From assembly GCF_000400465.1 (NCBI RefSeq), contig NW_008806283.1, positions 360,001 to 392,000 on the forward strand: a stretch of 32,000 bases of DNA, written 5' to 3'. Origin of the DNA: Wallemia ichthyophaga EXF-994. Taxonomy: Eukaryota; Fungi; Basidiomycota. This document shows positions 1 through 32,000 of this stretch, piece after piece (position 1 is the stretch's first letter; every line of letters begins with the position of its first letter). Below the pieces are notes generated by a model, which was given only the letters and a program-made list of their open reading frames with translations, was not told the origin of the DNA and made no database searches. Made by a program: the position numbers and the translations under genes.

Positions 1-3000
1 TCAGAAAGCATAGGCGAGGCCAATCCAGAAGGAGACGCTCCACCAGATCCTCCTTGTCCTCTACCGCCCTTCTTAGTAAAAACGCTAGTAGGACCGAACT
101 GCGATGGTTGCTGTTGTGATTGTTGTCCGCTAGCACCGGCACCAGTACCAGTACCAGCGCCCGCAGCTCCACCCTTTGAGGAGAATTGTCCAAATTGGCT
201 GAGGTTTCCCGATGGTTGTGATGCCTTCTGTCCACCACTACCACCACCAGCAGCAGCACCACTGCCGATCGTGTTCCATCCATCTCCTCCTCCCTTCTCC
301 TCTTGCACTGGTGGTCCTCTTGGTTGACCTCTCCTCGATGGCCCGCGCGAGCTCTCTTGTCTCACTGGTCCACGGTTCGATGTGCCTCTGCTCAGTGCAA
401 TGTTGGCATCGGCTGCAGATTGCGCTCTCTGGTTCGCGGCATCCTTGTGGATCTGCGCAATAGACTTTGGTCCAGCGTCCTTATGTCTGGTTATCCAGTT
501 GTGTGTGCGCAATTCTATCACGTCGATCAACATGAAGCGCAATCTTGATGATGTGTTTTGATTTTCTACAATACCCTCCATACGTGAGAAGTACGCATCC
601 ATATTCTTCTTTGCTTCTGGCGTTTCTAACAACCCACCAACTGTCGTCATCAACTTGGCGAGCGATTCAATATCATCTTCTTCAACGTCTTCACCTTGCC
701 TAGTCAAGAGCTGCATAATACAAAGATGCATGACCTTTGATGTGAGCAGTGTGAGCTTGAAGAGTTCACCAATGAATCTAATCAATCCCAAACCTCTACG
801 CTTGGCCTTCTGAGCAGCGTAGTATTCATCAGAGAGTGTTTGAGCACTAGAACGTGTTAGCTTTGCTCATTATCTGTTGAAGCAAAAAAAAAACTCACTC
901 AGCCTTTGGTTGTCCACCCTTGGCAACATCAGCCTCGGCTTCCTCGTTAGCTTGAAGTTTAGCGTGGTCCTCAGCCATCTTCTCAGCAGCTGCTTTAGAT
1001 GCTGCCTCCTTGTCTGACCAGCCCTTCTCAAAGTCTTCTTGACATCTCGTCAACAAGTACTTTCTGAATAAGCGACCACCTGTCGTTGTACTTGGCTGAT
1101 CCTTATCTGAGATATGCTCCGACAACTGATCGTACATCTTGCGACAGAGTCTGGCGTACATCTCAGACCACACAGCCTCATCAGTTGCTTTTTCAAAGAC
1201 CAATCTAATAACCAGTCTAAGCGTCCTACCGTCATCTTCCGTCTCGGACTTGTTGGCGTATGCAATCAATTGGTTAGAGATTGAATCAAACTTCTCAATT
1301 GTAAGCTTGTTGAGCAAACCCTTAACCTTCTTTTCAATAAAGGCTGGGTCATTCTCATCAACGTTGAGGCCTGGTCTGACACCTTGTGATCTGTTCTTGA
1401 TAGCTTGAGGTGTCCATGCATTTTCACTCTTCTCAAGTGGTGCTACTGAACCGAGGGCATCGGCAAGTGGTGTAGATGACTGACCACCTCTGCCATCACG
1501 TTGCTTGCCACGCTGCGATCTATTCCTACCACCGCCAGAGGCCTCCCTGGCCATACCACGGTGAGATGAATTAGTTCTTGACATTGGCTGACCAGCAAAT
1601 GCACCAGCTGCCTGTGATCTAGCGAAACGCTCAGCGGAAGAAGTACCTCTGGATGAAACATCAGAGAATTGACCAAATCCTCCTTGCTTTCCGAATCCTG
1701 ATGAGCGTCCCATACCACCTCTGCTGCCTTGTCTGCCTGATGAAGATCTTCCACCGAATCCCATACCTTGGTCAGGTTCCAAACCAATCGCATCAAGTGA
1801 TGGCATACTAGCTGGCTTGTCTGTAAACACAGACATGAATTGCATCAAGAAGTCCCTGTCGTAGCGGAATTTTCCAGGACGTGCTTGCTTGTTAAGCTCT
1901 GCATTTGGAGACTTGATATCGCCAGGGTAGGAAACCTTGTTGAGGTCGTCTATTCTCCTAGCAGAGCCAAGTGCTTGTGAAGGTTTTTGAGAGGATTCTG
2001 CTTGTGGTTGGTCATCCTGAGCTGGAGAGGTATCAGTTTTTGGTAATTGCTTGTCGCTCTCGACAGCAGGGGTTGATACAGATTCTGTGGCAGGGGCAAT
2101 CTTGGAGATGAGTTCTTTCTGTTGTTCTTCCTTAGGGAAGTCTTTTTTGGCGTGATCGAGGGAGGTGGCTGGAGTGCTACCTTCAGTAGCCATCTTTTCT
2201 TCGGCAAGCATGTTGACTTGCTCCTTGGAGAGCTTTTCAGTGTTAGCCTCCTTGAGTGATGGCTTTGTAGCGGCTTCATCTGCCTTGCTCTTTTCTTCAG
2301 TTGCAGCTTTAGCCTTTGCAGCTTCATCAGCTTTAATTTTCTCTTCCTGCATCTTCTTTTCAGCAGCTTGGGCAGCCTCAGTGGCCTTCTTTTCGTCTTC
2401 TATCTTCTTAGCTTGCTCTTCGGCAGCCTTCTTGTCATCTTCGAGCTTCTTTTTCTCGTCATCGAGCTTCTTTTTCTCATCATCAAGCTTCTTCTTCTCA
2501 TCGGCAATCTTCTTCTCGTCATCCTTCTTCCTCTCAGCATCAAGGTTGGCCTCGTCAGCCAAACGCTTAGCTTTGGCTTCTTCAGACTCGAGTCTGATAG
2601 CAGTGCGTGGAGGAGGCTTTACGTAAGCTGAGGGCTCAGGGGCAGCAGCCTCAACTGAAGCTATCGAAGGAATAGACGAGCTCTGGCGCTGGTGCTTGAA
2701 GTTGCTCAGGTCAATTTTTTCACCTTGAGCATTAGAAATCTTTATAGCAGCGCTCTTCCTCTGCGGCATGGCGAAAGGAGCAGCAGAAGGAGACATAGAG
2801 GAGCCTGGTGGAGGGGAGGTGGCAGATTGTGGAGGGGAGAAGATTGGAGCGTTGGCTGAAGGAGTGAAAGGAGGCCTTGGAGAGGTGGTGGAGGAGGGAG
2901 CACGTGGAGTCGCTGGAATGGTTGGGGGGGAAGGACCATTCCTAGAGCCAGTAGAACCAGGCAGAGAGACTTGAGGAGCAGAAGGACTGGTTGGTGGCAA

Positions 3001-3745
3001 GTGCTGTGGAGGAGGATGTTGGGGTGGGTGCTGTGGAGGGTGTTGGGGGTGCTGTGGGTATTGAGCCCAGCCAGTGGGTTGCACTGGAGCAACGTAGTAG
3101 CCCTGCATGCTTGGATCGTAGTAGCCAGTGCCGTAAGCAGGCTGGAAGTAGGGTTGTGGATTGAGCTGCTGGTGGTGTGGCTGAGGACTGCGCTGGTTCT
3201 GGGGAGGTTTACCAACATTGCGTGGCTGGAAAGGCTGAGGTGGTCTATAGCTCTGTTGCTGTGGATTAAAGGGCTGTGCGTTCAACCTGAGGCTATCGGC
3301 CGAGTTACGGTGGCTGCCACCGTTTTGAGAAGGCTTTGATTGAGCAGCTGGGTGTTGTGGGGGTGGATGCTGCTGTGGTGTTTGCTGTGGTTGCTGCTGC
3401 TGCTGCTGCTGCTGCTGAGCCCCGCCGCCGCCAGTAAAGAAGGCGTGGGGATTAAATTCCTTCTTTGGCTTAGATTTTCCTTCTCCGGCTGTGAATTGTG
3501 TATAAGCATTGAATAGAGATATCTGGGCGAAACTCACCAGCTTTTGGCTGCGATGGAGCTGGTTGTGAGCTCTTATTGTCCACAGCCTCTTGGGACTGCG
3601 TGGGCTGGTTGGGCTGTGGAGCTGCCTGCGTCGTCTGCGTAGATCTCGGCTGCGTCGGTGGCTGCTTCTCAAACTGCCCCATCTCTCGTTGTTGCTGTTT
3701 AGCTTTGGCTGCAGCCGCATAATTAAACTTTGGCTGGTTCGACAT
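1..3745 (-). CDS. TIF4631: Eukaryotic translation initiation factor 4G (3' end runs off the window start)
   Basis: Exons 3745-3538, 3488-899 and 846-<1; introns 3537-3489 (GTGAGT..TTCACAG) and 898-847 (GTGAGT..GCTAAC..CTAG). The eIF4E-binding motif YxxxxL-phi (YDRDFLM) lies at 1863-1843. MIF4G domain motifs: VKGLLNKLTIEKFDSI, FEKATDEAVWSEMYARLC, and after splicing KAKRRGLGLIRFIGELFK and SSRLRFMLIDVIELR. Q/P-rich N-terminus. Confidence 0.96.
2441..2524 (-). repeat. Coding tandem repeat, about 4 x 21 nt, encoding DDEKKK(L/I) heptads in eIF4G
   Basis: Units tcgagcttctttttctcgtca / tcgagcttctttttctcatca / tcaagcttcttcttctcatcg / gcaatcttcttctcgtcatcc; protein KDDEKKIADEKKKLDDEKKKLDDEKKKLE. Confidence 0.85.
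3392..3417 (-). repeat. (CAG)8 microsatellite encoding the polyQ tract of eIF4G
   Basis: (tgc)8tg on the + strand; translates as part of AQQQQQQQQQP. Confidence 0.9.
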
Positions 3746-3837
3746 AGCTAAACCTTTTTAAAACTTTAATTTACAACTCTTGGTCGTTTTGGTTAGATTC
3801 ACTGCCTTTTGCTGATTATAAATAAAAAATTCAACAA
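3746..3837. promoter_or_regulatory. 92-bp AT-rich head-to-head intergenic region between eIF4G and the COG1-like gene
   Basis: ATGs at 3745 (-) and 3838 (+); contains TATAAATA near 3817. Confidence 0.6.
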
Positions 3838-6018
3838 ATGAGCGAGTGGGGCGTTATTGACCAGGAGATCGACAAGCGTGGCCTTATAGTCCAAGCTATC
3901 CTCGGCGATCGCTGTAAGCACGTTCTCGGCGTGAGCAAATCCTTGGTTGAGCTCGATAGAGGGCTTCACCGCGCACAACGCGTCATTGATAGCATCAGAA
4001 GTGTGGATTGTAGTGTTAGACCTCGCACACCCCCTCCATCCACCTCTATCGATCCAATTCCAGCTCTGGTTAAGCTTGTTCACGATTCAACCGAGAATAT
4101 CTGGCGATTTATGGAAAATGATCAGCATCTGCACTCCGCTTGGTTGTATTCTCTGGCTAGAATCACTCATATACAATTATCTACAAATTATCCCGAAACT
4201 CTCAATCAACTCGTCATTCTCAAGTCTCAGTATGAATCTACGGTACAACTGAAGCAGCAGATAGTTTTAAAGGGCGTCATATCTCTTATTAAGCAGTCTA
4301 TTAGTTATCAAGATGCTTTGAGAACTCTCACCGGCCTCATCCTCCTCGACAGCCCAACGTATAATCAATCTTTAGATAGGCTACTACAACAGCGTTCAGT
4401 CGCGCTCAATCACATACAGAACAACCTTTCACCGGTAACAGTCATCAGCCAATCACTTCAACTTATCAATGAGTCCCATGACTTGGTTTATAATCTCTAC
4501 ATTGAGGAAGGTTTGAGCAATTTCATACACCAATGCAGTGAAAATACTGCCGATATTACCACAAAGAGTCTTATCGATCAACTGTCTGGCTCAGAGATTA
4601 TCACTCACAGAATACCCAACCAGCTACTCAACTACACACCTTACTTTGCTCCACTTGAAAAATTATCAACAGAATTCATCACAGGCAGTCTTTCAAAATG
4701 GACAGATTTCAGCTTAGGCAGTTTAAGGACGGTTTTAGATCCTCACTCTGGTCTTTTGTCTACTGTCAAGAGCATTCCAGACCTATGTCCACTTCGAGCA
4801 ATCGTTGAGATTACCAACATTCCCACTGTAAAAGACTTTTTCGTTGGTTTGCTGGAAGAACGCTGTCAAATTCTTTGGATAGACCTGCACAGCAATTTCT
4901 TAGAAACAACCTTAACAAAGATAAACAAGGCGATCAACACAGTCACCCATATACCCAATTCCAAGAACGACCCGATCACAAATCTACTGTCACCGCTTCC
5001 CAACGATATCAATATCGCGACATTCACAACGAAACGGATCTCAATAGTCAGTGACATTTTACAAATCATCAGTAATCAAGCAGCGACAATCCACCATCAG
5101 GTGGTAGACTTTGTTGTAGCTCCCGACACTACTCTTCAATCGGAAGGATTGTTGGGAGTCTATAGAGAGCATGCCAAGGCCATGTTGGATGGCTTTGTTG
5201 AGAGATTGACCAACACGTTTGACACACTAGTATCAAACGAGCACCAGACACAGCGCAAACGGCAGCTGATGGTATTGCGACAACTACTTGACTCATTATC
5301 TGAGGAAGAAGGGATAGCCAAGAACATAACTCTTAGCGATACGCTGCAAGTGAATTACGATAATCTCATACATAAAGTGACAAAAAAGTGGGCTGCGGAT
5401 GTCGTTGATGAGCACCTCAAAGCTGACACTTTTAAATGGACCGAATGTGAATTGGATGGGGATGAATCGAGGTGGGAGACGCTACATGTTGGCGAAGAAG
5501 ATACGAAGATGTTTAAAATACCAAAGGGGCCGTCGTCGGAGCTTTTTGAGCTGCTTTATACCATTGCACATGACGTTTCTAATATCTCGCTACACGTGCG
5601 TGACAAACGGAGCATTTTATATCAAGTGCTTTCCAACTTGTCTCAAAGAACGTCGACTATTTTCAATCAACAGGAGCATGATGGTCGGGCTAACGCACGG
5701 AAAGCATTCGATGTCGCTTTCTTGGCCGTCTTGTGCGGGTACAGTGGAGTAGAGGTGGACGTGAGAGTGGAGGAAGAAGAAAGAGCTGCGATGTTGGATG
5801 CAGCTACCAATTCACTCAAGAAGTTTCAGTTGATGCTGGGTGCGCTTATCGATGCGCCTGAAAAGCCATCTCTAGATAGTTCAGGTGGTGCAAGTGGTGT
5901 TGGCAGCAAGCCCAACCCGCTGCTGAGATTGGGACCACCGGAGATGAAGGTTGATCTCAATTCAATGATTGTGCCGACTGTAGATCTCAAGCCTAGGATC
6001 AACTTGCTGGCTTTATAA
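3838..6018 (+). CDS. COG1: Conserved oligomeric Golgi complex subunit 1 (Vps51/Vps67-type N-terminus), intronless, 726 aa
   Basis: Single long ORF. The N-terminus IDKRGLIVQAILGDRCKHVLGVS resembles the Vps51 motif K-EELR-MVGERYRDLL. IWRFME..HLHSAWLYSLARITH resembles COG1 IW..LE...L.AA.L..L.R..H. Predicted all-helical. Divergent, so the assignment rests on recalled motifs. Confidence 0.65.
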   Translation: MSEWGVIDQEIDKRGLIVQAILGDRCKHVLGVSKSLVELDRGLHRAQRVIDSIRSVDCSVRPRTPPPSTSIDPIPALVKLVHDSTENIWRFMENDQHLHSAWLYSLARITHIQLSTNYPETLNQLVILKSQYESTVQLKQQIVLKGVISLIKQSISYQDALRTLTGLILLDSPTYNQSLDRLLQQRSVALNHIQNNLSPVTVISQSLQLINESHDLVYNLYIEEGLSNFIHQCSENTADITTKSLIDQLSGSEIITHRIPNQLLNYTPYFAPLEKLSTEFITGSLSKWTDFSLGSLRTVLDPHSGLLSTVKSIPDLCPLRAIVEITNIPTVKDFFVGLLEERCQILWIDLHSNFLETTLTKINKAINTVTHIPNSKNDPITNLLSPLPNDINIATFTTKRISIVSDILQIISNQAATIHHQVVDFVVAPDTTLQSEGLLGVYREHAKAMLDGFVERLTNTFDTLVSNEHQTQRKRQLMVLRQLLDSLSEEEGIAKNITLSDTLQVNYDNLIHKVTKKWAADVVDEHLKADTFKWTECELDGDESRWETLHVGEEDTKMFKIPKGPSSELFELLYTIAHDVSNISLHVRDKRSILYQVLSNLSQRTSTIFNQQEHDGRANARKAFDVAFLAVLCGYSGVEVDVRVEEEERAAMLDAATNSLKKFQLMLGALIDAPEKPSLDSSGGASGVGSKPNPLLRLGPPEMKVDLNSMIVPTVDLKPRINLLAL

Positions 6019-6072
6019 TGCAATGTATGTACGTGTGTCTAAGATATGTGAAGATTTTCATGGAGCTGTGAG

Positions 6073-6098
6073 ATGCGAAATGCGAAATGCGAAATGCG
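6073..6098 (+). repeat. Heptamer tandem repeat (ATGCGAA) x3.7 in the COG1-kinase intergenic region
   Basis: atgcgaa atgcgaa atgcgaa atgcg, read directly from the sequence. Confidence 0.85.
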
Positions 6099-6499
6099 TG
6101 TGGGAGTAAGAACCAAAAACAAAACCAAGCTCCAAACGCTCACACTAACGAACTCAAGGCATATGCGAGATAAGCAGTATGACGTTAAAATTATATCATG
6201 AAGAATTCGGGAAGGGAGGGTCAGCAGGAACACACGCCCAATGTAAGTTCACTTAAAACCTAGGATACGATATGAAAGAAAGTAAAAAAAATTCCATGAT
6301 GTCACCAACCACCATTGTAACTCCACCTCGCCAGAGGGATTTCTTGTTATAAACGCTCAAGAGACAAGTATAGATAAATGTGGGAAATGGCTATTAGATT
6401 TGAAGCCTTGATGCTCATAGATTATATTCAGGTCAGGTGCTATACAAGTATTTAGAAGTTGGTAGAAGTCACTTGCAAGGTTCAAATGCTGATACATAG

Positions 6500-8267
6500 A
6501 ACCAGATTTGATACGACACGGACGCAATGAGCGTGATAAGCATCACAAGGACACGCATTTCGAGTCTGATGAACCGGAATCACCTCCTCAAGAGCAGCAG
6601 CCCCAACGATCACATAAAGACCCCATGAACGATATGCTCTCACACGTACCAAAACGTATGAATCAAAACAACGCATACGAAGAAGAGCAGAGGAAGCATG
6701 CTCATGCTCAGCAACAGAAGGAGCAGCGTGAGAAGAATAGGGCTGAAGAATACGCACGTGAAGCTGAAATGATCGTGGAGCAAGAAAGGAGGGAGAGATC
6801 TAAGATGGTATGCTGGCGTGCTATATAGCTACAAGCGACCCCACTCACACTCCCCCACAGCCTTCTTATCCTGGTTTAGAGCAGTATGAGATTATCGACA
6901 AAATGGGTGACGGTGCATTCTCAAACGTATACAAGGCTTTGGACACAAAGAATCATCAGAAGGTCGCTATCAAGGTCGTTAGAAAGTACGAGCTCTCCAG
7001 TCATCAACGCTCAAACATTCTTAAAGAAGTTCAAATTATGAGAGCTGTGAGGCATGAAAACATTATCAAGCTTCTCACTTTCATCGACTCAAAAGAGTAT
7101 TATCACTTGGTGTTAGAACTTTCTGAAGGCGGTGAACTGTTTCATCAGATCGTTAAACTCACATACTTTAGTGAGGAATTGGCTAGACATGTCATCACTC
7201 AGGTTGCTGATGGCATTAGATACCTTCACAATGAAGCTGGTGTCGTTCATCGTGATATTAAACCTGAAAATATTCTTTTTGATAGGATTGAAATTTTTCC
7301 TTCAAAAACACCTCAAAAGAAGCCTTTCGATGAGGATAAGATGGATGAAGGTGAATTTAAACCAGGCATTGGTGGTGGTGAAATCGGTAAAGTAAAAATT
7401 GCAGACTTTGGTTTATCCAAGGTTGTTTGGGATCAGCAAACTATGACACCGTGTGGAACTGTTGGTTACACTGCACCTGAGATTGTAAAGGATGAGAGAT
7501 ACTCACAATCTGTGGATATGTGGGCACTTGGATGTGTTTTATACACCATATTATGTGGATTCCCACCATTCTACGATGAGTCTATACAGGTCTTGACAGA
7601 GAAAGTTGCTAGAGCGCAATTCACATTCCTTAGTCCATGGTGGGATGGAATATCTGACTCTTCAAAGGATTTGATATCTCACTTGCTCTGTGTAGATCCA
7701 AGGAAGCGTTACGATATTAATGACTTCTTTGCACACCCATGGATGCAAGGTAGTTCGACTGGTAGAGCTGAAGAAAAGAGACCACCACCAACGCCACTTG
7801 ATTCACCAATGTTTAGTGCAATGGGAGGCAACAGAAAGGCAATGCCATCTCCTGGTGTTGCGCAACTGAAGGAAGCATTCGATGTGACATATGCGGTACA
7901 CAGAGCCGAAGAAGAAGGACGTCGCAAAGGCAAACCAAGCGGAGGCGGTGGGTTCCTTGGCAGCCTGAATGAAGAAGAGGAAGAAGATGAAAGTCAGCAA
8001 ATGTCAGGACATATGTCAAATCACCGTAAAGTAGCGGCTGTAAATGCAGCTAGACAGAAGGAAGCTATTAAGAAGACGCAAAGTAAGGAGCAAGAGAGGG
8101 AGAAGAAGCACACAGAAAAGTTGGGCGATGGAAGGGCAGGACCACGCGACAGACAGCCAAGGAAGACATTTGACTTGGATTTGAGTGCAGCGACGCTGAT
8201 TGATAAGAGGAAGAAGAAAGGGGCTGTAGAACCAGCTGTAGAGGCATCGACAAAGCCACGGGAATAA
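6500..8267 (+). CDS. RCK2: CAMK-family MAPK-activated protein kinase, Rck2/Srk1 (Hrk1) type; true start codon lies in unresolved upstream exon(s)
   Basis: Exon from acceptor CATAG|6500 to 6807, intron 6808-6860 (GTATGC..CACAG), exon 6861-8267. Motifs: LIRHG N-terminal motif, KMPSYPGLEQYEIIDKMGDGAFSNVYKA, VAIKVVRK, HRDIKPENILF, family insert ending GIGGGEIGKVKIADFGLSK, TPCGTVGYTAPE, C-terminal FDLDLSAATLIDKRKKK. Confidence 0.93.
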
Positions 8268-8357
8268 GAAATGTATACCTGAAAGAATATTGTTTTAAGT
8301 AAATTTATATGTTGTCATGACTGAATCATTTCTCGAGTCGACGTCCATCAAACGCCA

Positions 8358-11300
8358 ATGTTCAAAGTGCGTTGGAATCGCAAGAAATCTGACCAAAAGA
8401 CACCGAGCTCACCAATAACACCATTACATCCCCTTAATGATAATTTAGAGTCACCTGCTCGCCAGAGCCTCTCTGATGGTGGTCTCCAACCAGTACCGCT
8501 TAATCATCCATCACCGAATTTCGTCAGTCCAATTAGTCCATCTGCGAATGCGATATTAGCTGATCAAGAGGATAAATATGACAATTGCCCTGTTTGCTTG
8601 GAGCCGCTTTCATTCTCGTTTAGACTTCCTGGTGAGTGATATCGTTGGGGATTCAATATCAAATTTAATTCAACGGCACAGGCGAGAAACCGCACATTGT
8701 ACCACTCTGTGGACACGCTTTACACGATCAGTGCTTCACCCAGGTCTATGGTCCTCTTCCTTCTGCTAAAATGCCTTCCAAGAGTCTGGGTGTGTGTGGA
8801 ATCTGCAGGAAGCCCATGAAACTATCTGATGACGCTGATGTACAATCCAATAAGAAAACGTCAAAAATCAATAAACTCGATAAACTCGCTGGGATCGCTT
8901 CTCCGCCGCTTGGACGCGATTTACAAACATCGCATTCCTCAAATAGCTTAAATAATCAATACGCGTCTTACACCTCTCAAGCCTCTTACGCGTCTTATCA
9001 AAAGAATAGCGCTGGTAGCGGTGGTAACTTTCAGTCTTCTCCATCAGATTCCCCTTCAGATCCACTAGATAGCTCCGCTGATGACGCTATACCAGCAGCA
9101 ACTACAAACAGCTCAAACACTTCAATATCAAATAACTCAAAGTCGTCTTACAACGAACTAGTCTCACCTAATATATCTATAAGGACGGAATTTAACGCTG
9201 CTATCCGACCACATATAGATCAAAAATCCGCCATTACCGCTATCGTTACAGTCGGTATTCCTTCAAGGCACTCTGACTCTGACCACGTTAAGAATTCGAA
9301 TCACCCTTCCTTAGTTAGATACCAAGAGCGTCATCATGCCTTATACGATAATGAGACATTTGCACCTTTAAACAGATCTGAAAGTAGAACTTCGGGGGAC
9401 AACACTTCTATTAGCTCATCTTCAAACTTTTCTACACAGGCGCAACCCGCTCAACCCACTCAACCCCAACAGACTAATTCAAAACCACTGAAGTCTGTTG
9501 CTTCAGATTTATATGCTAGGATACTCGATTGGAAGGGCAACAACCCCCACAGCTTCGGATCACTCTTGTTGTACTCACTTTGTCTGACTATACGGAGGTC
9601 GACGCAATCACAGACTGCGCAAGTTTTCTTGTTTGAAAACGCCCTGATTTGTGTCTCAGAGGACAGAAAAAGCGCACCCTTGAAAGATGGCAACAAGTCA
9701 CTCAAATTAAAAGGAAAAATTTATATATCGAATATAAGAAGGTGAGTCATGTTTCACCCTTTTTGAAGCCACACTGACAATCACACAGAGTTGTCTCAAT
9801 TGGTGATACAGGTCTCGTTTTGGAAACAGAAGCTGAAGATTTTCGTGACTTGACACTCATGTTCATTATGCGTGATGAGCGTGAACAGTGGAAATCTCAG
9901 TTCGATAAATTGATCTTTTCATCTGTCAACGTCCACCATCAATCGCAACCAGAACAGCAACCAGATTCACCTCAAATGTCTTTGCGTGATAGGGTTGAAA
10001 ACGATCGATCCGGTCGGCTTCTGTCACCGCAGACTGGCCCAAACCGTCAATCAATACAATCACCACACCAAACCAGTATGACTTCACCATCTTCATTCGG
10101 AGGTGTACCAATATCCCCAATGTCACTTCCTCACTCACCAAGGTCCACTCAGGCTAGCTCGATTGCGACATCAGGTGTATCTTCTAATCCATCAGACGTC
10201 TCGACATCAGCATTTGGAATGTCCTATGCGGCACCTGGCGATAACAAGGGTAGAGACTCGTTCAGATCATCGTTTCAGTTTACCGGCAATCCTCCAATTT
10301 TCAATGAGCAGAATTTAGCACCGCTCTCGCCACACGACGGTACGCTGTATCCCCATGCGCCAGCTGACATTGTGCTCATTTTGCCACTCCCTACATCTCA
10401 ACATGGCAGCCCAACACTCAAACTCAGGTTCTTAAAATCATCGTTGGAGTTTGTGATTAACAAGCTTGGTCATCGAGACAGAATTTGCGTTGTTACATTC
10501 AAGTCCATTCAGGGCGGAGCGTTGCGCAGAACGCCATTCATATCACCATCCTCCGTCAGCGGTAAGCAGAAGCTAAGTAGATTTTTGGAGACATTCGGGA
10601 GCAACTGGGAGGATTCAGTGTATGGGATAGACGGCGCAGTCGACCCATTCAAAGTCGGTACCAAAGATGACGAGAAAACAGATGTCGTGACGGCAATGAA
10701 CGCAGCCCTGGATGGAGTGTTGCAGAGAACAGCAAAAAATTCAGTCACAGGAATATTTCTCGTCAGCGATAATCAAGATCCAACGAGACGTGCGCAGATG
10801 GAATTGGTGTTGGCGCGCGCTGAAGCAGCCTCCGTACCAATACACACACTAGGTTGGAGTAGAGTGCACGATCCCTCTTCACTCTGGCTTCTCTCCTCAC
10901 ATACTGGTGGCACCTACACTTTCGTGAAGGAGTGGAACCAATTGAGGGACTGCATAGCTGGTGCTGTTGGTGGACTGTTCAGCGTTGCAGCCACAAACAT
11001 GAAGCTGCACATAAATGTCCTCGACTGGCCAATGATACGAGTGAGAAAGGTGTCACCATCTACATCAACCATAGTTTCCAACGAGGGTAATGAAGTACAT
11101 GTAGAGCTGGGTGAAATTCATTACGGTGAACAGAGAGAGTTGCTCGTCGAGATGGATCTCATCCACCCAATTAAAGCTACCATTGGCAGTTCGGGCCAAA
11201 ATACCAAACGGTTGTCGAGATACTCGGCGCAAGCCAACGTCAACTCAAATATTCAAGATGGATTGTCTGGTTTGAGTGTGGGTGAAACTATGTCAGACGC

Positions 11301-12039
11301 ATACGATGATATGATTGATGAGGTAAGTGATTACCATTTGTGGTGTTCTTGCGTGTGCAGTGTATTCTAACACGATATTCAACAGGCAGCTCTTTTTGAA
11401 GTTGATGCGTCATATCACGATCCAAATGTCGGTAGATCGGTCTCGCGTTTAGTGCAGCCAGTGCTGTTGACTATGACAATCTACCCTAATATCCAACCAG
11501 ACGCTCATACAACAATCGGCTCATCCCCAACCCTCATCTCCCAGCGTCTCAATGCAATACTCGGCAGTCCAGATGCTAAGGTGATAAGACGCAGGATGGA
11601 GTTGCTTTCATCGGATATGATAACACGCGCACTAATACTGATTTCGCGTAAAAATAACGTTCAAGCACAAAGATTACTCACTGAGACGGTACGTTTGGTG
11701 AGAATGGCTATAAGCAATCTAGTCAACTCCACGTCCTTCTCTCCGACTGTTAATTCACCATCAATGTCCATCACACCTAACAGATTCAAAAAGGATCATG
11801 GCATACTTAATACTGCCGATATACTCGAGGCTATTTTGTTTGAACTCGAGAGTTTACTTGAAGGATTGGAAGAGCACAAGGAAAATTTTGACCGCGAGCA
11901 GCGTAATCTTGGTGCTCAGCAAGCTATGATACTTAGAGATCAAAAGAGCTGGACTGGAAGAAGTCCAATCGAGAGGTTGTTCTGGAATTTTGATAATTCG
12001 AGAGCCTTGCTTGTCAAATCACTTGACTGGAATAAATAG
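8358..12039 (+). CDS. RING-H2 + PH + von Willebrand A domain protein (Ste5/Far1-like architecture), about 1173 aa
   Basis: Exons 8358-8631, 8682-9741, 9789-11322, 11386-12039; introns 50, 47 and 63 nt, all GT-AG and frame-preserving. The spliced RING-H2 reads CPVCLEPL..KPHIVPLCGHALHDQC..VCGICR. PH-like segment VFLFENALICV..LKLKGKIY. vWA segment PADIVLIL..LEFVINKLGHRDRICVVTF..IFLVSD..IHTLGW..SSHTGGTYTFV. Confidence 0.85.
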
Positions 12040-12076
12040 TCTGAAGTTTCTATATTATAGGCATATGGGAAAATTT

Positions 12077-12110
12077 CACGGACTAACGCAATACACGGAC
12101 CAACGCAATA
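12077..12110 (+). repeat. Tandem duplication of a 17-mer, CACGGAC(T/C)AACGCAATA x2, between convergent 3' ends
   Basis: 12077-12093 and 12094-12110 differ at one base. Confidence 0.8.
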
Positions 12111-12224
12111 AAACTACAAGTCGCTAACTTTGCTAAACTTTAATGAATATACTAAGCTCCTCTTTAATAATCGTGTTTACTTCTTAACATGTATATTTTC
12201 GATTTACATTTAATACAACCAAGT

Positions 12225-13415
12225 TTATAAGTTTATTTGAGATTGCATATCCTCATTGTAAGCGCCTTTGAGGGCGTTAGATACGCTAAGATCCGCCATA
12301 GCATAACGAGTTTCAACTGTCGAGCTTCCGATGTGAGGGAGGAGGAACACTTTGTCATTCTTTACGAGAGGGTGATTGCTGTCGATATGTGGTTCTCCTT
12401 CGATAACGTCTAAGCCAGCACCGGCAATGACATTCTCGTTGATAGCGTCGTTAAGTGCGTATGTGTCCTTTTGTGAGCGTTAGACAGTTGCTTTTACGCG
12501 AATGTTGGAATGCACCCACAATGAGCGGTCCTCTTGCAACGTTCACCACGAATGACGTCTTTTTCATATTGTTGAGGAAGTCTCTGTTGATGATGTGTTT
12601 CATATCTGCAGTCATGGCTGCGAGGAGGATGAGTGCATCTGAGTCTTGGGCGAGTGTGGAAAGATCGACGCGCTTAATTTCAATGTCGTACGTTTTTGAT
12701 AGCTCAGCATTTCTTGCGGATCTATCTGTACGTCCTAGGCTGGGTCAGTGGACTGAGAAAAGAGAGGGAGAAAGAAAGACACACCTGAGTCAGTGTAGAT
12801 GACTTTCTTGATTCCGAATGGAACAAGTCTGTGCATGGTAGCCTGTGCAATACGACCAAATCTAACAAAACACAAAGCAAGTCAAAGTCAGCTAGGATCG
12901 TGTGTTGATACTCCCCACACTCACCCCAAAAAACCGAGTGTCTTATTCTCGCTCAACTGTCCAGCCATGAGGAGTGGGCCCCAACCGACCTGTGGCCATT
13001 GATTTCTTTGAATAAAGGCAATTGACTCGCTAGCACGTCTGGCAGCGGCGAGATAAAGCAAGGCGCCAATTTCCGCAGTAGCGCTAGTGAGTAAGTCAGG
13101 AGTATTCGAAAGTCTCACATTGCGCTCTTTCAGCTGAGCCAAATCACAGTGGTCCACTCCGACAGACATGGTGCTGATTGCTTTGAGATTAGTGCCTGCT
13201 TTATCGAGCAGCTCTTTGTCAACCTTATCGCTTAGCATTACTAGGAGAGCGTCTGCACCGCTGACATTATCGAGCAGCCATTCTCTGGGGGCCGGAGTGT
13301 CCGTCTCCCAGCAAGTCAGATTCACAGGCCTGGATTGGAATTTTGCCATAATTTCAGGCATTAGTGGACGTGTGAGCACTATTTTAGGTATATTCAAGGT
13401 GCCTGCGATGCGCAT
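12225..13415 (-). CDS. GOR1: Glyoxylate/hydroxypyruvate reductase (D-isomer 2-hydroxyacid dehydrogenase)
   Basis: Exons 13415-12925, 12861-12785, 12734-12520, 12467-12225; introns 63, 50 and 52 nt. Motifs: STMSVGVDH, NTPDLLTSATAE, Rossmann GFLGFGRIA (spans intron 1), VVNVARGPLI, GAGLDVIEGEP, LPHIGSST. The catalytic Arg, Glu and His are present. Confidence 0.93.
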
Positions 13416-13489
13416 GTCGTTGTAAAATGATAAGGAGTTGGGCGTGGTGCAAGCACAAGTACAAGCCTGGATTTAGTGTGCTGGACTGC

Positions 13490-14088
13490 TCAGACCACTC
13501 TGCCTACAATGTTGTAGCGCTTGCTAAAGAATTTAAACCAATCTGAGCAGTGTTAGATAAGCGGCTGCTGCGCTAACCCCCACACACCGTCAAGCACAGA
13601 AGATTCCTTCTCTGTGAGAGTACTGTAGTCCGCAACAGCGTCTTCCGGATTCAAGCTGCTCATCCCCAGCCCTCTGCTACCGTCCTTGCCCTGGAACGGG
13701 ATGTCAGCCAATGACGCTACCGTGATTAGGCAACAGTACAGCGAAAATATTGTATGACTTGCCGCTGCCGTACATGTCAGCCTTCTTGGTCACATCGAAT
13801 ACCGTCCCTTTGATTGCGACGTATATTGGCTTATCGTTGCTGCCGTCGTGCATGCTCAACTCCGCGGCGCTGATAGGCGTGTCCTTTGGTGGATCTAGTT
13901 GGGCTGCTGGTGCTTGCATGGGCTAGTATTATGTTAGCTGGTAGCGCGAAAAATGGCACGCAGCGCACACTCTTGTTATCGTCCTCAGATGGTTCTAAAG
14001 CAAGGTGAGAATCAGTTTATGATTTGAGCAGACCTTAATTCTCACCCTGGCCTGCGAAATAACTCTTTACACTATCGAAGAATCCCAT
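13490..14088 (-). CDS. Cytochrome b5-like heme/steroid-binding protein (MAPR/Dap1 family), soluble type
   Basis: Five exons: 14088-14046, 13994-13969 (26-nt microexon), 13922-13740, 13690-13588, 13542-13490; introns 51, 46, 49 and 45 nt. Protein MGFFDSVKSYFAGQEPSEDDNKSPMQAP..IYVAIKGTVFDVT..YGSGKSYNIFAGKDGSRGLGMSSL..DWFKFFSKRYNIVGRVV carries MAPR motifs. Confidence 0.92.
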
Positions 14089-14117
14089 CGATGTAACCAG
14101 ACAAGAATGATGCATAT

Positions 14118-15744
14118 CTAGAATCCATTTACAGTTTCTGCTCCAACGCGCGCTATCACGTGAAATGCTTTATCGACGTGTTTTTCCTTTGTTTGAGGAC
14201 ATCCGCATACGAATCTGACACAATATACACCATTCACCGCGGTATGCGTGAGACTGAGCTCGTTTCTATGTGCAACAAGATTGCTATAGAATTTCCTGTT
14301 TAGCTCATTCACTGAACTGATTTCACTCCCTTCCCCACCTCGCAAACGAAAGACAGTAAGTGACAAACGGGGTTTACACACCAACTCAAACCTCCCATCC
14401 GATTTCAAAAGCTGTCTAAATCTCTCCCCAAGCTCTATAGAGCGGCGTATATGTTCTCTGAACCCCTCCACTCCGTATGACTTGAGCATAAAGTATATCT
14501 TGGGACTCGAGAAGTGTCGTCCGAGACCTATAATGCAGTCCTTGAAGTCAAGCACCTGTCCAGAGTCTGTGGCTTTATTGCGCAGGTATTCCGGCGTGAT
14601 TGTCAGAGCATCCGTTATTGACCTGAGGTCACGAACGAAGAATGCAACGGTAGACATGCTAACTAAGCCCATCTGAGAGTGGAGGGTGTAAAGTGTAGAG
14701 TGTCAGCGGATGATATACCACATAAGGACAAACACCCACCTTATGCATACCTATATTGATAGAATCCGCGTACTGATTTATAGCGGCCAGCATCAATTCG
14801 TCGCGCACCTCTGGGACAGCGAGGTGAGTACCAGCCCAAGCGGCGTCGATGTGCATCCACAGCCGATTCTGTCTGGCGACAGAGCCTACGCTGTCGACCG
14901 AGTCAACCGCACCAGTGCTCGTCGTACCTACAGTTGCAACAACAATGAAAGGCACAAGACCATTCTGGCGGTCCTCCGCCACCGCACGCGCCACTGCCTC
15001 GCCAGTGAGTGCCAGCTCGGTCTCTGCGCTCACCTCCAAAAGGCGTATGCGGAGATTGAGCACGCGGGCTGCCTTGCTTGCGGAGGAATGTGTTTGGGTT
15101 GACGCATACACCACCAGACGAGACTGATCGCGCGTTTCATTTTCGTGCAAATACTTTTCTCTCGCTGCAGTCACAGCTACCAGGATAGACTCACTGGAGC
15201 TGGCCTGTACAACTCCGCCTCCAGCTCCCCTCCGGAAGTGGTGGAAGGTGTCTTGCAATCCGAATAAATTTGCCAGCCAGTCCATCACTTGTAACTCGAG
15301 CTCTGAGCACGGATTTGAGTCCCAGCTGAATCCTGGATTGTTGATTGAAGATATCAGCATTTCGCTAAGCATCGACTCAAATGAGGTGTTCGCGGGGAAG
15401 TAGTGGAATGCGCTTGGATGCTGCCAGTGGTTGAGACCTGGCAAAACTACATCTCTAAACTCATCCTGTATTTCACCAAATGACGTGCCGCGATTTGGAG
15501 GTGCGTCTACGTAGCATCAACGATGGTGCTTTGACAGCTGCCAACACACACGCACCAGCTATTGCTCCCCTAAGATACCCAGGCTTGACATCTGACTGGA
15601 CTGCTATCGACGATGGATCGTCTCTGAGCGACTTGTAGTAGTTGTAGATCCTATCAACTGTCCTAAAGCACAATGAGCTCAGTTTTTACCATCCAACACA
15701 CATCCTAACTCGTATCCGTTTCGCTTGAACTCCTCGAGATCCAT
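14118..15744 (-). CDS. DDC: Aromatic-L-amino-acid decarboxylase family (group II PLP decarboxylase), 487 aa
   Basis: Exons 15744-15710, 15662-15556, 15506-14740, 14672-14118; introns 47, 49 and 67 nt. Motifs: MDLEEFKRNGY, VKPGYLR, LPGLNHWQHP..FHYFPAN, ELE..VMDWL, QTHSS, GTTSTGAVD, HIDAAWAG, MHK (PLP lysine), TPEYLR, LGR. Confidence 0.92.
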
Positions 15745-15924
15745 TTGATGACAAGATGAAACGGAAATCGACAGCAGTCAGACACAGCCAGACGCATTAT
15801 AGCACATACGACACACGCAAATTTAAAGAAATGAAATTCGAGTTTGACAAGGGAAAAGGTGGAGAATATAATTAAGAATGTTCAATGCTTTCAAAGGTCA
15901 ACATGGCGTATTCGTTGAGTTAAA

Positions 15925-17078
<1,154 letters not shown>

Positions 17079-18270
17079 TGTATTTTATTTTATACGTGAG
17101 CGCTCGAATTGAAGGAGAGCGCGTAAATTCATCCAGCGCAGGGAGCAGCCTAGGTGGGTGGTGTGGGAGAGCTGTATGGTGAATATATTACGTGGTTATA
17201 CCTGACATACTCCCGTAATCCCACACATACTGAGCCTCTCGCTTGAAATTTTTATCTAATTGTTGTCTTCTCAATTGGTCTAGCCAGGCGGGGTAAAGAG
17301 GGCTATGTAGTATGTATCGGAACTGTCACAATTAATAGGCAATAGATGGCCCATTCTCCTTTCCCCTCCTTTCTATTCTATGAAATAACCCGCCTTAAAC
17401 TTCATATCTTTTGCATCAACGGCGCACAAAGTATCATTAGACGGGAAGAATTATCACATTTTATCACTATAGACTACTTCATATTGACTTAGCGTGACGA
17501 ACGCGCCGGCAATGAGAGCATATGGAGGAGGCAACTAGCAATCAGCTATCTCAGTCTTTTCGAAAGCGCTATGGGGATTGAAATCAAGAAAAGGTCGTTT
17601 TCGTAATCATAGAGACAGCAGTCGAGTACAGAACCGGTTATCAGCTCAATTTGAATTACTCGGAGTGCCGTGTATGCATTCCGATGGTCACTTTGAATTC
17701 TACGTTGAATTGCGCCAATTACAACTTTTCTGCAATAGATTGTAAAAACACTCTTGCTCTTCATCATAAAGCTCGAGATGAGATGCTATTCCCGCAATAC
17801 AAACGACAGCTTCCCTTCAACAAGCTGAAAAAGCTAGAGAAGCTAGTACAGATATAGAAGACAGTGCGGTCAGAGATGACATCAAAAGCGAGTATGTTAA
17901 TCAATCTTAAGATATAGTTTCGTTCCGCTACGGAGATCAAGATGTACATTACACAGATCTCAGGACAGCAAAATCTAAATATAAGTGTAACCTAAGTAAT
18001 GAAAAATAAAAATATTATTTTTTTAGCCCAAGAAAAAGTCTCAGGAAGGTGGACTGTAGATACCGGAAGAGAAGATGGCTTTGAATGGATGGCGTCATAG
18101 CCTTTGGGTATTGGAATCTGTTTATTTTGGATTCACCTTGAAGCTATTGCTTTTATCGCTTTGAAACGACTGTGAATATCTCGAATCAATCTGAAAGTGG
18201 GGCTTATCAATCTCTAGCCACACCGCTTTTTCTTCCCCTCCGACGACGTATACGCAACCAGACACCCACA

Positions 18271-20070
18271 ATGCCTTTATCAAAGCACATCAACACTGAG
18301 AAACTCATTTCTGATTCACGCGATGACGCCAGAAGCCTCGTAGAAAGGGCATCCGGTGAAGAAGCTCGAAAGTACACCTCTAGAAGATACGGTCAAGCGC
18401 CTCTTCCTAAGGTTGGTGCTATTTGCCTTTAGTTTTGTATAAATGCTCACACTCCATAGTACGAATTCCCCTCTACCGGTGTCGATGATAATGTCGCGTA
18501 CCAGCTCATTCACGACGAGCTAAATGGTGACAGTACACCATTCCTCAATCTCGCGTCATTCGTCACCACTCGAATGTCCTCTTTGGGGCAAAAGTTGGTT
18601 GATGAAAATATCAACAAGAACATTGCAGACCAGGACCAATACAAGTCTTCATTTGAGCTGCAGAACCGTGTTATAAGCATGATGTCAGACCTATGGAAAG
18701 TTCCAAAGGACGGCTCCTGCTCAGCTGTCGGTACCGTGACCGCTGGATCAAGTGAAGGGCTTCTTATGGGCGTTTTGGCTTTGAAAAAGCTCTGGCAAGG
18801 CAAAGTAATAGCAGAGAATGCTGCGCTTGAATCTGCGCAAGCAAATAGTCAAAATGTCTCAAATACGACACCTGCTACACAAAAGCATAAAACCCCACGC
18901 AGCTTCAAAGAACCAGGTGGAAATATGATTTTCGCGTCATCTGCTCATTGCTGCGTAGAGAAGGCTGCCAGATATTTCGACTTGGAAGCGAGAATCGTCC
19001 CAATAGGCGAAAAAAGCTCTGAAAAAGGTGAAGGTAGCCGTTACACTCTTGATCCCGAAGCAATTCCGGACCTTGTGGATGAGAATACCATCGGAGTGGT
19101 AGTCATCGCAGGCAGTACATATACAGGCCACATTGAGGACGTCATTGGTGTGAACAAAGTGTTAGATAGAGTCCAAAAAGAGCGTGGATTCGACATTCCT
19201 ATCCACGTAGATGCTGCCTCAGGTGGATTCGTCCTGCCATTTGCTTTCCCTAAGCACAAGTGGGCATTTGACGTACCTCGCGTTCACTCCATAAACAGCT
19301 CAGGTCATAAATACGGTTAGCAGGATGTTAAAATTGGCTGAAATTCTCACTGACGATACTAAGGTGGTACATACGTTGGCTCAGGTATCGTCATCTGGAA
19401 AGACGAGAAGCTCTTACCGAAGGAGCTCGTATTCGAAATGCACTATCTTGGTTCAACTGAGCTTTCATTCACGCTCAATTTCTCGCGTCCAGCAGCTCCA
19501 GTGATTGCGCAATACTACAACTTTATTAATCTAGGCTATGAAGGTTACTGTTCGATCTTGCAAAATGACTTTTCTAATGCGCGTATTCTCGCACGTGCCC
19601 TCGAAAAAAGCGGCTACTTCGAGGTGCTATCTGACAATCATCGCCTCGATCCCAACAGCGATGTCAAGGATAACCAGCTCGCTGAAGCATACGCACCTTC
19701 TCTCCCAGTCGTTGCCTTTAGATGGACCGACAAGTTCAGAGAAGAACACCCTTACCTCGAGCAGAAATGGGTGCAAATTTTGATGAAGACAAAGGGTTGG
19801 ATCTTGCCAAATTATGGAATGAGTGAGAACTTGACATCTGTAGAGATTATCAGAGCAGTAATGAGAGAGGAGATGAGTGAAGACATGCTAGACATCCTCG
19901 TGAAGGACCTCATTGAAGTGCAAGAAGCGCTCACGGACGACAGCTCTGACTTTTATAAACTCGCTCTCACCAGCTCGGGCAAAAAGCCATCTACAAAGCA
20001 ACCCTCTGAAGATACACGTGAGGAAAAGAAAGAAGATGATGCTCACCAAGGCTACTCGCGTCCATGCTAA
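18271..20070 (+). CDS. GAD1: Glutamate decarboxylase (group II PLP decarboxylase), 567 aa
   Basis: Exons 18271-18411, 18460-19315, 19364-20070; both introns 48 nt. Motifs: AYQLIHDEL, NLASFVTT, TAGSSEG, IHVDAASGGFVLPF, INSSGHKYG (PLP lysine), FTLNFSRPAA, QYYNFINLGYEGY. Confidence 0.93.
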
Positions 20071-20289
20071 TTTGTGATTATGAAAATTGCGAAAGTTTCC
20101 ACAGATTCCAGATTACAATTTTCACTTAAAAGCTATATCTTGCATTTTCCTTATGAACTTCTTGCATAAAATTACTTAAATTTACATTCATACGTTTCCA
20201 TAAAGAGGACTGTCTGCACACTTTCCTATCACTCGAGTATGTAGAGCACATTATAAATCTGGATTGACCGAGTATCGCAAATAGCTATA

Positions 20290-23200
20290 CTACAAAGTAG
20301 GGCTGTGTTGTTGCTGCCGCTTGAGGCTATTCCTGAGGAGGTCTTGTGCTGCTCCAGTGACGCTAACTGTGCGGCTGCGCCCATCCCTGGAAGTAGTAGC
20401 ATGTTCGTTTACCCCAGGTGACACAGACGAACGCGCCTCTTCAATTGGTCCCTGCTCCCTCTTCTCCTTCTGCTCGGACAGAGCTCGCGTGAGAGTGGTC
20501 GTAACCCCTGGACTCTGACTGAGAAGGTTAGGTGGGGGTTGTTGACTGACGCTGGAGCGTGTGCGCGACGATGTTGCACTTGATGTCGCTGACCCCGTCC
20601 TTCGTCTAGGGTCTCGATCATGCATCCTCCTTTCCGCTGCCGAGCTATTATCGTCATCGTTGTTGTTGGCTGTACCTGCTCGGGTACACGGACTGTCGAG
20701 ACCACCTCCTTCTACCACGCTAAACGGATTTGGATTGCTAGGCGTGTGGTTGTGTGTGTGTGGCTGGGTGGAATTGCTTCCCCTCTCCCTCTCGTTCTCA
20801 TTGTCATCCACTACTACGCTTAGACCACCGCCATCTCCACCACCTCCACTTCGAGATGGCCCGCGGCGATGCTTCGGCTGCCAGATATCGACATCGAGTA
20901 GGAAATACTTGACTCCGATTCCGAGTCCGAACGGGTTATCCGAGGTGCCATCGACTATCTTCTCGTCGATGTTGGTGATGCGCGCAACTGTCCACTCGCG
21001 ACTCTTCAGTGTCTCACTCTGCGATGGTGTTGGCTTAAGGAAGTAGTGCGGGAAGGAGACTGTGCGGAGTTAAAAAGAGCACAGCAGTACGACACATCCA
21101 CCCACTGTTGAAAGCAGCCCACGGCTTAGCTGCTGCATTGCGCGTCGGGAGGAATAATGCCAGGTCACCTCTACCGAAATTCCTAAAGGCCAGTTTCTCT
21201 TTAGCGCGCTCGCGGTTGACCTTAGCCTCCTTCTGCCATCTGCGCACATACGCCGCCACCCTACTGACGAGGTCATCGGGATGTTGTGTGTGGGGCGTGA
21301 GGGGTGTTATTGGTGGGTGGGATGTATGTGAGGTTTGAGGGGTGTGCGAGAAAGTTGATGAGAAATTCAGCAGCACATTATTCACACCCACGCCCACACC
21401 CACACCAGCACTCCCGCGATCTTTCTCGCCTGCCCTCGCGAGCACCTTGGCTAGGTTATCAGCGAGTGACTTGTGTTGAGCGCGTGCATCAGCCGCATCA
21501 TCTCCCTTCCGCGCCAGCTCATGGCTAGCCAATTCGAGATGTCTGGACAGCACGGCATGATCTGCATCCATCTCTGAGCGGATATGGCGCAGTTCCTGAT
21601 CGCGCACAGTCACTTGCTCCTCATAGTTTCGCTTGAGCTCCTCTATCGTCTCGTCGCGCGCGCGAATTGTCCGCGCGCACGCCGCAACTGATTCGTTCAT
21701 ATCCTCATTGTGCTGCTCTAGCTCACCTATGCGCGTGCGCATCACACTCACCTCCTCTTTGCTCGCTAGTTCACTCGCGGTGCGGTTGTGCTCCTCCTTC
21801 TGCTGTTGCATTGCGTCGGCGTGTGTCTTGCGCAGTTTCGCTACCTCCCCCTCGTGCTCCCGTCGCAGCTGGTCTATGTCGTGCGATACTGCGCAGCTGA
21901 TTTTAGTATTCGAGTTGAGTTGAGTTTTAATCCAGGCACTCACCTCGCATCTTCTTTGTTGACTGCGGTAACAGTATCGCACTCGCCTTTTTCTCCCATT
22001 CCACATCGAGAGCGTGGATGTACGTTAGGGTGCTCTCGTAGACACTGAATAGGGGTATTATTGCGGAAGTATCGATGTGTCGTTGCGAGGTGTCGATAGC
22101 TGGGCGCTCCACTGAATGTTGGACAGAATACTCCGCTGCACTTTTCACCTCCCGCTCCATACCATACTCCTCAACAGCCCTCTTCACGACTTGCACAACC
22201 TCCTCCAACTCATCCGCGGTTATCCGCACAGGAAGGTTGCCTCCGCGCAGATTAACCTCTGGCATATTGATCATGCTGTCGAACCCGGCAACATCAAAAG
22301 GCAGGAAGCGCGCAGGTTTCACAGCTGCGACTTTCATATAATCATCCGCTTCCGAGAGAGCAACATTTTTTGCAGTAGATGTCGAGCTGGCAACGCTATC
22401 GAAATCAACTAGCGTCAATCTCCTTATTTCCTCCTTACGGCTTTCATTTGCAAGTAGCTCAGCTATATCAGAGGTTTTTTCTTTATAGTGGCTGTCGAAA
22501 GCATTACGACGTGCAAGTTCAGCTATGAGGGAAACATAGGCAGTAGGCATAGCCTTGAGGCGAGTGAGGTGTTGAAATGAGCTAAGCGTGCCAATAGAGT
22601 GCTTCAAGTTGGTGGTTCTTCTCGGTATATCGCTCAACTGCACATGTATGTGCGACAACCGCGTTAGGTACTCGAGATGAGGTTGGGAGTTTTTTAGATT
22701 AGTCAGTGTAATTACATCTTCTCGCAAAAATGCATCAAGCTGGTCAAGGTGCTCACGTTGACTCATGTTCAGCTGAGATGTACTGTCAAATGCGTCGGCA
22801 GCTTCTGTTAAGGCATTATCGAATTCACTAAAATTCACCGCTTGTAATAGCATCTCAATGTCTTGCAACTCATTGTCAATATCAACCCAGAGCTCATCGA
22901 GCAACTGATGCTGATGGTGGTGTTGTATGTGTGTGTCGAGTGAATGGGAGTAAATCTGATCCATCTTCTGAATACTCATGTAATCACTCAAATAACGCGA
23001 TCTGTTCTTGACTAGTTTAGGGTTCACGGGGATGCTGCTAATGAGATGCATATGGAATTGGTGATGATGTAATAACTCCGCGTGCTGCGATAGGAGAGTG
23101 GTGGATGTACTGTCGAAATCGGATCTCAAACTCTCGAGAAGATCAATCTGTCTCTTTATGTAGAGCAATGCGACTGTAATGCTGTTATGACGATTGATAG

Positions 23201-23465
23201 CGGCAGCGTGGAGATGCTGAGAGTGCTCGAAATGAAAACGAGCAGCGGAGATATAGTCATTTAGAGAATCAAGGGGTGTGCTGTACAGCTTCACGTTGTC
23301 CTTATGAAATGACTTGAGCTGGTGTCGGTTGAAGAGATAGAGGATTCTGCTGTCGTCGTGGAGATTGAGGTCGACTTCAAAGCCGTCGCCATCAAGAATC
23401 AAACTGTTATCGTCTGGATCGTCTAATCTGGTCGGTTCACCGTTGAGGCTGTTGATCAGCGGCAT
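20290..23465 (-). CDS. ATG11: Autophagy-related protein 11 (selective autophagy scaffold), about 1024 aa
   Basis: Exons 23465-21944, 21888-21106, 21059-20290; introns 55 and 46 nt. N-terminal LYLFNR motif, Atg17-like helical region (..MPTAYVSLIAELARR), coiled coil, and the Atg11 C-terminal claw LAFRNFGRGDLALFLPTRN..KPWAAFN|ISFPHYFL..WTVARI..NPFGL..VKYFLLDV. The start ATG at 23465 is inferred; the ORF track starts at a TTG. Confidence 0.92.
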
Positions 23466-23517
23466 GTCATAATTAGATGGCAAAAGAGATGATCGTCGTA
23501 GTGGATCAAGAAGGAAA

Positions 23518-23854
23518 TTAAATGAGGATAAGGACTATGAATAAAATTACAAGTATTACAATCAACACGGCTATACAGATACTCTGCTTATCGTCTGTGT
23601 GGTGGTGGCGTGAGAGATGGTTACGCGTGTATAATACACTCACTCGTCACGCTCAGCTTATCAAAGTATTTCTTCCCGCTGCTCATTTTGTTGTTGATAG
23701 TGTCAATGAAGCTGCTTAAGCCATCTAGCAGTCCATTCTGTTCGCTGGATTCTTGATTAATGAGGAGGGATTGTGAGTGGATATTGTTCAGGCTGCTTTC
23801 CAAGTCGTTCCAGCGAGTATCATCTTCGTATCTCTGCGTTGCAGATGAACTCAT
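23518..23854 (-). CDS. Small tail-anchored Qc-type SNARE (Tlg1/syntaxin-6/8-like motif), 95 aa
   Basis: Exons 23854-23644 and 23594-23518; intron 49 nt (GTGAGT..CACAG). SNARE heptads DDTRWNDLESSLNNIHSQSLLINQESSEQNGLLDGLSSFIDTINNKM, then a spliced-on C-terminal TM segment SICIAVLIVILVILFIVLILI. Confidence 0.8.
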
Positions 23855-23914
23855 GATGATGGTATCGCGTCAAGGGTAATTTGGCAGGCTATAATGGCCA
23901 GCACACAAAAGCAT

Positions 23915-24277
23915 TCAAATCAATCTAAATTTCTGCGCTCGTACATTCTGCTTTAATCCGCCACCGATGTTGCCTTGATACGGGTGGTGAGATGACGATC
24001 AATGGCACATTACAGGCTACTCACCCTCTTCGATCTCTTCCTGGCCAGTATCTCTTTCTTTCAGTTTAGAGAGCATTTCATCATCTATCTGCTTGACTGA
24101 TTTCTTCTGCTGTTGTTGTGGCTGTGGTTGTGGCTGTGGTTGTGGCTGTGGTTGTGGCTGTGGCTCTTCTGGCTCTTCTGCCTGCTTAGTCTGATCTTTG
24201 CTAGTGGTGTATAATCTAGTACTTCTGGTACGTCTTAAGCTTGTAAATGCAACTCTTCTAAACCCAGCAATCCTCAT
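23915..24277 (-). CDS. Small fungal protein of unknown function, probable mitochondrial presequence, 103 aa
   Basis: Exons 24277-24025 and 23973-23915; intron 51 nt. Arg/Ser/Thr-rich, acid-free N-terminus (MRIAGFRRVAFTSLRRTRSTRLY). C-terminus DDEMLSKL..EEG.IGGGLKQNVRAQKFRLI resembles a recalled conserved fungal motif (..MKRSVRxNMFRxI). Confidence 0.7.
24117..24164 (-). repeat. Hexamer repeat (TGTGGY)8 encoding a (PQ)n linker
   Basis: tgtggc/tgtggt x8 on the + strand; protein EPQPQPQPQPQPQPQPQQQQ. Confidence 0.9.
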
Positions 24278-24335
24278 CGTCGTCGTCGCTGTTCAGCAGA
24301 ATTCCTTGATCCAAAACGACCACCAACTTGAAATT
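24278..24335. promoter_or_regulatory. 58-bp head-to-head intergenic region
   Basis: ATG 24277 (-) and ATG 24336 (+). Confidence 0.55.
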
Positions 24336-24891
24336 ATGTCATCGTCTTACGGATACGGCGACCAGACGCTGAACCAGCAATCAGCCTATGTGCCAACCAC
24401 AGCGTCATTCAAATCAAAATCCACCGCCCAGAAGATGAACAAGGGCGATAAGCGTACGACGGTGTTGAGGAAAGGAGCCGGGAAACAGTGGGAGGATACG
24501 TCTCTTCTCGATTGGGATCCATGTGAGTAACGCGTTTCATCCACACATTCCCATTTGACACTGTCCAGCCCACTACAGATTGTTCGTCGGTAACATTTCA
24601 AATGACGTTACGGAACAAGTCCTTGACGAGACATTCTCCGTCTTCAAGAGTTATTCAAAGTGCAGAGTCGTGCGCGACAAGATATCAAACAAGGCCAAAT
24701 ACGCTTTCATTGCTTTCGCAGATCCAGAAGATTTTCTGAAGGCGTGGAAGGAGTATGATGGGAAATACGTCGGCAACCGCCCGATAACGCTTTCAAAATC
24801 ACAGACCAACATCAAAGCCAATGATATTGGATATAGGAAATCGAATGACCTGCGTAGTGGGAAGAAGAACCACCGTGCAGCACCGTATTAA
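24336..24891 (+). CDS. RBM42: RBM42-like RRM RNA-binding protein, 169 aa
   Basis: Exons 24336-24522 and 24569-24891; intron 46 nt. Family motif TVLRKGAGKQWEDTSLLDWDPSHYRLFVGNI, RNP1 KAKYAFIAF, and YVGNRPITL. Confidence 0.88.
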
Positions 24892-25146
24892 CTTGCTCAA
24901 AGCAGAGAGCGCAGAGGGAGGAGCGGAAAAGACACTCTAATAAAGAAGCAGTTGCGAACGAAGCCCAAATTTATAATGCGCACGTATCTTCACCCTAACG
25001 CTTTAATCACATGATAAACATGATAAATTGTACAAATAGCATCATAAAAACTTAAAAGGGTCTTATCGATAGGTTCCATTGATATAGTCCATTCTGCATA
25101 CCTACACGTCTACATATTCACACTGTAGACATATATATACTCCTAA

Positions 25147-26159
25147 CTACTCCATCTCTCCCACTATCTCCTTAGCTGGTGGATCTTCGTCGAAACCATC
25201 AGCATCAGAAATACTCACAGTGAGCCAACGCGAGTCAAATTGTCTGGCCATATCGCTGCCTGGAGGAGCGGCGAACTGAGCTTTAATAGCCACTTTAGGC
25301 CAAACCTTGACGATCTGCGTGCGAGGAGCATGTACAATGCTATTACTTGGAGTGGGTTCCTCGAGAGACTCCTCGGGATCGCCTAGTGTTTTAATGAAAT
25401 TCTGCAGCATGGCTGTCTCAGTTAGTTCCACGCTACCTCTAGGGAGAGCGCCTCCGGGCGTGCCTGGCGTGCCCGGAGTGGACGGTCTATCGCTATCGAG
25501 AGTGGACATGCCGGCGAGACCTGACGTCAGACCACCAGCGAATCCACTGCTGCCTAGACTCGACACAGGCGTAAGAGAGGGCGGAGCGGGCCACTTGCTG
25601 TCCATACTGACATACGAGCGTCCTGAAGCATTCGAGCTGACGCTGTTGCTGCGCGACACAGCCGGCGTCGTCGCCTGGCTTGCAGAGCGGGGAGGGGGAA
25701 TAACGAGTGGGAGAAAAGGGAAAGCGGGATCCTGTTGAAGTTTGTGAGAGTTGTAAAGGGTTACTTCGGCTAGTTGGAGTTTGGACATGTCTAGGTCATC
25801 GACTTCTGCACCTTCTGCGGGTACATAGCCATCTACAGGTCGGAAACCAAGCGAGAGACCCAAATCGACATACCTAAACCAGACATTGTGCTCATGGGCT
25901 TCCACTTTAGGGAACGCCGTATCAATCGCAGTGGCCAGTCTTCCAAGGGCAGCGAGAAGCTTAGGGGAGGTGGGAGTGTGGCCAAGCAGCTGGCGGGGAT
26001 CGAAAGGGCGTGAGGAAGGAGTCTGTGGAACACTAGAAAGCGTGATATCAGCATCACGCCGGCGCATCGAACTGGAACACACCTCCCAAGAGACAAATGG
26101 GGCTTGAAAGCTTTGACAGTTGATTTCGTGTGAGGAAGCTTTGGGCGGGGCTTAAGCAT
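25147..26159 (-). CDS. Hypothetical protein (fungal, uncharacterised), 320 aa
   Basis: Exons 26159-26083 and 26032-25147; intron 50 nt (GTGTGT..GCTGAT..CTAG). The segment VWFRYVDLGLSLGFRPVDGYVP..LQLAEVTLYN resembles recalled basidiomycete hypothetical proteins; central S/P/G-rich linker. Confidence 0.7.
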
Positions 26160-26559
26160 TGTTGATTGTACGGATTAAAGAAGATTGGAGTGCTGGTGAG
26201 TGCCTGCCGGTGACGCAACACGGGATGGGGAAATGGAAGGGAATAAAAGGGTGTATAATGTACAAATGAATTAAAATGTACAAATAAGCCCAGCAATTGC
26301 CTTGAACGATTTCTGGTTGTAACCTCCCACAGATACAACGGCGTGTGGAATTAGCAGCTTCAATAGCCAATAACCGACAAGAAATGAATAATTGCGCTGT
26401 ATTTTGAACTAAAATTATTTTATCATTCCCCTAATGATCATCTACTGAATCCTGTGTTCACCACCCAAACACTTGATCCTGCACGGCCAACAACACCGCC
26501 AACAAGAAAATCGGTACACAGCGCAGCACACACACAGAGAATACACAGAACACATCACA

Positions 26560-28418
26560 ATGTTCAATAGGCGCGCACTTGCAATCACTGTCATCCTCCT
26601 CGGCATTTTCCTCTTCTGTACCTTCACCGTCCTCACAGCGCTAGCCTCGTATTACGCAGTGCCTTCAGACGCGTTACTCCACCCTTATCCCATAGATATG
26701 CCCCCTTTCCCCGCCGATCCCCATGTCCAGCCGGAGGACACGACCAACGCAACGTGGTCCAATTTCGATGGATTTGCTTATCACGTGGAGCCTAGGAGCG
26801 ATAAGAACGAGACTATCCCCAGGATTCTCCATTGGACGTGGAAAGACGAGCTCCTTCCAGAGAGATGGAGAGTCGTGCGCAACGCGTGCATGGACATGCA
26901 CTCTGACTACCAGCACATCCTGTGGACGGATGCCATGTCCCTCGACTTCCTAAAGAGGTATTATCCTTGGTTCGTTTCTACGTGTGGGTTTCCACTGTCT
27001 ATTCGAATTTCTATACTCACTCCCACTCAGTCGAAAGCTACCCTTACAACATACAGCGCGCAGACAGCATCAGATATTTCATTCTCTACCACTACGGCGG
27101 GACTTACATCGACCTCGATATTGGCTGTCGTCGCCGTGTCGATCCCCTTCTCCAGTATCCCGTCGTACTCGCAAAGACTATCCCCGTAGGCGTGTCGAAC
27201 GATCTCATGTTCTCGGAGCGCAAGAGCAGCTTCATGGAGAGTGTCATACACAATTTGCAAACATTCAACCACAAATACTTTTCGCACTACCCCACCGTCA
27301 TGTTCTCCACTGGACCCATGTTCATATCCACCATTTACGGCTTCTGGATGGGCAACCACCCCGACGTGCACAAGGATAGGGATGCAGTACGAGTTATACC
27401 GAAATCGCTCTATGGGAAGAATGCAAAAGTAGGCACAGTGCCTGATAGTTTCTTCGATCACTACTACGGATCATCGTGGCATGCCGACGATGCAGGTTTC
27501 ATCACCTTTCTCGGTAGATGGGGTAGGGGATTGTTATTGATCGGTGGATTCGTTCTATTCATTGGTGTAGTCAGATTGGTTTTCTACAGGAGACGGAGAA
27601 CGAGTGGAATGCGCTGCAACAGTCGTCAAATGCCACCACCAGCGTACCTGTTCCCCGATTCTCACTTTTTCGATTGGAGAGGGCAGCAGATACCACTGCT
27701 TCCGTTCACGAACCAGACATCAAGTCGACCAGCTAGTCCATCACGTAGTAGCAGCATGGCCGGTAACCTCGCCAATTCGATCCCTGCTATACTGTACTAC
27801 CCATTCAACCCATCGACATGGGCATCGCCGACGCTGCCGCAGACTCCCCTCAGTCAGAGTACGCCAGGGGTACAGAGTGGAACATTGACACACCTCCTTT
27901 CTTACGTCCTCCCCAAGAGCTGGATGGGATCCGATGATTACGATGAGGTGGAGCAAGATGAGAGCGAGGAGGAGGAGCAGGACCTAGATGCTCCACCCAC
28001 CCCGTTTAGTCATCATAGGAGTACGACGTGGGCGCGTATGGAGTTCCAGAGAGCGCGCGAGATGGAGTTGCAGAGGATAAAGGAGGGACATGGGAGTATT
28101 GGTGGTGGTAACGGTAGTGGCAGTGCGAATGCTCATGTGCAGCAACATGGTAGTAGTCCACGACAGAGTCAAAGTCAAAAACACTGTCATCCTCATCCTC
28201 ATCCTATAGACAAGAACAGCAGTAGCAGCGACACTCACATAAATAGCCTCGCACAAAATTTACGTAGCGGTCAGTTGGCTCGCAACGCAACACCTCCTGC
28301 ACAAGCCTCTCACGCTCATCATTCGCACGACTCGCACCAGGAAGAAATCGAAGCTTTGTTGGCATCGCTGGAACCACAGCTATCGCAGCACACACATCAA
28401 ACGCAGCAGAATGACTAG
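26560..28418 (+). CDS. SUR1: Mannosyl-inositol-phosphorylceramide (MIPC) synthase, glycosyltransferase family 32, 603 aa
   Basis: Exons 26560-26983 and 27031-28418; intron 47 nt. N-terminal TM, IPRILHWTWK, WFVSTF|ESYPYNIQRADSIRYFILYHYGGTYIDLD (DxD), PVGVSND, TVMFSTGPMF, YYGSSWHADDA, second TM, then a long disordered tail. Confidence 0.93.
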
Positions 28419-28493
28419 AAACATGTATTTACAATATAATATGACCAATTTTCAAAATGCATCTGTATTAATGTTTTACCTTCAGTTTTGTGT

Positions 28494-29294
28494 TTAATGT
28501 TTATCGTGACAAGTATACCTATCGTGATCCTTGAGAATGAAGCTGAAACTTTCATTGCGGGTGTGTGTTTGCGCATTTCCACTCCCACTCCCACGCATAG
28601 AGATAGGATCTCTGGGTATATTGCTATTAAATTGTGGTGTGCGAGTAGATTTCGCAGCAAGTGCTTGAGTTCTCTTCCTCTCGAATGCCGCTCTGTACTT
28701 ATCGTAGCCATCTCTAAAGCTCTTATCTACACGATGAGAGAAGACGAGTTCACCGCGCGGATTTGTAGTGGGAGGGAGATTACTCATTGCTTTCTGGCGC
28801 TGCTGGACGGTATTAGCAGCTGCCTTAGCGGGTCGTCTGAATAGTGAGAAAGGGGTGGTGGGGCTTTGGAGACGCATGTTGAGAGCCATATTGAAAGAGC
28901 GTAGAGCGCGATTACAGTGGGGAACGTATCTATTAGCGTATGTGATGCGCTCAGAATACACACCGCTGACGAAGAAGAGGATTAGAGTGGTGAGCGTGAT
29001 AGTGAGCATGGTCATGTACGCGTAGCCTCTGTATGTTTGACGCTGGATTGGTGGTTAGCGGTAGATCCACATACACTCACCACCACCCACATTCTGCTTG
29101 TCGATCACATTCCAGGATAATAGACCACTGGTTGAAATTAAGAAAAGCAGGAACAGCTCATATCGACGCCGACGTTTGCGTAACGCAGTCGCATTCTGCT
29201 TTAATCTCTCTTCAAATCGTAGTAGCTCTCTGTATGTTATTTGGTCCGGCGGTGGACACCAATGACGCTTAGAAGACCGCGTTCGTTCGGTCAT
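28494..29294 (-). CDS. SPO7: Spo7, regulatory subunit of the Nem1-Spo7 phosphatase (Pah1/lipin activation), 250 aa
   Basis: Exons 29294-29091 and 29042-28494; intron 48 nt with GCTAAC. Motifs: ELLRFEERLKQNA..LRKRRRRYELFL, two TM segments, LFFVSGVYSERITYANRYVPHCNRALRSFNM, PRGELVFS.RVDKSFRDGY..YRAAFERKR. Confidence 0.9.
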
Positions 29295-29363
29295 CAGCGC
29301 TGAATGCAATATGAATATTAAATATTAAGTTATAAGCCTGAATTACTTGAAATATTCAAATCT

Positions 29364-29386
29364 CTCTAGAAATTTCTAGATAATTT
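29364..29386. promoter_or_regulatory. Heat-shock element array (alternating nGAAn/nTTCn) containing a 16-bp perfect palindrome
   Basis: CTC-ta-GAA-at-TTC-ta-GAT-aa-TTT; palindrome TCTAGAAATTTCTAGA at 29365-29380, about 100-120 bp upstream of the HSP104 ATG. Confidence 0.75.
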
Positions 29387-29425
29387 CGTCACTTTCTGGT
29401 GATTGTTGGGTGGACGTCTGTGAAT

Positions 29426-29433
29426 TATATAAA
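29426..29433 (+). promoter_or_regulatory. TATA box of HSP104
   Basis: TATATAAA between the HSE and ATG 29484. Confidence 0.65.
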
Positions 29434-29483
29434 TTCGGTGAAATTCGACCTTTCTCGTCAACTTCCATCATCTACAAACACAA

Positions 29484-32000
29484 ATGAGCAGCTCAAATTT
29501 CACAGATCGCTCTAGGGAATCGATTACCCTCGCAATACAATTAGCCAGAGAGAACAACAACGCTCTCATTTACCCTGCACACATAGCTAGCATACTCCTT
29601 AATGACCCCACTCGGCCTGAGGGCGCAGCCCCTTCTCTATTCGCTACTGCCCTCGAAAGAGCTGGCGTAGATAAGCAATCAGCCAACAGAGAACTCCAGA
29701 AGCTTATCGTAAAGATCCCTGTCCAAGATCCTCCTCCAGACGATATAACCCTGTCTACAGCTGCAGGCAAGATTATCAGACGAGCTGAGGAAGTTATGAA
29801 AAATCAACATGATTCCTTTGTCGCACAGGATCATCTCATAATCGCTCTCCTTGAAGACAGCGCTATCCTTCAAGCACTCAAGAACGTTGGACTCAGCAGC
29901 ACTAAAACTGTTGAAAATGCTCTCAATCAACAGAGAGGCGGAAGAAGAGTTGACAGACCAAATGCCGAAGATGGTTTCGACGCTCTCAACAAATACGCAA
30001 CTGACCTCACCGCTGAGGCTGAATCTGGTAGACTTGATCCGGTTATTGGTAGAGATAATGAGATCAGAAGAGGTTAGTTGGTAATCTTTGACTCTTTCAT
30101 CCAAACTAACATTTGTATAGTTATTAGAGTCCTTTGTAGACGCACTAAATCCAACCCAGTACTTATCGGTGAGCCTGGTGTCGGTAAAACTGCTGTTGTC
30201 GAAGGATTAGCACAACGTATTGTCAATAGGGATGTACCTGCAAGTCTCCTTGGCAAGCTATTTTCATTAGACGCAGGTGCTCTAATGGCAGGTGCAAAGT
30301 ACAAGGGCGAGTATGAAGAGCGCGTCAAGAGTGTTCTCGATGAAATTGAAAAGTTAGGCGATCAAGGCAACCCAGTTATACTCTTCTGTGACGAAATTCA
30401 TCTTCTCATGGCTGGATCTGGCGATAGCTCAGGTGGTATGGATGCTGCAAACCTCTTCAAGCCAATGCTGGCACGTGGTAAAATCAGACTCATAGGTGCA
30501 ACCACTCTCAATGAATTCAGACAACACATAGAAAAGGATGCAGCATTCGAGAGACGTTTGCAGCAAGTAATGGTTAACGAGCCATCAGTTAACGAATCTA
30601 TCACCATTCTTAGAGGTATTTCACATAAATTGGAGGTGCACCACGGTGTGCGTATTCTAGATTCCGCTTTGGTGGCCGCATCGACTCTTGCGAGACGCTA
30701 CCTTACCGGACGTAAGTTGCCTGACGCAGCTATCGACTTGATAGATGAAGCATGTGCCGGTGTGCGCGTCGCTCGTGAAACGGTACCCGAACAGGTCGAT
30801 CAGCTCGAAAGATCCAAACTGCAATTGGAGGTCGCCATTCACGCACTATCTAGAGAGAGTGACAAGGAAAGCAAGGCGAATCTTGAAGAAGCTAGAAAAT
30901 CAGTTGCTGCAATCGACGAAGAATTGAAACCTATGAAAGCTGCCCACGAAGCATCTAAATTCCGCGACGAAGAAATTAACGAAGCGAGACGTAAAGTTGA
31001 AGATCTCACATCCAAAGCAGATGCAGCAGAACGTCGCTACGACTTGGCGACGTCCTCGGATATCAGATTCTACGCCATCCCTGATCTCCAAAAGAAGATT
31101 GAGCAGATGGAACAGAAAAAGAATGAAGATGAAGCAGCTGAGGGTCAGGAAACTTCTATAGTCACACCAGATCAGATTGGTGAGGTTGTCGCTAGATGGA
31201 CAGGTGTTCCAGCTACGCGTATCCAGACTACCGAAAAGGAGAAACTTCTCAGACTGGAGAAACTTCTGAGCAAGAATGTGGTAGGACAACCGGAAGCAGT
31301 GAAAAGTGTCGCGAATGCCATACGTCTTTCAAGGTCGGGTTTGTCTAATGCCCAACGTCCAATCGCCAGCTTCCTCTTCTGTGGTCCATCGGGTACTGGT
31401 AAAACATTGCTGTCTAAGCAACTCGCTCAGCTACTCTTTGACAGCGAGCAGGCAATGATGAGGATTGACAGTTCAGAGTTTAGCGAGAAGCACTCCATCT
31501 CACGCCTTATCGGTGCACCACCAGGATACGTTGGTCACGGTGAAGGTGGTCAACTCACCGAATACGTCAGGCGTAAGCCTTACTCTGTCATATTGATTGA
31601 TGAGATCGAGAAGGCTTGCAGAGAGTTCATAGTTCTCCTCCTCCAAATACTCGACGAGGGTAGATGCACAGATGGTCAGGGCCGTACTGTCAACTTTAAC
31701 AACTGCGTCTTGATCATGACGTCTAACCTCGGTGCATCCCACTTGGCAGAATTGGCCGGAGATGATGGCGGAGCCCCAACGGAAGCTAAAGGGCTTGTCA
31801 TGGGTGCAGTTCAAGGCCATTTCCCTCCAGAGTTTATCAATCGTATTGTGAGTGCGACGTGAGAGTAGCTGAGACAAACTAACATGCTTACTAGGACGAA
31901 ATAATTATTTTCAGAAACTTAGCACTCGGCGATGTGAGAAGAATAGTCGACATACGCCTCGACGAGATACAAAAACGGATGAAAGCAAACGGGAAGAACA
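29484..32000 (+). CDS. HSP104: Hsp104/ClpB disaggregase (3' end runs off the window)
   Basis: Exons 29484-30072, 30121-31847, 31895->32000; introns 48 and 47 nt, both with CTAAC. Motifs: [13 protein letters not shown]|[24 protein letters not shown] (Walker A1), ILFCDEIH, M-domain, [13 protein letters not shown] (Walker A2), [29 protein letters not shown]|DEII. No mitochondrial presequence, so cytosolic Hsp104 rather than Hsp78. Confidence 0.97.

Follow-up and report, generated by a model that had tools for sequence, protein, structure and literature searches.

In microsporidia, transcripts start in upstream genes or end in downstream genes, according to an account in PMC3629993 of earlier work (Williams 2005, Corradi 2008). 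Agaricomycetes produce polycistronic RNAs whose genes are independently transcribed as well, and this polycistronic feature was judged likely to be restricted to Agaricomycetes (Gordon et al. 2015, PMC4503453). A third arrangement is the operon resolved by spliced-leader (SL) trans-splicing, as in nematodes, tunicates, and kinetoplastids. We know of no SL trans-splicing in fungi.

The window analyzed here is a 32,000-nucleotide stretch of scaffold KE007233.1 from the salt-loving fungus Wallemia ichthyophaga EXF-994. It contains three adjacent minus-strand genes that encode an aromatic amino acid decarboxylase (AADC), a cytochrome-b5-like protein (b5), and a reductase. A related Wallemia taxon, distinct from W. 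ichthyophaga, is represented by L009, an RNA-derived de Bruijn contig from short-read run SRR23314750.

Within the account given in PMC3629993, the locus resembles those of microsporidia: spacers leave too little room for each gene to have its own regulatory and UTR sequences, RNAs contain sequence of more than one gene, and overlap occurs whatever the orientation. Unlike microsporidia, Wallemia is a free-living basidiomycete with a 9.6-Mb genome and normal spliceosomal introns, and its overlap is deduced from a single RNA contig, assembled from short reads of a related species, rather than from mapped transcript ends. The locus is like Agaricomycete units in that adjacent, complete, nonoverlapping ORFs share one strand of a basidiomycete genome, and spliced RNA covers at least two of them; the independent transcription of Agaricomycete genes is also the model that we favor for Wallemia. 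However, the Agaricomycete study used single-molecule reads (PMC4503453), whereas the Wallemia RNA is a short-read contig, and Wallemiomycetes lie outside that class. As in SL-resolved operons, the tandem genes lie on one strand at distances of no more than about 100 bp, and they may be co-transcribed. In contrast to those operons, the L009 spacers contain no spliced leader and are collinear with W. mellicola genomic DNA.

Our preferred explanation, with a probability of roughly 65%, is that these are three independent intron-containing nuclear genes that genome compaction has placed head to tail, with overlapping and probably nested transcription units. This would be a known kind of arrangement. 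The locus keeps spacers of 22 to 74 bp between intron-containing genes over a long divergence, and it offers a test case for the placement of start sites and poly(A) sites in a compact free-living fungus.

Gene order and spacers

The minus-strand order is PP1 > AADC > b5 > reductase, based on direct reading of coordinates and a check by splicing and translation. The features are as follows, with b5 exons given later.

15925 to 17078, minus strand: PP1 catalytic subunit gene, 328 aa (reference annotation L003 8667-9820, converted, and ORF list)
15745 to 15924, minus strand: spacer from PP1 stop to AADC ATG, 180 bp, 62% A+T
14118 to 15744, minus strand: AADC-type PLP decarboxylase gene, 487 aa (splicing and translation)
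15744-15710, 15662-15556, 15506-14740, 14672-14118 (including stop), minus strand: AADC exons
14089 to 14117, minus strand: spacer from AADC stop to b5 ATG, 29 bp, holding an in-frame ATG at 14115-14113
13416 to 13489, minus strand: spacer from b5 stop to reductase ATG, 74 bp, 51% A+T, lacking ATG
12225 to 13415, minus strand: glyoxylate/hydroxypyruvate-reductase-type D-2-hydroxyacid dehydrogenase gene, predicted, 341 aa (Pfam, structure matches)
13415-12925, 12861-12785, 12734-12520, 12467-12225, minus strand: reductase exons
12040 to 12224, no strand: A+T-rich convergent spacer between reductase and PH_10 genes, 185 bp
8358 to 12039, plus strand: PH_10 gene, convergent neighbor of the reductase gene

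The PP1 gene adjoins AADC upstream on the same strand, with its stop at 15925-15927, and its product contains the Pfam domains STPPase_N and Metallophos. The AADC ATG begins at 15744 and its TAG stop occupies 14120-14118. Direct reading of the sequence bears out all coordinates of the first-pass annotation (14118, 14088, 14115, 13490, and 13415, with gaps of 29, 74, and 180 bp). The same annotation held that the genes are not a readthrough fusion, and this stands: the b5 ATG at 14088 is in a different frame from AADC (32-nt offset), and AADC, b5, and reductase each have their own stop.

Within the triplet, neither spacer (29 and 74 bp in W. ichthyophaga; 57 and 22 bp in W. mellicola) offers enough room for a 3' UTR, terminator, promoter, and 5' UTR together. 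Of 12 spacers in the window, the 29-bp one is the shortest, though not an outlier; the others measure 58, 60, 74, 90, 117, 179, 180, 185, 219, 255, and 1192 bp. Five of the 12 are 90 bp or less, including those of a 58-bp divergent pair and of 60- and 90-bp tandem pairs of unrelated genes. In W. mellicola, spacers of the same region are 22, 39, 54, 57, and 96 bp. Thus, spacers of 22 to 117 bp are common around the locus in both Wallemia genomes, among them 54- to 58-bp divergent and 39-bp convergent ones. The W. ichthyophaga genome as a whole has 9.6 Mb, about 72% CDS, and 514 genes per Mb (PMC3849046, PMC6738226), figures from which a mean CDS-to-CDS spacer of about 0.4 kb can be calculated. 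Wallemia introns are normal spliceosomal introns, with about 3.8 exons per gene. Given such short spacers in both genomes and the high CDS content, the view that the triplet is special in the 'operon-like' sense first proposed is not supported.

The A+T content of the 185-bp convergent spacer is 69%, rising to 75% over the 100 nt that directly follow the reductase stop, and this spacer carries three ATTAAA motifs. It is the only classical-looking 3'-end region of the triplet; the 3' sides of b5 and AADC are without one. The reductase ATG is preceded by an ATG-free run of 245 nt, which is in the top 1.4% of such runs. An Rfam scan of the whole window gave no matches.

The AADC and reductase genes

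The AADC model exactly matches GenBank EOR00802.1 ('Tyrosine decarboxylase 1'). Its product matches Pfam Pyridoxal_deC (1e-99, covering positions 1-375 of 375) and, over its full length, the solved plant tyrosine decarboxylase 6EEI (3e-102). The PLP-binding Lys motif (N-x-H-K) is present as SINIGMHK. The protein is therefore predicted to be a decarboxylase of the group II PLP-dependent (aromatic amino acid) type.

The reductase contains the Pfam domains 2-Hacid_dh and 2-Hacid_dh_C and aligns end to end with human GRHPR 2GCG (8e-65). In this alignment, its NVARG, GEP, and PHIGS segments, which carry the catalytic Arg, Glu, and His, correspond to SRG, PEP, and PHIGS. As judged from these matches, the protein is a D-2-hydroxyacid dehydrogenase of the GRHPR type. 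The Pfam assignments of the three products (Pyridoxal_deC, Cyt-b5, and 2-Hacid_dh/2-Hacid_dh_C) agree with the identities given to the genes at first pass.

The b5 protein and its start

The b5 product has 135 aa and matches Pfam Cyt-b5 PF00173 (1.5e-10). Its best solved matches are 1J03/1T0G (2e-25) and PGRMC1 4X8Y (9e-16). The protein carries the YxxFAGxDxSRGL motif as well as the C-terminal KY/RYxxVG motif, and the conserved Tyr of YxxFAG is found in SYNIFAGKDGSRGL when aligned to MAPR structures. Direct reading of the 135-aa sequence reveals no classical His-Pro-Gly-Gly (HPGG) heme ligand motif, and in its N-terminus, MGFFDSVKSYFAGQEPSEDDNKSP, hydrophobic residues form no stretch of 18-20 aa that could serve as a transmembrane anchor. 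These features mark a MAPR/Dap1-type cytochrome-b5-like protein that lacks a transmembrane anchor. It shares the cytochrome-b5-like fold of the MAPR family, which includes yeast Dap1, human PGRMC1, and Arabidopsis MSBP/At2g24940. Most basidiomycete long-form MAPRs have an N-terminal transmembrane anchor, whereas the Wallemia protein has instead a 24-aa hydrophilic/amphipathic peptide from two mini-exons. The gene comprises five exons.

14046 to 14088, minus strand: exon 1, MGFFDSVKSYFAGQ plus 1 nt, then donor GTGAGA (W. mellicola conservation, L009 RNA)
13969 to 13994, minus strand: exon 2, 26 nt, EPSEDDNKS (conservation and L009 junctions)
13740 to 13922, minus strand: exon 3, PMQAPAAQLDPPKD...NIFA (acceptor is the first AG past a CTAAC branch site)
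13588 to 13690, minus strand: exon 4 (splicing/translation, L009)
13490 to 13542, minus strand: exon 5, DWFKFFSKRYNIVGRVV plus stop (C-terminus kept in all homologues)

The TGA stop lies at 13492-13490. The counterpart of exon 1 in W. mellicola is MGIFDTIKGIFGGDS, with an exon length that differs by 3 nt, and the reference model EOR00801.1 also uses this exon. Exon 2 has 78% nucleotide identity to W. mellicola, compared with 48-60% for the flanking introns. Its length is 26 nt in W. mellicola also, and 23 nt in L009 as a result of an in-frame 3-nt deletion; both of its junctions are found in L009 RNA. Intron 2 runs from donor 13968 to acceptor 13923 in both the reference model and L009, which show that two trial acceptors (AAG 13913 and CAG 13907) were wrong. 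A donor predicted for W. mellicola exon 1 (GTGATA) was likewise rejected, as L009 uses GTCAGT, 9 nt downstream.

The ATG at 14088, with exons 1 and 2, was the start proposed at first pass. It was the weak point of the model, as the start in the W. mellicola annotation and in many homologues from basidiomycetes is the Met equivalent to 13919 in exon 3, where the short homologues begin. It is nevertheless supported by conservation in W. mellicola and by in-frame splicing in L009. Perhaps the protein starts at this Met (MQAP...), and the mini-exons are a spliced 5' leader/uORF or a minor isoform, which would leave an effective coding gap of 198 bp. Exactly there lies the start of W. mellicola EIM21903.1 (111 aa) and of over 12 short homologues in basidiomycetes, and the Met is kept even within long transmembrane-bearing paralogues (KSIMQ). 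Also, two nonsynonymous SNPs between W. ichthyophaga strains fall within the 26-nt exon 2. However, L009 RNA has an uninterrupted reading frame that leads from MGIFD... into the domain. The N-terminal peptide shows conservation (MG[FI]FD[ST][VI]K...KS[PV]MQ), and its 'KSxMQ' corresponds to the linker in long forms. Between species, exons vary in length by multiples of 3 only, whereas introns and spacers differ by 28, 3, and 2 nt. Because unspliced DNA has in-frame stops directly upstream of 13919, a frame-preserving splice is unlikely to be accidental. We therefore regard the shorter protein as unlikely, and the short model was dropped as a sole model in light of the W. mellicola conservation and the RNA contig. 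W. mellicola EIM21903.1 lacks a 25-aa N-terminus.

Two further observations on the b5 N-terminus were set aside. Intron positions are uninformative for homology with long-form MAPRs: the phase-0 intron of Vanrija is 3 codons off, and Coprinopsis has none. PROSITE-type N-myristoylation patterns exclude Phe at position 3, which is the residue in the MG... N-terminus of W. ichthyophaga, so N-myristoylation was dropped; the W. mellicola peptide fits the pattern.

RNA from a related Wallemia

The L009 contig has 93% identity to W. mellicola. AADC, b5, and reductase are present as three separate ORFs that retain their own stops, and the RNA is unbroken across both spacers (58 nt between AADC and b5, 22 nt between b5 and reductase). 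All 13 internal introns (13/13) are removed, in four genes on both strands. The contig also joins the PH_10 gene, such that the RNAs of reductase and PH_10 merge at the convergent spacer, and it extends past the PH_10 ATG about 80 nt into the CDS of an upstream kinase gene. Because genes on both strands are joined, neighboring transcripts overlap whatever the strand, and the merging of PH_10 makes L009 evidence of overlapping transcription rather than proof of a polycistronic mRNA. The contig may be assembled from separate overlapping transcripts, which short reads cannot distinguish from polycistronic molecules. These data uphold the choice posed at first pass, overlapping units or polycistronic RNA, in that L009 is continuous over both spacers with introns removed.

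A functional polycistron would have an AADC-b5-reductase (or b5-reductase) mRNA as its main template, with downstream ORFs translated by termination-reinitiation, leaky scanning, or internal entry. The spacer lengths in both species fit such a template, as do the unbroken, fully spliced L009 RNA, the location of the first classical A+T-rich 3'-end region after the reductase gene, and the polycistronic transcripts documented in Agaricomycetes (PMC4503453). However, the convergent gene is also merged in L009, so overlap alone explains the continuity.

The first-pass annotation further considered TAG-AT-ATG compatible with reinitiation. The ATG at 14115, 2 nt past the AADC stop, shares the frame of 14088, and no stop intervenes (MHHSCLVTS-MGFF...). 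All three taxa have an upstream ATG, at a distance of 24-37 nt from the b5 start. However, in W. mellicola it follows the AADC stop by 21 nt, in L009 a 1-nt indel puts it out of frame, and the added peptide is not conserved, so reinitiation at this site is not supported. Under cap-dependent scanning, reinitiation is inefficient after an ORF of 487 codons, and this applies to the 135-codon b5 ORF also. Several internal AUGs in the b5 ORF exclude leaky scanning to reductase, and SL trans-splicing is, to our knowledge, absent from fungi. Even in Agaricomycetes, the genes of such units have independent transcription as well, and the study did not demonstrate translation of downstream ORFs (PMC4503453). 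A functional polycistron is thus unlikely.

Expression of the tandem genes

If the three genes are independent, each protein would be translated from its own capped mRNA as the 5'-proximal ORF, and each mRNA would start in the tiny spacer or within the 3' part of the upstream gene. The start site for reductase would probably lie in b5 exon 4, intron 4, or exon 5, and that for b5 probably no more than about 25 nt from its ATG or in the 3' end of AADC. The upstream ATG in all three taxa is awkward if the b5 5' UTR begins within AADC. Transcripts of upstream genes would run into or through downstream genes, plausibly to the A+T-rich region past reductase. One hint of an internal start site is the 245-nt stretch before the reductase ATG that lacks any other ATG, and a hint of shared 3' ends is the A+T-rich, ATTAAA-containing region found only past the reductase stop. 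Neither argument is strong, as 3'-end signals in fungi are degenerate. RNAs that are structurally di- or tricistronic probably exist as by-products of compaction, and not as operon-type templates for downstream ORFs. If molecules spanning the genes are found, polycistronic transcripts would extend beyond Agaricomycetes.

A bolder and rather doubtful proposal is that Wallemiomycetes routinely express packed tandem genes from conserved di- or tricistronic or 3'-coterminal nested mRNAs. In that case, b5 would have no terminator of its own, its main mRNA would be a b5-reductase bicistron, and downstream ORFs might even be translated internally. If so, this free-living fungus with a 9.6-Mb genome would be a tractable model for expression with 20- to 30-bp spacers.

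Comparison with other fungi

The AADC-b5 spacer is 29 bp here, 57 nt in W. mellicola, and 58 nt in L009, and the b5-reductase spacer is 74 bp here and 22 nt in the other two. Tiny spacers (22-29 bp) are kept in two species even though protein identity between them is only 65-80%, a pattern that would also fit selection for co-transcription. A metagenome scan for further Wallemia species produced only a 43%-identical locus.

Adjacency might also be kept by one pathway (aromatic amine formation, P450 support, and keto-acid reduction), with separate transcription of co-regulated genes. The order PP1 > AADC > b5 > reductase is common to W. ichthyophaga, W. mellicola, and the L009 taxon, and plant hydroxyphenylpyruvate reductase 3BA1 (3e-38) is among the solved relatives of the reductase. 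However, the whole 20-kb neighborhood (ATG11, a second decarboxylase, PP1, PH_10, and the kinase) is collinear between the two Wallemia species, so the adjacency of the triplet is not specific evidence. At four other basidiomycete loci (two Coprinopsis paralogues, Ustilago, and Vanrija), neither AADC nor 2-Hacid_dh is next to b5, so the functional link considered at first pass is not supported, and homologues of the three genes elsewhere are stand-alone genes. The best match of the reductase is to the generic GRHPR. MAPR proteins are general P450 partners, and no P450 gene is nearby. We find nothing in favor of functional coupling of the three enzymes, and a metabolic cluster is very unlikely.

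Fused proteins in public databases

The main practical result is the correction of public records that list fused proteins. EOR00801.1/XP_009268514.1 (UniProt R9AL84, 'glyoxylate reductase', 488 aa) is a b5-reductase prediction chimera, and its 488-aa model is reconstructed exactly by one 41-nt pseudo-intron.

13467 to 13507, minus strand: pseudo-intron of EOR00801.1, 41 nt, which removes the last 5 codons of b5 and its stop, fusing b5 to reductase

We judge this intron to be an artefact because the b5 stop is retained in L009 RNA and an intron of this kind would not fit into the corresponding spacer of W. mellicola (22 nt). Similarly, W. ichthyophaga proteins of 845 aa and 581 aa from strain genomes of 2019 are AADC-b5-reductase prediction chimeras. 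That the 488-aa protein or the 845-aa protein (TIB68735.1 and others) is real is extremely improbable, even though such models are deposited in GenBank and UniProt. Neither predictor drew on RNA evidence: one was GeneMark-ES, and the other was MAKER, supplied with protein evidence alone (PMC3849046, PMC6738226). The 845-aa model loses b5 exons 1 and 5 along with 78 residues at the C-terminus of AADC, and the 488-aa model must remove GRVV and the stop; in both cases, conserved sequence is lost. All stops are kept in L009 RNA, and AADC, b5, and reductase are three separate genes in W. mellicola. Exact look-up found neither the stand-alone b5 protein (135 and 111 aa) nor the stand-alone reductase (341 aa) in the collection, and a search with the reductase protein found no Wallemia protein among the matches listed. 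Gene models decreased from 4884 to about 4188 in the 2019 annotation, which suggests that merges like these are widespread, and such merges would distort pan-genome and orthology counts.

Gene models and families

The window comes from W. ichthyophaga EXF-994 scaffold KE007233.1, and window positions equal 25745 minus the position in the reference locus (L003). A 15.5-kb stretch from a second strain (L002) shows 99.74% identity to the window. Sequence reading, splicing and translation confirmed all coordinates of the first-pass annotation, which had proposed an operon-like triplet of genes for a PLP aromatic amino acid decarboxylase (AADC), a MAPR/cytochrome-b5-like protein (b5) and a D-2-hydroxyacid dehydrogenase (reductase).

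Features of the triplet and its upstream neighbor (window positions)
15925, minus: stop of the PP1 phosphatase gene, 180 nt upstream of the AADC ATG (15744)
15744-15710, 15662-15556, 15506-14740, 14672-14118, minus: AADC exons, 487 aa, spliced model
14120-14118, minus: AADC stop
14115, minus: upstream ATG in frame with b5, 2 nt past the AADC stop
14088, minus: b5 ATG, 29 nt beyond the AADC stop, in a different frame
14088-14046, 13994-13969, 13922-13740, 13690-13588, 13542-13490, minus: b5 exons, 135 aa, best window model
13492-13490, minus: b5 stop
13415, minus: reductase ATG, separated from the b5 stop by a spacer of 74 nt
13415-12925, 12861-12785, 12734-12520, 12467-12225, minus: reductase exons, 341 aa, spliced model

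The AADC model agrees at every residue with GenBank EOR00802.1 ('Tyrosine decarboxylase 1'), belongs to Pfam Pyridoxal_deC (1e-99) and matches plant tyrosine decarboxylase 6EEI over its full length. The b5 protein carries a Pfam Cyt-b5 domain (1.5e-10), and the relatives with solved structures are the MAPR proteins At2g24940 and PGRMC1. The reductase contains Pfam 2-Hacid_dh and 2-Hacid_dh_C domains. Its alignment to human GRHPR (8e-65) runs from end to end, and the motifs bearing the catalytic Arg, Glu and His line up. All introns are 45-67 nt long, begin with GT, end with AG and contain CTAAC/CTGAC-like branch sites.

The W. mellicola homologue of AADC (14118-15744) is 65% identical. Outside Wallemia, the best of the matches listed reach at most 42% identity; bacterial or metagenomic decarboxylases make up most of them, and fungi are few (Meira, 38%); among these matches, the low similarity could reflect horizontal origin or fast evolution. 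An extra 45-nt intron interrupts the last AADC exon in W. mellicola (positions 9327-9371 of its locus, L001) and in the related taxon represented by RNA contig L009, and is absent from W. ichthyophaga (14118-14672), which implies intron gain or loss inside the genus. A second PLP-decarboxylase paralogue (567 aa, 18271-20070, plus strand) is divergent from PP1 over 1192 bp, the largest spacer in the window, and W. mellicola has a 531-aa counterpart in the same place.

The b5 start codon

The 29-bp gap between AADC and b5 exists only if b5 starts at 14088. If translation instead began at Met 13919 (MQAP), the gap would be 198 bp, and both the 111-aa W. mellicola protein and over a dozen short homologues from basidiomycetes begin at the equivalent Met. 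When the DNA is aligned with that of W. mellicola, however, the two upstream b5 mini-exons are conspicuous against diverged intron and spacer DNA: the two species differ by 3 nt in the length of exon 1 and share a 26-nt exon 2, whereas the surrounding introns and spacer differ in length by 28, 3 and 2 nt. Translation gives MGFFDSVKSYFAGQEPSEDDNKSP-MQAP in the window and MGIFDTIKGIFGGDSKPSSEDNKSV-MQPP in W. mellicola, and the Wallemia 'KS-x-MQ' junction fits the 'KSIMQ' linker in transmembrane-bearing long paralogues of Agaricomycetes. Decisive for the start at 14088 is a 135-aa Logan protein (P0376), found by cluster look-up and encoded on L009, whose b5 ORF is open throughout from MGIFDTIK... 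to ...NIVGRVV*. The conservation in W. mellicola and this spliced RNA thus uphold the start at 14088, although an additional short isoform from 13919 is possible.

Mini-exon 2 (13969-13994; L002 7751-7776) carries two nonsynonymous SNPs (DN to EI) between strains that differ by 0.26% overall, and the linker that it encodes is weakly constrained. The Met of 'MQ(A/P)P' (13917-13919; alignment A1) is a conserved internal residue in transmembrane-bearing long MAPR paralogues and the annotated start of short ones across Basidiomycota. This pattern could mean that dual initiation yields both an anchored and a soluble form, or that many annotated proteins are truncated at the N-terminus.

RNA across the spacers

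L009 is a 6816-nt de Bruijn contig from run SRR23314750, 93% identical to W. mellicola. All internal introns (13 of 13) are exactly removed, so the contig is RNA-derived. It contains the 3' part of AADC, b5 and the reductase, with spacers of 58 nt (AADC to b5) and 22 nt (b5 to reductase). The convergent PH_10 gene is present on the other strand, and beyond it the contig includes about 80 nt of CDS from the kinase gene upstream of PH_10. RNA is therefore continuous over both spacers in a related Wallemia species, and adjacent transcripts overlap in any orientation. Because the contig also merges an opposite-strand neighbor, its continuity is no proof of single molecules spanning several ORFs. 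Its first 41 nt (1-41) are retained sequence from AADC intron 2, so only a 389-aa partial AADC ORF was called; the retention may stem from unspliced pre-mRNA, from poor coverage at the 5' end or from an internal start.

Chimeric public annotations

The different frame of the b5 ATG bears out the earlier statement that AADC and b5 do not form a readthrough fusion, yet public gene models do fuse these genes. The 488-aa reference protein EOR00801.1 ('Glyoxylate reductase/hydroxypyruvate reductase') can be rebuilt exactly from the window as b5 exons 1-4, a shortened exon 5, 17 aa of translated spacer and the entire reductase; a 41-nt 'intron' (13507-13467) deletes GRVV and the b5 stop. The 2019 strain genomes include 845-aa fusions of AADC, b5 and reductase, and one of 581 aa; the 845-aa model occupies 12225-15744, exactly the interval given for the triplet by the first-pass annotation. 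The pipelines (GeneMark-ES; MAKER with protein evidence) operated without RNA evidence. All three stops are kept in the L009 RNA and W. mellicola has three genes, so the fusions are artefacts of tight spacing. The 2019 MAKER annotations hold about 4188 gene models, versus 4884 in the reference (PMC6738226), and the triple fusion suggests that many 'missing' models are merged neighbors. In practical terms, the analysis yields corrected gene models and a locus that lends itself to clean tests.

Spacing and genomic context

Spacers (n = 12) were measured from CDS to CDS over the whole window.

Spacers in the window
117 bp, divergent
179 bp, tandem
90 bp, tandem
185 bp, convergent
74 bp, tandem: b5 to reductase
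29 bp, tandem: AADC to b5
180 bp, tandem: PP1 to AADC
1192 bp, divergent
219 bp, convergent
60 bp, tandem: 23855-23914, 103-aa gene to ATG11
58 bp, divergent: 24278-24335, 103-aa gene and RRM protein gene
255 bp, convergent

If the 29-bp tandem spacer counts as 'impossible', so does the 58-bp divergent one, and around the 58-bp and 60-bp spacers near ATG11, promoters and UTRs must sit within adjoining genes. Syntenic W. mellicola spacers include 39 (convergent), 54 (divergent), 57, 22, 107 and 96 (divergent) bp. CDS makes up about 72% of the 9.6-Mb W. ichthyophaga genome, which has 514 genes per Mb (PMC3849046, PMC6738226), and the mean spacer genome-wide, estimated from published figures, is roughly 0.4 kb. 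The triplet is thus the tight end of a genome-wide condition, and calling it operon-like does not set it apart.

The functional link once suggested fares no better. Within Wallemia the order of these genes is conserved, but the entire 20-kb neighborhood is conserved as well. In Coprinopsis (both paralogues), Ustilago and Vanrija, the b5 homologues lie beside unrelated genes. A shared pathway for the three proteins thus has nothing in its favor. The locus is neither an SL-type nor a bacterial-type operon. [quoted passage not shown]

Transcription and translation

The three ORFs are separate, and the spacers between them leave too little room for each gene to have regulatory and UTR sequence of its own. 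The earlier argument that 29 bp cannot hold a 3' UTR, terminator, promoter and 5' UTR therefore stands, but we favor overlapping, nested transcription units over a tricistronic operon. Transcription of the reductase would start inside b5, and upstream transcripts would run on to a shared 3' end past the reductase. A 245-nt ATG-free run precedes the reductase ATG (13416-13660, minus strand), reaching back from the spacer through b5 exon 5 and intron 4 into exon 4; it ranks in the top 1.4% of such runs on the minus strand and hints faintly at a start site within b5. In the first 100 nt past the stop, A+T content is 60% for AADC, 51% for b5 and 75% for the reductase; classical poly(A) motifs are absent from this interval after AADC and b5, whereas three ATTAAA motifs follow the reductase. 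This contrast is weakly consistent with a 3' end shared by upstream transcripts.

Scanning ribosomes would not be expected to re-initiate efficiently after an ORF of 487 codons. Re-initiation had been proposed at the TAG-AT-ATG arrangement, in which the upstream ATG (14115) lies 2 nt past the AADC stop. The equivalent ATG lies 21 nt past the stop in W. mellicola and is out of frame with b5 in L009, owing to a 1-nt indel, and the peptide from 14115 is not conserved. Since neither distance, frame nor peptide is conserved, the arrangement is fortuitous. In all three Wallemia taxa, an upstream ATG is found 24-37 nt ahead of the b5 start codon (14113-14115; L001 9798-9800; L009 about 1369-1371), within a partly conserved ATGC..TC.TTCTT motif. 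The frame of this ATG is not conserved; it may mark a leader or start-site element.
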